Origin: Candidatus Dojkabacteria bacterium
GTDB taxonomy: Bacteria; Patescibacteriota; Dojkabacteria; SC72
Assembly (NCBI GenBank): GCA_050950165.1
Contig: JBMNHC010000001.1
Coordinates: 657,073 to 721,072 of the forward strand
Reading direction: 5' to 3'
DNA length: 64,000 nucleotides
The notes under the pieces were generated by a model, which was not told the DNA's origin, ran no database searches, and saw only the letters and a program-made list of their open reading frames with translations. The translations under genes were made by a program, and so were the position numbers. Positions 1 to 64,000 of the stretch are shown one piece after another; position 1 is the first letter of the stretch, and each line of letters starts with the position of its first letter.

Positions 1-1266
1 GTAGCAATGATATATAGCTTTGGTGTTAATGATGAAGATGTGGATGGAATGTTAGATGAAGATCCAGAGAATACAGATATGTTAGATAGTAATTCTAGAG
101 ATTTCTTAGACAGAGCAATTGAGGATTACAATAAAATGTTTGGGACATCATTTGATACATCATCGTATAAGTTTCAAAACTATTACAAAGATGTTAGTCG
201 AAGAGTGAAAGATCGAGAGGTAGACATTCTACTTGTTGTTAGTATGTTCTTAACAGGATTTGATGCTACAACTCTTAATACTCTTTGGGTTGATAAAAAT
301 TTAAGGTTACATGGTCTTCTTCAAGCATACTCAAGGACAAATCGTATATTAAATACAGTCAAGACATTTGGAAATATTGTATGTTTTAGGAATTTAGAAC
401 AAGCTACTAATGAATCTATTGCTCTATTTGGTGACAAAGAAGCTAGTGGTATTGTATTACTAAAATCTTACGAAGATTACTATCACGGATACCAAGATGG
501 TGATAAGGAGGTTAGGGGCTATGAGAGTTTAGTAAAAGAGCTTTTAGAGAAATTCCCTGTTGGAGACATCATTGTTGGCGAGCAAAATCAGAAAGATTTT
601 ATCAAACTGTATGGTGCAATATTAAGAGTGAGAAATATTTTAACAACATTTGATGAGTTTGAGGGGAATGAGATATTAACAGATAGAGATGTTCAAGATT
701 ACCATAGTATGTATATTGATTTGTACAATGAGTTTAAGAAGGCAGAAGATTCTGAGAAGGAAAATATTAATGATGATGTTGTATTTGAGATGGAGCTTAT
801 TAAGCAGGTTGATATAGATATTGATTATATTCTTGCATTAATTAAGAAATATCATGAAGATCATATTAAAAACAAGGAGATTTTGGTTGATATTAACAAG
901 GCGATTGATGCAAGTATGAAGTTAAGGAACAAGAAGGAATTAATTAACCAGTTTATTTCTTCTCTTGATATATCTTCATCGGTTGATGAGGATTGGACTA
1001 AGTTTGTTGAAAAGAAAAGGATAGAAGAGTTGGATAGGATTATTGAAGAAGAGAATCTTAATAGAGAAGAAGCATATAAATTTGTTAAAAATGCTTTCCG
1101 TGATGGTAGTGTTCCAGTAACTGGTACAGCTATTACTACAGTATTGCCTCCGACAAGAAAATTCGATAGAGACTCACAGAGAAGTAAGATTAAGGAGAAT
1201 GTTTTGAAGAAGTTAAAAGAGTTTTTTGATAGATTTTTTGATATTTCGGGTGGGGTGTTTAACTAA
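1..1266 (+). CDS. hsdR: Type I restriction enzyme R subunit (HsdR), C-terminal portion. The gene is 5'-truncated by the window edge; the frame is open from nt 1.
   Basis: Translation contains the HsdR C-terminal helicase motif block ILLVVSMFLTGFDATTLNTLWVDKNLRLHGLLQAYSRTNR. The reading frame continues upstream of the first Met to position 1 (V-A-M...). Confidence 0.8.
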   Translation, partial: VAMIYSFGVNDEDVDGMLDEDPENTDMLDSNSRDFLDRAIEDYNKMFGTSFDTSSYKFQNYYKDVSRRVKDREVDILLVVSMFLTGFDATTLNTLWVDKNLRLHGLLQAYSRTNRILNTVKTFGNIVCFRNLEQATNESIALFGDKEASGIVLLKSYEDYYHGYQDGDKEVRGYESLVKELLEKFPVGDIIVGEQNQKDFIKLYGAILRVRNILTTFDEFEGNEILTDRDVQDYHSMYIDLYNEFKKAEDSEKENINDDVVFEMELIKQVDIDIDYILALIKKYHEDHIKNKEILVDINKAIDASMKLRNKKELINQFISSLDISSSVDEDWTKFVEKKRIEELDRIIEEENLNREEAYKFVKNAFRDGSVPVTGTAITTVLPPTRKFDRDSQRSKIKENVLKKLKEFFDRFFDISGGVFN

Positions 1267-1333
1267 GCAGTATGAAATTAGCTGTAGAATAGTAAGTGCT
1301 ATAATAATACTAATAACTTAAAACCATAAATAT

Positions 1334-2257
1334 ATGAGAAACTATTACAGAATAATACTTGGATCTGGAAATATTTATGCTGAACAAATGTACGATGAGG
1401 GATATGTAGGTGTTAGTTTCCTCCCTGCAATAGATTTAAAAGGTAGGCTACATGAGAATTGGAGAGATTTTAATAAAGAATTCATACCCATTTATCTAGA
1501 AAAATTCCCTGAAAAATCAAGGGTAGCAGCAGGATTAGCCTGTGGTTCTATTTGGACTGTATCTAAAGGATTACAGATAGGGGATATTGTTCTAAGTCCA
1601 GATGGTGAAGGAGCATATTATATTGGCGAAGTAGAAGGAGATTATGAATATCATAAAGATACTGTATTACCACATAGAAGAAAGGTAAAATGGTATGAAA
1701 AGAAAATCCAAAGGAAAGAAATGAGTGAAAGTTTGCAGAATTCAACTGGATCAATAGGGACTGTATGTAATATATCTGGATATTCTGAAGAAATCGATAA
1801 TCTGCTAGAAGGTAATAATCAAAGGGTAGTTAGAGTACTTGATGAAACTGTTGAAGATGCTTCTAGTTTTGTTTTAGAAAAGCATTTAGAAGATTTCTTA
1901 GTAGAAAATTGGGATAAAACAGCATTAGGCAAAAATTATAATATCTATGAGGAAGAAGGAGAGCTAGTTGGACAACAATTTCCTACAGATACTGGTCCTA
2001 TTGATATTTTAGCTATTAGTAAAGATAAGAAGGTATTACTTGTTGTAGAGCTAAAGAAAGGAAGAATTAGTGATGTAGTTGTTGGGCAATTACAAAGATA
2101 CATGGGTTATGTTAAAGATGAATTAGCAGAGAAAGATCAAACAGTTAAAGGAGTGATAATAACATTAGAAGATGATATTAGACTTAGAAGAGCCTTATCT
2201 GTAACAAATAATATTGAGTTTTACAGATACGAGATTGATTTTAAGTTAAAAAATTGA
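1334..2257 (+). CDS. Two-domain protein: N-terminal EVE/PUA-like beta-barrel fused to a C-terminal NucS/RecB-like PD-(D/E)xK nuclease. Candidate modification-dependent (type IV-like) restriction endonuclease.
   Basis: The N-terminal half has a PUA/EVE-like pattern (IGDIVLSPDGEGAYYIGEVEGDYEY). The C-terminal half, GPIDILAISKDKKVLLVVELKKGRISDVVVGQLQRYMGYV, matches the NucS-type D...D...E-x-K motif. It lies directly downstream of hsdR. Confidence 0.55.
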   Translation: MRNYYRIILGSGNIYAEQMYDEGYVGVSFLPAIDLKGRLHENWRDFNKEFIPIYLEKFPEKSRVAAGLACGSIWTVSKGLQIGDIVLSPDGEGAYYIGEVEGDYEYHKDTVLPHRRKVKWYEKKIQRKEMSESLQNSTGSIGTVCNISGYSEEIDNLLEGNNQRVVRVLDETVEDASSFVLEKHLEDFLVENWDKTALGKNYNIYEEEGELVGQQFPTDTGPIDILAISKDKKVLLVVELKKGRISDVVVGQLQRYMGYVKDELAEKDQTVKGVIITLEDDIRLRRALSVTNNIEFYRYEIDFKLKN

Positions 2258-2295
2258 AAAACATCCCTAATTTTTGTATAATATATATAGAGAGG

Positions 2296-2346
2296 TGGAA
2301 GCCACCTGACCCCTTTGTGTCAGGTCTAAGCTTCCATCTTTTTTAT
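2296..2346 (+). terminator. Rho-independent terminator hairpin between convergent genes, with a T-tract on the + strand.
   Basis: Inverted repeat tggaagc-cacctgac ... gtcaggt-ctaagcttcca, followed by tcttttttatc. It overlaps the stop codon of the minus-strand gene 2326..2808. Confidence 0.5.
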
Positions 2347-2808
2347 CTCCAATACATCAATAATCTTCTTATTTTTTACAATAATAATATTTACATTACC
2401 CTTTTGATTACTAAGTAGATATCTCCTAGTTCTATGTATAGTTTCTTGTCTAATTTCCTTAATACTTTTCTTACTACCACTAATATCTAAAAATATTACA
2501 CCTTCTCCTTGTATCTGTTGTAGTCCTTTCCTTGTTTGACTATCTATACTGGATTTACCTTTGGCTGATTTAATTTCTAATTTAATACCAGACCATAAGG
2601 CGTCAGGGGTTTTTAGTCCAAGATCACCTTTACCAGCTAGGAACTGTATCTTCCCACCAAACTCTCTAATTACTACCTCTGCCATACTCATCTCATGTTT
2701 ACTTGGTTCTCTTTGTCTTTTATCTATCTTTCCAATACCAGGTGTTAATCTTTTTCTAAAAGTATTCTTAACACTTTTAACCTTAATTAGAATATCTATA
2801 TTACTCAT
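2326..2808 (-). CDS. Hypothetical 160-aa protein with a PD-(D/E)xK-like motif; possible small nuclease.
   Basis: The motif GKGDLGLKTPDALWSGIKLEIKSAKG has D...E-x-K spacing. No confident family match. Confidence 0.45.
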   Translation of the reverse strand: MSNIDILIKVKSVKNTFRKRLTPGIGKIDKRQREPSKHEMSMAEVVIREFGGKIQFLAGKGDLGLKTPDALWSGIKLEIKSAKGKSSIDSQTRKGLQQIQGEGVIFLDISGSKKSIKEIRQETIHRTRRYLLSNQKGNVNIIIVKNKKIIDVLEIKKMEA

Positions 2809-2959
2809 GTATGGATATATCTAAATATCTCCATACATATTTTAAATAGTGAAAATGAATAGAAGATTAATTAATTAGGTTCTATTTGACAGTGGGTAGA
2901 GTTTAGTATATGATACTTACCAGATGCAGGGGTTGACAGGGTCAGCCCCTCTTTCACTT

Positions 2960-3880
2960 TTATTTAGAAGGTATTGTATACACACAATCTATCTTAAAAT
3001 CTCTCTTTAGGGCATTTCCTTTCTTACAGAGAACACTCCATATATTTTTGTATGACTCTACTTCTTTGTTATTAAGCCTCTTATATTTCGAAAGATTATA
3101 CCCATATGAAATCATGTCTGCTAATTCCAACCCTAAATACTTAGCTCTCTTGTTTGGAAAAGAGATACTGTATATCGAATCTTTTAATGCCACTGCAAAG
3201 GAAGTTCTTGTTCTTTTATCACCCTTCTTTTTCTCATTGAAAAACTGTTCTGTATATCTAAGTATTCTTTCTCTATTAGGTGATGTTTCAAAACAGATCT
3301 CAAATTCCTTAATATCCATTTTCTTCTTTTTAACATAATCAGTTACATATTTCTTGAGAATTGTATAATATGCTATTTCCAATGGATATTGTTTGTTAAT
3401 ATCTTGAAACTTACTCTTCTTTATTACATCTAAAACCTCATTGATTGTTTTTTCTTTAAAATTTTCAATTGAAAGTCCACTTCTTTGCCAAATAGCTTTT
3501 GCTTCAGAGAATGTAGTATAGAAGGGGTTTTTAGGTGAAGTAGTAGGGACTGAAGATAGGAGGGCTCCTTTATCTACTATTACAGTAATATATCCAAAGT
3601 CTAGAGTTTCTAAATAGGGGGTAAGTTCTTGTATAAATCCTATTTCTTTCTTAGTAGGTTTCCAAAATAGTTCTTGTGAATGTATTGGTTCTTCATTTCC
3701 AAAATGTTTCAATTTTAATCGATAATAATATGTTGCTAGATTTTGAAACTCAATGTTTTTTGCAATTACACCAGTCAAAATAAAAAATGGTCTTTGATCG
3801 TTAAGGGAAGCAACACCACTCTCATCGAAATATATGGTATTTCTACTAATATTGTTTCCTTTGTTCTCTGCTTTTCCCAT
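2960..3880 (-). CDS. DUF3800 family protein.
   Basis: The N-terminus, IYFDESG, is the DUF3800 signature. The downstream hairpin ggggttgac-agg-gtcagcccc at about 2924..2945 is a likely terminator. Confidence 0.6.
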   Translation of the reverse strand: MGKAENKGNNISRNTIYFDESGVASLNDQRPFFILTGVIAKNIEFQNLATYYYRLKLKHFGNEEPIHSQELFWKPTKKEIGFIQELTPYLETLDFGYITVIVDKGALLSSVPTTSPKNPFYTTFSEAKAIWQRSGLSIENFKEKTINEVLDVIKKSKFQDINKQYPLEIAYYTILKKYVTDYVKKKKMDIKEFEICFETSPNRERILRYTEQFFNEKKKGDKRTRTSFAVALKDSIYSISFPNKRAKYLGLELADMISYGYNLSKYKRLNNKEVESYKNIWSVLCKKGNALKRDFKIDCVYTIPSK

Positions 3881-4003
3881 GGTGAAATTATATCATTTCT
3901 CTTAAGAATTGTTGTTTTAATCTTACTTTTTTTCTTCATCATGTAATGAATTTCAGATTAACTAATATAGTATAATAGAGGAATAATATAACTATATAAA
4001 AGT

Positions 4004-4780
4004 ATGTCTACCTTACAAAATTACTACAACAATATATATACAGAAGACGATAGACTCTTTAAAGACCAAAAACATAAAACAGAATTCATACTAACTACAG
4101 ACTACATAGACAAATATCTTAAAAAAGGTATGAAGATATTAGAACTAGGAGCAGGTACAGGAGCATACTCTCTTCTTTATGCATCTAAAGGATATGAAGT
4201 AGATGCATTGGAATATGTAAAGGAGAATTTAGATATCCTTAAATCTAAGATAACTGAGGATATGAATATTAATCCTGTACTAGGAGATGCAAGAGATCTA
4301 TCAATATATGAAGATAATACCTTTGATATGGTACTAAACCTAGGACCTCTCTATCACCTAGAAGGAGAGGATAGGGATAAGGTAATACAAGAAGCTAAGA
4401 GGGTATGTAAAAAGGGAGGATTAATATACTTTGCATATATATCTAACAACTTTACATTCGTAAAATGCATAAAGAAATTTGATAATTACATCATAGAATA
4501 CAAAGAAGAGATACTAGAAGGATATAGATTAAGAGATAGTCAAAATATATTTACATTCATGTATCCAAGTGAAATGGAAGAGTTAATGAAGAAGTATGAC
4601 CTATCTAAAGTACATCATCTAACAACAGATGGTATTAGTAGCCTTCTCATTGATCGAATAAATGAATTACCAGAAGATCAGTATGAAGTATGGATAGATT
4701 ACTTAAGAACAACAGCAGAGAGAGAAGACCAACTAGGATATGGAGAACATCTATTGTATATTGCTAGATGGGAATCATAG
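4004..4780 (+). CDS. Class I SAM-dependent methyltransferase.
   Basis: Glycine-rich SAM-binding motif ILELGAGTGAYS, followed by an acidic residue (EVDALE). Confidence 0.75.
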   Translation: MSTLQNYYNNIYTEDDRLFKDQKHKTEFILTTDYIDKYLKKGMKILELGAGTGAYSLLYASKGYEVDALEYVKENLDILKSKITEDMNINPVLGDARDLSIYEDNTFDMVLNLGPLYHLEGEDRDKVIQEAKRVCKKGGLIYFAYISNNFTFVKCIKKFDNYIIEYKEEILEGYRLRDSQNIFTFMYPSEMEELMKKYDLSKVHHLTTDGISSLLIDRINELPEDQYEVWIDYLRTTAEREDQLGYGEHLLYIARWES

Positions 4781-5247
4781 GTCTTGGTGATATTGGTAGT
4801 AGGGTTGCTGAATTAGGAAAGAATATGGGTATGGATGTGTACTATTGGTCTAGAAAAACAAGAGATGAAAAATATACATATTTAGAGTTAGAAGAATTGA
4901 TTAAAACCTCTGATTATCTCTTCTTAACTATTGCAGATGGTTCTGAGACTAAAGAATTTTTGAATAAAGAAAGAATAGATATGATGAAAAAGAATTCACA
5001 TATCATAAATACGACTGGTAATGAGGTTTGGGATTTTAATTATGCAGTAGAAAAAGTAAAAGATGGATCTATTGGTGGTATAGGGTTAGATGAAGATAAA
5101 GTGGAGATAAAAGATTATGGATGTAATGTTATGATTACTCCACATATAGCTTGGTTTACGAAAGAATCTTTTGAAGAGGATTATAGAATATGGGTTGAAT
5201 GTATTATCTCTGTGATTGATAATGATCCTATTAATATAGCTAATTAA
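4768..5247 (+). CDS. N-terminally truncated D-isomer-specific 2-hydroxyacid dehydrogenase: NAD-binding and catalytic C-terminal part only. Probable gene remnant.
   Basis: Starts exactly at the GIIGLGDIGSRVA Rossmann motif and contains the catalytic His context NVMITPHIAW. A TAG stop lies immediately upstream in frame (4765..4767). It overlaps the methyltransferase by 13 nt. Confidence 0.55.
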   Translation: MGIIGLGDIGSRVAELGKNMGMDVYYWSRKTRDEKYTYLELEELIKTSDYLFLTIADGSETKEFLNKERIDMMKKNSHIINTTGNEVWDFNYAVEKVKDGSIGGIGLDEDKVEIKDYGCNVMITPHIAWFTKESFEEDYRIWVECIISVIDNDPINIAN

Positions 5248-5293
5248 ATAGTTTCGAACAAATATAGAAAATGTTTTAGGTTGATATACTACC

Positions 5294-5752
5294 CTATTCC
5301 CAATGAGATAGTATCTTATCTGCAAGTACAATTAAAAAATCTTTATCAACAATCTTCTCTCTGTCATCATCATAGTGATGTGCAAAAAGCTCGTCTTTGA
5401 AAACCTCTCCATTAAATTCAACAACATCTCTATATCTAGGTAATATATGTATATGTAGTGGATCAGGATTATCTTTATTCTTCTCTTTGTAAGAATTATT
5501 CATTAAACATGTCCAATTAAAGTTTGTAGTATTAAATGCTTTTTTAAAAGCAATTTCATATCTTTTTATTAATGAAAATAGTTCTAATATATGCTCCTGT
5601 GATAGTTCAGAAAGATGTCTTTTTGATACATCTTTATACTCTATGGTGGCTCTTCCTAAGTAATATTGATTCTCCCAAAGAGTAATAAACCAATTTGCTG
5701 TTTCAAAAAGAATTACTTCATTGGGATATGCAGGGTGTGTTTTGTACTTCAT
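5294..5752 (-). CDS. HIT-like family protein with a degenerate histidine triad.
   Basis: Motif DPLHIHILPRY, i.e. H-x-H-x-L where the canonical triad is H-x-H-x-H. Confidence 0.55.
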   Translation of the reverse strand: MKYKTHPAYPNEVILFETANWFITLWENQYYLGRATIEYKDVSKRHLSELSQEHILELFSLIKRYEIAFKKAFNTTNFNWTCLMNNSYKEKNKDNPDPLHIHILPRYRDVVEFNGEVFKDELFAHHYDDDREKIVDKDFLIVLADKILSHWE

Positions 5753-6344
5753 AATAATTAGATAGTCTTCTCAAATAGATATTGATATCAATATTAGGAT
5801 ACTTAATTTTTAATTTAGATAGATTATCAAAATCTAAATCTTTATTAGGTTTTAGATATACCTGATTAACATCATAAATATCATTGTAGGAGCTATTAAT
5901 AATTGAACAATTCTTTAATTTTACTTTTTTAAGTAAATTCTTATCATTAGATTGTAATAGTATAATTGGTTTATATCCTAAGCTTATATGAAATGGAACT
6001 CCTTCATAAGTAGAGGATGCAAAGATATATTTTTTAATGTTGGAAAATTCTGTTAATTCTCTCTCAAACTTTTTAACTAGACTCTTACCTACTCCTTTTC
6101 TTCGATATTCTTTATCTACAGCGATTCCTCTCCCTATACATATATCATTATCAATATATCCTAGCTTTATCCCTATGATATTGTCTTTAGTATCTTTTGC
6201 AACTAAGAAGATACCTGAATTAGAGTTAAGTCTTTTAGTAAACTCTTTTTTGTTTATAAAGGGTCTTTTACCTAGATATTTATTATGGAAGTTTACAACG
6301 AGATTAATCTCATCTATTTGCATTTCGGATATTTTATATCCCAT
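5718..6344 (-). CDS. GNAT family N-acetyltransferase.
   Basis: Acetyl-CoA binding motif A: GIAVDKEYRRKGVGKSLV. Confidence 0.7.
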   Translation of the reverse strand: MGYKISEMQIDEINLVVNFHNKYLGKRPFINKKEFTKRLNSNSGIFLVAKDTKDNIIGIKLGYIDNDICIGRGIAVDKEYRRKGVGKSLVKKFERELTEFSNIKKYIFASSTYEGVPFHISLGYKPIILLQSNDKNLLKKVKLKNCSIINSSYNDIYDVNQVYLKPNKDLDFDNLSKLKIKYPNIDINIYLRRLSNYYEVQNTPCISQ

Positions 6345-6420
6345 ATTGTATTTTAATACCTTTCTATGACAGAGTGTCTAAACTAAGAGAAGACACTCTG
6401 TCAATTTTCTTTTACTAATC

Positions 6421-7893
6421 CTACTCTGCTTGTACAACTTCAGGTAATTGTAACTTCTCAAATGTATTATCTGGCAATATTCTGTAATACCCTGATCCCT
6501 CTGGTCCATATACACTCCAAGAGTTAACAGGAACATTGTATGTTTGTCCTGTACTTGGTGAAGTTACCATCTGATACCCTCTCATTCCCTCTAACCAATT
6601 ATCACCAACTGCATTTGCTAGAGACTGTGAATATGTACTACTTTGAGCAGTCATTGTAGCTCTTGTATTTTCAATAGGGTTAATTATTGGAAGTAATGTA
6701 TTCTTTCTCATCATCATATTCATATCAACGAAGTCAAAACTATCTTGTATCTTCTGTAAATCACCTTTTACATTTTCCCAATTCTCAGCTATTGTCATCT
6801 GCCCAAACCCATAAGCTGATGCATACTTAGTCTCACCAGCAGAGTATGGAGGCTGATATACTCCTACAGTTACTTTACCTAGGATAGGGATCCCTTGCAT
6901 TTTACCACTAAGATCGAATTCCTGTGCACTATATCCTAATATCTGAGATGGTAATACAGGACCGTCTGTTAATGTAATATTTGTTATTTCTTTAATCTGT
7001 GAGAACATCTCTTCTGCCCAAGTTCTAGGTGTATATTCACCTTTTAATTCTGTAGTGTGCATATAGCTAAGTACTGTTCTTTGATCAGATTTTATTATCT
7101 GAATGAAATCTTTTTGCTCGTTTTCAACAGCGTAATCAGAAGGTTTATCTAGCTGGAAGTACTTTCCCTTGTGTGTCTTAAAACCTTCAGGAACTTGCTT
7201 CTCATCAGGTTCTTGAGTTTGCTCTGCTAGTAAAATGTCGTCTGTAAGTACTCTTGTTCTTGCAAAACATCCAGAAATTTCCTTTAAGAGACTTTCTCTC
7301 TCTTCAAAGACCTCCGTTGGTGCCCAATATACTTTAAATGTAACAAAATCTTTTGATTTAGAAACAAGCATCTTTCCTTTTATATTGTATCCATTAATTG
7401 TTGCTGTAACATCTGCATAAGCTTCGTCCTCTGATTCTTCTAACTCTACAATATCCTGCATCTGAAAGGTCCCTTCTCCCTCTTCAGTTGTTTGTTGTAA
7501 AATTGTAGAAAATGTATTTAAGATATCTTGTTTAGTTAATTCCTGTTGTAATTTAGCAGTATAAATGAGTACTGCTGTTGTATTTGTTCCGTCCTCCATT
7601 ATAGAGACTGTTCCATTATCAAGAGCATAGAACCATCCATTTGGAACTCCAATACTAAAAGCACTCTCAGGATACTCTATCTTTGTTAATGTACAGTTTG
7701 GATTATCATTCTCTACAGTCTCAGCATAATTCTCTATTTTAGGCTTCCCTATTCCTAAATCTTTAACAAAATCCTTAACAGATTCTGTTCTAAGAAGAAA
7801 TACTAGGAGTATTAAGAGTACTAAAATTATGCAAGAGAGGATAATAGATTTCTTATGATTGGAAAAGAAATCTTTAAAAGAAAAATTATTCAT
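6421..7893 (-). CDS. Hypothetical membrane-anchored protein, paralog A: one N-terminal TM helix and a large extracytoplasmic domain.
   Basis: N-terminus MNNFSFKDFF plus a hydrophobic helix. Conserved blocks ENDNPNCTLTKIEYPESAFSIGVPNGW and a C-terminal TSPSTGQTY.VP.NSWS.YGPEG.GYYR. It is a tandem paralog of 8006..9457. Confidence 0.6.
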   Translation of the reverse strand: MNNFSFKDFFSNHKKSIILSCIILVLLILLVFLLRTESVKDFVKDLGIGKPKIENYAETVENDNPNCTLTKIEYPESAFSIGVPNGWFYALDNGTVSIMEDGTNTTAVLIYTAKLQQELTKQDILNTFSTILQQTTEEGEGTFQMQDIVELEESEDEAYADVTATINGYNIKGKMLVSKSKDFVTFKVYWAPTEVFEERESLLKEISGCFARTRVLTDDILLAEQTQEPDEKQVPEGFKTHKGKYFQLDKPSDYAVENEQKDFIQIIKSDQRTVLSYMHTTELKGEYTPRTWAEEMFSQIKEITNITLTDGPVLPSQILGYSAQEFDLSGKMQGIPILGKVTVGVYQPPYSAGETKYASAYGFGQMTIAENWENVKGDLQKIQDSFDFVDMNMMMRKNTLLPIINPIENTRATMTAQSSTYSQSLANAVGDNWLEGMRGYQMVTSPSTGQTYNVPVNSWSVYGPEGSGYYRILPDNTFEKLQLPEVVQAE

Positions 7894-8005
7894 ATCGTTT
7901 AAAGATATAAAATTAAGACATTAATTAATGATAGCAGATATTTGAGTCATGTAAAGCCTAATAAATTCTCCTGCTATCTTAAGGTTATTAAACATATTCA
8001 TATAA

Positions 8006-9457
8006 TTACTGTAACTTCTCTAACGAATTGTTTGGTAATTCTCTGTAGTATCCTGGTCCTTCTGGTCCATATGAACTCCAAGAGTTAAGTGGAACATCAT
8101 ATGTTTGTCCTGTACTTGGTGAAGTTACTGTCTCATACCCTCTCATACCCTCTGCCCAGTTCTCGCTAGACTCATCACTCATAGAAGATGAATAGGTACT
8201 ACCTTTAGATGTAACTGAAGACCTTGTACTCTCCATAGGTCGATTTGATGGTAGTAATGTATTCTTTCTTGTTGCACCAATATCAGTAATGGTAAAACTG
8301 TCTTGCATCTTTTGTAATGTAGCTTTTACACTTGTCCAATTTTCAGGCGTTGAAATCTGTATAGCCCAGAAAGCAGATGAATACTTAGTTCCAAATCCAA
8401 AGTATGGAGCTTGATACACTCCTACAGTAACTTTTCCTACAACGGAAATACCAGAGAGATTTCCAGTAAAGCTAAATTCTTGTACACTATGCCCTGATAT
8501 TTGAGAAGGTAGTTTAGCACCATTTGTTAATTTTAAATTTTGAATTTTTGCAAACTCAGGAAGTGCTTTCTGTGCCCAAGATCTAGGAGTATATGCACCT
8601 TCAAATCCAGTAGCATATGCATAGCTAAAACCTGCTTTACCATCAGTTCTAGTTAAATCAATACCGCTATCTGTCTCTCCTGTAACTTGGAAATTAGATG
8701 GCTTATCTAACCTAAAATATTTTCCTTTGTATGTTTGAAAACCTGCAGGCGTTTGTTCTCTCTTTGAATCTTTGTTTTTTGCTGCAAGTAAAACGTCATC
8801 GGTAAGAACCCTAGTTCTTGCAAAGCACCCACAGATATCCTTTAAGAGACCTTCTTTCTCTGCATAGACTTTAACTGGTGCCCAATATGATTTAAATGTA
8901 ACAAATTCTCCAGATTGAGATACAGACATTCTCCCTTTTATATCATATCCATCAATTTTAGATACAATATCAGCATTTGCTTCATTCTCTGATTCTTGTA
9001 TATTTTGTATATCAAAAGTACCATTTGAAGCTTCAATTGTTCGTTTAAAAATTGTAGAAAATGCTGTTAAAAATTCTTTCTTTGTTAAATCTTTCTTTAA
9101 TTTCGCAGTATACAAGAATACTGCAGTAGTATTTGTTTGATCTTCCATTATGGAAACAGTCCCGTTATTAACCTCATACAACCATCCATTTGGAACTCCA
9201 ATACTAAATGCACTCTCAGGATACTCTATCTTTGTTAATGTACAGTTTGGATTATCATTTTCTACAGTAGCAGAGTAGTATCTATTCTCAGAACTTTCTT
9301 TTTCTGGATTACTACCACTGTTTTTTATAACACCCTTAAAAGAATCAGTTAAAAAAAAGGTAAGTAAGAGTACAATGGTAAGGATTAATATTGTTGAGAT
9401 AATGATTATAACTTTTTTATATTTTGTAAAGAAATCTTTAAAAGAGAAATTGTTCAT
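8006..9457 (-). CDS. Hypothetical membrane-anchored protein, paralog B.
   Basis: Same N-terminus and conserved blocks as 6421..7893. Stretches of about 70 to 90 nt are near-identical at the DNA level (e.g. 7650..7720 vs 9200..9270; 6505..6595 vs 8068..8158). Confidence 0.6.
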   Translation of the reverse strand: MNNFSFKDFFTKYKKVIIIISTILILTIVLLLTFFLTDSFKGVIKNSGSNPEKESSENRYYSATVENDNPNCTLTKIEYPESAFSIGVPNGWLYEVNNGTVSIMEDQTNTTAVFLYTAKLKKDLTKKEFLTAFSTIFKRTIEASNGTFDIQNIQESENEANADIVSKIDGYDIKGRMSVSQSGEFVTFKSYWAPVKVYAEKEGLLKDICGCFARTRVLTDDVLLAAKNKDSKREQTPAGFQTYKGKYFRLDKPSNFQVTGETDSGIDLTRTDGKAGFSYAYATGFEGAYTPRSWAQKALPEFAKIQNLKLTNGAKLPSQISGHSVQEFSFTGNLSGISVVGKVTVGVYQAPYFGFGTKYSSAFWAIQISTPENWTSVKATLQKMQDSFTITDIGATRKNTLLPSNRPMESTRSSVTSKGSTYSSSMSDESSENWAEGMRGYETVTSPSTGQTYDVPLNSWSSYGPEGPGYYRELPNNSLEKLQ

Positions 9458-9535
9458 ATTATTTAGAACATAAAATTAGGGGTTTTAAAATAATAGCAGA
9501 TATTCATATAATGTAAAACTACTGTTTGAAAACTT

Positions 9536-11179
9536 TTAACTCTTTGCTACTAAAGCAAATCTCTCTATCATATCCCTATTCATATTCAATGAATTTGGAA
9601 GTTGCTCCCCTATTCTGTCAACCCATCTACCTTCTAAAAGATGAATGTTCTTAATCTCACTTACACTCTCTCCAACACTCATATACAGGTTATCTAGAAT
9701 ATCTCTACCTTCTCTTGCAGATTTTAAAATAGTTTCCTGCATAGATTTACTAACAGAATATTTACCAAAATCACCAATGAATGTATTTGATAAAAATTCT
9801 TTTAAGTATGACGTTGTGATAGAGGTAGTAGGTAATATACCGTCATTAGTCCTTATACCACTTAATACAACTTTCGGTTTAACAGTTCTATCAAAGCCTG
9901 CAGAGAGTCTAAGATAGTCTAAAGTATTACTGTCAATATTTATTGTTTTTAAATATTCCAATACATTATCTACCTTACTCTCAAATGAAAATACCTCTTC
10001 TAGACTACTACCGTTTCTTACTTGTGGATATTTGAATATATCACTAATCTTTCTAGAAATATCGTTATGGATATTTCTCTCTCCTACAATCTCCTTTATA
10101 CCATCCTCTGGAAAAATCCTATCTATATCTTCAGCTGTATACTCCTTCTTAACCTCATACTCTAGATTGTAGTCATACTTAAGGAGATACTTTATCTCAT
10201 TGTACAAAACTATTCCTAATATCGGTTCATCTTTAGCAAACTCTCCAATCCATATTCTAAGATTTCTCCCTATTCTGTTCTGTTCCTTTGTGCTTTGTGT
10301 ATTCATTCTCTCTTTAAGAGCGTTAGCCATCTCTCTAGCTATCTCTGTATGTACTAGCTTCTCAGGCTCATATTGACCAGGGAGAGTGATAACTTCGTTA
10401 GTAGAGAGAACAAAATCATATTTCGATGATTTCATACCCTCTTGGTGTTTTTTCTGACCTAACTCTATTTTATAAAACGAGGAGGTAGAAAATTTGTCTT
10501 CAATGAGAAGTTTTAAAGCCAAAATACTATCAAAAGAGTGCTTCTGAATAGAATGCCCATCATATGATATCCTCTCAGGATTATCTAAATATCTCTGGAA
10601 ATAGTTTTGCATCTTTGATATCTCTCCTCTCTCTTCGGATAGTCTAAGAGCATATTCTAACTTCTTAGAGCGATATATCGGTATTTCAAATCCATTCTCT
10701 TGTAAGATAGGGGTACCATCTGCATATCTATATATCTTTTTTCTTTTTGCATCTGGTCCTTTCTCATACTGTAAGTATCTAGCTTCCTCTTCAGTACTAT
10801 TTATGTGAGAAAGGTCAGGTTTAAGTATTCCATATGATAGATCATTTTTTCTTACAAATATCATATCTCCATCAAATTTAACACCTTTTGTATATCTGAG
10901 GTACTCTTCTGTAACGATAGTGACACCACGAGATCTGTATATGTGTGTATTTACGAGAGCTTTACTAACTTCATTACTATCTATACCCTCTATTCTATTA
11001 ATATCTATACTCTCTGTTTGATATGTTTGGGCTCCTAAAACTAAGGGTAGAGGGAGATTTTCTGAAATAATTTGGTTAAATTGATCAACTTCTAAAGAGT
11101 CAGAGCCAGGTGTTACCAATGATATTGTAGTATCAAGTTTTTCTTCTGTTTGTGTTAAAGAGTCAACATCTACATCCAT
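9536..11179 (-). CDS. Hypothetical 547-aa protein with no TM segment and no recognisable domain; first gene of the cluster with the two paralogs.
   Basis: Long uninterrupted ORF, co-directional with and 78 nt upstream of paralog B. Confidence 0.55.
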   Translation of the reverse strand: MDVDVDSLTQTEEKLDTTISLVTPGSDSLEVDQFNQIISENLPLPLVLGAQTYQTESIDINRIEGIDSNEVSKALVNTHIYRSRGVTIVTEEYLRYTKGVKFDGDMIFVRKNDLSYGILKPDLSHINSTEEEARYLQYEKGPDAKRKKIYRYADGTPILQENGFEIPIYRSKKLEYALRLSEERGEISKMQNYFQRYLDNPERISYDGHSIQKHSFDSILALKLLIEDKFSTSSFYKIELGQKKHQEGMKSSKYDFVLSTNEVITLPGQYEPEKLVHTEIAREMANALKERMNTQSTKEQNRIGRNLRIWIGEFAKDEPILGIVLYNEIKYLLKYDYNLEYEVKKEYTAEDIDRIFPEDGIKEIVGERNIHNDISRKISDIFKYPQVRNGSSLEEVFSFESKVDNVLEYLKTINIDSNTLDYLRLSAGFDRTVKPKVVLSGIRTNDGILPTTSITTSYLKEFLSNTFIGDFGKYSVSKSMQETILKSAREGRDILDNLYMSVGESVSEIKNIHLLEGRWVDRIGEQLPNSLNMNRDMIERFALVAKS

Positions 11180-11238
11180 ATTTCATATTAGCAGAACTAA
11201 ATGGATATTAGTAGAAGAAGGTGATATAATACTATGGG

Positions 11239-11559
11239 TTGAGATCTTTAAAAGGAGGTAATTTGGAAAGATTGGAAAGAATTGTTGTTTGGATTGTGGG
11301 ACACCAATACCTTGGTATTGGTGATGAATTTGGGTTAATATATATAAACTTAACACCAAATGATGTCATAATATCAAGAAAAAGGTGTCCATCTGTTTAT
11401 GAGGAAATAGAAATTCCACAATCTGGACATATTGCTTATGTCATAGGAAGTAAAATTGTGGGACTTCCTCCAAAAACAGATAATATTTGTTTAGTTGTAA
11501 AACATGAGGTATTCTCCTTACTAAAACGAGATGATTTATTATATCTCTCTGGAGAATAA
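11239..11559 (+). CDS. Hypothetical small protein (106 aa).
   Basis: ORF followed by a strong terminator hairpin. Confidence 0.4.
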   Translation: MRSLKGGNLERLERIVVWIVGHQYLGIGDEFGLIYINLTPNDVIISRKRCPSVYEEIEIPQSGHIAYVIGSKIVGLPPKTDNICLVVKHEVFSLLKRDDLLYLSGE

Positions 11560-11573
11560 AACTCGACCTAATT

Positions 11574-11620
11574 GGTAGGTATCTTAATTTTTAAATAAGA
11601 AGATACCTACCTTTTCTTTT
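11574..11620 (+). terminator. Rho-independent terminator.
   Basis: Perfect 12-bp inverted repeat ggtaggtatctt / aagatacctacc, followed by a ttttcttttcg T-tract. Confidence 0.55.
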
Positions 11621-11925
11621 CGTTTCTTCAAAAAAAAACAATTATTTATAAAGAAAAAGCCTGAAGATTTATGAGATAGATGGTAGTATTACTACACAAT
11701 AATCCCTACTTCAGGCAAACTATTCAACTAATATTTACTCTTTAAATCCATATAGACGATATGGGTATGGATCTACACCTGCAATTATATGGATTAATTG
11801 TAGGCTAGGAGAAAGAGTGAATGCTATAGGATAATAAAGTTAGAAAATGGAAAGAAAATATTTTTTAATAACAAATATCATAGAATACAATTATAAGAGA
11901 GACTGTAGGTGTATATTGCATATTT

Positions 11926-12264
11926 CTATGCAATTTTATTCTCTTCTTGTTTTGCAATGGTAAAAAGTAACCCCGATACAAAAGGGGAAATAAAAATTGT
12001 GATAATCATAGCCATAGTTATAGCTATGACTGGTTCCCCTTCGAATAAGAAAGGAATTGAACATAATGAGGCTATAACCAACCCCATGCTATTCCACTTC
12101 TTTTTCAGAAGAACAATCAGGTCTAATACCAAAACGGTAAGACCTATAAAAAAAACAATTAATTGCTTTCCCCCTATGGAGAAATCTGTTGCAAAAGCTT
12201 GCAACATTGTCAGTAGGAGAAAAAAGCCCGCAGTGCGAGCAGAAAAATATAAAGTTTGGTCCAT
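11926..12264 (-). CDS. Small hydrophobic membrane protein (112 aa, 3 to 4 predicted TM segments).
   Basis: Hydrophobic helices (LIVFFIGLTVLVLDLIVLL, VIAITMAMIITIFISPFVSGLLF). Preferred over the overlapping plus-strand ORF 11909..12283, which lacks a coherent composition. Confidence 0.35.
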   Translation of the reverse strand: MDQTLYFSARTAGFFLLLTMLQAFATDFSIGGKQLIVFFIGLTVLVLDLIVLLKKKWNSMGLVIASLCSIPFLFEGEPVIAITMAMIITIFISPFVSGLLFTIAKQEENKIA

Positions 12265-12468
12265 GTTAGCTCCTTTTTTTTAATTACAACAAGAAGAGTT
12301 AAAAGACGATTAAAATCATCTTCTAATCACTTCTTGTATCTATGAAGTTATTTGTTTATTAAAGGGCAATTTAACAGTAATACACTACAATTATACCAAT
12401 TTAACAAAGGGATTACAAGACTATAGGTTTGGTAGGATAACTTAACTCTTTCTATTAGACTCTGATAT

Positions 12469-12804
12469 TTGTTGTATACAATCTTTATGATACAATTTAT
12501 ATGTAACCTATTTATGCTTATGAAAAAGACTGGTATATATATATTAATAATCTCTTTAATATGTTTAATTGGAAGTTTTGTTCTTTTGTTCTTTGAATAT
12601 ACTCACTATTCAGATGCAGATAATAGGCTTGTTATTTTACAAAAAGAAGTAAATAAAAATTCTGATAGATTAAATATTCTTTCTGATGAAATAACGAGAT
12701 TAAAATTAGAAGAAGAAACAATAAGTAGTGAAAAAAATATTCAAATTGAACAGTATAAAAAATGGGTAAGACAGAATCAAATACTAAAAGATTTAATAAA
12801 GTAA
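12469..12804 (+). CDS. Small membrane-anchored coiled-coil protein.
   Basis: N-terminal TM helix followed by a charged, heptad-like region. Confidence 0.45.
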   Translation: MLYTIFMIQFICNLFMLMKKTGIYILIISLICLIGSFVLLFFEYTHYSDADNRLVILQKEVNKNSDRLNILSDEITRLKLEEETISSEKNIQIEQYKKWVRQNQILKDLIK

Positions 12805-13694
12805 TAATATTTGGTCTCTCATTCTTTTTTCTAATCCTTCTATTAGTTAATCTTGTAATAATTATAAAATTAAATCAATCTAGGAAACAGATAGAATCTG
12901 AAATATATACTACTAAAAATGTATTATCTGAACAAAAGAAAGAATATATTACTAAGTTAGGAGAGAGAAAACTTCTTTTGGAGAATATAGATACCATTAA
13001 GAATGTAGAGAGTTCTCTTGAAGATATTAGAAAAGAGTTTTTTGAAAATGCACAGGAGTATGAAAAGATGGTATCTCAAGGTAAAGGTAGTAAGAAAATT
13101 GCTTATATAACGATAGATGATGGTCCGTATAGCTATACACCTGCTTTTTTAGATGTTCTTGATAAATATGATATATTAGCTACTTTCTTTTTACTTGGAA
13201 AACCTAAAGAAGAATTCGATCCTGTATATAAAAGGATTTATAATAGTGGGCATACTATAGCTAATCATACCTATTCACACGCTATATGGGGTGGTCTCTA
13301 TGCTAGTGTAGATTCTTTTGTTAATGATGTACTAAAACAAGAAAGATTTTTGTATAAAAAGCTTGGAGTTAAAACAAATATTTTAAGATTTCCTGGTGGT
13401 AGTAGTTCAGCTATACCTCCTTTTAGAGCTAAAATAATAGAACGTTTAAGGGCACATAATTATGGATATGTAGATTGGAATGTATCATCTGGTGATGCTG
13501 GTAAGAGTCCTTCAAAAGAAAAGTCGTATAATAATATAATTAATGGATCTAAAAATAAGAATATAATTGTAATATTGATGCATGATTTTAGTAAGGCTTC
13601 ACTATCTGCATTGCCTTCAGTTATTGAGGAGCTTAAAGCAAGGGATTATATATTTTTACCCTTGTTTTATGAAAGTTCTATGATTAGGAAATGA
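12762..13694 (+). CDS. Polysaccharide deacetylase (NodB/CE4 domain), membrane anchored.
   Basis: NodB motifs ITIDDGPYSYT and HTIANHTYSHA, plus an N-terminal TM helix. Confidence 0.75.
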   Translation: MGKTESNTKRFNKVIIFGLSFFFLILLLVNLVIIIKLNQSRKQIESEIYTTKNVLSEQKKEYITKLGERKLLLENIDTIKNVESSLEDIRKEFFENAQEYEKMVSQGKGSKKIAYITIDDGPYSYTPAFLDVLDKYDILATFFLLGKPKEEFDPVYKRIYNSGHTIANHTYSHAIWGGLYASVDSFVNDVLKQERFLYKKLGVKTNILRFPGGSSSAIPPFRAKIIERLRAHNYGYVDWNVSSGDAGKSPSKEKSYNNIINGSKNKNIIVILMHDFSKASLSALPSVIEELKARDYIFLPLFYESSMIRK

Positions 13695-13818
13695 GGAGGG
13701 GTATGGAAGTATAGGATGGGTGGTTAATGGATATATAACAAAAAAGCCTGAAAGAAAATAAAAATGAGAAGTAGAATATATCTACCTACTCTAGATTCTA
13801 ACAGGCCTTCTTGCACTT

Positions 13819-14133
13819 CTAAAGAAATAATTGAATTACCCACCCAAGCCCCAAGATGATTAGGGGATAAAAAATGACATAAACCAAAGATCCCAAAAAT
13901 TTTTCTATTAATTTTTTATTATCATCCTTTTCTTCGTGTCTTTGATATGTCAGGAAATCCACTATAATTGCAATCCCGGTTGCTTGGGGAATGCTTAGTG
14001 GGGGTAATGAGAATATCGGTATTATAAACCATCTCCATAATACCGATAAAACAAATCCGGTAATAACAGCACTTATTACCAGCAGTATCGAGAAAACAAT
14101 TAACCCTAATAAATTCTCTGTTTCTTTTTCCAT
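13819..14133 (-). CDS. Small hypothetical membrane protein.
   Basis: Three hydrophobic segments in 104 aa. Confidence 0.4.
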   Translation of the reverse strand: MEKETENLLGLIVFSILLVISAVITGFVLSVLWRWFIIPIFSLPPLSIPQATGIAIIVDFLTYQRHEEKDDNKKLIEKFLGSLVYVIFYPLIILGLGWVIQLFL

Positions 14134-14271
14134 AATAAATAACTCCTTTTCTGTTTTTCTGTTTTTAGCAAATCCAAAATGGATAGCTTTTAAGGTATTA
14201 GATAATTAATACCATAGAAGCTATCCACTCTTTTTAAAAATCAAAAACCAGAAGGGATTACTATGGGTTGG

Positions 14272-14349
14272 TGGGGTGGATGATGGGACTTGAACCCACA
14301 ACCCTCGGTTCCACAAACCGATGCTCTAACCAGTTGAGCTACATCCACC
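14272..14349 (-). tRNA. tRNA-His (anticodon GUG), with the extra 5' G-1 and CCA encoded.
   Basis: Folded by eye into a cloverleaf: acceptor stem gtggatg/catccac, anticodon stem tcggt/accga with loop ttGTGga, T-arm gtggg-ttcaagt-cccat, and G-1 opposite discriminator C. Confidence 0.85.
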
Positions 14350-14402
14350 ATAAAATATCTAATATCATTATACCCTACTTTGTATAAGTAGTAAAAGCTA
14401 AT

Positions 14403-15767
14403 TTACTTTTTAAATTCCTTAGCAAAAGAACTCTGTTGTATAATATCTTCCATCTCTTTCTTTTTCATATCTGCCTCTATCCATATATGAGGTGGAGTAT
14501 TAATTCTTTTTGTAAGATACTGTTCAATATCTGCTATCTTTATCTTCTTTCCCTCTTCTACTGCAATATTAGCATTATATATCTCTGCATCTTCAAGTAG
14601 AGAAGAAGCTGCATTCTCTGCTAACTCTTCATTAAATTTCGTACTTCTTGGAAATATGTATGTACTAATTACATCATTAAACCACTCTCTACCCCTCTTA
14701 GACTTAAGAAAAAGGAAAGAAGTAGTATGTAGGAGTGTATATAGCTCTTCAAGCATCTCCGATATCTTAGAAGCCTCTGTAGTGAATCTAAAACCATCCA
14801 TACTAGATCCATATGAGAGATTTTCATTCCTAAATGTAGAGAAATCATATATTAGACTCCTCTTCTCTCTCAATATATCAAAAGTAAGCCATCTAAGTAA
14901 TTGATAATAGATATACTCTATTGCATATCTTCTGTAATCTATCTTTTTATCTAACTTATTAAAATATATGAAAGAAATATTAATACCACTTACTTTCTCT
15001 TCCTTAAAAGTACCTACTCTCCATCTATTCTTAATTAGTACTTCTCTTGGGATATCTGTCTTTCCCTCAGGTATCTGCTTAGTCATCTGCTCAATCTCTC
15101 TCTCTACTCTCTTTTTTAATACTCCCCTACTTTGTATTGCAATTGTACAATTACCTGTATTAAACCTAGAAACAAAATATTTTTCTAAATGATCAATATC
15201 TATCTCTTTAATATCTTTTTCTTCTCCTAATACATCATATGCAAATTCATCCTGTATACCCTTAAAGAGAAACTCTAAACTCATTAAGTAATTATCTTTC
15301 TCTCTCTTTGGCTTTCTACTCTTCTCTGCTAGAATAATGCCTCTCTCTTTCTCTATCTGATTAGCAAATTTCTTTTTAGAAAATGTTAATATACTGCTCA
15401 TTCTCTCTAGTATTCTCATATCTGCTTTCTCATTTGCATGACATGTAAAGTAGATATTCTTTCTTGTTGTATATCCATTTGTATATATTGAAGGTCTCTT
15501 TTTATCTCCCTGTTCAAACCTATCAATTTGTATTTTAGATTTAAATATGGAGTTGGGATTAAGTAACATATGTTCTAGAAAGTGTGCAGTACCGTGAGGT
15601 ACTCTCTCTCTATCTTCAAAACTACAACCTGCTTTAAATATGATAGCGAAATCAAAATCTATTGTAGCAGGGTTATCTAAGTGTAAGATTTTAATACCAT
15701 TATCAGAGATATATTCTCTATATGTAATATTGTTATATTTATTATGAAACTGAGATATTAATTTCAT
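14403..15767 (-). CDS. M16 (pitrilysin/insulinase) family zinc peptidase.
   Basis: Inverted zinc-binding motif HxxEH in HGTAHFLEHMLL. Confidence 0.75.
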   Translation of the reverse strand: MKLISQFHNKYNNITYREYISDNGIKILHLDNPATIDFDFAIIFKAGCSFEDRERVPHGTAHFLEHMLLNPNSIFKSKIQIDRFEQGDKKRPSIYTNGYTTRKNIYFTCHANEKADMRILERMSSILTFSKKKFANQIEKERGIILAEKSRKPKREKDNYLMSLEFLFKGIQDEFAYDVLGEEKDIKEIDIDHLEKYFVSRFNTGNCTIAIQSRGVLKKRVEREIEQMTKQIPEGKTDIPREVLIKNRWRVGTFKEEKVSGINISFIYFNKLDKKIDYRRYAIEYIYYQLLRWLTFDILREKRSLIYDFSTFRNENLSYGSSMDGFRFTTEASKISEMLEELYTLLHTTSFLFLKSKRGREWFNDVISTYIFPRSTKFNEELAENAASSLLEDAEIYNANIAVEEGKKIKIADIEQYLTKRINTPPHIWIEADMKKKEMEDIIQQSSFAKEFKK

Positions 15768-15884
15768 ATCTGTATCTTTAAGCTTATATTACCTGTATTA
15801 TTACATATGAAGATATTTAAAGAAACAGGAGAAAATATTTAATTTCTGCTTATATTATACTAAGAAAAAAGAGTGTATACAATA

Positions 15885-15914
15885 TTGACTCAAAATATGT
15901 TTGGTTGCTAAAAT
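15885..15914 (+). promoter_or_regulatory. Candidate sigma70-like promoter for the ABC transporter gene.
   Basis: ttgact, then 18 nt, then taaaat, about 30 nt upstream of the start at 15943. Weak evidence in an AT-rich genome. Confidence 0.3.
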
Positions 15915-15942
15915 ATGCTTATTAAATTAGCAATATGGGGGT

Positions 15943-17754
15943 ATGTCTAAAAAGAAGCCTTTAACATTCAAAGAGTATATCTCTATCTCTGTATGGGCTT
16001 TAAAATTTAACTGGAGTATGTCTCGGTTCATTACAATAGGGATGTTTTTTACAACTATATACAAGAATCTTTCTGGGTTAATAAATATGTATGTTGTAGC
16101 TAAAATAATTGACTCTTTAATTGCGTTAGTAGGGACCGAGAATGCCAACTTTAAAGGTGTATTACCACTGGTTTTTCTTTTAGGGTTAATACAGCTAATT
16201 TCTATAATATCTACTAGTGTAGAAGGCTATGTTAACAGATTAAGAAGGAGACTTTCTCAATCACATCTTGCACAAGCAGAATATGAAAAGATTGCAGAAT
16301 TAGGGGTCCAGACCAATCAATTACCTGATGTAGCTAACAAAAGGCAGATAACACACGATTGGTTACTTAACATTGTAGATGTGAACCAGAATATTGTTAG
16401 AATAGTGGCAGCATTTATACAAAGCGTTGTAGGAGGATTAATAATATTTAATTTTTCCTTTTGGATAGGTCTTGCCGTTGTATTTGTTGCTTTACTTTCT
16501 TACATACGGGGTAGATTTTACTTTAGGAAGGATTTTGATTGGCAAACTTCTGATAAACATATACAGGAAAGGAGAAAGGCTTGGTTTGTTCATTCTAGAC
16601 TTACAGATGCAGAATCTTTAGATGAAATTACTTTAGTTGGTGCATATGGATATTTAGATAGAAAATTTAGAGAATTTTTTAACTATTACAATGAGGGATA
16701 CAAGAGGATATTAAAAGCAGATACTTTTACTAATTTTTTACTGGATTTACTTAATCTTTTTATTGTATTAGGCGGTTCTCTTTATGTATATCTTATGGCA
16801 TTTCAGAAGGTTATCACTATTGGTCAAACATCCTTCTATATCAGTGCAATTAATAACTTTTATGGTGGTATAGGTTGGTTCTCTACAGAATTAGTATTAT
16901 TTGTGGATTTATTAATGAAAGAGAGAGAAGTATATGAATTTTTTCAATTAAAACCCGCTGTAGCAGATGGTAATATTAAAATGGAGAGGTTACTAAAACC
17001 TCCTTCTGTTGAATTTAAAAATGTATCTTTTCACTATCCTAATTCAAAAAGAAATATATTAAAGAATTTCTCTTTAAAGATATCTAGGGGTGAGAAAATT
17101 GCTATCGTAGGAGAGAATGGAGCTGGAAAAACTACATTGGTTAAACTCCTTTGTCGTATATATGATCCTCAAAAAGGAGAGATTTTAGTTAACGGTATTA
17201 ATCTAAAAGAGTTAAGTCTAAATGATTGGTACAAGAATGTAGGAGTTCTTTTTCAAGATTTTAACTTTTACGGTAATCTAACTGTAGAAGAAAATATATA
17301 TATAGGGAAATCTATTAAAGAGATAGATAGGGAAAGAGTTATAGAAGCTGCTAAGAGTGCAGATGCTCATGATTTTATTATGAAGTACGACAAAAAATAT
17401 CAAACTATTATGAATGAAAGATTTGAGGGAGGTATTAATCCAAGTAAAGGACAAAAACAGAAGATTGCAATTGCTAGATTCTTTTATAGAGATGCACCAT
17501 TTGCTATCTTTGATGAGCCTACTAGTGCAATTGATGCAGATGCTGAGTATAGGATATTTAACAAGATATATAATTTCTTTGATAATAAGACAGTAATAAT
17601 TATTTCTCATAGATTCTCTACTGTTAGAAATGCAGATAAAATATTAGTAATAAAGGAGGGGGATATAATTGAAGAGGGATCTCATAAAGAATTAATGGAA
17701 ATGAATAAGGTATATGCAGATAATTTTAGAAAACAAGCAGAGGGGTATAATTAA
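15943..17754 (+). CDS. ABC transporter, fused permease plus ATP-binding protein (exporter type).
   Basis: N-terminal multi-TM domain, Walker A GENGAGKTT, ABC signature SKGQKQKIAIARFFY, Walker B IFDEPTSAID. Confidence 0.85.
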   Translation: MSKKKPLTFKEYISISVWALKFNWSMSRFITIGMFFTTIYKNLSGLINMYVVAKIIDSLIALVGTENANFKGVLPLVFLLGLIQLISIISTSVEGYVNRLRRRLSQSHLAQAEYEKIAELGVQTNQLPDVANKRQITHDWLLNIVDVNQNIVRIVAAFIQSVVGGLIIFNFSFWIGLAVVFVALLSYIRGRFYFRKDFDWQTSDKHIQERRKAWFVHSRLTDAESLDEITLVGAYGYLDRKFREFFNYYNEGYKRILKADTFTNFLLDLLNLFIVLGGSLYVYLMAFQKVITIGQTSFYISAINNFYGGIGWFSTELVLFVDLLMKEREVYEFFQLKPAVADGNIKMERLLKPPSVEFKNVSFHYPNSKRNILKNFSLKISRGEKIAIVGENGAGKTTLVKLLCRIYDPQKGEILVNGINLKELSLNDWYKNVGVLFQDFNFYGNLTVEENIYIGKSIKEIDRERVIEAAKSADAHDFIMKYDKKYQTIMNERFEGGINPSKGQKQKIAIARFFYRDAPFAIFDEPTSAIDADAEYRIFNKIYNFFDNKTVIIISHRFSTVRNADKILVIKEGDIIEEGSHKELMEMNKVYADNFRKQAEGYN

Positions 17755-17828
17755 AACTACTCCTTTTGTTTTTTGTATTAAGATTTCCCTTTATAAGATA
17801 CAGATATTTATAAATATATTTGAAAATT

Positions 17829-17870
17829 TATTCTCAATTTCATATACTTAAATATATTAAATTGAGAATA
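17829..17870. promoter_or_regulatory. Perfect 12-bp inverted repeat (tattctcaattt ... aaattgagaata, 18-nt spacer) ending 8 nt upstream of the lemA start. Candidate operator or 5'-UTR hairpin.
   Basis: Read directly from the sequence. Confidence 0.4.
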
Positions 17871-17877
17871 TAAAAAT

Positions 17878-18426
17878 ATGCTCTGGAGTATTATTCTAGG
17901 TGTCTTAGTAGTTTTAATAATAGCTGTAGTATTTCTCTACAACGGTTTAGTTAAACTAAAGCTAACAGTAGATGAGGCTTCAGCAGATATTGAGACTTTC
18001 TTAAAGCAAAGATATGATATGATTCCTAACCTTGTTGAGATTGTTAAAGGCTATGCTAAACACGAAAAGGAGCTTTTTGAGAATGTTGCACAGTTAAGAA
18101 GTAAGGCTATGAGTGCTGATAGTTTAGATGAAAAGATTGCTCTTGAAGGGGAGCTAACTAAGGGTATTGCAAAAATCTTCGCTATTGCAGAGGCATATCC
18201 AGAGTTAAAAGCAAATGAGAACTTTATACAACTACAAGGTAATCTAAAAGAGTTAGAGGATAATATTCAGAAGTCTAGAAGGTTTTACAACGGTACAGTT
18301 AAAGAGTTTAATACAAAGATTGCAGTATTTCCTAACAACCTACTTGCTGGTATTTTAGGTTTTAAGAAATTGGCATTTTTTGAAGCTAGTGAGGAAGAGA
18401 AGAAGAATGTAGAGATTAAGTTTTAA
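17878..18426 (+). CDS. lemA: LemA family protein.
   Basis: N-terminal TM helix plus the LemA-type helical body (DMIPNLVEIVKGYAKHEKELFENVAQLR). Confidence 0.8.
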   Translation: MLWSIILGVLVVLIIAVVFLYNGLVKLKLTVDEASADIETFLKQRYDMIPNLVEIVKGYAKHEKELFENVAQLRSKAMSADSLDEKIALEGELTKGIAKIFAIAEAYPELKANENFIQLQGNLKELEDNIQKSRRFYNGTVKEFNTKIAVFPNNLLAGILGFKKLAFFEASEEEKKNVEIKF

Positions 18427-18436
18427 CTCTATCTCA

Positions 18437-20173
18437 ATGAGAAGATTTAAACTTTTTGTATTACTGCTTACACTCTTTTTAGTTTTAGGTTCTTCTCACT
18501 CTGTCTTTGCAGATGAATCTGAAAAGATATTAGAGTTTAAGAGTGATATTGTTGTAAACAAGGATGCTACCATTGATATTGAAGAAAACATCATTTATCA
18601 ACCAGGAATCAGTGATACAAGACATGGGCTTCTGTGGCAAATACCATTTCAATATTTAGTAAAGGGATTTAAAAGACCAACGAAGGTAGATATTAAGAGT
18701 GTTGAGTATCATCCTCTCTCTGATTCAGATGATGTCATATTGAATAGATATTCTAGATCTGTAGAGAATGGTTGGTTAATGTTGAAGATAGGGGATGCTG
18801 AAAAATATATTAATGAACCTCATCAATACACTATTAAATATACATTGAAATATTCAGGTATCTCCTATTTCGATGAACATGATGAAATATATCTTAATGT
18901 CATTGGTCCAGGATGGAATATCCCTATAGAGAATCCATCTGCTACTGTTAAGTTCCCTGGCAAAGTCTTAGATACTGTCTGCTATATCGGTCCAGATGGT
19001 TCTACTGTACAAGAGGGTTGTGTATTAACTACAGATAGCGAGAGTAGTATTAGTATAGGGTTGGATAAGCGTCTTGAGCCTTTTGAGGGTTATACATTTG
19101 CTACTAAGCTTCCAAAGGGTAGTATTGAAAATACTCTAAATGAACAGTTTAAATTGGTAATACTCTCTAATATTGGAATACTTCTCCCTATTCCTCTAGG
19201 TATATACCTATTCTTTTTCTTAAGAAGAAGATACAGTAACAAGAAACTAACAGTTATACCCTACTATGAACCAGAGAAAGATATGGATGTACTAGTTAGT
19301 GGTATCTTACTAAAACAGAGATACAATCCTAAATATATAACAGCTACTTTAATAGAGTTAGCTGTTAATGGATATCTGAAGATTAGAGAGTATAAAAAGA
19401 AAAAATATGAGATAGTTAAAAGAGAGAAGGATAGTGATGATTTACCTACATATTTTAAATCTCTGTATGATGCAATTTTTGCACATGGTGATGTTGTTCC
19501 ACTAAATAAATTAACTAGCTTCTTTACTACTGCTAACAAGGTATATTTGGAAGGATTTAGTTCTCTTAAAGAGAGAGGTTTACTTTCAACAAAAAAGATA
19601 AATGTAAAACAGACATTCATTATCCTTTCATCTATTTTTACAATCCTTCCTACCTTCTTAGGAGAGATCTTCTTTATTAACGCTGCACTTGGGTGGCTTT
19701 TCGGTATTGTAATCTCTGCAATTTTGCTCGCCATATTTTCATTTACAATTGATACCCGCTCTGAAACTGGTAACAAAAAATATCACTATCTTTTAGGACT
19801 AAAGATGTATATTAATACTGCAGAGAAGAAAAGGATAGAGTTTCATAATGATCCTAAAAAGTATGTTGGTATATTTGAGAAATTACTACCTTACGCAATG
19901 ATATTCAATCTAGAGAAGAAATGGGCTAATGAATTTAAAGAGATATATACAGAGATCCCAGATTGGTATGAAGGAGACTTTACTACCTTTAATGCTTACT
20001 ACTTAGCAAACTCTTTGTCTTCATTTAACTCTTCAGTTACAAAGAGTTCTACTACCTCTTCCTATGATAGCTCTGGAGGGTATAGATCTGGTGGATGGAG
20101 TTCTGGAGGTGGAGGGTTTAGTGGTGGTAGTTCAGGAGGAGGTGGTGGTGGCTCTGGTGGTGGAGGATGGTAA
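18437..20173 (+). CDS. DUF2207-like membrane protein with a Gly/Ser-rich C-terminal tail; typical LemA partner.
   Basis: Signal peptide, large ecto-domain, multiple TM segments and the terminal stretch SGGGGFSGGSSGGGGGGSGGGGW. Positioned directly after lemA. Confidence 0.7.
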   Translation: MRRFKLFVLLLTLFLVLGSSHSVFADESEKILEFKSDIVVNKDATIDIEENIIYQPGISDTRHGLLWQIPFQYLVKGFKRPTKVDIKSVEYHPLSDSDDVILNRYSRSVENGWLMLKIGDAEKYINEPHQYTIKYTLKYSGISYFDEHDEIYLNVIGPGWNIPIENPSATVKFPGKVLDTVCYIGPDGSTVQEGCVLTTDSESSISIGLDKRLEPFEGYTFATKLPKGSIENTLNEQFKLVILSNIGILLPIPLGIYLFFFLRRRYSNKKLTVIPYYEPEKDMDVLVSGILLKQRYNPKYITATLIELAVNGYLKIREYKKKKYEIVKREKDSDDLPTYFKSLYDAIFAHGDVVPLNKLTSFFTTANKVYLEGFSSLKERGLLSTKKINVKQTFIILSSIFTILPTFLGEIFFINAALGWLFGIVISAILLAIFSFTIDTRSETGNKKYHYLLGLKMYINTAEKKRIEFHNDPKKYVGIFEKLLPYAMIFNLEKKWANEFKEIYTEIPDWYEGDFTTFNAYYLANSLSSFNSSVTKSSTTSSYDSSGGYRSGGWSSGGGGFSGGSSGGGGGGSGGGGW

Positions 20174-20191
20174 ATTGTAATATCTTAATAT

Positions 20192-20908
20192 ATGGGTATA
20201 TTAGATTTTCTTTTTGGTCCTAAGGTTAGTACTACCTCTTTTCTTGAATTAAGGAAAAAGATTGTAAATCTTAGAGCTTCTAATCTCTATCCATATCCAT
20301 ACAATCTTCCTCAGGCTGTACAGTTTCCTCCAGATTTTTGGAAAGATTTAATAAATATATACAAAAAGACATACAAAGATGGATTAGAGAGAGCTTTTTC
20401 TGTTTTTTGGGCAGATGGTGAAGTAGTATTAACTGAAGTAAATACAGGTACTGAAAAGATGGTCAAAAGTGGAGGTAGTATACAGGTTAAATATTCACAC
20501 CATCCAACTAAGAAAGAGTATGCAAGAAAAGAACTTTACTTAGATGGCAAACTATTAAAAAGAAGAGATATATATCACAAGAGTGTACCTAAGACCTTAG
20601 AAGTACAATATCTTTTTAATATTCATACTCATCCTAAACATACTAGAGAAGATGGAAGTATATATTACAACTTCTTCTCTGCTCAAGATATTAAAGCTTT
20701 ACTTTCCTCTAATGCAATTATGACTGGATTAGTTACAGACAAACTGTGGCTTCTGATTAGAACAGACAAAACCCCTAGTAGGGTAGATAGCCTTGTAGAT
20801 TCTGATGTTACACCAAAGTATTTAGAAGAAACTTTAAATATCGGATTGTACAAAGGAGAGTTTAATAAAAAGTTGTATAGATACTCCCTAGTAAAAGAAA
20901 CTAATTAG
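20192..20908 (+). CDS. Hypothetical protein with an HTHP...SAQD motif; possible JAMM/MPN-like metal site.
   Basis: NIHTHPKHTREDGSIYYNFFSAQD resembles H-x-H...S-x-x-D, but the spacing is non-canonical. Confidence 0.45.
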   Translation: MGILDFLFGPKVSTTSFLELRKKIVNLRASNLYPYPYNLPQAVQFPPDFWKDLINIYKKTYKDGLERAFSVFWADGEVVLTEVNTGTEKMVKSGGSIQVKYSHHPTKKEYARKELYLDGKLLKRRDIYHKSVPKTLEVQYLFNIHTHPKHTREDGSIYYNFFSAQDIKALLSSNAIMTGLVTDKLWLLIRTDKTPSRVDSLVDSDVTPKYLEETLNIGLYKGEFNKKLYRYSLVKETN

Positions 20909-21579
20909 TCTCTTCTTCTAATTAGTGATGCATAGTAGAGAATATTAAGCAGAGAAGCTAGTAAAGCTGCAACATATGTCGTTGCTGCTGCTAAAAGAAT
21001 ATCTCTAGCTCTTCCCATTCTACTTTTATCTATCAGGTTATACTTCTTTATAAATCTCATTGCTCTCTTACTAGCATCTATCTCTATTGGTATGGTAATT
21101 AAGGCAAATACTGTAGTAAGAGCAAAGAGCATTAACCCTATCTCTGCTAAATTAAGCATATTTAATATTAGCCCTACAATTATTAATATATATCCTAATC
21201 TAGACCCAATATTTACAATTGGAACTAAGCCTAATCTCATATTAAAAAAAAGAGAGTTTGAAAATTTCTGCTCTACATGACCGAACTCATGAGCAACAAC
21301 AGCTACAGAAGCTACAGAGTCCTCTTTTGAAAGTGAAGATATATGAACAAGATCTTTGGTTGGATCAAAGTGATCAGTAAGAGCAGCTCCCCCTACTTCT
21401 ACATCTACACTAAATGATTCACCATCTTTAATTATCTGTGCAACCTCTACACCTGTAATATTTTTACCTGTAGGAATGGATCTATTCCTGTTAAATGAAG
21501 TAGTAATCCATAACTGAGCAATTAGAGCAAGTAAAATTCCAGGAATTATATAAATGTAATATATTGGATCAAAATACAT
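20905..21579 (-). CDS. YugP-like putative neutral zinc metallopeptidase (membrane).
   Basis: HEFGH zinc motif (VAVVAHEFGHVEQ) plus the conserved N-terminal block ...AQLWITTSF...TDHFDPTKD. Confidence 0.7.
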   Translation of the reverse strand: MYFDPIYYIYIIPGILLALIAQLWITTSFNRNRSIPTGKNITGVEVAQIIKDGESFSVDVEVGGAALTDHFDPTKDLVHISSLSKEDSVASVAVVAHEFGHVEQKFSNSLFFNMRLGLVPIVNIGSRLGYILIIVGLILNMLNLAEIGLMLFALTTVFALITIPIEIDASKRAMRFIKKYNLIDKSRMGRARDILLAAATTYVAALLASLLNILYYASLIRRRD

Positions 21580-21683
21580 TGATAGAAAGTACTAAATTGT
21601 TTGGTAATTAAGTGTATCACAAAATTTGAAATTAGAAGAAGTAAAGATTAATATTAAATGTATAACTTTGTACAATTAAATAT

Positions 21684-22526
21684 ATGAAGTTTAAAAAAGG
21701 AAAGAAGTATCTATGTATGTTAGCTCCTTCATTTGTTTCAGTATATGAATACCCAGATATTGTGTACAGATTAAGGGCATTAGGATTTGATAAAGTAGTA
21801 GAAGTAACATTTGGTGCTAAAATGACTAATCTCTCTTACTACCAAATATTAAAAGAGAAAAATGATAGAACCTGGATCTCTTCTCCTTGCCCTACCCTTG
21901 TCAATGTAATTAGAGCTAAATATCCTCATCTGCTTCCTAATCTAGTTCCTGTTCACTCCCCTATGGGTAGTATGGGCTTAATATGCAGAAAGTTTTTCCC
22001 AGGATATGTAAACATATTTGTAGGTCCCTGCTTAACTAAAAAGATAGAGGCTAAGGAGTTGGATAGTATAGATGAGGTATTAACATTTAAAGAGTTAGAT
22101 GACCTCTTTATCAAACACAATATTCCTGAAAAAATAGAGGACTCTAAGTATTGTGCTACTTTCGATAAGTTCTACAACGACTACACCAAGATATATCCTC
22201 TCTCAGGAGGTCTCTCTGATACACTTGCATATCACCATATCTTAAAAAAGAAGGATATACTGGTTATGGAAGGTATGGATAACATCATTAAAATCTTAGA
22301 TGGATTTAAAGATGGATATTACAAGAATTATAAATTTTTAGATATCCTTACCTGTAAGGGTGGTTGTATCAATGGTCCTAGTATTAACTATCGACACTCT
22401 ATTAACGAGAGAATTAAGCGAGTTAGAAAGTATAGAAACTTTGCAGCTAGGTATGAGAAAGACTTAGGCAAGAGTGGTAAAAAAGCAGATGCAGAAGGTA
22501 TAGATTTTGGAAGAGAATTTGTGTAA
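21684..22526 (+). CDS. [FeFe]-hydrogenase large-subunit H-cluster domain-like protein. It is domain-only and lacks the proton-relay Cys.
   Basis: Three H-cluster motifs in order: SSPCP (cf. TSCCP), VGPCLTKKIEAKE (cf. MPCxxKxxE) and TCKGGCINGPS (cf. ACxGGCxxGGGQ). The N-terminus LAPSFVSV...ALGFDKVVEVTFGA matches the start of the H-domain. Confidence 0.6.
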   Translation: MKFKKGKKYLCMLAPSFVSVYEYPDIVYRLRALGFDKVVEVTFGAKMTNLSYYQILKEKNDRTWISSPCPTLVNVIRAKYPHLLPNLVPVHSPMGSMGLICRKFFPGYVNIFVGPCLTKKIEAKELDSIDEVLTFKELDDLFIKHNIPEKIEDSKYCATFDKFYNDYTKIYPLSGGLSDTLAYHHILKKKDILVMEGMDNIIKILDGFKDGYYKNYKFLDILTCKGGCINGPSINYRHSINERIKRVRKYRNFAARYEKDLGKSGKKADAEGIDFGREFV

Positions 22527-22551
22527 GCTAGTTCTGTTTTAAATTAATATT

Positions 22552-23001
22552 TTGTTGTACATGAATGATTTTATGAAAGTAGCACTTGATGAAGCTAGAA
22601 AAGGAATGAAAAGAGGACACGGTGGTCCATTTGGTGCAGTTATTGTTAAAGATGGAAAGATAATTGCAAAAGGCCATAGCAGAGTATTAAAAGAAAAGGA
22701 TGCTACATCTCATGCTGAAATTAATGTGATAAGGAAGGCTAATAAGAAACTTAAATCATATGACCTTTCTTCCTGTGAGATATATACTACTGGCCAACCA
22801 TGCAAAATGTGTGAAGCAGCTATTAACTGGGCAAAAATTAAAAAAGTATACTTTGGAAATACATATAGAGATGCACTAAATATGGGATTTAATGACCAAA
22901 CAGGTAATAATGATAAAGTAAAATATACTAGATTAGATAGTACAGAGACAGTAAAATTAGTTGAGGAGTGGAATTCATTGCATAAGAAGAAGCTTTATTA
23001 A
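22552..23001 (+). CDS. CDA-fold zinc deaminase, closest in pattern to guanine deaminase GuaD / TadA-like enzymes.
   Basis: GGPFGAVIVKDG, HAE zinc/catalytic motif and PCKMCEAAI. Confidence 0.75.
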   Translation: MLYMNDFMKVALDEARKGMKRGHGGPFGAVIVKDGKIIAKGHSRVLKEKDATSHAEINVIRKANKKLKSYDLSSCEIYTTGQPCKMCEAAINWAKIKKVYFGNTYRDALNMGFNDQTGNNDKVKYTRLDSTETVKLVEEWNSLHKKKLY

Positions 23002-23062
23002 CCATATTGACTTTTTCTTCTCTGACCTATAATCTATCTAATAACCTCAAAATATTAGTTAT

Positions 23063-24694
23063 ATGTCTAAATACATTTTTGTATCTGGAGGAGTAATTTC
23101 TGGAATCGGTAAAGGAATTTCTGCAGCTTCCATTGGTGTTTTGCTTAAATCATATGGGTATAAGATTACCATGTTAAAAGCAGATCCATATCTAAATGTA
23201 GATGCTGGTACTATGAACCCTTCTGAACATGGTGAAACTTTTGTATTAGAAGATGGTTTTGAAACAGATATGGATATCGGTAGTTATGAAAGGTTTGTTA
23301 ATGAATCTTTCTCTCGTCCCAACTCTATGACATGTGGTGCGGTACTTGAGAAAGTAATTAAGGATGAGAGATCTTTAGCATATGATGGTAAATGGGTTAG
23401 TCTTGATTACCATGTTCCAAATGAAGCTATCTCATGGATTAAGAGTGTTGCTAAAAGCAGTAAAGCAGAAATTACCATTGTAGAGATAGGGGGTACAGTA
23501 GGAGAGATTGCTAATGGACTGTTTTTGGAAGTGAATAAGATTATGAAAATTGAAGCTCCTAATGATGTTATACATGTTCATCTCTCATATCTTCCAGTAC
23601 CAAATACTTTAGGAGAAATGAAAAGTAAGCCTGTTCAAGTTTCAACACAACTTCTTAATACACACGGAATACATCCAGATTTTCTAATAGCAAGATCAGA
23701 GTATGAATTAGATCGCATTAGAATAGAAAAACTTTCTAGATACTGCTATGTTCCTGTTAACCATATTGTCTCTGCAGTTGATACAGATTGTATATATGAT
23801 GTTCCCGTTAACTTTAAGAGAGCAAATTTAGGAATAAATATTCTTAAGAAACTTAATCTAAAGCCTAAGAAAACATCTATTATAGATAAATGGGTTAAGA
23901 AAACAGAGAGGATGAAAAAGATTAAAAAAGAGATAAATATAGGGATAATTGGAAGAAGTCCTAAAAGTGGTAAATTTGATTTAAAAGACTCGTATGTTTC
24001 TGTTTTAGAAGCTATTAATCATGCTAGCTGGGAGAAGATGTCCAAACCAAATATTCACTGGATTGAAGCAGAAGGGTTTAGATCGAAAGAGAAATTAAGA
24101 GAAAAACTTTTAGAGATGGATGCTATAGTAGTTCTCCAAGGCATTGGAAAAGAAGATATGGAAGGTAAGATAAGAGCAGTAGAGATTGCAAGAGAGAGTA
24201 AACTCCCTTTCTTAGGTCTTGGATACGGTTTTCAAATTGCAGTAGTAGAATATGCTAGAAATGTATGTAAGATAAAAGATGCTACTACACAAGAGATAGA
24301 CAGTAAGGGAAGTTTAATAATGTATAGAAGAGATACTACAGATGGGAGAAGGTTAGGGAGTTATCCTTGTAAAGTAAAGAGTGGGTCTGTTTTAGAATCT
24401 CTGTATAAAAAGTATAAGAGTTCTCTTTTTAATACCCAGCCTACAGTATTAGAAAGGCACAGAAACAGTTATGAGTTTAATAATGAATATAAAAATATTT
24501 TGGAAGATAAGGGCTTGATATTCTCCTCTATAAGTACAGATAGAAAGTTAGTAGAGGCTGTAGAGATTCCTAAAGAGAAACACCCTTTCTTTATTGCTAC
24601 TCTCTATCATCCTGAGCTTAAAACTAGATTTATTCTACCTCATCCAATATTTATGGGTTTTATAGAGGCAGCCATTAAGAGATCTAAGAGATAA
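23063..24694 (+). CDS. pyrG: CTP synthase. The glutamine amidotransferase nucleophile Cys is substituted.
   Basis: Canonical N-terminus MSKYIFVSGGVISGIGKGI and synthetase domain. The GATase motif reads GLGYGFQ instead of G-x-C-x-G-x-Q; the His/Glu pair (YHPEL) is retained. Confidence 0.9.
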   Translation: MSKYIFVSGGVISGIGKGISAASIGVLLKSYGYKITMLKADPYLNVDAGTMNPSEHGETFVLEDGFETDMDIGSYERFVNESFSRPNSMTCGAVLEKVIKDERSLAYDGKWVSLDYHVPNEAISWIKSVAKSSKAEITIVEIGGTVGEIANGLFLEVNKIMKIEAPNDVIHVHLSYLPVPNTLGEMKSKPVQVSTQLLNTHGIHPDFLIARSEYELDRIRIEKLSRYCYVPVNHIVSAVDTDCIYDVPVNFKRANLGINILKKLNLKPKKTSIIDKWVKKTERMKKIKKEINIGIIGRSPKSGKFDLKDSYVSVLEAINHASWEKMSKPNIHWIEAEGFRSKEKLREKLLEMDAIVVLQGIGKEDMEGKIRAVEIARESKLPFLGLGYGFQIAVVEYARNVCKIKDATTQEIDSKGSLIMYRRDTTDGRRLGSYPCKVKSGSVLESLYKKYKSSLFNTQPTVLERHRNSYEFNNEYKNILEDKGLIFSSISTDRKLVEAVEIPKEKHPFFIATLYHPELKTRFILPHPIFMGFIEAAIKRSKR

Positions 24695-24697
24695 ATA

Positions 24698-26806
24698 CTA
24701 CTTTTTAATATACGCTTTTATATCAACAACAACTGCTCTACTCTCAGTTATCATTACTGGGTTCATATCTAGTGTAAATATCTCTGGATATGTGGTTAAC
24801 ATTTTTTGTACCTTCTCAATACACTCTATTAGAGCTTCTCTGGCTAGTGCTGGTTTACCTCTGTATCCTGCTATCAGTTTCGATATTTTAGTTTTATCCA
24901 ATATCCTACCTATATTTTCTATACTCTCTGGTAGTAAAAATTTCTCAATATCACTATGTATCTCTGTATATATACCCCCTTGCCCTATTGCAATGAGATG
25001 CCCAAATCCCTCTCCTGTCTCTTCATATACCTGACTATCTCCGTCTCTGTTAGTTCCAATAAAGAATTCTGCTTTTGAGTCTATCATCTCCTGTATTAAT
25101 ATATTAGGAGAGGTAGTTCTTGTAATCTTTGATATATTTCCAACTAATTCTTCAAATTTAGCCTGAAATTCAGATACAGTTCTAATATCTAAGAAAAGGG
25201 CTTTGTAATCTGTTTTATGTGCTAAATCCTTAGATGTTGCTTTTATAGCAACAGGGAAGTTTTTAGTAGCAAACTCGACTGCTTCCTCATAGTTAGCAGT
25301 AATTAATTGATTAGGCATATCAAGATGAAACTCTTTAGATATCTTCTCTACAATATCATCTGGTAGTACCTGTAGCTCATCTGTTAATAACTCCTCTATC
25401 TCTTTTCCATATTTTCTTCTCTTCTTTAATTCAGAGATATCTCTTAATACAAAACTTTTTCTCTTACTTTGGTACTCTGTAAGTTTTGAGATTAGTTTAA
25501 CAGTATCCTCAATATTGTTAGAGAAATACAAACCGTATGCTCTTAGTATCTTGTTACCATCTTCTATCTCTTTTCCTCCTAAAAAGCACGCAAATATAGG
25601 CTTAGAACTTTGATTCTGTAAATCTACAATTACTTTTGCTACACCAGTAATATCTGAAACAAGCTGTGGTGTTAAGATTAGAAGTAAAGTGTCTACATTC
25701 GTGTCATCTAGAAGTATTTTCATCGCCATCTCATATCTATCAAGAAGAGCATCTCCTAGTATATCGATAGGGTTTTTTACACTGGCAAAGGGAGGTAAAT
25801 TTTTAAGAAGTTTCTCCTTACTCTTCTCCCCTATTTCGGCAACTTCTAGATTAAAAGCTTCTACAAAATCTACAGCCATTATTCCTGGACCACCTGCATT
25901 AGTAAGTATTGCTACTTTTTTACCTTTAGGTAATTTTTTTTTAGAGAGAACTTTTAGAGTATCAAACATCTCTTCTGAGCTCTCTACTTTTATTAAATTG
26001 GCTTTCCTGATTGCAGCTAAAGTAGTATCGTAGGATGAGGTAAGAGACCCAGTATGTGAAATTATTGCTTCAGAGGCCCTCTGAGAGCTTCCTGGAGCTA
26101 TTATTACAATCGGTTTATCTACCTTACTAACAATCTCAATGAAGTCTTTTCCATCACTAAACTCTTCTAAGTAAAGAGCAATGGAATCTGTATTTTTATC
26201 TCTCTGTAGATACTCTATTAATTCATTTTCGATGATATCAGCCTTATTTCCAATGGATATTACTTTTGAGAAACCTACATTGTCCTTAGATGCCATATCT
26301 AAAATAGCTGTAATGAAAGCTCCCGACTGAGAGATGAATGCAGTAGTACCATCACCAGGATTAGATCTTGCAAATGAGAGATTAATATTTTCACTATTGT
26401 TTATAAATCCAAGAGTATTCGGTCCTATTAATCTAATACCTGCACTCTTTAGTTTCTTTGCAATATCTTCCTCTAACTCTTTACCCTCTTGACCTGTCTC
26501 TTTAAATCCTGCAGATATGATTATTACACTACCTACTTTCTTTTCAATACACTCATCTATTACTGAACTAACAAACTGAGAAGGTATTACAATACATACC
26601 ATATCTATACTATCTTTAATATCTAGTACTGACTTAAAACACTCCTTACCTTCTATATCACTATACTTAGGATTAACAGGATATATTTTACCTGTATATC
26701 CTCCTTCCATTAGGTTATGAAATATTACAGAACCTATTTTCTCTTTCTCTTTAGATACACCTACTATGGCTATACTCTTTGGTGAAAACAGATTATCTCT
26801 TATCAT
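24698..26806 (-). CDS. acd: Acetyl-CoA synthetase (ADP-forming), fused alpha/beta (acetate--CoA ligase, NDP-forming).
   Basis: N-terminal CoA-binding domain (KSIAIVGVSKEKEKIG...YPVNPKY), succinyl-CoA-synthetase-like fold and a C-terminal ATP-grasp. Confidence 0.85.
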   Translation of the reverse strand: MIRDNLFSPKSIAIVGVSKEKEKIGSVIFHNLMEGGYTGKIYPVNPKYSDIEGKECFKSVLDIKDSIDMVCIVIPSQFVSSVIDECIEKKVGSVIIISAGFKETGQEGKELEEDIAKKLKSAGIRLIGPNTLGFINNSENINLSFARSNPGDGTTAFISQSGAFITAILDMASKDNVGFSKVISIGNKADIIENELIEYLQRDKNTDSIALYLEEFSDGKDFIEIVSKVDKPIVIIAPGSSQRASEAIISHTGSLTSSYDTTLAAIRKANLIKVESSEEMFDTLKVLSKKKLPKGKKVAILTNAGGPGIMAVDFVEAFNLEVAEIGEKSKEKLLKNLPPFASVKNPIDILGDALLDRYEMAMKILLDDTNVDTLLLILTPQLVSDITGVAKVIVDLQNQSSKPIFACFLGGKEIEDGNKILRAYGLYFSNNIEDTVKLISKLTEYQSKRKSFVLRDISELKKRRKYGKEIEELLTDELQVLPDDIVEKISKEFHLDMPNQLITANYEEAVEFATKNFPVAIKATSKDLAHKTDYKALFLDIRTVSEFQAKFEELVGNISKITRTTSPNILIQEMIDSKAEFFIGTNRDGDSQVYEETGEGFGHLIAIGQGGIYTEIHSDIEKFLLPESIENIGRILDKTKISKLIAGYRGKPALAREALIECIEKVQKMLTTYPEIFTLDMNPVMITESRAVVVDIKAYIKK

Positions 26807-26808
26807 TG

Positions 26809-27660
26809 CTATTGAAATCTAGATAAAATATTTTTAATATCGTAATTCTTAACCTCATCAACTAGTTCTGTTTTTTTCTTCTTCCTATTCTCCAAACTAT
26901 TCAGAAAGTCTGGTCTATTCCTGTTCTGGTATATAACGCCGGTATATATCTTCTCTGTGTCTTTAACAACTGCTACAGCCTCACTAATGGTTTGTTTAGC
27001 GGTAGTATGTGCAATTCTACTACTAAACCACTCAGAATTTGCTTCTTTATTAAATGTTGGACATATCTGCATAATCTCTACTACACTTAAACCTTTATGT
27101 ACTATCGCCTCCTTCATTATCTCAGTTAACTGTTTAGGATCTCCACTGTATCCTCTTGCAAAGAATGTAGGGTTAAGGCTTAATACTAGCTCTCCAATAT
27201 TAATACTTCCTTCTGGTTTACCATCAGGAAAAGCATATATCGGTTTCTTCTCTCTTGTAGTTGCTGTAGCTTGTCCAGTAGTTAATGCAAAATTTTGATT
27301 ATTATGTATTAAAACCATAATATCATAGTTAGATCTAATTGCATGAATTAGATGATCTATTCCCTCATGTAAAACTCCCCCATCTCCAATATCTGCAACT
27401 ACCTTCATTTTACTGTTTGCTAAGTATGCACCTGATGCTAAAGCAATGGACCTTCCATGAAGACCTTTAATTCTAAATCCTTCAATATCATCAGCACCGT
27501 TACCGTTACAACCGATATCAAAGACTAAAACAACTTCGCTAGGAGATAGGTTAAGGTCCACAAATGCCTGTTTGAGAGAGTGATGAATAGCGAAATTACC
27601 ACATCCAGGACACCATGTATTTTTCTCTTTTGTATTAAAATCTTCTACCTTAACTTTCAT
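26809..27660 (-). CDS. korB: 2-oxoacid:ferredoxin oxidoreductase, beta (TPP-binding) subunit.
   Basis: CPGCGNFAI, GCNG and the TPP-binding GDG region. Two nt downstream of the alpha-subunit gene. Confidence 0.85.
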   Translation of the reverse strand: MKVKVEDFNTKEKNTWCPGCGNFAIHHSLKQAFVDLNLSPSEVVLVFDIGCNGNGADDIEGFRIKGLHGRSIALASGAYLANSKMKVVADIGDGGVLHEGIDHLIHAIRSNYDIMVLIHNNQNFALTTGQATATTREKKPIYAFPDGKPEGSINIGELVLSLNPTFFARGYSGDPKQLTEIMKEAIVHKGLSVVEIMQICPTFNKEANSEWFSSRIAHTTAKQTISEAVAVVKDTEKIYTGVIYQNRNRPDFLNSLENRKKKKTELVDEVKNYDIKNILSRFQ

Positions 27661-27661
27661 C

Positions 27662-29359
27662 TTAGTTTTTTAAAAAATCTAAAATATCTTCAACAAAGAA
27701 AGGTCTAGCATCAAACTTTAGTAATTTTTTCTTAAACTCATATCCACTCTCTTTTCTAATTAACTCTCCAAACTGTCCACCCTGATTATTCTCAATCAGT
27801 ATGAGATCTTTTTTGTTTGAATCTAACTCTAATATCTTTTCATATCGTAGAGGGAAGAGATATTGATAGTAGAGGAAAGCGATATCTTCTCTCTCTTTCA
27901 TAGCATCTAGTACTGCATTTTTAGCTGTACCAAATCCAACAAAAACACTCTTTGCATCTTTCGAACCGTAGTATATTGGCTGAGGTATATCTCTCTGTAA
28001 CCCTACTAGCTTTCTCATTCGCTTCTCTGACATTGCAGCGATATCTTCTGCTACCTCTGTAGTAGCTCCATCAGGTGTGTGCTCATCACTATTCGCTAAG
28101 AATGTTTTCTTTCCCTTTTGAGGTATCCATCTAGGAGATATTCCACTCTCAGTTATCTCATATCTCTCTTTCCCTTCTTTAAGATGTCTCTCTACTTTTA
28201 GAGCTTTAGGTAGTTGTTTAATATTAAAGAGTGCTTCTGCAGACTGTTTCTCTGTTAGAAGAATTACAGGTAGTTGATATTTTTCAGATATATTGAATGC
28301 TTCTTGTATTAACTCATATGCATCATATGCAGTAGAACAACTAAGAACAACTCTTGGAAAATCTCCATGACCAGAGTAGAGAGCTGCATCTAGGTTGTCT
28401 GTTCCACTCCAAGTAGGAACTCCTGTTGCTGGTCCAGCTCTCTGTCCTAGCACTACAACCAAGGGAGTTTCAGTCATACCAGCACACGATATTGTCTCTG
28501 TCATTAAATCAAAACCACCTCCAGAGGTTGCAGTAAATGCTCTTGTTCCCATATACATAGCTCCCATTACTAACTGAATTGCAGTAATTTCACTCTCTGC
28601 CTGCTTAACCACAATACCTGTTTCCATATATGTTTTACCAAAAGTATCTAGGATAGATGTAGAAGGTGTCATTGGATATGCAAAATATGCTCTACAACCT
28701 GCAGAGATTGCACCTAGGACAATAGCGTCATTTGCTGTAAGTAATTTACTCTTACTCCAACTTTTTTCTTTATCAATCTTGCTAATCTCTTCTCCATATT
28801 TTTTCTCTTTCTCAAATGAATACCCTGCTTTTAAGCATCGTATCTCTGCATCCATATCTATATTTTTCTTCTCAAACGTCTTCTTAACAACCCTCTCTAA
28901 CTCTTTAAGATCAAACTCCGCTATTGACCAAAGATATGCAAGTAATACAGCACTAGCCATGATTGGAGGAGCATTGTTTTCCTTCGCTATACTAAGTGTA
29001 TCTAAGTAAACAACAGTTATTTTCTTCTTGTATATATATTCTCTTTCTTCATCTGTGAAATCAAAATCCAAGATATTGTGAACAATTAATCCTCCCTTTT
29101 TAACACCAAAAAGATATTGATGTAGAGGCTCTGAAGAGAGAGAGGCTAAGATATTGTAGTTTTTGGATGAAGAGAGAATCTCTTTGTCACTAAAATCTAT
29201 CTGATATGACGCAAACCCTCCTTTTATAACGGAAGGATACTCTCTGTATGCAAAGACATGGTATCCAATATTTTTAATAGATTTAGCAAGAATTTCACCT
29301 AGGGTATTAATTCCTTGACCTGACTCTCCTGCGAATTTAATTGCAAATCGATGAGCCAT
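27662..29359 (-). CDS. korA: 2-oxoacid:ferredoxin oxidoreductase, alpha subunit with fused gamma-like N-terminal domain.
   Basis: Domain order and size (565 aa). Tight operon: korA, 1 nt, korB, 2 nt, acd. Confidence 0.85.
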   Translation of the reverse strand: MAHRFAIKFAGESGQGINTLGEILAKSIKNIGYHVFAYREYPSVIKGGFASYQIDFSDKEILSSSKNYNILASLSSEPLHQYLFGVKKGGLIVHNILDFDFTDEEREYIYKKKITVVYLDTLSIAKENNAPPIMASAVLLAYLWSIAEFDLKELERVVKKTFEKKNIDMDAEIRCLKAGYSFEKEKKYGEEISKIDKEKSWSKSKLLTANDAIVLGAISAGCRAYFAYPMTPSTSILDTFGKTYMETGIVVKQAESEITAIQLVMGAMYMGTRAFTATSGGGFDLMTETISCAGMTETPLVVVLGQRAGPATGVPTWSGTDNLDAALYSGHGDFPRVVLSCSTAYDAYELIQEAFNISEKYQLPVILLTEKQSAEALFNIKQLPKALKVERHLKEGKERYEITESGISPRWIPQKGKKTFLANSDEHTPDGATTEVAEDIAAMSEKRMRKLVGLQRDIPQPIYYGSKDAKSVFVGFGTAKNAVLDAMKEREDIAFLYYQYLFPLRYEKILELDSNKKDLILIENNQGGQFGELIRKESGYEFKKKLLKFDARPFFVEDILDFLKN

Positions 29360-29462
29360 ATCTTAATTAGAAACTAGAAGATTAACTCCTTAAGAGTATC
29401 ACTACCGATATATATTGTCAAAATGCTTACAAAAGAAAAAGGGGTGATGTAAAATACAGTAT

Positions 29463-30428
29463 ATGAAAGATCTAATAGATATTACAGTTGAGGCAGGAAG
29501 TGGAGGTGAGGGATTAATATCCTTTGATAGTTGGCAAAAGCCAACAGGTGGTAATGGTGGTAAGGGAGGTGATATATATTTTGTTGGTAGTAGAAACTAT
29601 TTAGATTTTTCCCATTTAGAAAAACAACCATATTTAAAAGCAGAGAGTGGTAAAAGAGGTGAAAGAAACAGAAGAGATGGTAAAAATGGTAAGGATTTAA
29701 TTGTGCATCTACCTCTTGTAACAAGAATTTTTAATCCTGATGGTAGTGAGGTTATTACAATTACCAAAGATGAACAAAAAGTAAGAATTCTTAAAGGCGC
29801 TACTGGTGGATTAGGAAACTTTGCTCTTAGATCTAAGGGGTGGGATAGCAAGTTTGCAAGAGAGAGAGGAGTTAAAGGTGAGGTTAGGAAATTTAAATTA
29901 GAGCTTAACTTAAAAGCAGATGCCATATTTTTAGGGTTTCCTAATGCAGGTAAATCTAGCTTAATTAATGCTCTTACTAATGCTAAGTACAAGGTAGCAC
30001 CTTACGAGTTTACTACTTTAGAGCCTCAGTTAGCTGTAATGGATGGATATATATTAATGGATTTACCAGGGTTAATAGAGGGGGCTTACAGAGGTAAAGG
30101 GTTAGGTACAAACTTTCTAAAACATACTAAATATTCTAGATTGCTTGTTCACTGTATTAGTTTAGAGGATATGAATTTGAAAGAGAGCTATACAAAGATG
30201 AGAGATGAATTTAACAATATCTCTAAAGATCTATCTTCGTTAGATGAATTAGTACTTTTTACAAAAGCAGATATATTATCTACTGAACAAGAGAGAAAGA
30301 TTCTCAAAGAGCTATCTAAGGATTTCAAAGATTTTTTAATAGTATCTACATTTAGAAAGGAGGATGTAGATATGTTAAAAGAGACACTAAAAAAGAGATT
30401 GGGTTCTAGCTCTCATTCCATCATCTAG
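29463..30428 (+). CDS. obg: GTPase Obg/CgtA, short form without the C-terminal domain.
   Basis: Gly-rich Obg fold (GGNGGKGGDIYF), then G1 GFPNAGKSS, then DLPGLIEGA. Confidence 0.85.
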   Translation: MKDLIDITVEAGSGGEGLISFDSWQKPTGGNGGKGGDIYFVGSRNYLDFSHLEKQPYLKAESGKRGERNRRDGKNGKDLIVHLPLVTRIFNPDGSEVITITKDEQKVRILKGATGGLGNFALRSKGWDSKFARERGVKGEVRKFKLELNLKADAIFLGFPNAGKSSLINALTNAKYKVAPYEFTTLEPQLAVMDGYILMDLPGLIEGAYRGKGLGTNFLKHTKYSRLLVHCISLEDMNLKESYTKMRDEFNNISKDLSSLDELVLFTKADILSTEQERKILKELSKDFKDFLIVSTFRKEDVDMLKETLKKRLGSSSHSII

Positions 30429-31166
30429 TGCTCTTTGTGCATTCCACTGTAGGTCAGGTTTGTCATACATACTCTTTACTAACCACTCTAGGTACTCCCT
30501 GTCCTCCCTCTCTATCTCTTCAAAGGTTTTACCCATATATTTACCAAAGCTCATCTCTCTAATGATCTGGGGTTGTTTTGTAATTAACTGCATATGTTCT
30601 ACAGTTAGTTTAGAATTTTGTACAAGGTAGTGATAGAGGTTTTTTAGAAAATATACATCACTTAGTGCATTGTGAGCTTCTCGAAACTCTCTATCCTCAC
30701 TCTTATACAATCCTAGATAATATCTAAGATATTGTAACTTGTAACTCTCTAAGTCTCTTCCATCATCTGTAGTTAAAAGATTTCTTGCAACTTTAAGTGT
30801 ACATATTGAGTCTTCTACCTTTACTCCTTTCTTCTCTAGAGCTTCTGAATCAAAGGCCATATTATGAGCAACCCATATATATTTCTTTGAGAGGAATTCT
30901 AAATATTCTTTTAGGGAACTAGTATTAGATTCTAAATCTTTTCCTTCTTCAGATACTGTAGCGTCTTCAAAATATTTACACTTTTCAACCATCTCTGGAG
31001 TAATATTGTGTACCGCCATTGATCCAAAAGATATCTCTTGTTTAGGTTTAATGTATATATTCATCCAGATATCTGGATTTTCTGTTATAAATGCTATCTG
31101 AAGCAGATCTTTACTCTGTACATCTGTTGTTTCAGTATCAATGAAAAGGAGTTCCTTCTTGGACAT
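30387..31166 (-). CDS. DEDDh 3'-5' exonuclease (DnaQ/ExoX-like) with an ExoX-type C-terminal domain.
   Basis: Exo I FIDTETTD, Exo II AHNMAFD, Exo III HNALSDV, and a C-terminal FGKYMGKTFEEI...EYLEWL. Confidence 0.7.
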   Translation of the reverse strand: MSKKELLFIDTETTDVQSKDLLQIAFITENPDIWMNIYIKPKQEISFGSMAVHNITPEMVEKCKYFEDATVSEEGKDLESNTSSLKEYLEFLSKKYIWVAHNMAFDSEALEKKGVKVEDSICTLKVARNLLTTDDGRDLESYKLQYLRYYLGLYKSEDREFREAHNALSDVYFLKNLYHYLVQNSKLTVEHMQLITKQPQIIREMSFGKYMGKTFEEIEREDREYLEWLVKSMYDKPDLQWNAQRALDDGMRARTQSLF

Positions 31167-31327
31167 CTTTCTATTAGAAGTATTTCAATTTAATATTTTC
31201 ATGAAGTTAGAAAAGGGGCATTAAAATATATGAGATTTTAGCATATGGATATTTGATAAACAAACTGTTGTTGAATGATATCTTTTAAGCTGATATATTA
31301 AACTATTAATTTCTTTTACAGTGATAT

Positions 31328-31825
31328 ATGAAAATTTCTAAGAGTACTCTCATTGGTTTAGTTTCTGTAATAGCGGTGATTGCTGTTGTAGTAGGAATAT
31401 TTCTTTTTTTAGATAAAGGGATGAGTTTTACGGATAAAATGGGTAGGACTCAAGAGAATAGCACAGGGGGAAAGGAGGTAGAGGACTCAAGTATGAAAGA
31501 TTTTGAGAGTTTAGAGATTGAAACTTTAAAAGAGGGAAGTGGTGCTGAAGCAGTAGATGGAAATACTGTTGTAGTACATTATGAAGGTACATTAAGAGAT
31601 GGTACCAAGTTTGATAGTTCTTTTGATAGAGATGTTCCTTTTGAATTTATACTAGGTAATGGAGAGGTTATCCAAGGGTGGGAGCAAGGTATAAAGGGGA
31701 TGAAGGTTGGAGAAGAGAGAGAGCTACATATTCCTTCTAAATTAGCATATGGACAGGATGATCTAGGTACTATTCCTGCTGGTTCAGGTTTAATATTTAA
31801 AGTAGTACTTTTGGAGATAAAGTAG
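31328..31825 (+). CDS. FKBP-type peptidyl-prolyl cis-trans isomerase, membrane anchored.
   Basis: VVVHYEGTLRDGTKFDSS...LAYG FKBP core and an N-terminal TM helix. Confidence 0.85.
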   Translation: MKISKSTLIGLVSVIAVIAVVVGIFLFLDKGMSFTDKMGRTQENSTGGKEVEDSSMKDFESLEIETLKEGSGAEAVDGNTVVVHYEGTLRDGTKFDSSFDRDVPFEFILGNGEVIQGWEQGIKGMKVGEERELHIPSKLAYGQDDLGTIPAGSGLIFKVVLLEIK

Positions 31826-33238
31826 CTAAAATATCCCTAATGTCATAAGGATACCTATTAACAACATTAATATACCCGCTATTAAGTGCATCTTTCTTAC
31901 ATTCTTATCCTTCCAATCCTTAACCTCTTCTGCTCTTTTAGAACCGACAAATACCAGTATTACAACTATGACCATTGGAAGTACAAAGATGATGTTGTAA
32001 AGAAGAAGCATAGGGATGGCATTTATAAAACCTTGGTCAGCAACAAGTCCCCCTAATATTATATATGGACCAATTGTACAAGGAAGCAAGAATACTGTAA
32101 CAAAAAGTCCTAAACTAAACGCTCCAAAAGGAGATGTAATCTTACTAATAACCTTTTGTACTTTGGGTCTTAAAAAGAGAGGCATCTCTGTTGTAACACC
32201 CCCTGGTTTGTATTTAAAGTAATCCTTAAGCTCTAAAAGACCTAACAGTATTGCCCCTATTCCCAAAGCTTTGTAAATGTATAGCTTAATGGAGGCAATA
32301 GATTGAATAACTTGAAATGCTGTAATTATCAGATACCCATAGAATAGATACATTATCACTACTGCAAGGGTAAACGCTAAACCTGAGTACAACACCTGTT
32401 TCCTATCCCTTGGATTGTACGTAACTATTGAAATTAGCATAAGAGCAAGTACAGATATTGCACAAGGATTAACTGAGTCTGCAAGTCCTAGCATTACTGT
32501 TTTTCCAATTGATACCCCGTATCTCTGTTCAATACTATCTGTATTAACAATATCTTCCTTTTTCTCTTCTTTAGATGCACCATTCCACTGTAATAGCCAT
32601 CCATTTATTTCCATTGCGTTATCAAACTTCAAACTACCTCCTGAATATTCTACTTTCACACTCTTAGCCTTTTTACCTTCTAAATTAGCTATTGCTTCTT
32701 CAATGCTATTTGCAGAGATAAAGGTTTTAATCTGGTTATTCTGGTTCTCATTTAACTTTGTTAAGCTCCTTTTAATAGCTACACGATCTTTAGAGTAAAA
32801 TGTTGGATATCTTTTTAAATCATTTAGATTTAACTCATCAAAAGACAGAGAGTTTCCATCTGCTAAAAATACAGTATCCCTGGGAGAATTTGATAGCATT
32901 CTATCTAAATTATCCAAAATTGGTTTATCTCCACTCTCACTTTGTTCACTACTAAAAAGAACTAGAGGAATACCTAAATTAAGGTTATACGATTCTACAT
33001 ACTCCAAAAGAGATTGAGAATTTCCTAAATTCTTGTACGTTTCATATTCAATCATAACTATATTACCCTGTTCAATCTTTTCTATTAACTTTGGATTCAC
33101 TTTTGCACAATGAGGACACCCTATTCCACCAAAATATATGAAGTATGTATTAGTTTGTTGAGCATCTACTTTACTACTTGGTAAAAACATAAATATTGAA
33201 AGAATGAGAAGTAGAACAATTGAAAGAAATCTTTTCAT
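31826..33238 (-). CDS. Thiol:disulfide interchange protein: periplasmic thioredoxin-fold domain (CPHC) fused to a DsbD/CcdA-type transmembrane electron-transfer domain.
   Basis: Signal peptide; GIGCPHCAKV; TM region with the two conserved Cys (NPCAISVL and LLPCTIGPY). Confidence 0.7.
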   Translation of the reverse strand: MKRFLSIVLLLILSIFMFLPSSKVDAQQTNTYFIYFGGIGCPHCAKVNPKLIEKIEQGNIVMIEYETYKNLGNSQSLLEYVESYNLNLGIPLVLFSSEQSESGDKPILDNLDRMLSNSPRDTVFLADGNSLSFDELNLNDLKRYPTFYSKDRVAIKRSLTKLNENQNNQIKTFISANSIEEAIANLEGKKAKSVKVEYSGGSLKFDNAMEINGWLLQWNGASKEEKKEDIVNTDSIEQRYGVSIGKTVMLGLADSVNPCAISVLALMLISIVTYNPRDRKQVLYSGLAFTLAVVIMYLFYGYLIITAFQVIQSIASIKLYIYKALGIGAILLGLLELKDYFKYKPGGVTTEMPLFLRPKVQKVISKITSPFGAFSLGLFVTVFLLPCTIGPYIILGGLVADQGFINAIPMLLLYNIIFVLPMVIVVILVFVGSKRAEEVKDWKDKNVRKMHLIAGILMLLIGILMTLGIF

Positions 33239-33269
33239 TAATCCTAATATTGTAATATTATATACAACT

Positions 33270-34433
33270 ATGAAGACTCCTAAACTTTCTAAAAGCCAAC
33301 AACATATATTAGATGCTATTTTAGACTGGTTTAAAGTATCTAAATCTCAGTATATCACATTAGGAGGTTATGCTGGTACAGGGAAAACAACTCTGTTGGG
33401 ATATCTAAGTAAATATCTTTCTAAAGAGCACAAGAGATTAAAAATTGCATTTTGTAGTTATACAGGTAAAGCATCAAGAGTGCTTTTTAGAAAGTTACAT
33501 GAGGTAGGCTTCTCTCAAAACCCCCACTATATCGGAACAATACATCGTTTGATATACAGAGCGATTGTAAATTCTGAGGGTGAAATTATTGGTTGGGAGA
33601 AAATTCCTGTTGAAGATTTTAAATATGACTTAATCATTATAGATGAAGCCTCTATGATTAGCGAGGATATATGGATTGATCTTTTAAGTTTTAACAAGCC
33701 TATACTCGCTGTAGGAGATCACGGACAACTTCCTCCAATTAAAGAGAGTTTTAATTTAATGCAAAATCCTGATCTTAAATTAGAGGAGATATATAGGCAG
33801 GAGCGAGATAATCCCATCATTGCACTTTCAGAGATTGCTAGAAAGTATGGCTCTGTTCCTTTTCAAAAGTATTCGAAGTATGTAAGAAAGGTTAATAAAC
33901 ATGACATGCAAACAGAAGAGTTAGTTACAGATATCTTTAGGTCTTTTGATGAAGATACTATGGTTTTGTGTGGATACAACAGAACTAGGATTAATTTAAA
34001 CAGAGCCATTAGAAGTCTACATTTTGATTCACCTCTTCCTCAATCTGGTGATAGGGTAATATGTTTAAAAAACAACAGAGAGGCTGAGATATTCAATGGT
34101 ATGACTGGTACAATATTAGATATTTCAAAGGAAAACATTGGTAAAGATGAGTACTACTTTGCTGAAATATCTCTTGATTGTGAAGAGTATCCGTTTGTAG
34201 GAAGAATTAGTATTGATCAGTTTAATTCTACTGATTTAGTTATAAATGATATGGAAGATATTAATTACTTTGATTTTGGGTATGCACTTACTGTTCATAA
34301 GGCACAGGGTAGTCAAGCTAAAAGGGTTGTTCTTTTTGAAGAGCGTTTTTCCAAAATGACAGATGATAATTTTAGAAGATGGCTTTATACAGGTATTACA
34401 CGAGCGGAGCAGGAGTTATATATAGTAGCGTAA
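33270..34433 (+). CDS. RecD-like SF1 DNA helicase (AAA_30/UvrD_C_2 type), short form.
   Basis: Walker A GYAGTGKTT, Walker B IIIDEASMI, motif VI VHKAQGSQ. The start is moved to MKTPKL because the ORF-track start at 33204 overlaps the convergent upstream gene. Confidence 0.75.
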   Translation: MKTPKLSKSQQHILDAILDWFKVSKSQYITLGGYAGTGKTTLLGYLSKYLSKEHKRLKIAFCSYTGKASRVLFRKLHEVGFSQNPHYIGTIHRLIYRAIVNSEGEIIGWEKIPVEDFKYDLIIIDEASMISEDIWIDLLSFNKPILAVGDHGQLPPIKESFNLMQNPDLKLEEIYRQERDNPIIALSEIARKYGSVPFQKYSKYVRKVNKHDMQTEELVTDIFRSFDEDTMVLCGYNRTRINLNRAIRSLHFDSPLPQSGDRVICLKNNREAEIFNGMTGTILDISKENIGKDEYYFAEISLDCEEYPFVGRISIDQFNSTDLVINDMEDINYFDFGYALTVHKAQGSQAKRVVLFEERFSKMTDDNFRRWLYTGITRAEQELYIVA

Positions 34434-34463
34434 TATTATTTTTTTGGTTGTATAATATATCGT

Positions 34464-35228
34464 ATGATTATTCAAAACAGAGAAGAAGAAAAATTACTAA
34501 AGGAGGCTTCTGCAATATCAGTAAAGATATTAGATACTCTTGGAAAGCAGTTGAGAGAAGGAGTTACTCCATTAGATATAGATACTTTAGCGGGACATCT
34601 ATGTAAAGAGTATGGTGTAGTTCCTTCTTTTAAAACAGTACAGGGGTATAATTTTAATACATGTATATCAGTAAATGATGTAGCTGTTCATGGTATTCCT
34701 AAAGATATTCCTCTTAAGAAGGGAGATTTGATATCTATAGATTTTGGTATTGTTTACAAGGGATTTTTTACTGATCACTGTTGGACTTGGAGTATAGGTG
34801 AGCCTAACAAAGAGAATGAGAGGCTTCTTAAGGCTGGTAGAGAGGCTGTAGAGAGTGCAATGGAATTAGCAGTTGTAGGAAATCATACAGGAGATTTAGG
34901 GTTTGAGATGGAGAGTGTAGCAAAGAGATATGGTTTTAATGTACTAAAGATGTTTATTGGTCACGGTATTGGAAAAGGCTTACATGAAGCTCCAGATATT
35001 CCTGCTTTTGGAAAGAGAGATACAGGAACTGTTCTTGAAGATGGTATGGTGTTGTGTGTAGAGTGTCAGGTTGTAGATGATAGTGGAGAGGTGGTAATAG
35101 ATAGGGATGGTTGGTCTGCAAAGACTAAAAATGGTGGTAATTCCGTTATGTTTGAGTATATGGTCATAGTTAGAGATAGTAAACCAGAGATTTTAACAGA
35201 CACAAAGAATTGGAACACAGTAGTTTAA
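34464..35228 (+). CDS. map: Methionine aminopeptidase, type I.
   Basis: Metal ligand blocks DFGIVYKGFFTDH, FIGHGIG and VLCVE. Confidence 0.9.
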   Translation: MIIQNREEEKLLKEASAISVKILDTLGKQLREGVTPLDIDTLAGHLCKEYGVVPSFKTVQGYNFNTCISVNDVAVHGIPKDIPLKKGDLISIDFGIVYKGFFTDHCWTWSIGEPNKENERLLKAGREAVESAMELAVVGNHTGDLGFEMESVAKRYGFNVLKMFIGHGIGKGLHEAPDIPAFGKRDTGTVLEDGMVLCVECQVVDDSGEVVIDRDGWSAKTKNGGNSVMFEYMVIVRDSKPEILTDTKNWNTVV

Positions 35229-35276
35229 CATAGTTTATAATCCTATAGTAATGTGATATAATATAAATATAGGCAA

Positions 35277-35717
35277 ATGCCTATGTTCTTTAAAAACCTA
35301 TTCAAAAATTCAATACCTAAGAAAGGAGAAGTAGCAATGAAAAAGAAAGAAATAGTCTCTACTGGTATAGGAGTTGTACTACTCCTTCTATTTCTAGTAA
35401 TTGGTTCTGTTTATCTACAAAAAATATTCGCAGAAAATGGCTATATCAGTAAAGCTAAGGGGATAGAGATAGCTAACAGTATGGGCCAGGTAGGAGAATT
35501 ACCATGGGCAGTGGACGAGTACGACCTCGTTGCTGTACTCTTTTGTGAAAGTCCTGACGACTCTAACCAAGACGGGAAGACCTTTGTGCACAAGAAGAGT
35601 GTTTTCCACGAATCAGGAGGATGGATGACAGGCTGTCAATACATGGCTGCCAAAAATTTGACCATCATCCCTGAGGGAAATATTTGGACAAATCAGACAA
35701 AAATCAAATTTGAATAG
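35277..35717 (+). CDS. Hypothetical membrane-anchored protein.
   Basis: N-terminal TM helix; no recognisable domain. Confidence 0.4.
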   Translation: MPMFFKNLFKNSIPKKGEVAMKKKEIVSTGIGVVLLLLFLVIGSVYLQKIFAENGYISKAKGIEIANSMGQVGELPWAVDEYDLVAVLFCESPDDSNQDGKTFVHKKSVFHESGGWMTGCQYMAAKNLTIIPEGNIWTNQTKIKFE

Positions 35718-35847
35718 GTTTAGAAGAGTCTTCTATCTGCTAGATATTAGCTTTACCAAAGATAGAAGACTCTTTTTCCTCTGTATTAATAGATATACAT
35801 CCATCTGTGATAGAATATTAAGAAGGATAACTTTTTACTATCAATAT

Positions 35848-36777
35848 ATGCCAGATAGAACATATGACATCGCTATTGTAGGTAGTGGACCTGCAGCTTT
35901 CTCTGCAAGTATATATGCAAGTAGGTATAAACTAAGTAATATTGTATTTGGAAAAGTATTGGGTGGAACAATCTCTGAAGCTCACAAAGTCTGTAACTAT
36001 CCTGGTATAGATGAAATCTCTGGATATGACTTAGGTATGAAATTTTTTGAACAAGCTAAAAGATTGGGTGGAGAACATCTTGCAGAGAGTGTTATTGAAG
36101 TTAAGAAAGAAGAAGATCTTTTTAGAATAACTACTGATACATCAAAAGAGTTTGTTGCTAAATCTGTAATACTTGCTACTGGAAGTAATAGGAATAGGCT
36201 TAATCTACCTGATGAAAATCGTTTTTTAGGTAAAGGCCTCTCGTACTGTGCAACCTGTGATGGTATGTTTTTTAAAGATAAGGTTGTTGGAGTTGTTGGA
36301 GGAAGTAGTGCTGCTGTAATGAGTGCTGTTATGCTTGCTGATATAGCTAAGAAGGTATATATCATCTACAGAGGTACAGAGCTTAGAGGAGAGCCTATGT
36401 GGGTAGATCAGGCAATGGAGAGAGAGAATATTAAGATAATATATACTACATTGGTTCTTGGTTTGGAAGGTAAGCAGGTTCTTGAAAGAGTAAAACTTTC
36501 TAAGGTATACAACGGTTCACAATATCTTAGTCTAGATGGACTTTTTGTTGAAATTGGTTCTACTCCTAATCTAGATTTAGCAAATCAATTAGGAATAGAG
36601 TTGGCTGATGAGGGATACATTAAGGTTGCAAGCAATCAGAGTACCTCCTTAGAGGGAGTATGGGCTGCTGGAGATGGTACAGACGGATCTAATAAGTTTA
36701 GACAGGTAATTACTGCTGCATCAGAGGGCTCCATTGCAGCTAATTCAATATTTAAATATCTTAGAAAGAGTAATTAA
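35848..36777 (+). CDS. trxB: Thioredoxin-disulfide reductase.
   Basis: FAD motif DIAIVGSGPAAFSA, redox-active CATCDG, NADPH GGG/GGSSAA motif. The ATG at 35848 gives the canonical N-terminus; the track ORF from a TTG at 35710 is probably an artefactual extension. Confidence 0.85.
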   Translation: MPDRTYDIAIVGSGPAAFSASIYASRYKLSNIVFGKVLGGTISEAHKVCNYPGIDEISGYDLGMKFFEQAKRLGGEHLAESVIEVKKEEDLFRITTDTSKEFVAKSVILATGSNRNRLNLPDENRFLGKGLSYCATCDGMFFKDKVVGVVGGSSAAVMSAVMLADIAKKVYIIYRGTELRGEPMWVDQAMERENIKIIYTTLVLGLEGKQVLERVKLSKVYNGSQYLSLDGLFVEIGSTPNLDLANQLGIELADEGYIKVASNQSTSLEGVWAAGDGTDGSNKFRQVITAASEGSIAANSIFKYLRKSN

Positions 36778-37283
36778 GATTTTGAATTAACAAAATCTAC
36801 CCACTCTTGTAAGTAGTTAGAGCTAGACCACACTTTATCCTTACCTACTCCATATTCAATTCGTCCTCCATATGATTCAATTAGATCTGCTTCTGCTTTT
36901 AACCCACTGTTAGGATTGTTTCTATCTTTGTCATTTCTATCTCCACCTTTTGTAAATATATCAGGTTTGATAATTGCAAGTGCTTCTGAACAGTTAGTAG
37001 CTTCTGGGTTTTCGTGTATGACTACATAGTCAACTCCCTTAATTGCATCAACTATATCTGCTCTATCTACTGCAGGTATGAAAGGTTTGCCTTTTTTATT
37101 AATCGCTCTGCTATCTCCATCTACAATAATTACCAAAATATCACCAAATTTCTTTGATTCTAATATACAAGAGACATGTCCTGGATGGATAGGGTCAAAA
37201 TATCCCGATGTAGCAACTATACTCTTACCTTCTTCTTTTAACTCATCCCTTATCTTCCCAAACTCTTCAAGTTTTACTACCAT
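36774..37283 (-). CDS. Cytidylyl/adenylyltransferase family protein, RfaE domain II (heptose-1-phosphate adenylyltransferase)-like.
   Basis: HxGH nucleotidyltransferase motif in TSGYFDPIHPGHV; overall similarity pattern to the HldE C-terminal domain. Confidence 0.7.
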   Translation of the reverse strand: MVVKLEEFGKIRDELKEEGKSIVATSGYFDPIHPGHVSCILESKKFGDILVIIVDGDSRAINKKGKPFIPAVDRADIVDAIKGVDYVVIHENPEATNCSEALAIIKPDIFTKGGDRNDKDRNNPNSGLKAEADLIESYGGRIEYGVGKDKVWSSSNYLQEWVDFVNSKS

Positions 37284-37491
37284 AGTATTTTTCTATTCAA
37301 TTTATTCTACATTAAAACAGGTATATATTTTGATTGCAACCCTCTTAATTCATAACCCATATTGTAGATAACACAACCCCTAGTATTTACTACAAACTGA
37401 AGATACTGCATATTGTAGCCAATAACTAAAATTTGGATTACTACAAGTCTTTGACGAACACAATGGGTTGCGATAGCCTAGATTACTAAGT

Positions 37492-37505
37492 ACAACATAT
37501 TGTGT
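37492..37505. promoter_or_regulatory. Candidate NrdR box directly abutting the nrdR start codon.
   Basis: acaACATATTGTGt resembles the NrdR operator consensus acaCwAtATaTwGtgt. CATATTGT half-site-like copies also occur at 37358 and 37409. Confidence 0.4.
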
Positions 37506-37506
37506 A

Positions 37507-37950
37507 ATGAGGTGTCCATACTGTGCATGTACAACTTCTAAAGTTGTAGACAAAAGAGATAATAGTGAGGACTTTTCTACTAGAAGAAGAAGGCAGTGTT
37601 TAAGGTGCGGTAGAAGATATACAACATACGAGAGGATTGAAAGGATAGATGTTGTAGTGATTAAAAGAGATGGTTCTTTAGAAAATTTTGACTGTGAGAA
37701 GTTAAGAAAAGGGATTAAGAAAGCTGTTGATTTGGATAAGATTACTGAGTCGGATATTGAGCTGTTTTGTGAGGAGGTAGAGAGAAAGGTAATGGTTAGT
37801 CCAAATCCACTAACTACAGCAGATATTGGAAATATGGTGTTGGAGTGGTTAAGGACTCAAGATCCACTAGCATATATGAGGTTTGCTAGTGTGTATAAAA
37901 AATTTGAAACTTTAAAAGATTTAAAAGAAGAATTAGAGAAATTAATTTAA
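37507..37950 (+). CDS. nrdR: Transcriptional repressor NrdR.
   Basis: Zinc ribbon CPYC...CLRC plus an ATP-cone. Confidence 0.9.
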   Translation: MRCPYCACTTSKVVDKRDNSEDFSTRRRRQCLRCGRRYTTYERIERIDVVVIKRDGSLENFDCEKLRKGIKKAVDLDKITESDIELFCEEVERKVMVSPNPLTTADIGNMVLEWLRTQDPLAYMRFASVYKKFETLKDLKEELEKLI

Positions 37951-37960
37951 TAATACTGCC

Positions 37961-40900
37961 GTGAAAACTGTTCATTTCAAGGTTAAAAAAAGAGATGGAA
38001 GGTTAGTACCGTTTGAGATAGAAAGAATTGAGACAGGGATATTTAAAGCTGCCGAAAGTGTTGGAGGTGATGATAGAGAGAGAGCAAAAGAGGTAGCAAG
38101 TGAGGTACTTAAGAGATTAACTAAGAAGCATAAGAAAGAGCTTTTCATTACAACTTCTGATATTGCTAAGTGCGTTAAAGAGACTCTAAAGGATATGGGG
38201 CATGGTAAGACTGCTACTGCTTTTGAGTTGTTTGTGGATCTTAACAACAAGGTAAAGAATATTAAATCGTTAATAGATGCTGAATCCTTAATTAAGGGAT
38301 ATATTAGAGAAGAGGATTGGAGAGTTAAAGAGAACAGTAATATGGCATACTCTTGGCAAGGGTTAAATAACCATATCTCTACTTCAGTTCAGGCTAATTA
38401 CTGGCTCTATACCATATATCCTAAGGTTGTTTCTAATGCTCATATAAATGCAGATTTACATATTCATGATTTAGGTATGATTGCAACATATTGCTGTGGA
38501 TGGGATTTACAGGATCTTTTGCTTAGAGGTTTTACAGGGGTACCAGGAAAGATCTCTTCTAGTCCTCCTAAGCACTTCTCTGCTGCATTGGGACAGTGTG
38601 TTAACTACTTGTATACCCTTCAGCATGAAGCAGCAGGGGCACAGGCTTTTTCTAGTTTTGATACTCTACTTGCTCCATTCATACGATATGACAAATTAAG
38701 CTACAAAGAGGTAAAACAGAAGATACAGGAGTTTCTTTTCAATATGAATGTTCCTACTAGGGTAGGATGTCAGACTCCTTTTACTAATATCACCATGGAT
38801 CTAGTACCTCACGGTATGTTAGCTAAAGAAAATGTCATCATTGGTGGTAAGCCACAGAAAGAGAAATATGGAGATTTTCAAAAAGAGATGGATATGCTAA
38901 ACAGAGCGTTTTGTGAGGTGATGATGGAGGGAGATGCACAAGGCAGACTCTTTTCATATCCCATTCCTACATACAATTTAACTAAAGATTTTGATTGGGA
39001 GAGTGATAAATACAAATCTTTGTGGGAGATGACAGCTAAATATGGTATCCCCTACTTCTCTAACTTCATTAATTCCGATATGAATCCTGATGATGCTAGA
39101 TCTATGTGTCCTTTAGCAGGAGATGAGAGGGTGTTAGTTAGGTCATCAAGAGCAAGAGGTTTAGAATTTTCTACTCTCAAAGGGATATATGAAGGAGACT
39201 TAAAAGAGCAAGAGTATGAGATATTTAGTAATGGGGGTTTCGTAAAAGGGAAGTTTGCTAAATTCAAAAACCAGAAGATGATAGAGGTTGTTCTTTTAAA
39301 TAACCATAGTATTAAGATGTCGGTTAATCATTTGAATTTTGTTTTAGAAAACAAGAAATCAGATATTAAAGAATTAACTGGTTCAGAACTTACTAAGGGT
39401 ATGTATCTTCCATATTCACTTAATCAGTATGAAGGGAGAGGTGGAGATGAAGAGTTAGGATATTTTGTAGGAGCGTTTGCAGGTAATGGGTCTTTTAATG
39501 AGGAAAGCTCTGTACTCTTTTCTCTCCCTATTAATCAAAAAAAGAGTGTTGCAGAGAAACTAATTAAGATATCTGAGAGATACTTTGGTGCTAGTTATAC
39601 AATTAAAGAGAACAAGAAGAGTAAACTTCTCATATTGGAAATATTCTCAAGAGCTGCTGTAGGTTTGTGTAAAGATTTTGTAAGTGGCAAAGGAAGAGAG
39701 AGAGTCTACACTTCTAAATTGTATGAGATGTCTAAAGAGTTTAGATTGGCAGTAATTGAAGGTCATTTAGATATAAATGGTGGGAGGAAGAATAGGATAT
39801 ATACGTCTTCATTCAAGATGGTTGAGTCTTTAAATATGTTAACAGCTACTTTAGGTACTTCAACTGCAATATATGAAGAAAGGGGGAAGAAAGGATTAGA
39901 CTTTTCTGTTTTGATATATGGGTTATGCAGAGAGAAGTATGGGGATTTCTGGTTTAAAAAAGATGGTATGTTGTGGATGAAGATTAAAGATATTAAAAAG
40001 ATTCCTAACTCTACTGCTTACTGTTTTGAGGTAAAAAACAATATTCCCATGTTTACAGTTGGTGGGAGTGGTATTCTAACTCACAACTGTAGGCTTAGAT
40101 TGGATAATAGAGAGCTAAGAAAGAGAGGTGGGGGTTTGTTTGGTGCAAATCCACTAACAGGAAGTATTGGGGTTGTAACTATTAACATGCCTAGGATTGG
40201 GTATCTAGCAAAAAATAGAAGGGATCTCTTTAAGAGGATTAATAATTTGATGGATATTGCTAAAAGGAGTTTGATGATTAAACGGTCCGCTATAGAGAAA
40301 TATATGGAGATGGGACTCTATCCATACTCTAAGTTCTACCTTAATAATATTAAAAAGAGATTTGGTGAATATTTTAAGAATCACTTTAATACAATTGGGA
40401 TATTAGGTTTGAATGAGGCGTTAATAAATTTCTTAGGTAAGGATATTACTACTAAGGAAGGAAGAGAGCTTGGCTTAGAGATTATGGACCATATGAGAGA
40501 GAGATTAATGACATATCAGATTGAGACTAATCAGCTATTCAATCTAGAGGCTACTCCAGGAGAGAGTACAACTTATAGATTTGCTAAGGCAGATAAGGCT
40601 AAATATGGAGATAAGATCATTGCGGCTTCTGATTTTGGCAAAAATCACTGTTCTGCTCCATACTACACTAACTCTTCTCAGCTTCCTGTAGGCTTCACAG
40701 ATGATGTATTTGAGGCTTTAGATATGCAGGATGACTTCCAGTGTAAATATACAGGAGGAACGGTTCTACACATCTTCTTAGGTGAGAGAATGCCATCAGC
40801 TAGGAGTGTAAGAAATTTTGTTAGAAAGGTTGCAGAAAACTACAAATTACCCTACTTCTCCATCACACCTACTTTTAGTGTATGTCCCAAACATGGATAT

Positions 40901-40984
40901 ATGTCTGGTGAACATACATATTGTCCTAAGTGTGATGCAGAGTCAGGGTATATTGATGGTATGCAATTTGAAGAAATTAAATAA
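37961..40984 (+). CDS. nrdD: Anaerobic ribonucleoside-triphosphate reductase (class III) catalytic subunit. It contains an in-frame intein and ends after its Zn-ribbon, before the glycyl-radical motif.
   Basis: N-terminal ATP-cone, the NrdD core and a C-terminal CPKH...CPKC zinc ribbon. The intein lies between ...DDARSM and CRLRLDN. Confidence 0.9.
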   Translation: MKTVHFKVKKRDGRLVPFEIERIETGIFKAAESVGGDDRERAKEVASEVLKRLTKKHKKELFITTSDIAKCVKETLKDMGHGKTATAFELFVDLNNKVKNIKSLIDAESLIKGYIREEDWRVKENSNMAYSWQGLNNHISTSVQANYWLYTIYPKVVSNAHINADLHIHDLGMIATYCCGWDLQDLLLRGFTGVPGKISSSPPKHFSAALGQCVNYLYTLQHEAAGAQAFSSFDTLLAPFIRYDKLSYKEVKQKIQEFLFNMNVPTRVGCQTPFTNITMDLVPHGMLAKENVIIGGKPQKEKYGDFQKEMDMLNRAFCEVMMEGDAQGRLFSYPIPTYNLTKDFDWESDKYKSLWEMTAKYGIPYFSNFINSDMNPDDARSMCPLAGDERVLVRSSRARGLEFSTLKGIYEGDLKEQEYEIFSNGGFVKGKFAKFKNQKMIEVVLLNNHSIKMSVNHLNFVLENKKSDIKELTGSELTKGMYLPYSLNQYEGRGGDEELGYFVGAFAGNGSFNEESSVLFSLPINQKKSVAEKLIKISERYFGASYTIKENKKSKLLILEIFSRAAVGLCKDFVSGKGRERVYTSKLYEMSKEFRLAVIEGHLDINGGRKNRIYTSSFKMVESLNMLTATLGTSTAIYEERGKKGLDFSVLIYGLCREKYGDFWFKKDGMLWMKIKDIKKIPNSTAYCFEVKNNIPMFTVGGSGILTHNCRLRLDNRELRKRGGGLFGANPLTGSIGVVTINMPRIGYLAKNRRDLFKRINNLMDIAKRSLMIKRSAIEKYMEMGLYPYSKFYLNNIKKRFGEYFKNHFNTIGILGLNEALINFLGKDITTKEGRELGLEIMDHMRERLMTYQIETNQLFNLEATPGESTTYRFAKADKAKYGDKIIAASDFGKNHCSAPYYTNSSQLPVGFTDDVFEALDMQDDFQCKYTGGTVLHIFLGERMPSARSVRNFVRKVAENYKLPYFSITPTFSVCPKHGYMSGEHTYCPKCDAESGYIDGMQFEEIK
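39107..40087 (+). mobile_element. Intein (327 aa) with a LAGLIDADG homing-endonuclease domain, inserted in nrdD.
   Basis: Block A CPLAGDERVLV, block B SVNHLNF, LAGLIDADG-like LGYFVGAFAGNGS and AVIEGHLDINGG, and terminal blocks F/G AYCFEVKNN...GGSGILTHN followed by the +1 Cys. Confidence 0.8.
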
Positions 40985-41004
40985 TTTTTTACTGCTCATT
41001 TAAT

Positions 41005-41142
41005 ATGACAAAGAAACCAAAAGTAGTACAGAGACAAAGGTGCGAGGTTTACTCAAGGGTTGTAGGTTACATTAGACCTGTTACACAGTGGAACCCTGGT
41101 AAACAGTCAGAGTTCTCTGATAGGAAAACATTTATAGCCTAA
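41005..41142 (+). CDS. Stand-alone 45-aa ORF encoding the NrdD glycyl-radical domain (RVVGY motif). It is in a different frame from nrdD and 20 nt downstream of its stop.
   Basis: MTKKPKVVQRQRCEVYSRVVGYIRPVTQWNPGKQSEFSDRKTF contains the class III RNR glycyl-radical signature R-V-x-G-Y and the following WN.GK..EF.DR block. Confidence 0.55.
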   Translation: MTKKPKVVQRQRCEVYSRVVGYIRPVTQWNPGKQSEFSDRKTFIA

Positions 41143-41143
41143 G

Positions 41144-41824
41144 ATGTTAATTGCTGGTTTTCAAAAATCTACACTACTAGACTATCCTGGAAAGGTAGCG
41201 GCTATTCTTTTTACATATGGGTGTAACCTTAGGTGTGAATATTGTCATAATCCTGAATTAGTAATATTGCCTTGTAAAAAAGAAACCATTATTACAGAAG
41301 AAGAGATATTCTCTTTTTTAAAAGAACGAAGGTCTCTTTTAGATGCAGTTGTAATTACAGGTGGAGAACCTACTTTACAAAAAGACTTAATTCCATTTAT
41401 TAAAAAGATTAAAAGTATGGGATATCTTGTTAAACTAGATACCAATGGTACTAACTCAAAGATTGTTAAAAAGATACTAGATTTAGATATTGTAGATTAC
41501 TGGGCAATGGATGTTAAGTACGAAAAAGAGATGTACAAACAGAATCTATACAAAGAGATTCAAAAGAGTATTAAAATGATAATGGAGAGAGCAAAAGACT
41601 ATGAATTTAGAACAACATATGTAAAAGGAATACATACAAAAGAATCAGCAGAGAGTATAGGGGGTTTAATTAAGGGAGCAAAAAGATACTATATCCAAAA
41701 CTTTAGACCAGGAAAAACCATCAACTCTACTTTAAATATGACCAACTCCTTCTCTCCCAAAGAGCTAAAGGAGATAAAAAGGATAGTTTCTAAATATGTA
41801 AAAAATACAGAGATCCGAGAATAG
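41144..41824 (+). CDS. nrdG: Anaerobic ribonucleotide reductase activating protein (radical SAM).
   Basis: CNLRCEYCHN radical-SAM cluster motif. Starts 1 nt after the glycyl-radical mini-ORF. Confidence 0.85.
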   Translation: MLIAGFQKSTLLDYPGKVAAILFTYGCNLRCEYCHNPELVILPCKKETIITEEEIFSFLKERRSLLDAVVITGGEPTLQKDLIPFIKKIKSMGYLVKLDTNGTNSKIVKKILDLDIVDYWAMDVKYEKEMYKQNLYKEIQKSIKMIMERAKDYEFRTTYVKGIHTKESAESIGGLIKGAKRYYIQNFRPGKTINSTLNMTNSFSPKELKEIKRIVSKYVKNTEIRE

Positions 41825-41825
41825 C

Positions 41826-42476
41826 CTAATTAGGATTATCCAATACCATAACGACCTTCCCATTAATTAAAGAATCACTATTCACATCTAAATATATCGG
41901 CTTATGAACAGGATTACTAGACTTCGGGTAAAGAATAGTCATATTCTTTTCTCTCTTAATATTTTTAACAGTTGCACAACCATCTATAATAGCTAATACA
42001 ACGTCCCCATCCTCAATCTCAGCATCCTTTTGAATAATGACATACTGCCCATCTTCAATATTTTTTCCATTAACCTCTCTCATATTCATAGAATCCCCTT
42101 TAACTATTAAAGAGAAAAGATTACCCCGATTCTTTACAAGAGACTTCTCCAACTGTAGTATACCTATATTCTCCTCCTCTGCTAAAACCAGAGGATCCCC
42201 ACCATTAGCATATCCTAAAATAGGTATACCAACTAAATATTCATACAACAAATCCTCCTCAGTCTCATTAACTATATGTATACCCCTCGGTTCACTAGTT
42301 CTAATGATAAAACCCTTCCTCTCCAATGCCTCCAAATGACTTACTACTCCTCTCTTAGTAGATATATGCAACATCCTCTGTAGTTCAGTAAGAGAAGGTG
42401 CACTTCCGTTCTCTAAGTAAAAATCTCTGATTACTCTTAGAACTTTACTCTGTTTCTTTGTAAGATTTATATCCAT
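41826..42476 (-). CDS. lexA: LexA repressor.
   Basis: N-terminal winged HTH (LTELQRMLHISTKRGVVSHLEALERKGFI) and a C-terminal S24 peptidase with Ser (VKGDSMN) and Lys. Confidence 0.85.
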   Translation of the reverse strand: MDINLTKKQSKVLRVIRDFYLENGSAPSLTELQRMLHISTKRGVVSHLEALERKGFIIRTSEPRGIHIVNETEEDLLYEYLVGIPILGYANGGDPLVLAEEENIGILQLEKSLVKNRGNLFSLIVKGDSMNMREVNGKNIEDGQYVIIQKDAEIEDGDVVLAIIDGCATVKNIKREKNMTILYPKSSNPVHKPIYLDVNSDSLINGKVVMVLDNPN

Positions 42477-42505
42477 ATTTTTAGGTATACCAATTTATTA
42501 CTACT

Positions 42506-42549
42506 AGTATACTCCTTGTGGTATACTACACAAGTACTTATAGTATACT
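42506..42549. promoter_or_regulatory. Candidate SOS operator(s) in the lexA / DUF4870 divergent intergenic region.
   Basis: Three copies of the perfect 8-bp palindrome AGTATACT / GGTATACT (42506, 42520, 42542). The middle copy is embedded in the dyad CTTGTG-N8-CACAAG (42515..42534). Confidence 0.35.
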
Positions 42550-42612
42550 ATTGACTCCACCTCTCTATGATATATATACTTGTAATATATAACTTTTGTA
42601 TTAATTAATATA

Positions 42613-42954
42613 ATGGCAGAGGCTAAAAAGATCTACTCTCTAAATGAGATCAAATACAATGAGAAGAACAAGGCTTTAGCTATGGTTTCTTGTATCCCTC
42701 TTGTAGGTTTAATTATGCTTTTTGTAGAAAAGAAAGATCTGTTTGTCAGATACCATGCTGCACAGTTTGCTTTCTTTAACCTTATCCTCTTAGTAGGCAT
42801 TATCCCAATAATTGGTTGGATACTTTCTCCTATCTTAGGAATCATGTCCTTCATTGCATTTATAATAGGTTTAGTTAAGATAAGTGGGGGAAACAGATTT
42901 GATATACCAGTACTTTCAGGATGGGGATTAAAGTTAATGAGTGCTACTGAATAA
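42613..42954 (+). CDS. Small multi-TM membrane protein, DUF4870-like; divergent from lexA.
   Basis: VRYHAAQFAFFN motif plus 3 TM helices. Confidence 0.55.
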   Translation: MAEAKKIYSLNEIKYNEKNKALAMVSCIPLVGLIMLFVEKKDLFVRYHAAQFAFFNLILLVGIIPIIGWILSPILGIMSFIAFIIGLVKISGGNRFDIPVLSGWGLKLMSATE

Positions 42955-42980
42955 ACTTCACTAACCTATCGAATTAAAAA

Positions 42981-43012
42981 AGGAGAGTGTAATTACTCTC
43001 CTTTCTTTTTTT
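42981..43012. terminator. Bidirectional rho-independent terminator between convergent genes.
   Basis: 8-bp stem aggagagt/actctcct with a 6-nt loop, flanked by an A-tract (5') and a T-tract (3'). Confidence 0.5.
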
Positions 43013-43031
43013 CTACCTTCTCTCTCTTAAC

Positions 43032-45971
43032 CTACTTAATTTCAGGTTGCCAGTTTCCTCTACCCTCCAATACTCTTACAAAGTATGACTGTAAGCTATT
43101 GATTGGGAAGTCAAAACCGTACTCCATATCTATACCGTTCTCTACTGTTAGTTGATATCCATCATATCTTTGCATATCTGATTCCCATCTACTTACATTG
43201 TCTGCTGTAAAGTCTACTGGTTCATATTTATTTATACCCTTTATCAATGACTTAGCAGTATATTGTGCTACATTAGATCCATATGTACCAATTAGATTCC
43301 ATCCAGGATAGAGAGTTATTGGAGCTCTATCTTCAGAAGATTCTAATTTTACTGGTTGTCCAACAATTGAGATAGAGATATCTCTATTAGCTTTAATAAT
43401 GTATCCTTGTCCAGGTATTAACTGAAAGTCATTATTATCATATACCTCTACATTCTGACCTACTACAGACCATTTACCATCATATTTAGAGATGGAGTAG
43501 AAGACATTACCGTATACAGAATTGAGCTTTTTTAACAGTCCTGCAGCTGTTCTACTATCAGTATAGTCGATTAAGAATGGGAATGTTACGAAGTTAAAAC
43601 CTTCTGCAAGATTGTAGTCATATGTTCTAACAACATTGGTTAATTCAATCTTAGAGGCTAAATCAGATACATTTTTGTCTACTCCTTTATCATATGCACC
43701 ATTTTTATTTACATCTATATACACCATTATATTTCCATCTTTTACTTGCAAATCTTTTTTAGACACACTAAATGCATAGAATTCTCCTTCATATGTAAAT
43801 GTGTACATACCTTCTGTTAAATTAGTAAACATTCCTGTTTGAGTATCAAGAATAAATTCACTTGTCTCTTGTGCAATACTTTTATTTGATACTCCTTTTA
43901 TATTGTTGTAGAAAGACAGAGGAGAAGAGACACATCGTTTATTTTGACACACAGCTCCGTTTGTATTACAAGTTTTATTATCATCCGATGCATTACGACA
44001 AGAAGCAACCTCTGGGCAAATCTGATCTTGAGTAATAGCTCCTCCTTTGTATCCTCCACTTTCACAATAGCAATTATCAGAATCAGGACATGGCTCGTTT
44101 ATTCCTAATATCTTAAGATTTACCGCAGATTTAATTTCACTCCCTCCTTGAGGGACTTCTTTAACCTTGAACCAGCTACAATGATACATTTTACCTACAA
44201 TATTACCACCAGAATCCTCAGTCTCAACATAGCACCTACTCCCCAACTGACATTTGGCATCTTCCCCACAATTATACACTGGTCCTGAGTATGGAGCAGT
44301 TGTTCCCCCATATCCCTCCATCTGTCCTGAACTAATCTGAATCCAACTGCCATTATGACATATATACTCCTGCCCTCTTTCATTACGTTTATAAAGATTG
44401 TTGTTTGTCCTCTCGTAACATTCCCTTACATCTTCTGGTGGAGAACTATTAGGGCCTCCATTCTGATTAGAGCTATCATCTCCATTAGGACTTACATCCC
44501 CCCCATCAGACCCCCCACTATGTCCAGAGCCCTGTCCAGTACCTGTATCACATGAACGATACGTTGTTACCTTTCCTTTTTTTCCGTTTACACAGCACTC
44601 GTCACCAGTTCTAAGAGAATGGAAAACATCCTGGGAAGTGTCAACACATCCATTAGAATCATTTGTTTTCTTTTCCTCTGATTGTTTTGGAGGCTGGATT
44701 TTCCCACCAAGATATGATTTATCATTACAAGTATTGCTATCTATAGTCTTCCATACAAAAAACCCTTTATCCCCCTTGGCACATATTTTACAATCATTAC
44801 CATACTTTACTGTAGAACCTTCTACTCCTCCACCAGAGCATTCTGGTTTTGATGTTTTAGCAAGTTCCTGTAGCCCTTGTTCCAAATTTTGTCCTCCTCC
44901 ACAACCTCTTCTTTCTAGAACTGCTGAATCACATGCACACTCTTGTCTTGTACCCCCAACACTCTCCACACACCCTCCGCAGTATGCTACAAATTGACAA
45001 CCCGATGCACTTGCACCTTTAACAACCTTACCCTTTGTACTATCTACCCTAATTAAAACATCAGGATCCTCTTTTTCTTCTGTATATCCAGATATATTAA
45101 TAACCATTGTTTCTGCAGGAGAAGACTCGCTCATACTTATTCTCTTTTTCCACTGTCCTAAAGGCCCTAAATCTAGATATACCTCTCCATATATATTAGC
45201 TATTGTTTGAGAATATTTTTCAAAGAAAAGCTCCCCTTTACTATCTACAGCCGTTGAAATATCAATATACCAAGCACCCTCCTCATTTAGAGAACTAGAA
45301 TATGTATTACTTCTCTCTCCTGAAAGCTCCTCTAGGTAGTTAAAGTAAATTACACCATCAGAGACACCAAGTAATTCCTCTATAATTAAATCCTTATTAT
45401 CCGCATTCTTAACAAAACCATACGTAGGAATTGGTGTCTCAATAGATTTTGCTACCTCTAATGTCTTAACTGTTGAATCCTTTTTAAAAAGATTAGAGTT
45501 AATAAACAGAAGACCATCTCCTACCATTACACCATACTCACTCTCTGGACTAACACCCCTTACCTCAATATGATGAGTATAGTAGGAACCCTTCTTTGTA
45601 ACAGATTTCTCTACTACAATATCATCTAAAGATACTGACAGAGAACTACTACCCCATATCTTCTCATTAGATCTTTCTGTTGCATCTAGCTCTGAGTATC
45701 TAATATCCCTAGTATCAAACCCCAATGTCTTACCAAGTGATGTAAAAGATATCGGTAATCTATTCTTCCCATCTATTACTGAAACTACTCCCTTCGTAGG
45801 AAACCTAGTAGTCCAACTAACAGTAAAAGAATTAGATGAAATATTTGTATATTTAATATCCTTAGGTAATATCCTTACAAAACCTACTATTAATATCAAA
45901 AGAAGTAAAACTCCTAAAGATATTAAAGAAATATTTAATACCTTTCTTAGTTTAAAAGATTTAATATCCAT
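43032..45971 (-). CDS. Very large (979 aa) membrane-anchored, secreted cysteine-rich protein with an FN3-like N-terminal domain.
   Basis: N-terminal TM helix; FTVSWTT FN3-like strand; a central region with more than 40 Cys and Gly-rich stretches; no enzymatic motif recognised. Confidence 0.6.
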   Translation of the reverse strand: MDIKSFKLRKVLNISLISLGVLLLLILIVGFVRILPKDIKYTNISSNSFTVSWTTRFPTKGVVSVIDGKNRLPISFTSLGKTLGFDTRDIRYSELDATERSNEKIWGSSSLSVSLDDIVVEKSVTKKGSYYTHHIEVRGVSPESEYGVMVGDGLLFINSNLFKKDSTVKTLEVAKSIETPIPTYGFVKNADNKDLIIEELLGVSDGVIYFNYLEELSGERSNTYSSSLNEEGAWYIDISTAVDSKGELFFEKYSQTIANIYGEVYLDLGPLGQWKKRISMSESSPAETMVINISGYTEEKEDPDVLIRVDSTKGKVVKGASASGCQFVAYCGGCVESVGGTRQECACDSAVLERRGCGGGQNLEQGLQELAKTSKPECSGGGVEGSTVKYGNDCKICAKGDKGFFVWKTIDSNTCNDKSYLGGKIQPPKQSEEKKTNDSNGCVDTSQDVFHSLRTGDECCVNGKKGKVTTYRSCDTGTGQGSGHSGGSDGGDVSPNGDDSSNQNGGPNSSPPEDVRECYERTNNNLYKRNERGQEYICHNGSWIQISSGQMEGYGGTTAPYSGPVYNCGEDAKCQLGSRCYVETEDSGGNIVGKMYHCSWFKVKEVPQGGSEIKSAVNLKILGINEPCPDSDNCYCESGGYKGGAITQDQICPEVASCRNASDDNKTCNTNGAVCQNKRCVSSPLSFYNNIKGVSNKSIAQETSEFILDTQTGMFTNLTEGMYTFTYEGEFYAFSVSKKDLQVKDGNIMVYIDVNKNGAYDKGVDKNVSDLASKIELTNVVRTYDYNLAEGFNFVTFPFLIDYTDSRTAAGLLKKLNSVYGNVFYSISKYDGKWSVVGQNVEVYDNNDFQLIPGQGYIIKANRDISISIVGQPVKLESSEDRAPITLYPGWNLIGTYGSNVAQYTAKSLIKGINKYEPVDFTADNVSRWESDMQRYDGYQLTVENGIDMEYGFDFPINSLQSYFVRVLEGRGNWQPEIK

Positions 45972-46096
45972 CTATTAAGAATTAAAATGTTACTTAATAT
46001 ATATAGTACACAGTAAAAAGAAGCAGTGCAATACTCATTTGACAATATATCCTAAACCTTTAAAATTAAACATAATTAGATAACAGAAGCATATTT

Positions 46097-46666
46097 ATGA
46101 AAAAAACAGTTAAATATCTAACCATACTACTTCTCTTTGTAATACCCTTCTGTACAAAAACATTTGGGGAAGAACTACTCTATACCCCTCATCCTAATTT
46201 TGACTATGTTGCTGTTAATAACATATTAGCTTCGAAAGAAGAAGAAGGATTTTTAAAAATATATAGAGACGATGTAATTAAAATTGCTGGTATTGGGGAA
46301 GTAGGTAAGAAAATTGTAATATCTTTGGACAAGGAGAAATATGAAACTACTGTAGATCAATATGGTAACTGGTTTGTGATCTTCTCTGTACAAGATTTAG
46401 ATATGGGCTCATATCCTGTTACAATTGAAATAGGTAATTCTAAAAAGAAAGAGCATTTAATTACACTCATTGTTGAGAAGGGAGATAGAGTGGAGATGAA
46501 TAACAGTTTAAATCAAGAAAATGAACAGAATTCTGGAGTAGTAAGAGTAGGAGAGATTGAAATAGATTCAAAAACTAAGAATATACTATGTATAATATTA
46601 CTACCTACTCTTTTTGTAATAGGGGTTGTAGTTGGAATATATATTGGTAAAAGGATTAAGAAATAG
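46097..46666 (+). CDS. Hypothetical secreted protein with a C-terminal TM anchor.
   Basis: Signal peptide plus the C-terminal hydrophobic helix ILCIILLPTLFVIGVVVGIYIGKRIKK. Start-stop overlap with the next gene. Confidence 0.5.
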   Translation: MKKTVKYLTILLLFVIPFCTKTFGEELLYTPHPNFDYVAVNNILASKEEEGFLKIYRDDVIKIAGIGEVGKKIVISLDKEKYETTVDQYGNWFVIFSVQDLDMGSYPVTIEIGNSKKKEHLITLIVEKGDRVEMNNSLNQENEQNSGVVRVGEIEIDSKTKNILCIILLPTLFVIGVVVGIYIGKRIKK

Positions 46667-49090
46667 ATGAAAAGAATAATTACTTTTAAAAAATACTTTT
46701 TCTATCCACTTCTCGCTATATTTTTCTTAATCATCTCTTTTTTCATTATCAACTTAAATGGTTCTGTAGAAAAAGTATCTGCACAAACATGTCCTCCAGG
46801 TTGCTATTGGAATTCAGGATTTCAAACGTGTACTGGTCCTGGAGGTTGTAGACCAAAAGGAAGTGGTTGCTACAGTGGCGAAGAGGATTGGGGAGCCTAT
46901 TGTTGTGATCCATGCACAGCTAGTTGTGGAACCTGTGGAAACTGTGACCCATATACAAACCCAGGATGTCCTGCCAACTACGGTAGTACTAATACTGGTT
47001 GTTCTTCTACTTCTATCTCCTGTACTAGATATGATGATTGTGGTGCCTGTGGTACTACATCTGGAACATGTTGGCTATTTAAATATACTCTAGCGTATGC
47101 AGCATCTACTGGTGGAAGTCTTTCTGGGACAACATCTCAAAGTGTTTGTAGAGGAAGTAATGGTACTGCGGTTACTGCAAATCCAAGTTCAGGATACTAC
47201 TTTAGAATTTGGAGTGACAATGTAACCTCTAACCCAAGAACAGATACCAATGTTACTGCGAATAAGAGTGTAACTGCTTACTTCAATGGATATCCAACAG
47301 CACCCACATCACTACTTGCTGAAGGAGCTGCCAACCCCACCAGAGTAACAGATACTACACCTGAGTTTAGTGCAATATACAATGACCCTGCTCCTGCTAC
47401 AAACGCTACACACTACAGAATACAGGTAAATACCAACTCATCATTTTCTGGAACAATGATGTGGGATTCTGGACAAACCTCTGTTTCAGCAATCGCTAAT
47501 GGTACTAGATCTCCAGATATATCATACGCTGGTACTGCACTCTCGCTAAATGGTGCAACATATTACTGGAGAATACACTTCTGGGATAGTTATGGAGCTA
47601 TGGGAGCTTGGTCTGCTACTGCACAATTTACTATGAATACTCCACCTTCTAGTCCTACATCACTTCAAGCAGAAGGAGCAACTAATCCTACAGGTGTAAC
47701 AGATACAAGACCAGAGTTTAGAGCAATATTCCAAGATCCAAATACAGGAGATACAGGAAATTACTATGAAATTAATGTAAATACTAACTCATCATTTACT
47801 GGTACTGTAATGTGGAACAGTGGACAGGTAGCAATGACAGCAACAAATATTGGTTCGTACAGTCCATATATTGAATATGCTGGAACAAATCCTTTAGCTT
47901 TAAATGGTACAACATACTACTGGAGAATTAGATTTACAGACAACAATGGAACAGTAGGAGCTTGGTCTGCTACTGCACAATTTACTATGAATACTCCACC
48001 TTCCGCAAACGATCCGAAGGTTAATAACCTAGTTAATCCTACTGGAGTTATCACATTAACACCTAGTTTTACAGCAGCCTTTCAAGATACAGATACAGGA
48101 GATACAGGAAATTACTATGAAATTAATGTAAATACTAACTCATCATTTACTGGTACTGTAATGTGGAATAGTGGGCAACAATCTGTTTCTCCCATAGCTA
48201 TAGGGGCAACATCACCAGCAATAACGTATGGTGGTACTGCACTCTCTTACAATGGAGCTACTTACTACTGGAGAATTAGATTTACAGATAACAATGGAAC
48301 TGTAGGTTCATGGTCTGCTACTGCACAGTTTACTATGAATTCCAATCCATCGTCACCTACTAACTTACTCACAGAGGGTCTAACTAATCCACAAAATGTT
48401 TCAGATATGACACCAGAATTTAGTGCAATATTCCAAGACAGTGATAGTGGGAATACTGGTATATACTATCAAATACATGTAAATACTAACTCTTCATTTA
48501 CTGGAACTAGTATGTGGGATAGTGGAAAAACAAGTATGAGCCCAACAGCCATAGGAGCAAGATCTCCAGACATATCATATGCTGGTACTACACTTACACA
48601 AAGTGGAGAGATATATTACTGGAGAATTAAATTCTGGGATAACTTAAATGTAGAAGGAGAATGGTCTGCAGTAGCTAACTTTAGAGTACAGAGAGCACCC
48701 AATGCACCAACCTCATTGCAGGTAGATGGGTTAACTAATCCTGGATATGTACTCACTTTAACTCCCAATTTCTCTGCAAGATACAACGATGTAAATGGAC
48801 ATGCTGCTACTGCATATGAAATTAATGTTAATACTGCTAATGATTTTTCAGGTACTGTTATGTGGAACTCAGGCAAACAAACTACATCAGTAACAGAAGG
48901 CTCAAGATCTCCAAACTATACATATGCAGGAACGGCTCTACAATCAGATGACACTACATATTACTGGAGGATTAGATTCTGGGATAGTGATGATTTACAG
49001 GGAGATTGGAGTGCTACAAATACTTTTGTTTCTAGATTAAATAGACAACTATTAAAAGGGCTACAGTTAAAAGGATTGAGAGTCAACTAA
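46667..49090 (+). CDS. Large secreted protein: Cys-rich N-terminal module followed by five tandem FN3-like (rhamnosidase-N-like) repeats.
   Basis: N-terminal TM/signal; 30 Cys in the first 120 residues after it; five repeats of about 117 aa carrying YYWRIRF...G.WSA...F. Confidence 0.65.
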   Translation: MKRIITFKKYFFYPLLAIFFLIISFFIINLNGSVEKVSAQTCPPGCYWNSGFQTCTGPGGCRPKGSGCYSGEEDWGAYCCDPCTASCGTCGNCDPYTNPGCPANYGSTNTGCSSTSISCTRYDDCGACGTTSGTCWLFKYTLAYAASTGGSLSGTTSQSVCRGSNGTAVTANPSSGYYFRIWSDNVTSNPRTDTNVTANKSVTAYFNGYPTAPTSLLAEGAANPTRVTDTTPEFSAIYNDPAPATNATHYRIQVNTNSSFSGTMMWDSGQTSVSAIANGTRSPDISYAGTALSLNGATYYWRIHFWDSYGAMGAWSATAQFTMNTPPSSPTSLQAEGATNPTGVTDTRPEFRAIFQDPNTGDTGNYYEINVNTNSSFTGTVMWNSGQVAMTATNIGSYSPYIEYAGTNPLALNGTTYYWRIRFTDNNGTVGAWSATAQFTMNTPPSANDPKVNNLVNPTGVITLTPSFTAAFQDTDTGDTGNYYEINVNTNSSFTGTVMWNSGQQSVSPIAIGATSPAITYGGTALSYNGATYYWRIRFTDNNGTVGSWSATAQFTMNSNPSSPTNLLTEGLTNPQNVSDMTPEFSAIFQDSDSGNTGIYYQIHVNTNSSFTGTSMWDSGKTSMSPTAIGARSPDISYAGTTLTQSGEIYYWRIKFWDNLNVEGEWSAVANFRVQRAPNAPTSLQVDGLTNPGYVLTLTPNFSARYNDVNGHAATAYEINVNTANDFSGTVMWNSGKQTTSVTEGSRSPNYTYAGTALQSDDTTYYWRIRFWDSDDLQGDWSATNTFVSRLNRQLLKGLQLKGLRVN
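47290..49035 (+). repeat. Five tandem coding repeats, period about 351 bp (117 aa). Repeats 2 and 3 are near-identical at the DNA level.
   Basis: Exact DNA repeats, e.g. 47607..47649 = 47958..48000 and 47741..47811 = 48093..48163. Confidence 0.7.
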
Positions 49091-49114
49091 TCATATGGTA
49101 AAATCAACAGATTT

Positions 49115-49188
49115 CGGGGAGTAGTTCAGTTGGCTAGAACGCTGCGTTTGGGACGCAGAGGCCGCAGGTTCAAGTCCTGTCTCCCCGA
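49115..49188 (+). tRNA. tRNA-Pro (anticodon UGG); CCA not encoded.
   Basis: Acceptor cggggag/ctccccg, anticodon stem ctgcg/cgcag with loop ttTGGga, T-arm gcagg-ttcaagt-cctgt. Confidence 0.85.
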
Positions 49189-49275
49189 TCCCGCTAGCTT
49201 ATAGTGGGAGAAGATTATCTTGTAGTTAAAGATTCGATACTTCTAAAAAGATAACATTATTTTATAATAACTAAT

Positions 49276-49680
49276 ATGGCGATAATTTATTACAAATTTA
49301 AAAGACCAATAAATATAGATAACATCTCGGAAACAGAATTAGAAACATGCCTACTTTTTGCTACTCCCCAAAATATTCCTCCTGGCTTCTTAATCAATAT
49401 TACTCCAGAAGGATGCGAGGAAGAGCATATGCTTGAAACCAAAAGCGACCCTTACAGCACTCGTGAGGACACTATTGCAAAAGTTACAATTGTAAGAAAA
49501 TTAGGAGGAGCAGACTCTAGTCCTGAAGCACGCGAGCAATTACCAGTTGCAACAGAAGCTGAACAGACCTCTTTTACCATTGATGCTAGCAATACACTTC
49601 TTCTTCTTTCGAGATCTTATACCCTAGAAGGAAGAGAGGAAAATTTTGTAGATGGTGTTGTACGATACAAACCTAGTTAA
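49276..49680 (+). CDS. Hypothetical 134-aa ORF with locally elevated GC, immediately downstream of tRNA-Pro.
   Basis: ORF only. Composition differs from the flanks (visibly more G/C in 49380..49620). Confidence 0.3.
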   Translation: MAIIYYKFKRPINIDNISETELETCLLFATPQNIPPGFLINITPEGCEEEHMLETKSDPYSTREDTIAKVTIVRKLGGADSSPEAREQLPVATEAEQTSFTIDASNTLLLLSRSYTLEGREENFVDGVVRYKPS

Positions 49681-49714
49681 TAACTCCCCTGTTAACAAGA
49701 TTCTCTTCATCTAA

Positions 49715-51844
49715 CTACTTTCTGATAAATATTCCTTGTGCACTCTGCAAAGTAAAATCTTCACCATATATACTCTCATTACTCTCTTCTCTTCTGTACT
49801 GGAATCTGCCTAACTCATATGACCATGTCGCTACTGTATCAATATCTATACTACTTTTTTCTAATTTAGAAATTAGACCAGACGCACTACGAGCATTAGT
49901 ATAAAGAGAACCACCAACTAAATTCCATCCCTGGGAAGGCTGTGCATATGTACTACTTGAATCTCTCCAGCCATCTACCTCTAAAACAATATCTGCACTA
50001 GAGACAATTAGATATCCTTTGGATTGAACTAAGCTAAAGTCATTTCCAGCAAAAGGTAAATCTGCTGATCGTTTAACTAAACTCTTCCAATCATACGCTT
50101 CGAAATCTCCAACAAGCTCTATTGAACTATTTTTAGAAAGAAGTACCGATGCTAGCATAGGGGAAGTTTGATGGAGAGGAGAGAAATCAAACCCTACAAA
50201 ATTTACACCCTTTTTAAGAACAATCTTGTATACAGAGATACTATTTCTAGCTTCACAAGCACTCTGAGTATTTACATCTTTTAGAAAATCCTCCCCTATA
50301 CTCTTAGAAAGCCACTGATATTTAGCATCTCTAAAAAAACAAGCCTTGTTATCTACTAACTCCTTACACTCCTGAAATGTAGATGCCGATGGAATAGGGG
50401 ATTGGCAAGACTCTTTAGGATACCATTTTATATCACTGGGTAGTTGGCAACAAACCCCTTCATACTCTACTTCACAAGCATTCTCTACTCGCCCCTTTAT
50501 CTCAACAGAGTACTCTAGTACTCCTCCGAAAAGAGGCCTACCACTTTGCCACACTTCAGAACAACTTTTACCTTGTGCATTATTCTCATAGTCTCCTCTG
50601 AACTTCTCTTGATTAGATATCTTTAATGCACAGCACAGTGGTCCAGATGGAGCACTCCACTGACCTCCAGAAGTATCTTGATTCCCTTCTTGGGATTTGG
50701 GTAACCCTACTACTTGAGAAGGAAGTTTCCTACCATTTGTTACTAATCCGTAAACAGACTCTATCGCTTTGTAATAGTCAATTCCTACCTGTCGTTTAAC
50801 AGGATCATCTGTATTGCAACTTCCCCACCTATACATATTTCCCCACGCTTCCCAGAATGAAAGACCTGGACAGTTATACTCAAACTTTAATTTTAGAAAA
50901 TACTCTATCTGTGCATTAAAATCCTGTGGAGGTGCAGATCCCTGCCCATGTATACCGAAATCTTCAATCATACCCATCAGTGAAGAGTTATGAGTATAGT
51001 TACTAGCTCCAGATTCATTAAGCCAAATCGTTAATGCAAAAGCAGGATCTACCCCTTCTCTCTTTGCTCGATATATTACATCATTAAAACACTCTAATGC
51101 ATGATGCTTACCCCTTGAGGCTGTCCACCTAGTTGCTAAATCTGCAAACTGTTCTTTTGTTAAACCATCAATAGATTGAGCAGGAACTTTCTGATTACAA
51201 TTAATATCACTAGCAAAAACAGAGTTGTTAGACACACTTGATAGATTGCTTAAATATTTAATATCCTCTACCTCAAAGCTATCTCCCTGCTCTACAATAC
51301 CTCCCAAATCTATAACTCCTCCACCAAACCTATTCGTTAAAACACTCCTTATCTCCCTCTTACCATCTCCTTGTACAACAACATACACTATCTCATTGGG
51401 TAAACCCTTTACCTCCTCAGCCAATGGCAAGGCTATCTCTTCTTCCTCTTCTTTTGTGTTAAAAACAAAATCTTCTACTAGGTATTGCTCTAAATTGCTA
51501 CTATTTTTAATCAAAACCTCTTCCCATACCCTACCTTCTCCATCTGATATCTTAAAAGTATACCTGCTTTGAGGCTTCAATCCTCTTAACACCACCCTAT
51601 GAAACCTCTCTAGATTTTCACTACCCCACTCTTTCTCACTCTCTCCAATTCTAAGGTAAGAGGGAAGTTCTTTTTTTGTTTTCCATGATACTGTTGCTGA
51701 ATCAGATTTTATATCTGAAAGAATTACATCATACGGAGAGTTATTTACATACTCCCTATACTTAAAATATCTAAATCCTGCAAATGAAAGAAGTAGTAAA
51801 GAAAAAAGTATTCCTAAAGATATGGTTACTGTTTTTTTCTTCAT
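49715..51844 (-). CDS. Large (709 aa) secreted protein with an FN3-like N-terminal domain and a possible lysozyme-like/SLT-like central domain.
   Basis: Signal/TM; SATVSWKTK...YTFKI FN3-like; ALTIWLNESGASNYTHNSSLMGM resembles the lytic transglycosylase E-S...GLMQ motif. Confidence 0.55.
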   Translation of the reverse strand: MKKKTVTISLGILFSLLLLSFAGFRYFKYREYVNNSPYDVILSDIKSDSATVSWKTKKELPSYLRIGESEKEWGSENLERFHRVVLRGLKPQSRYTFKISDGEGRVWEEVLIKNSSNLEQYLVEDFVFNTKEEEEEIALPLAEEVKGLPNEIVYVVVQGDGKREIRSVLTNRFGGGVIDLGGIVEQGDSFEVEDIKYLSNLSSVSNNSVFASDINCNQKVPAQSIDGLTKEQFADLATRWTASRGKHHALECFNDVIYRAKREGVDPAFALTIWLNESGASNYTHNSSLMGMIEDFGIHGQGSAPPQDFNAQIEYFLKLKFEYNCPGLSFWEAWGNMYRWGSCNTDDPVKRQVGIDYYKAIESVYGLVTNGRKLPSQVVGLPKSQEGNQDTSGGQWSAPSGPLCCALKISNQEKFRGDYENNAQGKSCSEVWQSGRPLFGGVLEYSVEIKGRVENACEVEYEGVCCQLPSDIKWYPKESCQSPIPSASTFQECKELVDNKACFFRDAKYQWLSKSIGEDFLKDVNTQSACEARNSISVYKIVLKKGVNFVGFDFSPLHQTSPMLASVLLSKNSSIELVGDFEAYDWKSLVKRSADLPFAGNDFSLVQSKGYLIVSSADIVLEVDGWRDSSSTYAQPSQGWNLVGGSLYTNARSASGLISKLEKSSIDIDTVATWSYELGRFQYRREESNESIYGEDFTLQSAQGIFIRK

Positions 51845-52557
51845 TATCTCTCAGCTAATATTAAATAGATGGTAGGTAAATCTAATATATTTATATCCTT
51901 TCTCTTTTTCCACTCCCCTATCTTATCAGTTTTAATACTCTCTTGCTCCCCTGTTATATCTCTTGCTACACAAAGAAGAGTACCACTATTACAAACAGCT
52001 AGAATATCATTAAAAAGAACCCTATTCCTATACGGAGCCTCTATGAATATCTGAGTCATATTCTTTCTTGCAGACTCTCTCTCTAACCTCTTTATTCTCC
52101 CCCTTCTTCTCTCTGCTTCTTTAGGAAGATATCCTGAGAATGAGAAAGACTGACCATTTAAACCAGAGGCTGAAAGAGCAAGCACTATTGAAGAGGGTCC
52201 TACAAGAGGAACTACTTCAATCCCCACCCTGTGACACTCTCTAACCAGTAGCGCACCTGGATCTGCAATACCAGGAGTACCTGCATCACTCATTAATCCT
52301 ACATTAAATCCCTCTACAAGTGGCGTAAGTAAGGTTTGAATATCCTTTTTTCTAGTATGCTCATCTAATATCTGCATATTTAACTCTTGTAGTACAATAC
52401 CCATTCCAGAGAGTGCAAATCTAGCACTCTTAGGTGTTTCCACTATGAAGTGTTTTAATCTCTTCACTATCTCCAAATCTCTCTCTCTTAGTTCATCTTT
52501 CAATATTCTTTTGCTTAGAGATGTTGGTATTAAGTAAAGAGTACCAAAATTTTTCAT
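51844..52557 (-). CDS. Tetrapyrrole-methylase-fold SAM-dependent methyltransferase, RsmI-like.
   Basis: GTLYLIPTSL N-terminus and SDAGTPGIADPG motif. Confidence 0.7.
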   Translation of the reverse strand: MKNFGTLYLIPTSLSKRILKDELRERDLEIVKRLKHFIVETPKSARFALSGMGIVLQELNMQILDEHTRKKDIQTLLTPLVEGFNVGLMSDAGTPGIADPGALLVRECHRVGIEVVPLVGPSSIVLALSASGLNGQSFSFSGYLPKEAERRRGRIKRLERESARKNMTQIFIEAPYRNRVLFNDILAVCNSGTLLCVARDITGEQESIKTDKIGEWKKRKDINILDLPTIYLILAER

Positions 52558-54345
52558 TTAATATGTTCTATCAAAATTCATATCAATATCACTCAAGCTC
52601 ATTTTCCACACAACAGGTCTTCCGTGTGGACAGCTATACGGATTTTTACACTCAACTAAACTGTTGTATATATCTAGCATCTCTTCTCTCCTTAACTTCT
52701 GTCCACTTCTTACACTAGTATGACAAGCCATAGTTGCATAGATATCTTCTCTAAGTCTCTCTAATTCATTAGATATATTCTCAATATCATCAGTAAGGGC
52801 AAATACCTCTTCAAAGAGTTTCTTAAAATCTGCATCTAAAAACTCTACAGGAGTAGAACTAACTAAAACTTTACTTCCCTTCAGTTCATACTCAAAACCT
52901 AACTCATTAAAAAATTCCTTTGTTTGCTTCATTCCCTCTATCTCTAAAGTAGAGAGTGTAATCTCAAACGGAACTAAAAACTTCTGCCTCTCTATCCCTG
53001 TTCTGTTTTTTAGTTTCTCAAACGTAATCCTCTCTGCAGCTGCATGCTGATCTATAACCCAGAGAGTATCTTCGCTAAATTCTACTACAATATATTTATT
53101 AAATATCTGAAAAATATCTCTTACAGACAATTTCTCTTCTTTCTGAGGAATATATTCTTCTAAACCCTTACTACTAAAAGAAGGAGCTAGTGCTTCCTTA
53201 GTAAAAAGTAAACTGTCTTGTACTGAATCTTTACCTCTTTTGCCTACATATATGTCCATGGGGGCATACTGCTTTGGTAAAGGCATTACAGGCTCTCTAC
53301 TAGCTTCTTTTCTGTATGAGGTAGCACTCTCTAAAGATTTCTTAACTGCTTGTTCTACAGCAATGTATACCCTAAAGGGATTAAGAAATCTTACTTCCTC
53401 TTTCCTAGGATGAACATTTACATCTACTAACTTAGAATCTATATCTAAAAGGAGTATGAAAGGGACTCTTTGGCCTGAAGGAATATATCTTGCAAACCCT
53501 TGATATATTGCTCTGTTAACTCCGCTATCTCTAACAGGTCTTCTATTAACAAAAAGATACTGATTAGCAGATCCTTTCTGATGCAAAGAGGGATGTCCTA
53601 CAAACCCAGTAATCTTTAGTCCTGCTCCATCGGAGTAAACCTTTAGCATATTCTTTACAAACTCACCACTTAATACCTCTTTAACTCTTCTCTCATCAAT
53701 ATCTCCTTCCTTACTTGAGGGAATCTCTTTCAAATCAAAGATCTTTTTACCATCCTTAATTAAAACAAAATGAATATTTGGATATATTAAAAAGTATGGA
53801 ATTAGAACCTCTAATATCTTCTTGTACTCTGTATCTGCACTCTTAAGAAATTTCTTTCTAGCAGGAACCCTCTCAAACAGATTCTCTACAACAACTACTG
53901 TACCTTGCTCTTTAGCACTACTCTTTACTACCTTCTCATTCTTACTTGTAAGCGATACAGAAGCCCCAATCTCTTCATTAATATATTTAGATGATATCTC
54001 TACAGTAGAAACAGAAGATATTGTAGAGAGTGCCTCACCTCTAAAACCCATTGTTAAGAGTGAGTTTAAATCTTCAAAAGTAGATATTTTAGAAGTAGTA
54101 TGTGAATCAAAAATATACTCTAAATTCTCCTTAGGAATTCCTATACCGTTATCTCCTACCCTAATCTTTTTCATTCCACCCATTTCAATCTCTACCTCTA
54201 TTCTAGTTGCCTTTGCATCAATACAGTTGTCTACAAGCTCTTTAACTACAGATGCAGGTCTCTCTACAACCTCACCAGCAGCTATCTTGTTAACTAACTC
54301 TTGAGGTAATCTTTTTAATACAACTTTATCTTCCATACAAAACAT
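52558..54345 (-). CDS. mutL: DNA mismatch repair protein MutL.
   Basis: GHKL ATPase motifs NKIAAGEVVERPASVVKELVDNCIDA and GDNGIGI. Confidence 0.9.
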   Translation of the reverse strand: MFCMEDKVVLKRLPQELVNKIAAGEVVERPASVVKELVDNCIDAKATRIEVEIEMGGMKKIRVGDNGIGIPKENLEYIFDSHTTSKISTFEDLNSLLTMGFRGEALSTISSVSTVEISSKYINEEIGASVSLTSKNEKVVKSSAKEQGTVVVVENLFERVPARKKFLKSADTEYKKILEVLIPYFLIYPNIHFVLIKDGKKIFDLKEIPSSKEGDIDERRVKEVLSGEFVKNMLKVYSDGAGLKITGFVGHPSLHQKGSANQYLFVNRRPVRDSGVNRAIYQGFARYIPSGQRVPFILLLDIDSKLVDVNVHPRKEEVRFLNPFRVYIAVEQAVKKSLESATSYRKEASREPVMPLPKQYAPMDIYVGKRGKDSVQDSLLFTKEALAPSFSSKGLEEYIPQKEEKLSVRDIFQIFNKYIVVEFSEDTLWVIDQHAAAERITFEKLKNRTGIERQKFLVPFEITLSTLEIEGMKQTKEFFNELGFEYELKGSKVLVSSTPVEFLDADFKKLFEEVFALTDDIENISNELERLREDIYATMACHTSVRSGQKLRREEMLDIYNSLVECKNPYSCPHGRPVVWKMSLSDIDMNFDRTY

Positions 54346-54383
54346 TTTAACACAGAAAGGATATATTCTGTTAAAATCTATGC

Positions 54384-56351
54384 ATGATTGAAGAAAAGTT
54401 CAAATTAGAAAGCAAATTTACTCCATCAAAGGACCAGAGTTTAGCTATTAACTCACTAGTACAAAATTTAAAAGAAGGAAGTAAAAGACAGGTATTACTA
54501 GGAACAACAGGCTCAGGTAAAACCTTTGTAATGGCTCACGTTATTCAAAATTTGCAGAGACCTACACTAGTACTCTCTCATAACAAGACATTAGCAGCAC
54601 AACTCTATGAAGAGTTTAAGGAATTTTTTCCTAACAATGCAGTAAAATATTTCGTCTCCTACTATGATTACTACTTACCAGAATCATATATCCCTGCAAG
54701 AGATCTGTATATAGAGAAGGAATCGGAAGTTAACAAAGAGATTGAAAAACTAAGATACAGTGCTATGAATGCTGCTAGAACAAGAAGAGATACCATTGTA
54801 GTAGCTTCTGTATCTTGTATTTACAATATTGGGAGTCCAGATAACTATGAAAACAGAAGTATGGAGATACGTATTGGTCAAAATATCGATATCTCTACAT
54901 TAACTAATCAACTTACATTCCTTAGATATGAAAGAGAGAGTACTGACTTGATATCTGGAACTTTCATCATACGAGGTGATACTGTAGATATATATATGCC
55001 GTATGAAGAATTTCCCATTCGTATTGAGTTTTGGGGTAACGAGATAGAGAATATTGCGTATATAGATGGTATATCCAAACAGGAAATTGCTAAGGTAGAC
55101 AACCTAGATATATTTCCTGCTACACCACTTGTATATGATGCAGACACTATGGCCAAAGCTATCGAGGGTATTGAGAGAGATTTAGAAAAGAGAGTATCTT
55201 TTCTTAAAAATATTAAAAAGGATTTAGAAGCGCATAGGTTAGAGCAGAAAACTAAATATGATATTGAGATGATGAAAGAGATAGGGTACTGCAAGAGTAT
55301 GGAGAACTACTCAATATATTTCGATGGCAGAAGACCTGGCGAGCCTCCGTATACCCTACTGGATTACTTTCCAAAGAATTACATGCTCTTTGTTGATGAA
55401 TCACATATCACAGTTCCACAATTAGAGGGTATGTACAATGGAGATAGGGCAAGAAAAACCAATTTAATTGAATATGGATTTAGATTACCTACAGCATATG
55501 ACAACAGACCTCTGAACTTTAGTGAGTTTAGAAAGAAACAAACAGACACAATATATTACTCTGCTACACCTAGTGAGTGGGAGATTAGGGATAGCTCTAA
55601 CAAGGTAGTAGAGCTTCTAACTAGGCCAACAGGTCTTTTAGATCCCTCTGTAGAGATAAGGGAGACTAAAAATCAGATAGATGATCTAATTAAAGAGGTA
55701 AGAGAGAATGTAGAGAGAAAAGAAAGAGTATTAATTACTACATTAACTAAGAGAATGGCAGAAGACTTAACAGAATATCTTAAGGATTACGACCTTAAGG
55801 TAGCATATCTTCACTCAGAGATAGATACAATTGAAAGAGTAGAGATACTCAGAGATTTAAGATTAGGAGAATACGATGTTCTAGTAGGTATTAACTTACT
55901 AAGAGAGGGTATTGATCTTCCAGAAGTTTCTTTAGTAATCATTTTAGATGCAGACAAGGAAGGTTTTTTAAGATCTAAAACTAGCTTAATTCAAACCATC
56001 GGTAGAGCAGCTAGACATGTGAATGGAAGAGTTATTATGTACGCAGACAAAGAAACAGAAAGTATGAAGTATGCAATTGAAGAAACTAACAGGAGAAGAG
56101 CTTATCAAGAGAAGTATAACAGAGAGAATAATATTATACCTAAATCAATTAAAAAAGAGATTAGAGACCCACTTGTAGAAAAAGAGATTATGGAGAAAAA
56201 AGCTTTAGATATTGAAGTAGAAAAGCTATCTGAAAGACAGAGAACATTAATGAAGAAAGATCTTAAAGAGAAAATGCTTCTTGCAGCAGAGAATCTACAG
56301 TTTGAGAAAGCAGCAGAGATTAGAGATAAAATAAAAGAGCTGAGTATTTAG
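54384..56351 (+). CDS. uvrB: Excinuclease ABC subunit B.
   Basis: GTTGSGKTF Walker A, beta-hairpin region, DESH box, and a C-terminal UVR domain (QFEKAAEIRDKI). Confidence 0.95.
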   Translation: MIEEKFKLESKFTPSKDQSLAINSLVQNLKEGSKRQVLLGTTGSGKTFVMAHVIQNLQRPTLVLSHNKTLAAQLYEEFKEFFPNNAVKYFVSYYDYYLPESYIPARDLYIEKESEVNKEIEKLRYSAMNAARTRRDTIVVASVSCIYNIGSPDNYENRSMEIRIGQNIDISTLTNQLTFLRYERESTDLISGTFIIRGDTVDIYMPYEEFPIRIEFWGNEIENIAYIDGISKQEIAKVDNLDIFPATPLVYDADTMAKAIEGIERDLEKRVSFLKNIKKDLEAHRLEQKTKYDIEMMKEIGYCKSMENYSIYFDGRRPGEPPYTLLDYFPKNYMLFVDESHITVPQLEGMYNGDRARKTNLIEYGFRLPTAYDNRPLNFSEFRKKQTDTIYYSATPSEWEIRDSSNKVVELLTRPTGLLDPSVEIRETKNQIDDLIKEVRENVERKERVLITTLTKRMAEDLTEYLKDYDLKVAYLHSEIDTIERVEILRDLRLGEYDVLVGINLLREGIDLPEVSLVIILDADKEGFLRSKTSLIQTIGRAARHVNGRVIMYADKETESMKYAIEETNRRRAYQEKYNRENNIIPKSIKKEIRDPLVEKEIMEKKALDIEVEKLSERQRTLMKKDLKEKMLLAAENLQFEKAAEIRDKIKELSI

Positions 56352-56386
56352 CTCAGCCCTTCTAATTTCAATATTTTTAATACTGA

Positions 56387-56680
56387 TTACCTGTAGAAAT
56401 CATCCTTTCTACCTTCTCTATCGTTATGCTCTCGAGGAGGCCTTGCAATAGAGACATTGATAGCTCTTCCGTCAACCTCTTTACCATTTAACTGGTCGAT
56501 AGCTGCTTGTGCTAACTCTTCAGTAGCCATAGTGACAAAACCAAATCCTTTGGATCTGTTCTTGAACTTGTCTACTATAACCTTTGCTTCAGTCACTTCT
56601 CCTACTTCAGAGAAGATCTCTAACAAAGATTGATCTGTTGTAGACCATGGAAGGTTTCCAACAAACAATTTGTTCTCCAT
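56387..56680 (-). CDS. RRM-type RNA-binding protein.
   Basis: RNP2 LFVGNL and RNP1 KGFGFVTM. Confidence 0.8.
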   Translation of the reverse strand: MENKLFVGNLPWSTTDQSLLEIFSEVGEVTEAKVIVDKFKNRSKGFGFVTMATEELAQAAIDQLNGKEVDGRAINVSIARPPREHNDREGRKDDFYR

Positions 56681-56793
56681 TTATATATAAATAAAAAATA
56701 AAAAGACTACGGATAAGCACTACCTAAAGGTAACCTACACAGGGTATTATGACTAATACCTTTCTTAACATAGACATTTATATTATACCACAT

Positions 56794-58014
56794 CTATTCC
56801 ATAATCTCTATCAGACTCTGCTCTATTAAAGTATTGAAACCAGAAAAAGCCCTATCTCCAGCAAATATTATCGGATAGTAAGCAAACTCTTCAGAGACTC
56901 CTTCGCTTGATGTAAAACCTTCCCTATACTCAGTAAATTTACTCACAAACTCCTCATCTCCTACTTTGTACTCCACATACTCATAGCCTTTCTCTTCTAA
57001 AAAGTTAAGAGCATCCAAACACATAGCTCCTATTCCATTATGAAATATTACGATTTTATCTACATCTTTCTCTCCTACATCCTGCACAGAAGATTGAGTA
57101 AGATCTTGAACTGCACAAGGATTAGATACATCTTCCTCATCTTCTATAGGGATTGCTGGATGAGGAGTATCGTACTGTACTTCTCGATTATTCGGAATCT
57201 CTGCATAACTACTAGTTATATCTACCTTCCCAAATTCATCCAACTTGACCCAATCTACATTCGCTTTATCAAAAAATTTTAAATATGTATCATTCCACTC
57301 TCTTTTTAACCCACCAATATATGTATGCGAGACTGGTGAAATTTTTTCATACTTAAGAGCTCCAAACAACTCTTTCTCAAAATCCTCAGGTCTTCCCTCT
57401 CTTGCCCAATAGCTGTAGTCACAGAGACTACCTGTTCCCCACTTCTGTGAATCTACATTGGATACTGAAAATATTTTTACCTCATACTCCTTAGGTTTGT
57501 ACACAGTTGCCTTTGCTCCAGTAGTACCTCTTGCAAATACATACTCAATACCTAACTCTTGTGCTGCTTTAATAGTATTTTCATCATATCCAAAATATTT
57601 AGACCCAAATACCCTTATCTCCTTGCCTGTACACGCCTCTATCTTCTCTTTTGTTTCTTTCATAACAGAGAGCTGTTCCTCATACGGAATATCCCAATAC
57701 GGCCTAGAAGCATCTACCCCTGCTATTTCAATATCATGATATGAAAGTATTGCATTAATGGTATTACAGTTCTCAGTTACAAAACCTGAACTTACAACAA
57801 GCAGAGCAGGAATATCTCTCTCTTTAATATTATCTACAAAATTAACTAAACCCTCTGTTCCTTCAAACTCAATTAAAAGCATCAACCCTTTTGTTTTACT
57901 CTCTACATCAGGTTGTGTACCTCTCCCCTTATTCTTAAGAAATATGAGAAGAGAAAAAAGAATAAGAAGTAAAAACAGAACAATACTGGAAATAATGAAT
58001 ATCCACTTCTTCAT
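56794..58014 (-). CDS. Hypothetical membrane-anchored protein with a C-terminal glutaredoxin-like fold lacking CxxC.
   Basis: N-terminal TM; the C-terminal KIVIFHNGIGAMCLDALNFLEEKGYEYVEY...YYPIIFAGD is patterned like Grx/NrdH. Confidence 0.5.
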   Translation of the reverse strand: MKKWIFIISSIVLFLLLILFSLLIFLKNKGRGTQPDVESKTKGLMLLIEFEGTEGLVNFVDNIKERDIPALLVVSSGFVTENCNTINAILSYHDIEIAGVDASRPYWDIPYEEQLSVMKETKEKIEACTGKEIRVFGSKYFGYDENTIKAAQELGIEYVFARGTTGAKATVYKPKEYEVKIFSVSNVDSQKWGTGSLCDYSYWAREGRPEDFEKELFGALKYEKISPVSHTYIGGLKREWNDTYLKFFDKANVDWVKLDEFGKVDITSSYAEIPNNREVQYDTPHPAIPIEDEEDVSNPCAVQDLTQSSVQDVGEKDVDKIVIFHNGIGAMCLDALNFLEEKGYEYVEYKVGDEEFVSKFTEYREGFTSSEGVSEEFAYYPIIFAGDRAFSGFNTLIEQSLIEIME

Positions 58015-58067
58015 AGATACCTCTTTTAAAAGTAAAATGTCAAAAATAGTATAACAGAAAATTGAGA

Positions 58068-58141
58068 TGGTTGCGGGACATAGATTCGAACTATGATTCT
58101 CGGCTTCAAAGGCCGGTGTCCTACCATTAGACGATCCCGCA
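58068..58141 (-). tRNA. tRNA-Gln (anticodon UUG), with U1-A72 and CCA encoded.
   Basis: Acceptor tgcggga/tcccgca, D-arm gtct...ggac, anticodon loop ctTTGaa, T-arm catag-ttcgaat-ctatg, then A-CCA. Confidence 0.75.
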
Positions 58142-58212
58142 AAGACTAGTAATTATACTATACTGTATTCGTAATTGAAATTTCTTCATATTCTAAGTAA
58201 TCTATAATATCT

Positions 58213-59289
58213 ATGAAAAGACCTAAAAGTAGTGGTAAAAAAGCTAGTCCTATTAAAATGCCAAAAGGTAGTAAGACACAGATAGTAAGAAGAAGAAAAG
58301 CTTTTAAACTTTCTAACATATTCAAAAGAAACAAGTATGAGAGAAGAAGAGGAATAAACAGGAAGTATATATTCTTTCCTCTAATGGTAATACTTCCTAT
58401 CGTTATAATATTTTTCTCTATAAAATATGTATCCTTCCTAAGAGAAGATCCTGATATTAAAGATTATCAGATAGGGGATGTATTAGGTCTAGAGGGAATC
58501 CCTGAATATCCTAATTCATATTTTCTTTTTCAGAATAACTTAAATGATTCAATAGTTAAAGAGTTTCTCTTTACTGGAAACTCTGCATACAGGTTAGATG
58601 AAGATAAAGGTAGTGAAGAGATTGAGCAATATTACAAAGAAGTACTACCAAAATCTGGTTGGGAGTTAGTTGAAGAGGTTGCTTTAGGTACAGAGGATAA
58701 AAAATATGGACAGTATTGGATTAAAGAAGGTAAGGGATTAAGAATATACAAAAAATTTAAAGATATATGGTACGAAAGTATTACAGAAGAGGAAGCAAAA
58801 AATGCTCTCTCTAACAGAGTAAAAGATGCTATAGAGAGAGAGATGTTAATGGCTAGTAGTGAAAAACAGAGCCTTTTACCTGACTATCCTTGGAGAATAG
58901 AGATACCTAAAGAATATATAATTAAGTATAGTGCAACTGGCATTAAAGACTTTAGAGCTGTATCATTTCAGAAGCTTGGAAGTAGTGATATTGTAGAGAT
59001 ATTTCCTGTTTCAAAAATAGGTAAAGAATTAGACTTCGTTTTAGAAGACTACTGTAAACTTAAAAGTACAGAAGATACTAAATATTCGATAGTAAATACT
59101 GTTCCCATTAGCTTTAGAGAATATTTAGCATTAAAAGGAACTGTATCATATCCTACAGGTATTTTAGAGATAGCGGTTGTACCTAATAGTTATAACTCTA
59201 TGGTTTATGTTATCTCTTCTACTAAACAGAACGACCCTCTCTTTGGATATATTCTAGAAAATATCACGCCTATGGATAATGCTAATTAA
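58213..59289 (+). CDS. Hypothetical basic N-terminus plus TM-anchored protein.
   Basis: Lys/Arg-rich N-terminus, one TM helix, no recognisable domain. Confidence 0.5.
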   Translation: MKRPKSSGKKASPIKMPKGSKTQIVRRRKAFKLSNIFKRNKYERRRGINRKYIFFPLMVILPIVIIFFSIKYVSFLREDPDIKDYQIGDVLGLEGIPEYPNSYFLFQNNLNDSIVKEFLFTGNSAYRLDEDKGSEEIEQYYKEVLPKSGWELVEEVALGTEDKKYGQYWIKEGKGLRIYKKFKDIWYESITEEEAKNALSNRVKDAIEREMLMASSEKQSLLPDYPWRIEIPKEYIIKYSATGIKDFRAVSFQKLGSSDIVEIFPVSKIGKELDFVLEDYCKLKSTEDTKYSIVNTVPISFREYLALKGTVSYPTGILEIAVVPNSYNSMVYVISSTKQNDPLFGYILENITPMDNAN

Positions 59290-60761
59290 GAGAGAGTCTT
59301 TTTAATACTCTCAGATACTTTTCTATTCTTTACTACACTATCTATCTGTTCTACTGTTGCCTTCTTTATACCATCTATACTCTTAAATTTTTTAATTAGC
59401 TTCTCTCTTCTTTTTTTACCTACTCCAACGATAGTATCTAGAATAGATTTTTTGGCTTCAACAATACTTCTTCTTCTGTAGTAAGAGATAGCAAATCTAT
59501 GTGCTTCGTTTCTTAAATCTATTAATATCTCAGGACTGCTAAGCTCCATACTATATACCTTTCCATCTCTAACAATCCAAAACTCATCTCTTTTCATTCC
59601 CCCACTTCTTGCTATCCTCTTGCCCTTTGAAATACCAATAACCAGTATATTGGAAGGAACAGTATCAGCAAGAGCGAAGAGTTGAGACTTACCCCCATCT
59701 ATTAAAACTATCTCTGGTCTTCTACTTAAACTCTTGTCCTTTTCTTTCCCAATATGACTAACTCTTCTTGTTAATACTTCTTTTAACATAGCTGGGTCAT
59801 CTGGAGTATCTTTACCTCTAATCTTAAATATTCTATATGCGGATCTATCCAATTTTCCGTCAGTAGCTACAACCATAGAACCGTACGCATGTTTTCCTTG
59901 AATATTAGAGATATCATAGCATTCAATACGATTAAGTCTTTCTAATCCAAGCTCTAATTGTAAAATATCAAAACTACTCTTCCTTGTAATCTCTCTTCTA
60001 CTTTTGTAATTTTCTAAATCATCGTAATATGTAAACTCAATATTCTCTCCAATATATCTAAGATCTTTAATTCTATCTCTTAGCTGAGCTGCCTTTTCAA
60101 AATTTTCATCTTTAGAATAACTAGCCATCTCTCTTTCTAACCTCTTAATATGGTTCTCTTTCTTACCACTAAGGAATTTAATAATATTGTTTATATTCTC
60201 TCTGTAATCTTTTTTGGATATTGCTCCAACATATGGACCAGGACAGAGCCCTATATGGAAATCTAAAGAGTTTTTACAGTTCTTTCTCTTACAAGTACAG
60301 AATGGATATATCTTTCTAAGATATGAATATACTCTTTTAATCGTATATCCACTTGGATAAGGACCAAACATTCTACCTCTTTTATACTCTCCCTTTTTAA
60401 TACTTCTTACAACTTTAACAGTAGGAAATTCATCCTTAGTAGTAATGTATATCCAAGCGTAGGACTTATCATCTCTCAAATCTGAGTTAAAAGGAGGCTT
60501 TAATTTTCTAATCAGAGCAGACTCTAATACCAGTGCCTCTATCTCATTGTTAGTTTCCTGTATCTCTATATCCACTACAAGAGGCATCATATGTTTGACC
60601 TTTGGTCTCTCGTACAGATCCTCTCTAAAATATGAAGATACTCTCGCCCTTAGATCTGCAGCTTTACCAATATACAAAATATTCCTATCTTTATCTAAAA
60701 ACTTATACACACCAGTAGTATGAGGGAGTGTATCTATTTTAACTTTAAGGTTATTTCTCAT
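59286..60761 (-). CDS. uvrC: Excinuclease ABC subunit C (short, 491 aa).
   Basis: GIY-YIG GVYKFLDKDRNILYIGKA, UVR domain, RNase H-like endonuclease domain, and a C-terminal HhH (VGVGKKRREKLIKKF). Confidence 0.85.
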   Translation of the reverse strand: MRNNLKVKIDTLPHTTGVYKFLDKDRNILYIGKAADLRARVSSYFREDLYERPKVKHMMPLVVDIEIQETNNEIEALVLESALIRKLKPPFNSDLRDDKSYAWIYITTKDEFPTVKVVRSIKKGEYKRGRMFGPYPSGYTIKRVYSYLRKIYPFCTCKRKNCKNSLDFHIGLCPGPYVGAISKKDYRENINNIIKFLSGKKENHIKRLEREMASYSKDENFEKAAQLRDRIKDLRYIGENIEFTYYDDLENYKSRREITRKSSFDILQLELGLERLNRIECYDISNIQGKHAYGSMVVATDGKLDRSAYRIFKIRGKDTPDDPAMLKEVLTRRVSHIGKEKDKSLSRRPEIVLIDGGKSQLFALADTVPSNILVIGISKGKRIARSGGMKRDEFWIVRDGKVYSMELSSPEILIDLRNEAHRFAISYYRRRSIVEAKKSILDTIVGVGKKRREKLIKKFKSIDGIKKATVEQIDSVVKNRKVSESIKKTLS

Positions 60762-60774
60762 CCCATATTATACC

Positions 60775-63700
60775 TTAGAATCGCCTTAACCATCGTTTAG
60801 TCTCACTATCCAACAAAATTTTCTTCTCTAGTACAACGGACTTTGTCTTCTTACCATCATTTACTATTATCTTAACAGCGGTATCTCCATCACTACTAGC
60901 AATATATTCTTTTAGCTCTTTTATCTCCTCACGGGTATGAGTGGGTCTAATTCTAAATGCTACTCCATCAAACTTGCTTCCATGAGTATCTTCATCTATA
61001 TACGTTATAGTATCTACAATGATACTTTTTTCTTCATCTCTAATATTAATATTACCTTTCAAAAGAGCAGGCTTTCCTTCTACTAGAGTATTTTTAACTA
61101 ATTGGTAGGTTCTAGGAAAAAGAATTGATGGTGCTGTTGCAGATTTATCTTCTATTGTTAAGAAAGCCATAATTTCACCCTTTTTAGTAGTAATCTTTCT
61201 AATTTTGTTAATCATAACGCCAAGTAAAACAGAGACCCTGTTCTTCTTCTCAAGCGCATCTCTAACAGATATTACTGATTCAGATTCAAAATATTCTTGG
61301 AAACTATCAAGAGGATGACTAGAGAAATATAGCCCTAGGAGATCTTTCTCCCACTGTAGTATCTGATACTTAGCAACTTTCTCTACATCTGGAAGTACAG
61401 TAGCCTCTACAGACAGGGTATCTTTGCTCATACTGAAAATATCTATCTGTCCAACACTCTGTGCTGAACTACTCTTTTTTACTCTATCAAATATTGTTGG
61501 TAAGACATACAACAGAGCACCTCTCTCTCCAAACTCATCCATTGTTCCAGACATAATGAGATACTCTATCGCTCTTTTCTGTACACCCTTCTTAACAGTT
61601 CTCTCTACAAAATCGTCCAAGTTCTTATACTCCCCTCTCTCCTTTCTCTCTTCCACTATTGCTTTAACTATATCCTCCCCTATATTCTTTATTCCACCTA
61701 AACCAAATCTAATACTACTATCTCCTTCAATATTAAAATGTACTTTACTTTTGTTAATAGTTGGAGGCAAAACATCTATACCTAATCTCTCACACTCTCC
61801 CAAATCTATAATTACCCTATCAAAGTTATCCAAGTCTCCTTCAAGAAGTGCAGCCATATATTCAAGAGGATAGTGGGCTTTAAGATATGCAGTCCAGTAT
61901 GCAATAGTGGCATACGATGCACTATGTGCTTTATTAAATCCATAGTTTGCAAACTGTAATAGCTTCTCCCACAGCCTCTCTGTCTTCTCCTTGGGAAATC
62001 CTTTTTTAAGAGCACCTTCTATAAATTTTGGCTTCTCCTGTTCCATAACATGCATTAACTTTTTACCCATTGCACGCCTCAATATATCTGCAGCACCTAG
62101 GGTATACCCTCCCACTATCTCTGCAATTTTCATTACCTGCTCTTGGTATGTAATTACTCCGTTAGTAATCTTTAAAACACTCTCTAGCTCTGGGAAGATA
62201 TAGCTGGGCTCTTGCTCTCCTCTCTTTACTGCTACATACTCAGAAATATATTGCATAGGACCAGGACGATATGCAGCAAGTAGATAGCATATATCTTCAA
62301 GATTCTCTGGTTGCAGTGCTTTTATACTTCTCTTCATACCATCACTTTCCAACTGAAATACTCCCACAGTATGCCCACTTCTAATTAACTCAAATGTCTT
62401 CTTATCATTATGATCTATTTTAAACAGGTCAACATCTTCTTGTCTATTTACCCTGATTTTAATCAATGCCTCACCAATGACATTTAGGTTCCTAAGACCA
62501 AGAAAATCTAATTTTAATAGCCCAACATACTCTAAATCTGTCATTTCAAACTGCGTCATACCTATCCCACCACCATGAGAATCTCTTTGTATTGGACAGT
62601 AATTTACAACAGGCTCGGGAGTGACAATGATGCCACAAGCGTGAGTAGAGATACCTCTACAGATTCCAGATACCTTTCTTACAATATTTACAAGCTCTAA
62701 CATTTTTTCAGATGAGTTAATTATCTCTGCAAACTCAGGATTATTCTCGATCATGTAGTCTATACCCTTCGCTTTTCCAAACACTATCTGTACCATCTTT
62801 GCCAACCTATCTGTTACAGCTAACTCAATACCCAAAACCCTTCCAACATCTTTAATGGCTTGACGAGTTTGCAACCTACTAAATGTCCCTATCTGTTTTA
62901 CATTATCCAAACCATACTTCTCTATTGTGTAGTTAAGAACCTCATCTCTTCTTTTATCTGCAATATCCAGATCAAAGTCAGGAGGAGAGTCTCTCTCAGG
63001 ATTAAGGAATCTTTCAAAGTACAATTCCCAACCCATCGGCTCAATATCTGTAATATCTACACAGTATGCTACTAAAGATCCACAACCAGAACCTCTCATT
63101 CCGATTACAATATTGTTCTTTCTACAAAATATTACAAAATCTCTAACAACGAGAAAGTAATCATTATATGCTTTGTCATCTATAACTCTCAGCTCATACT
63201 CTAGTCTCTCTTTAAGATCCTTTGTTAGTTTTCCATATTTCTTCTTAGCTCCCTTTACAGCTAACTCTTTTAGATATGAAGCAGGAGTATATCCATCTGG
63301 AAGATCTAAATAGTGGGGCTCCACTCTACCAAAGGTGATATCAAAACTCTCAATACTATCTGTAATCTTCTGTGTATTCTCTATAGCCTCTGGTAGATCT
63401 TTAAAAAGCTCTTTCATCTGCTCAGGAGTCTTAACATAGAATTCGTTAGTCTCCATCTTTCGTCTAGTAGGATCATCCCAGACCTTACCATCATTAATTG
63501 CCCAAAGTATCTCTTGAATATATGCATCCTCTTTATCTAAATAGTGTGCATCACATGTAGCAACTAGAGGAAGATTTAACTCTCTTGCCACCTTTATTAA
63601 AGAAGGATTAATCTCTTCCTGCTCTTTCATTCCATTTCTCTGTATCTCAATGTAAAAAGAATCTTTAAAAAGCTCAGCATATCTCTTAGCCTCCTCAATT

Positions 63701-64000
63701 GCTTTTTCATAGTTACCTTCAAGCAGAGGCTTAGCAACTGGACCAGCTAAACAACCAGAAAGAACTATTAATCCCTTGTTATACTTACTTAGAGTCTCAA
63801 AATCTATCCTAGGTTTGTAGTAGAAACCCTCCATATGTGCCAAAGATACAATCTTTATTAAATTCTTGTACCCTTCTAAATTCTTAGCTAACACAGTAAT
63901 ATGGTTATACTTATTATCTATCCCATACTCTTTCTTTGACATCTCTCTTGGAGCAACATATATCTCACACCCAATTATCGGTTTAAGATTTGCACCTTCC
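60775..64000 (-). CDS. dnaE: DNA polymerase III alpha subunit. The N-terminus runs off the window end: the frame is open through nt 64000 and the PHP motif KPIIGCEIYV lies upstream of the track's Met.
   Basis: PHP, palm, fingers and OB-fold order. Translating 63943..64000 on the minus strand in frame gives ...EGANLKPIIGCEIYVAPRE before MSKKEY. Confidence 0.9.
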   Translation of the reverse strand, partial: EGANLKPIIGCEIYVAPREMSKKEYGIDNKYNHITVLAKNLEGYKNLIKIVSLAHMEGFYYKPRIDFETLSKYNKGLIVLSGCLAGPVAKPLLEGNYEKAIEEAKRYAELFKDSFYIEIQRNGMKEQEEINPSLIKVARELNLPLVATCDAHYLDKEDAYIQEILWAINDGKVWDDPTRRKMETNEFYVKTPEQMKELFKDLPEAIENTQKITDSIESFDITFGRVEPHYLDLPDGYTPASYLKELAVKGAKKKYGKLTKDLKERLEYELRVIDDKAYNDYFLVVRDFVIFCRKNNIVIGMRGSGCGSLVAYCVDITDIEPMGWELYFERFLNPERDSPPDFDLDIADKRRDEVLNYTIEKYGLDNVKQIGTFSRLQTRQAIKDVGRVLGIELAVTDRLAKMVQIVFGKAKGIDYMIENNPEFAEIINSSEKMLELVNIVRKVSGICRGISTHACGIIVTPEPVVNYCPIQRDSHGGGIGMTQFEMTDLEYVGLLKLDFLGLRNLNVIGEALIKIRVNRQEDVDLFKIDHNDKKTFELIRSGHTVGVFQLESDGMKRSIKALQPENLEDICYLLAAYRPGPMQYISEYVAVKRGEQEPSYIFPELESVLKITNGVITYQEQVMKIAEIVGGYTLGAADILRRAMGKKLMHVMEQEKPKFIEGALKKGFPKEKTERLWEKLLQFANYGFNKAHSASYATIAYWTAYLKAHYPLEYMAALLEGDLDNFDRVIIDLGECERLGIDVLPPTINKSKVHFNIEGDSSIRFGLGGIKNIGEDIVKAIVEERKERGEYKNLDDFVERTVKKGVQKRAIEYLIMSGTMDEFGERGALLYVLPTIFDRVKKSSSAQSVGQIDIFSMSKDTLSVEATVLPDVEKVAKYQILQWEKDLLGLYFSSHPLDSFQEYFESESVISVRDALEKKNRVSVLLGVMINKIRKITTKKGEIMAFLTIEDKSATAPSILFPRTYQLVKNTLVEGKPALLKGNINIRDEEKSIIVDTITYIDEDTHGSKFDGVAFRIRPTHTREEIKELKEYIASSDGDTAVKIIVNDGKKTKSVVLEKKILLDSETKRWLRRF

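Follow-up and report, generated by a model that had tools for sequence, protein, structure and literature searches.

To our knowledge, every characterised NrdD, the catalytic protein of class III ribonucleotide reductase (RNR), has its glycine loop as the C-terminus of the catalytic chain. The DNA studied here, a stretch of 64,000 nucleotides from a Candidatus Dojkabacteria bacterium (the window, to which all coordinates refer), differs in that the glycyl-radical motif RVxGY is not on the catalytic chain and sits on a separate 45-aa open reading frame (ORF), after a stop codon, a 20-nt gap and a change of frame. How is this arrangement to be read? The initial annotation put three possibilities side by side: a genuinely split class III RNR with its radical domain supplied in trans, a recent disruption of the gene, such as the scar of a mobile insertion, and an assembly error. 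From comparison with related sequences we consider it very probable that the locus encodes a naturally split, two-polypeptide class III RNR, in which the radical peptide is activated by NrdG and acts in trans.

The gene cluster and its two reading frames

The cluster lies on the forward strand. It opens with nrdR (37507..37950), which encodes a 147-aa transcriptional repressor of RNR genes (Pfam Zn_ribbon_NrdR and ATP-cone) and has an identical position in three syntenic loci (L082-L084). The large-subunit gene nrdD (37961..40984), with a GTG start codon, is followed by an AT-rich intergenic gap of 20 nt (40985..41004, ttttttactgctcatttaat), by the 45-codon glycyl-radical peptide gene (41005..41142) and by nrdG (41144..41824), which encodes the radical-SAM activase. 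NrdG matches Pfam Radical_SAM and NCBIfam TIGR02495 (NrdG2; 190 bits, cut-off 131), and the CxxxCxxC cluster motif is present as CNLRCEYC. Two genes upstream, at 35848..36777 on the same strand, is a gene for a thioredoxin-reductase-like flavoprotein (Pfam Pyr_redox_2, E = 8e-43), found in the same place in L082-L084, which could possibly supply the reductant for an MCCR-type NrdD.

A scan for promoters and terminators detected no terminator in any part of the cluster; promoter-like sites were less frequent than in shuffled sequences, and the gap has no promoter consensus. Since nrdD, the small ORF and nrdG are arranged head to tail with no such signals, they probably form a single transcript. 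A Shine-Dalgarno-like motif precedes just 4 of the 49 genes in the window, so that the lack of one ahead of the small ORF is not unusual.

The nrdD product, 1007 aa including an intein, consists of an ATP-cone, the catalytic barrel, a zinc ribbon and a 16-aa tail, and is without a glycyl-radical loop. Its match to the 562-position Pfam profile NRDD (583 bits, cut-off 26.2, E = 6.7e-175) extends to profile position 531, corresponding to aa 995; it also scores 984 bits with NCBIfam NF006126 (cut-off 548) and 494 bits with TIGR02487 (cut-off 326), and it retains all the columns that are invariant across 75 homologues. The zinc ribbon (40883..40933), which reads CPKHGYMSGEHTYCPKC, has the ligands Cys975-x2-His978 and Cys988-x2-Cys991, of which the three cysteines are invariant and the histidine is at least 90% conserved (alignments A2 and A3). 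The initial annotation had nrdD ending directly after this ribbon. The gene does end after it, but not directly, as the CPKC pair is followed by a conserved 16-residue tail, DAESGYIDGMQFEEIK (40934..40984, including the stop). The C-terminal end thus reads CPKH(x9)CPKCDAESGYIDGMQFEEIK-TAA, with ...GMQFEEIK as its last residues and the stop codon at 40982..40984.

An intein with a LAGLIDADG domain (39107..40087, forward strand; Pfam Intein_splicing and LAGLIDADG_WhiA) is inserted in the catalytic finger loop of nrdD. The junction reads ARSMC|PLAGDE...ILTHN|CRLRLD, and all of the approximately 60 intein-less homologues compared at this point have ARSMCCRLR; the mature finger loop would be MCCR if the intein begins at the proline, and MCR if it begins at the cysteine. 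The intein is about 900 nt upstream of the break. It is missing in close relatives that are split identically and is therefore unrelated to the split.

The small ORF runs from an ATG at 41005 to a TAA at 41140..41142, 1 nt before the start of nrdG at 41144, and encodes the 45-aa protein MTKKPKVVQRQRCEVYSRVVGYIRPVTQWNPGKQSEFSDRKTFIA; rechecking confirmed its position, its start codon, its frame and its distance from both neighbors. The radical glycine of its motif CEVYSRVVGYIRP is Gly21 (GGT, 41065..41067), in the loop RVVGY, and the sequence includes the N-terminal MTKKPK, CEVYSR and VVGYIRPVTQWNPGK. Residues 10-43 match positions 530-562 of the NRDD profile (E = 1.9e-10, 40.5 bits, cut-off 26.2), so that the RVVGY peptide maps to the C-terminus of the profile, and chance resemblance to the end of NrdD is excluded. 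All Pfam and NCBIfam matches of the small ORF are to NrdD models, with none to Gly_radical or GrcA. The profile is cut at one point (531 in the large, 530 in the small subunit), with about 12 extra residues on either side.

The frame of the small ORF is closed upstream by a TAA at 40978..40980. Both frames being closed, the two ORFs cannot be joined by one slip at the nrdD stop, which is what the initial annotation had concluded. At the junction itself is an A/T-rich stretch, AAATAATTTTTT. There is no ORF inside the 20-nt gap; Rfam (37000..43000, E ≤ 1) gave nothing at the junction, its sole match being a chance REN-SRE inside nrdD, and the predicted RNA fold of 40940..41060 is no better than that of shuffled sequences (z = 0.37).

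The same break in related genomes

A search for the same split in related genomes found it in hundreds of independent assemblies of Dojkabacteria, other Patescibacteria and DPANN archaea, and the gene order nrdD, small ORF, nrdG is conserved. Across 27 species-level split genomes, the spacing varies between overlapping ORFs and a gap of about 190 nt, with frame offsets of 0, 1 and 2 all represented. The glycine loop is absent from the peptide-adjacent nrdD in every one of the 27 loci, and nrdG lies closely downstream of the small ORF in 25 of them, mostly at -13 to +45 nt. All 24 loci in which starts were scored have an ATG of their own for the small ORF, 5-25 codons (usually 8-13) ahead of a conserved cysteine. 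Among the best 120 full-length homologues of a fused relative, 91 stop a few residues past CPxCDxExGY, without a glycine loop.

Stand-alone copies of the radical domain also recur in protein collections. Each of the best 120 homologues of the small ORF has 39-69 aa; almost all start with Met, one being annotated with a GTG start, and many lie on long contigs. A search of 1.84 billion cluster representatives gave 5016 matches; among the best 150, 149 are of 45-149 aa and one is full length, and none resembles a contig-edge fragment of a fused NrdD. Stand-alone radical-domain proteins make up at least 149 clusters at 50% identity.

Could an indel in the assembly or in the sequencing have created the stop and the frame change? 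The exact 45-aa protein has no record elsewhere (exact look-up in the gene index), the A/T-rich AAATAATTTTTT is at the junction, and the support for this assembly comes from close relatives. A near-identical small protein is, however, indexed in 64 blocks of the sequence collection, and was inspected on 23 of its contigs. Five loci (L081, an NCBI MAG; L082 and L083 from JGI; L084 from ENA; and L001) share the TAA stop, a gap of 18-20 nt and the ATG. Three of these are from independent assemblies and syntenic throughout, with a trxB-like gene, nrdR, nrdD (689 aa), a 20-nt gap, a 44-aa ORF, nrdG and lexA (L082-L084). A single indel, moreover, cannot restore one frame where both are closed, and canonical NrdD has nothing that corresponds to the extra residues, about 12 on each side of the break. 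An assembly error is thereby effectively excluded.

A second alternative is that nrdD was broken recently, by a nonsense mutation, an indel or a mobile element that left a scar, and that the small ORF is a remnant being lost. With its intein, the gene already contains a mobile element, and at the break it has about 56 nt more than relatives that are fused and carry a linker. Against this, the architecture is kept across lineages whose synonymous sites are saturated (0.6-1.0), so that the split predates saturation, while the small ORF has a non-synonymous change of 0.03-0.13 (3-13%), like that of the adjacent C-terminus of the large subunit. Such values indicate strong purifying selection on the small ORF. 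Fifteen of its residues are invariant in 36 diverse copies, the large subunit retains all invariant residues of the family, and nrdG is intact. Intein-free close relatives have the same split, the relatives are too divergent to be one contaminating sequence, and the gap has no ORF, Rfam match or structure of its own. Recent decay is thus exceedingly improbable, and the suggestion of a disruption or mobile scar can be set aside.

The rare fused relatives show where the break fell. Seven of them (P0241-P0244, P0262, P0268 and P0151) have the same linker, ...CDEENGYVEGMVVDEKRQKCEVFSR..., and the tail signature CDxExG[YF] is common to all 91 of 91 split large subunits and to these fused proteins. 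The linker being present in these one-chain proteins, the split looks to be a fission within a linker that existed before it, not the footprint of an insertion. In neighbor-joining trees, split and fused forms are interleaved at deep, short branches, which leave the number of fissions and re-fusions unresolved. The AF2 model of the fused P0241 has the linker as a short helix and coil (pLDDT about 85), followed by a strand, Gly709 and a helix, and the model of the concatenated window subunits has the same order of strand, Gly loop and helix, with lower confidence at the artificial junction; both are single-chain proxies, with a confidence of only about 60 over the radical domain. The model of the fused relative matches 9d3x, 8p2c, 4u3e and 1hk8 with a probability of 1.00 and a TM-score of up to 0.77. 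A phmmer search of PDB sequences with 100 aa of the concatenated junction gave no match.

Inteins are known in the NrdD family and one is present in the window nrdD, which brings up the idea of protein trans-splicing, with a split intein formed by the large subunit's tail and the peptide's head that would link both chains once they are made. With 16 aa in the tail and about 12 aa in the head, the two together are, however, far below the length of any intein, neither matches an intein family, and the would-be junctions have no conserved nucleophile or His-Asn motif. Both segments are collinear with the ordinary linker of the fused relatives, and we give trans-splicing almost no credence.

The two ORFs might still be joined during translation into one NrdD of normal length, by bypassing in the style of T4 gene 60, by frameshifting or by read-through. 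AAA is the final sense codon of nrdD, just before the stop, and in-frame AAA codons at positions 4 and 6 of the small ORF provide a possible take-off and landing pair; this match is nevertheless expected by chance, since lysine codons are common in a genome of 34% GC. Read-through is formally possible in L001 and L005, where the gaps are in frame and free of stops. In the window, by contrast, the frame of the small ORF is shut upstream of the nrdD stop by the TAA at 40978..40980, and the junction has neither significant RNA structure (z = 0.37) nor an Rfam match. Among relatives the gap length (overlap to about 190 nt), the frame, the stop codon (TAA, TAG or TGA) and the last sense codon all vary, and some gaps contain further stops (L012). 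In every scored small ORF an ATG is retained, about equally far from the motif, and phage orphans (see below) have no upstream nrdD to be joined to. Compared with the gene 60 bypass, then, the locus has the AAA...AAA pair but no structure, and relatives do not conserve the length of the gap, its frame or the flanking codons. Recoding is accordingly highly improbable as the explanation of this locus. Fusion of the ORFs by reading UGA as glycine (genetic code 25) was also considered; it is irrelevant in the window, where the stop is TAA, and the TGA-ending split loci that were checked are out of frame (L003, L004 and L007) or archaeal (L051).

A proposed radical peptide in trans and its known counterparts

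Copies of the peptide gene are also found away from a split nrdD. In 74 of 80 viral loci there is no NrdD or NrdG gene within 3 kb of the radical-peptide gene, and these orphans sit among phage head, tail and replication genes. In seven loci of the Parcubacteria/Moranbacteria type (L006, L014, L019, L023, L031, L038 and L072), a complete nrdD is accompanied by an extra stand-alone radical domain of 86-88 aa, in a version with a zinc ribbon. The orphan viral copies and the extra domains beside complete nrdD genes argue for a radical peptide that acts in trans. Together with the break shared across lineages, the purifying selection, the gene order and the stand-alone clusters, they point to the genuinely split class III RNR that the initial annotation had listed first.

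The Parcubacteria loci also suggest a different role, with the peptide as a facultative spare and a working radical domain that belongs to another full-length NrdD, or to another RNR, elsewhere in the genome, of which the window covers 64 kb. Yet the peptide-adjacent nrdD is entirely without a glycine loop in 27 of 27 split loci, and the cluster has the regulator, the activase and the likely reductant gene expected of a working RNR. No second NRDD-type gene was found in the scanned 31.8-49.1 kb stretch of the window. We regard a facultative role as very unlikely; as the large subunit is without a radical domain of its own, the peptide would be an obligate subunit.

The split enzyme may be envisaged to work as follows. 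The large chain would contribute the ATP-cone, the zinc ribbon and a catalytic barrel whose finger loop bears the cysteines. The 45-residue peptide, predicted to form a β-strand, the RVVGY glycine loop and a short C-terminal helix, which close the single chain of an ordinary NrdD, would be translated separately, either by re-initiation or by the Shine-Dalgarno-independent initiation that appears general in this genome. By homology, it would dock non-covalently at the site usually occupied by the covalent C-terminus, and NrdG would abstract a hydrogen from Gly21 with S-adenosylmethionine; in the manner of canonical NrdD, the glycyl radical would then generate a thiyl radical on the finger loop. 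Charge complementarity between an acidic tail and a basic head was considered as a general docking rule and rejected; it holds in Dojkabacteria-type pairs but fails in the MEGDNKE.../...EQKEKLPL pairs.

Oxygen destroys glycyl radicals by cleaving the chain at the glycine, and NrdD is cleaved by oxygen at its radical glycine. The benefit of the split may thus be that a 45-residue peptide is cheap to replace and that its replacement spares remaking a protein of 680-1000 residues. Cleaved pyruvate formate-lyase (PFL) is restored by GrcA/YfiD and by the phage T4 protein Y06I, a homologue of GrcA/YfiD, and the PFL activase accepts short glycine-loop peptides. We tentatively propose, as a possibility somewhat short of an even chance, that the peptide serves as a radical cartridge: NrdG would charge the free 45-residue peptide, docking, whether of charged or of uncharged peptide, would be reversible, and peptides cleaved by O2 would be swapped. 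Phages would bring their own peptide gene, but no nrdD, to keep the host reductase armed during infection, and the 86-88-aa zinc-ribbon versions beside complete nrdD would be the first true RNR spare parts.

The window system shares its family profile and fold with the canonical NrdD and NrdG of E. coli, phage T4, Thermotoga maritima, Prevotella copri and Streptococcus thermophilus. Common to both are the ATP-cone, the Cys/His zinc ribbon, the RVVGY motif and an NrdG2-type activase encoded next to NrdD; the MCCR-type finger loop would be shared as well if the intein begins at the proline. The window NrdD differs in having its glycine loop on a separate 45-residue product and in a catalytic chain that ends in a clade-specific CDxExGY... 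tail.

The initial annotation had compared the peptide with GrcA/YfiD. The analogy is apt for the mechanism: GrcA is, like the window peptide, a small stand-alone protein with nothing but a glycyl-radical loop, orphan copies of either kind are encoded by phages (Y06I in the case of GrcA), and both GrcA and the window peptide would be activated by a cognate radical-SAM activase and act in trans on a large barrel protein. It does not extend to membership. GrcA is a homologue of the PFL C-terminus of about 127 aa that coexists with a complete PFL and repairs it after oxygen cleavage, whereas the window peptide is a 45-aa homologue of NrdD (Pfam NRDD only), and the chain with which it pairs lacks a radical domain, which makes the peptide obligate. 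Spare-part proteins are known only for formate lyases, according to a review of June 2026 (PMC13450708).

Catalytic subunits made of two polypeptides that assemble into an active enzyme are described in other RNRs, namely class II NrdJa/NrdJb of Pseudomonas aeruginosa and NrdA-a/NrdA-b of Aeromonas phage Aeh1 (cited in PMC9669993 and PMC3653736). These belong to other RNR classes and have other break points, and neither separates the radical-bearing element. The Aeh1 break holds a homing-endonuclease gene, whereas the window break holds no intron, endonuclease gene or intein. For phages, split nrdD genes are reported as the result of introns, inteins or unexplained fragmentation (PMC3653736). 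The α/β pair of class I RNR, where a smaller second polypeptide stores the stable radical apart from the chain with the active site, is a functional analogy only. Class I β is unrelated, being ferritin-like with a metal-tyrosyl cofactor and long-range radical transfer, whereas the window peptide is expected to insert its glycine beside the active-site cysteine.

Implications

The split NrdD is conserved across many ultra-small bacteria and archaea, its peptide is also found in phages, and the arrangement is apparently undescribed. One practical consequence concerns annotation, in which the large ORF is routinely called a complete reductase and the small ORF is given the same reductase name or none. 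The orphan radical-peptide genes would add a new type to the auxiliary metabolic genes of phages. With a radical element in the form of a 45-residue peptide that can be chemically synthesized, it would become straightforward to place isotope labels and unnatural residues at chosen sites and to do radical-transfer experiments. Class III RNR is the standard example of a glycyl-radical enzyme with the radical on its own C-terminus; an NrdD naturally made of two pieces would show that an RNR can work with its radical loop in trans. The finding also bears on how ultra-small, oxygen-exposed symbionts, such as Patescibacteria and DPANN archaea, cheaply sustain what is perhaps their only route to deoxynucleotides.

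Layout of the divided nrdD locus

The nrdD gene of the window (37961..40984; 1007 codons) ends in TPTFSVCPKHGYMSGEHTYCPKCDAESGYIDGMQFEEIK followed by TAA, and 20 nt further on an ATG at 41005 opens a small ORF of 45 codons (41005..41142, stop 41140..41142) with the product MTKKPKVVQRQRCEVYSRVVGYIRPVTQWNPGKQSEFSDRKTFIA. The gene of the NrdG2-type activase, nrdG, starts at 41144, and nrdR (37507..37950) flanks nrdD. Re-reading of the sequence reproduced exactly the nrdD end, gap, 45-codon ORF and nrdG start of the initial annotation. Its claim that one slip cannot join the two ORFs also stands, because the small-ORF frame is closed by a TAA at 40978..40980, 5' of the nrdD stop. The Pfam NRDD profile is divided between the two, positions up to 531 falling in the large ORF and 530–562 in the small one (E = 1.9e-10), with about 12 residues outside the profile flanking the cut on either side, which shows that together they are a single family profile cut in two.

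lexA and a thioredoxin-reductase-like gene (Pyr_redox_2; 35848..36777) are found near the cluster. The latter, two genes upstream of nrdR and syntenic in the related loci L082–L084, fits a thioredoxin-dependent MCCR-type NrdD. Also beside the cluster, a 978-aa ORF (43032..45971, minus strand) and a 189-aa ORF (46097..46666, plus strand) have no Pfam matches at E ≤ 1e-4, and the 807-aa ORF after the latter has five Rha78A-like Ig repeats.

The nrdD finger loop carries an intein (39107..40087) with junctions ARSMC/PLAGDE...AYCFEV...ILTHN/CRLRLD, with a single Cys flanking it at either end; the loop is ARSMCCRLR in all homologues that lack an intein. Splicing of a Cys1 intein would leave MCR, with one Cys missing, and an intein starting at Pro would restore MCCR. 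With that start, block F position 4 is Cys, block G position 5 is Thr and block B has no Trp, so that the intein fits the class 3 definition (PMC2807308) except for the missing block B Trp. The same junction recurs in locus L069 and the homologue P0355; in locus L054 another intein, of canonical type, is inserted one residue upstream.

The same division in related genomes

A search with the 45-aa product gave 203 clusters (90% identity), the best 120 of which are all 39–69 aa long; several small-ORF clusters are present on many contigs, of lengths up to 729 kb, with the source labels Dojkabacteria or Patescibacteria. When 1.84 billion cluster representatives were searched exhaustively with a profile, 5016 matched. 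Among the best 150, 149 are proteins of 45–149 aa, all with Met or an alternative start at the N-terminus and none with a TPTFSxC-type zinc ribbon directly upstream, which rules them out as pieces of fused genes truncated at contig ends.

Of 593 relatives from a one-genome-per-species scan, the best 80 were classified by script, and the same split, which the initial annotation had proposed to look for in related genomes, is present in 27 of them, window included (L001–L005, L007–L009, L012, L015, L020, L024–L026, L028, L030, L037, L045, L049, L051, L054, L056, L057, L068, L074, L075). They belong to Dojkabacteria, other Patescibacteria and DPANN archaea. nrdG comes next in 25 of the 27, the remaining two being at contig ends, and the small-ORF ATG lies 5–25 codons (usually 8–13) 5' of the invariant Cys in 24 of 24 loci scored for start codons. 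From the large-ORF stop (TAA, TAG or TGA) to this ATG the distance varies between a 29-nt overlap and about 190 nt, in all three frame offsets; in L001 the gap of 18 nt alters the frame relation. This variable geometry and the closed frames argue against recoding that joins the two ORFs.

An assembly error, one of the initial proposals, is contradicted by the closest relatives: L081 (an NCBI MAG) and L082, L083 and L084 (two JGI samples and one ENA sample) are separate assemblies, fully syntenic with the window, that share its TAA stop and 20-nt gap. In L081, the closest of them, nrdD appears as two ORFs; a scaffold gap in the finger-loop region, seen as a stretch of N at about 1470..1485, accounts for these, and a second real split was ruled out. 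Decay of a recently broken nrdD, proposed initially as a recent disruption such as the scar of a mobile insertion, fares no better. By the Nei-Gojobori method, non-synonymous change in the small ORF is 0.03–0.13 and synonymous change 0.6–1.0 (saturated), a pattern of purifying selection that the large subunit shows likewise over its final 84 codons. Relatives with the same split are intein-free, so the intein was not involved in it.

Every split large subunit ends in the clade-specific motif CPxCDxExG[YF] plus 3–35 variable residues; in canonical relatives CPxC is followed directly by (x3-8)EVYSRVVGY. The split-type linker is also carried by fused relatives, P0241 (= L021; CSICDEENGYVEGMVVDEKRQKCEVFSRIVGY), P0242–P0244, P0262, P0268 and P0151, and the tail (SGYIDGMQFEE-IK) of the window's large subunit and the head (MTKKPKVVQ-RQRCEV) of its peptide are collinear with it. 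On sequence grounds, the simplest reading would be fission inside a pre-existing linker with about 56 nt gained. As split, fused-with-linker and canonical forms interleave at short deep branches of NJ trees, fissions and re-fusions cannot be counted. Trans-splicing that ligates the two chains is disfavored by the shortness of tail and head. The radical motif RVVGY varies to RVVGK in the fused P0179 and P0204, and to RVVGW (QRQECTVYSRVVGWITP) in the split peptides of L074 and L132.

Other separately encoded radical domains

Independent backing for action in trans comes from three further groups of genes, the first at seven loci (L006, L014, L019, L023, L031, L038, L072). Each of these pairs a complete nrdD, glycine loop included, with an extra stand-alone radical protein of 86–88 aa whose gene (4693..4953 in L006) lies between nrdD and nrdG. 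Its pattern, MEKYxCHDCGK...KCKACH..DPxLRNF..TEVYSRVVGYIRP...CC, contains both a CxxC...CxxC ribbon and a glycine loop of its own, and the protein falls in no Pfam or NCBIfam family. It has the look of a true spare part of the GrcA kind serving class III RNR; in L077 it occurs together with a truncated nrdD. Desulfobacterales have orphan radical-domain versions of 117–170 aa apart from nrdD (L011, L016, L018, L032, L041, L052, L058, L066; 125–429 aa stop-to-stop), with CxxC...CxxC plus CEVYSRVVGYLRP; that of L011 (4237..4644; 117–135 aa) lies amid unrelated genes, not beside nrdD.

IMG/VR viral contigs hold 218 relatives of the peptide. Within the 3 kb seen on each side of the best 80 (L085–L164), many on contigs that are partial genomes, tblastn detected an NrdD large subunit at just 6 loci and NrdG at just 2, and 74 of 80 have the radical peptide or small protein with neither. 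Neighbors checked are phage genes, encoding a Mu F-like head protein, Gp46 scaffold, tail fibre and replication initiator O-like protein; in L085, L086 and L090 a phrog_7339 'DNA repair exonuclease' is encoded directly 5' of the peptide, and in L086 (peptide gene 2995..3147) the two genes share 4 nt. The 80 viral contigs best matching the window's NrdD clade and the 80 best peptide contigs have only two in common. Carrying the peptide but no reductase would be of use only where the peptide works with a reductase encoded at another site, that of the host being the simplest candidate.

In Bipolaricaulota/Acetothermia (L034, L035, L036, L042, L060) a glycine-loop ORF (…NYKEDxDGNLxLEDGxxIPAExRQKAEVYSR…) overlaps the nrdD end in the +1 frame by at least 23–68 nt. 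ATG is absent (TTG or GTG) in four of the five, and in L042 ATGs lie in a long upstream extension; the arrangement may reflect either overlapping genes or programmed frameshifting. A counterpart with an ATG start (MKEDKDGNL...) is present in viral contigs L109, L114 and L118.

Structure, expression and proposed mode of action

The large subunit keeps all residues invariant across 75 homologues, nrdG is intact, and the small ORF supplies precisely those elements that come after the zinc ribbon in one-chain NrdD. The AF2 model of the fused P0241 (mean pLDDT 81.7; match probability 1.00 to solved NrdD structures) has after the ribbon a short helix, a coil linker (pLDDT ~85), a strand (702–705, EVFS), Gly709 and a helix (719–725). 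The window's two products, concatenated, give the same elements, with confidence falling to ~60 near the artificial junction.

Folding found no RNA structure at the nrdD/small-ORF junction, and a scan found no terminator or promoter consensus inside the cluster. Among all window ORFs of at least 120 aa, the 22 nt preceding the ATG contain a Shine-Dalgarno-like motif in only 4 of 49, so that, with such motifs lacking genome-wide, the AT-rich 20-nt leader is an ordinary start-codon context here. Many of the 49 have TATAAT-like hexamers very near the start codon (GC 33.7%), which suggests possible leaderless or short-leader mRNAs.

The glycine loop on the same chain is the sole defining feature of class III RNR that the window enzyme fails. 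GrcA/YfiD, the spare part of PFL, is alike in mechanism, but the window peptide is not homologous to it and is obligate rather than spare. On the 64 kb covered, it is improbable that the peptide is instead a facultative spare part with another reductase elsewhere in the genome. Split class II RNR (NrdJa/b) and split phage class I NrdA are already known (PMC9669993, PMC3653736), split phage nrdD genes were put down to introns, inteins or unexplained fragmentation (PMC3653736), and a June 2026 review knows spare-part proteins only for formate lyases (PMC13450708). We found no description of a stand-alone NrdD radical peptide in a literature search of incomplete coverage, so that prior mention is possible, and no Pfam or NCBIfam family for small stand-alone radical proteins.

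The wide occurrence of the split, the selection and the evidence for action in trans support the initial proposal of a genuine split, and we consider it very probable that this is a functional two-polypeptide class III RNR. The peptide would dock non-covalently where the covalent C-terminus normally sits, NrdG would generate the radical on Gly21, and the radical would then move to the finger-loop cysteine. Glycyl-radical enzymes, NrdD and PFL among them, are cut by oxygen at the glycine. A separate 45-residue carrier would thus make damage cheap to repair, and such repair or exchange is offered as a tentative rationale for keeping the radical carrier on a chain of its own.
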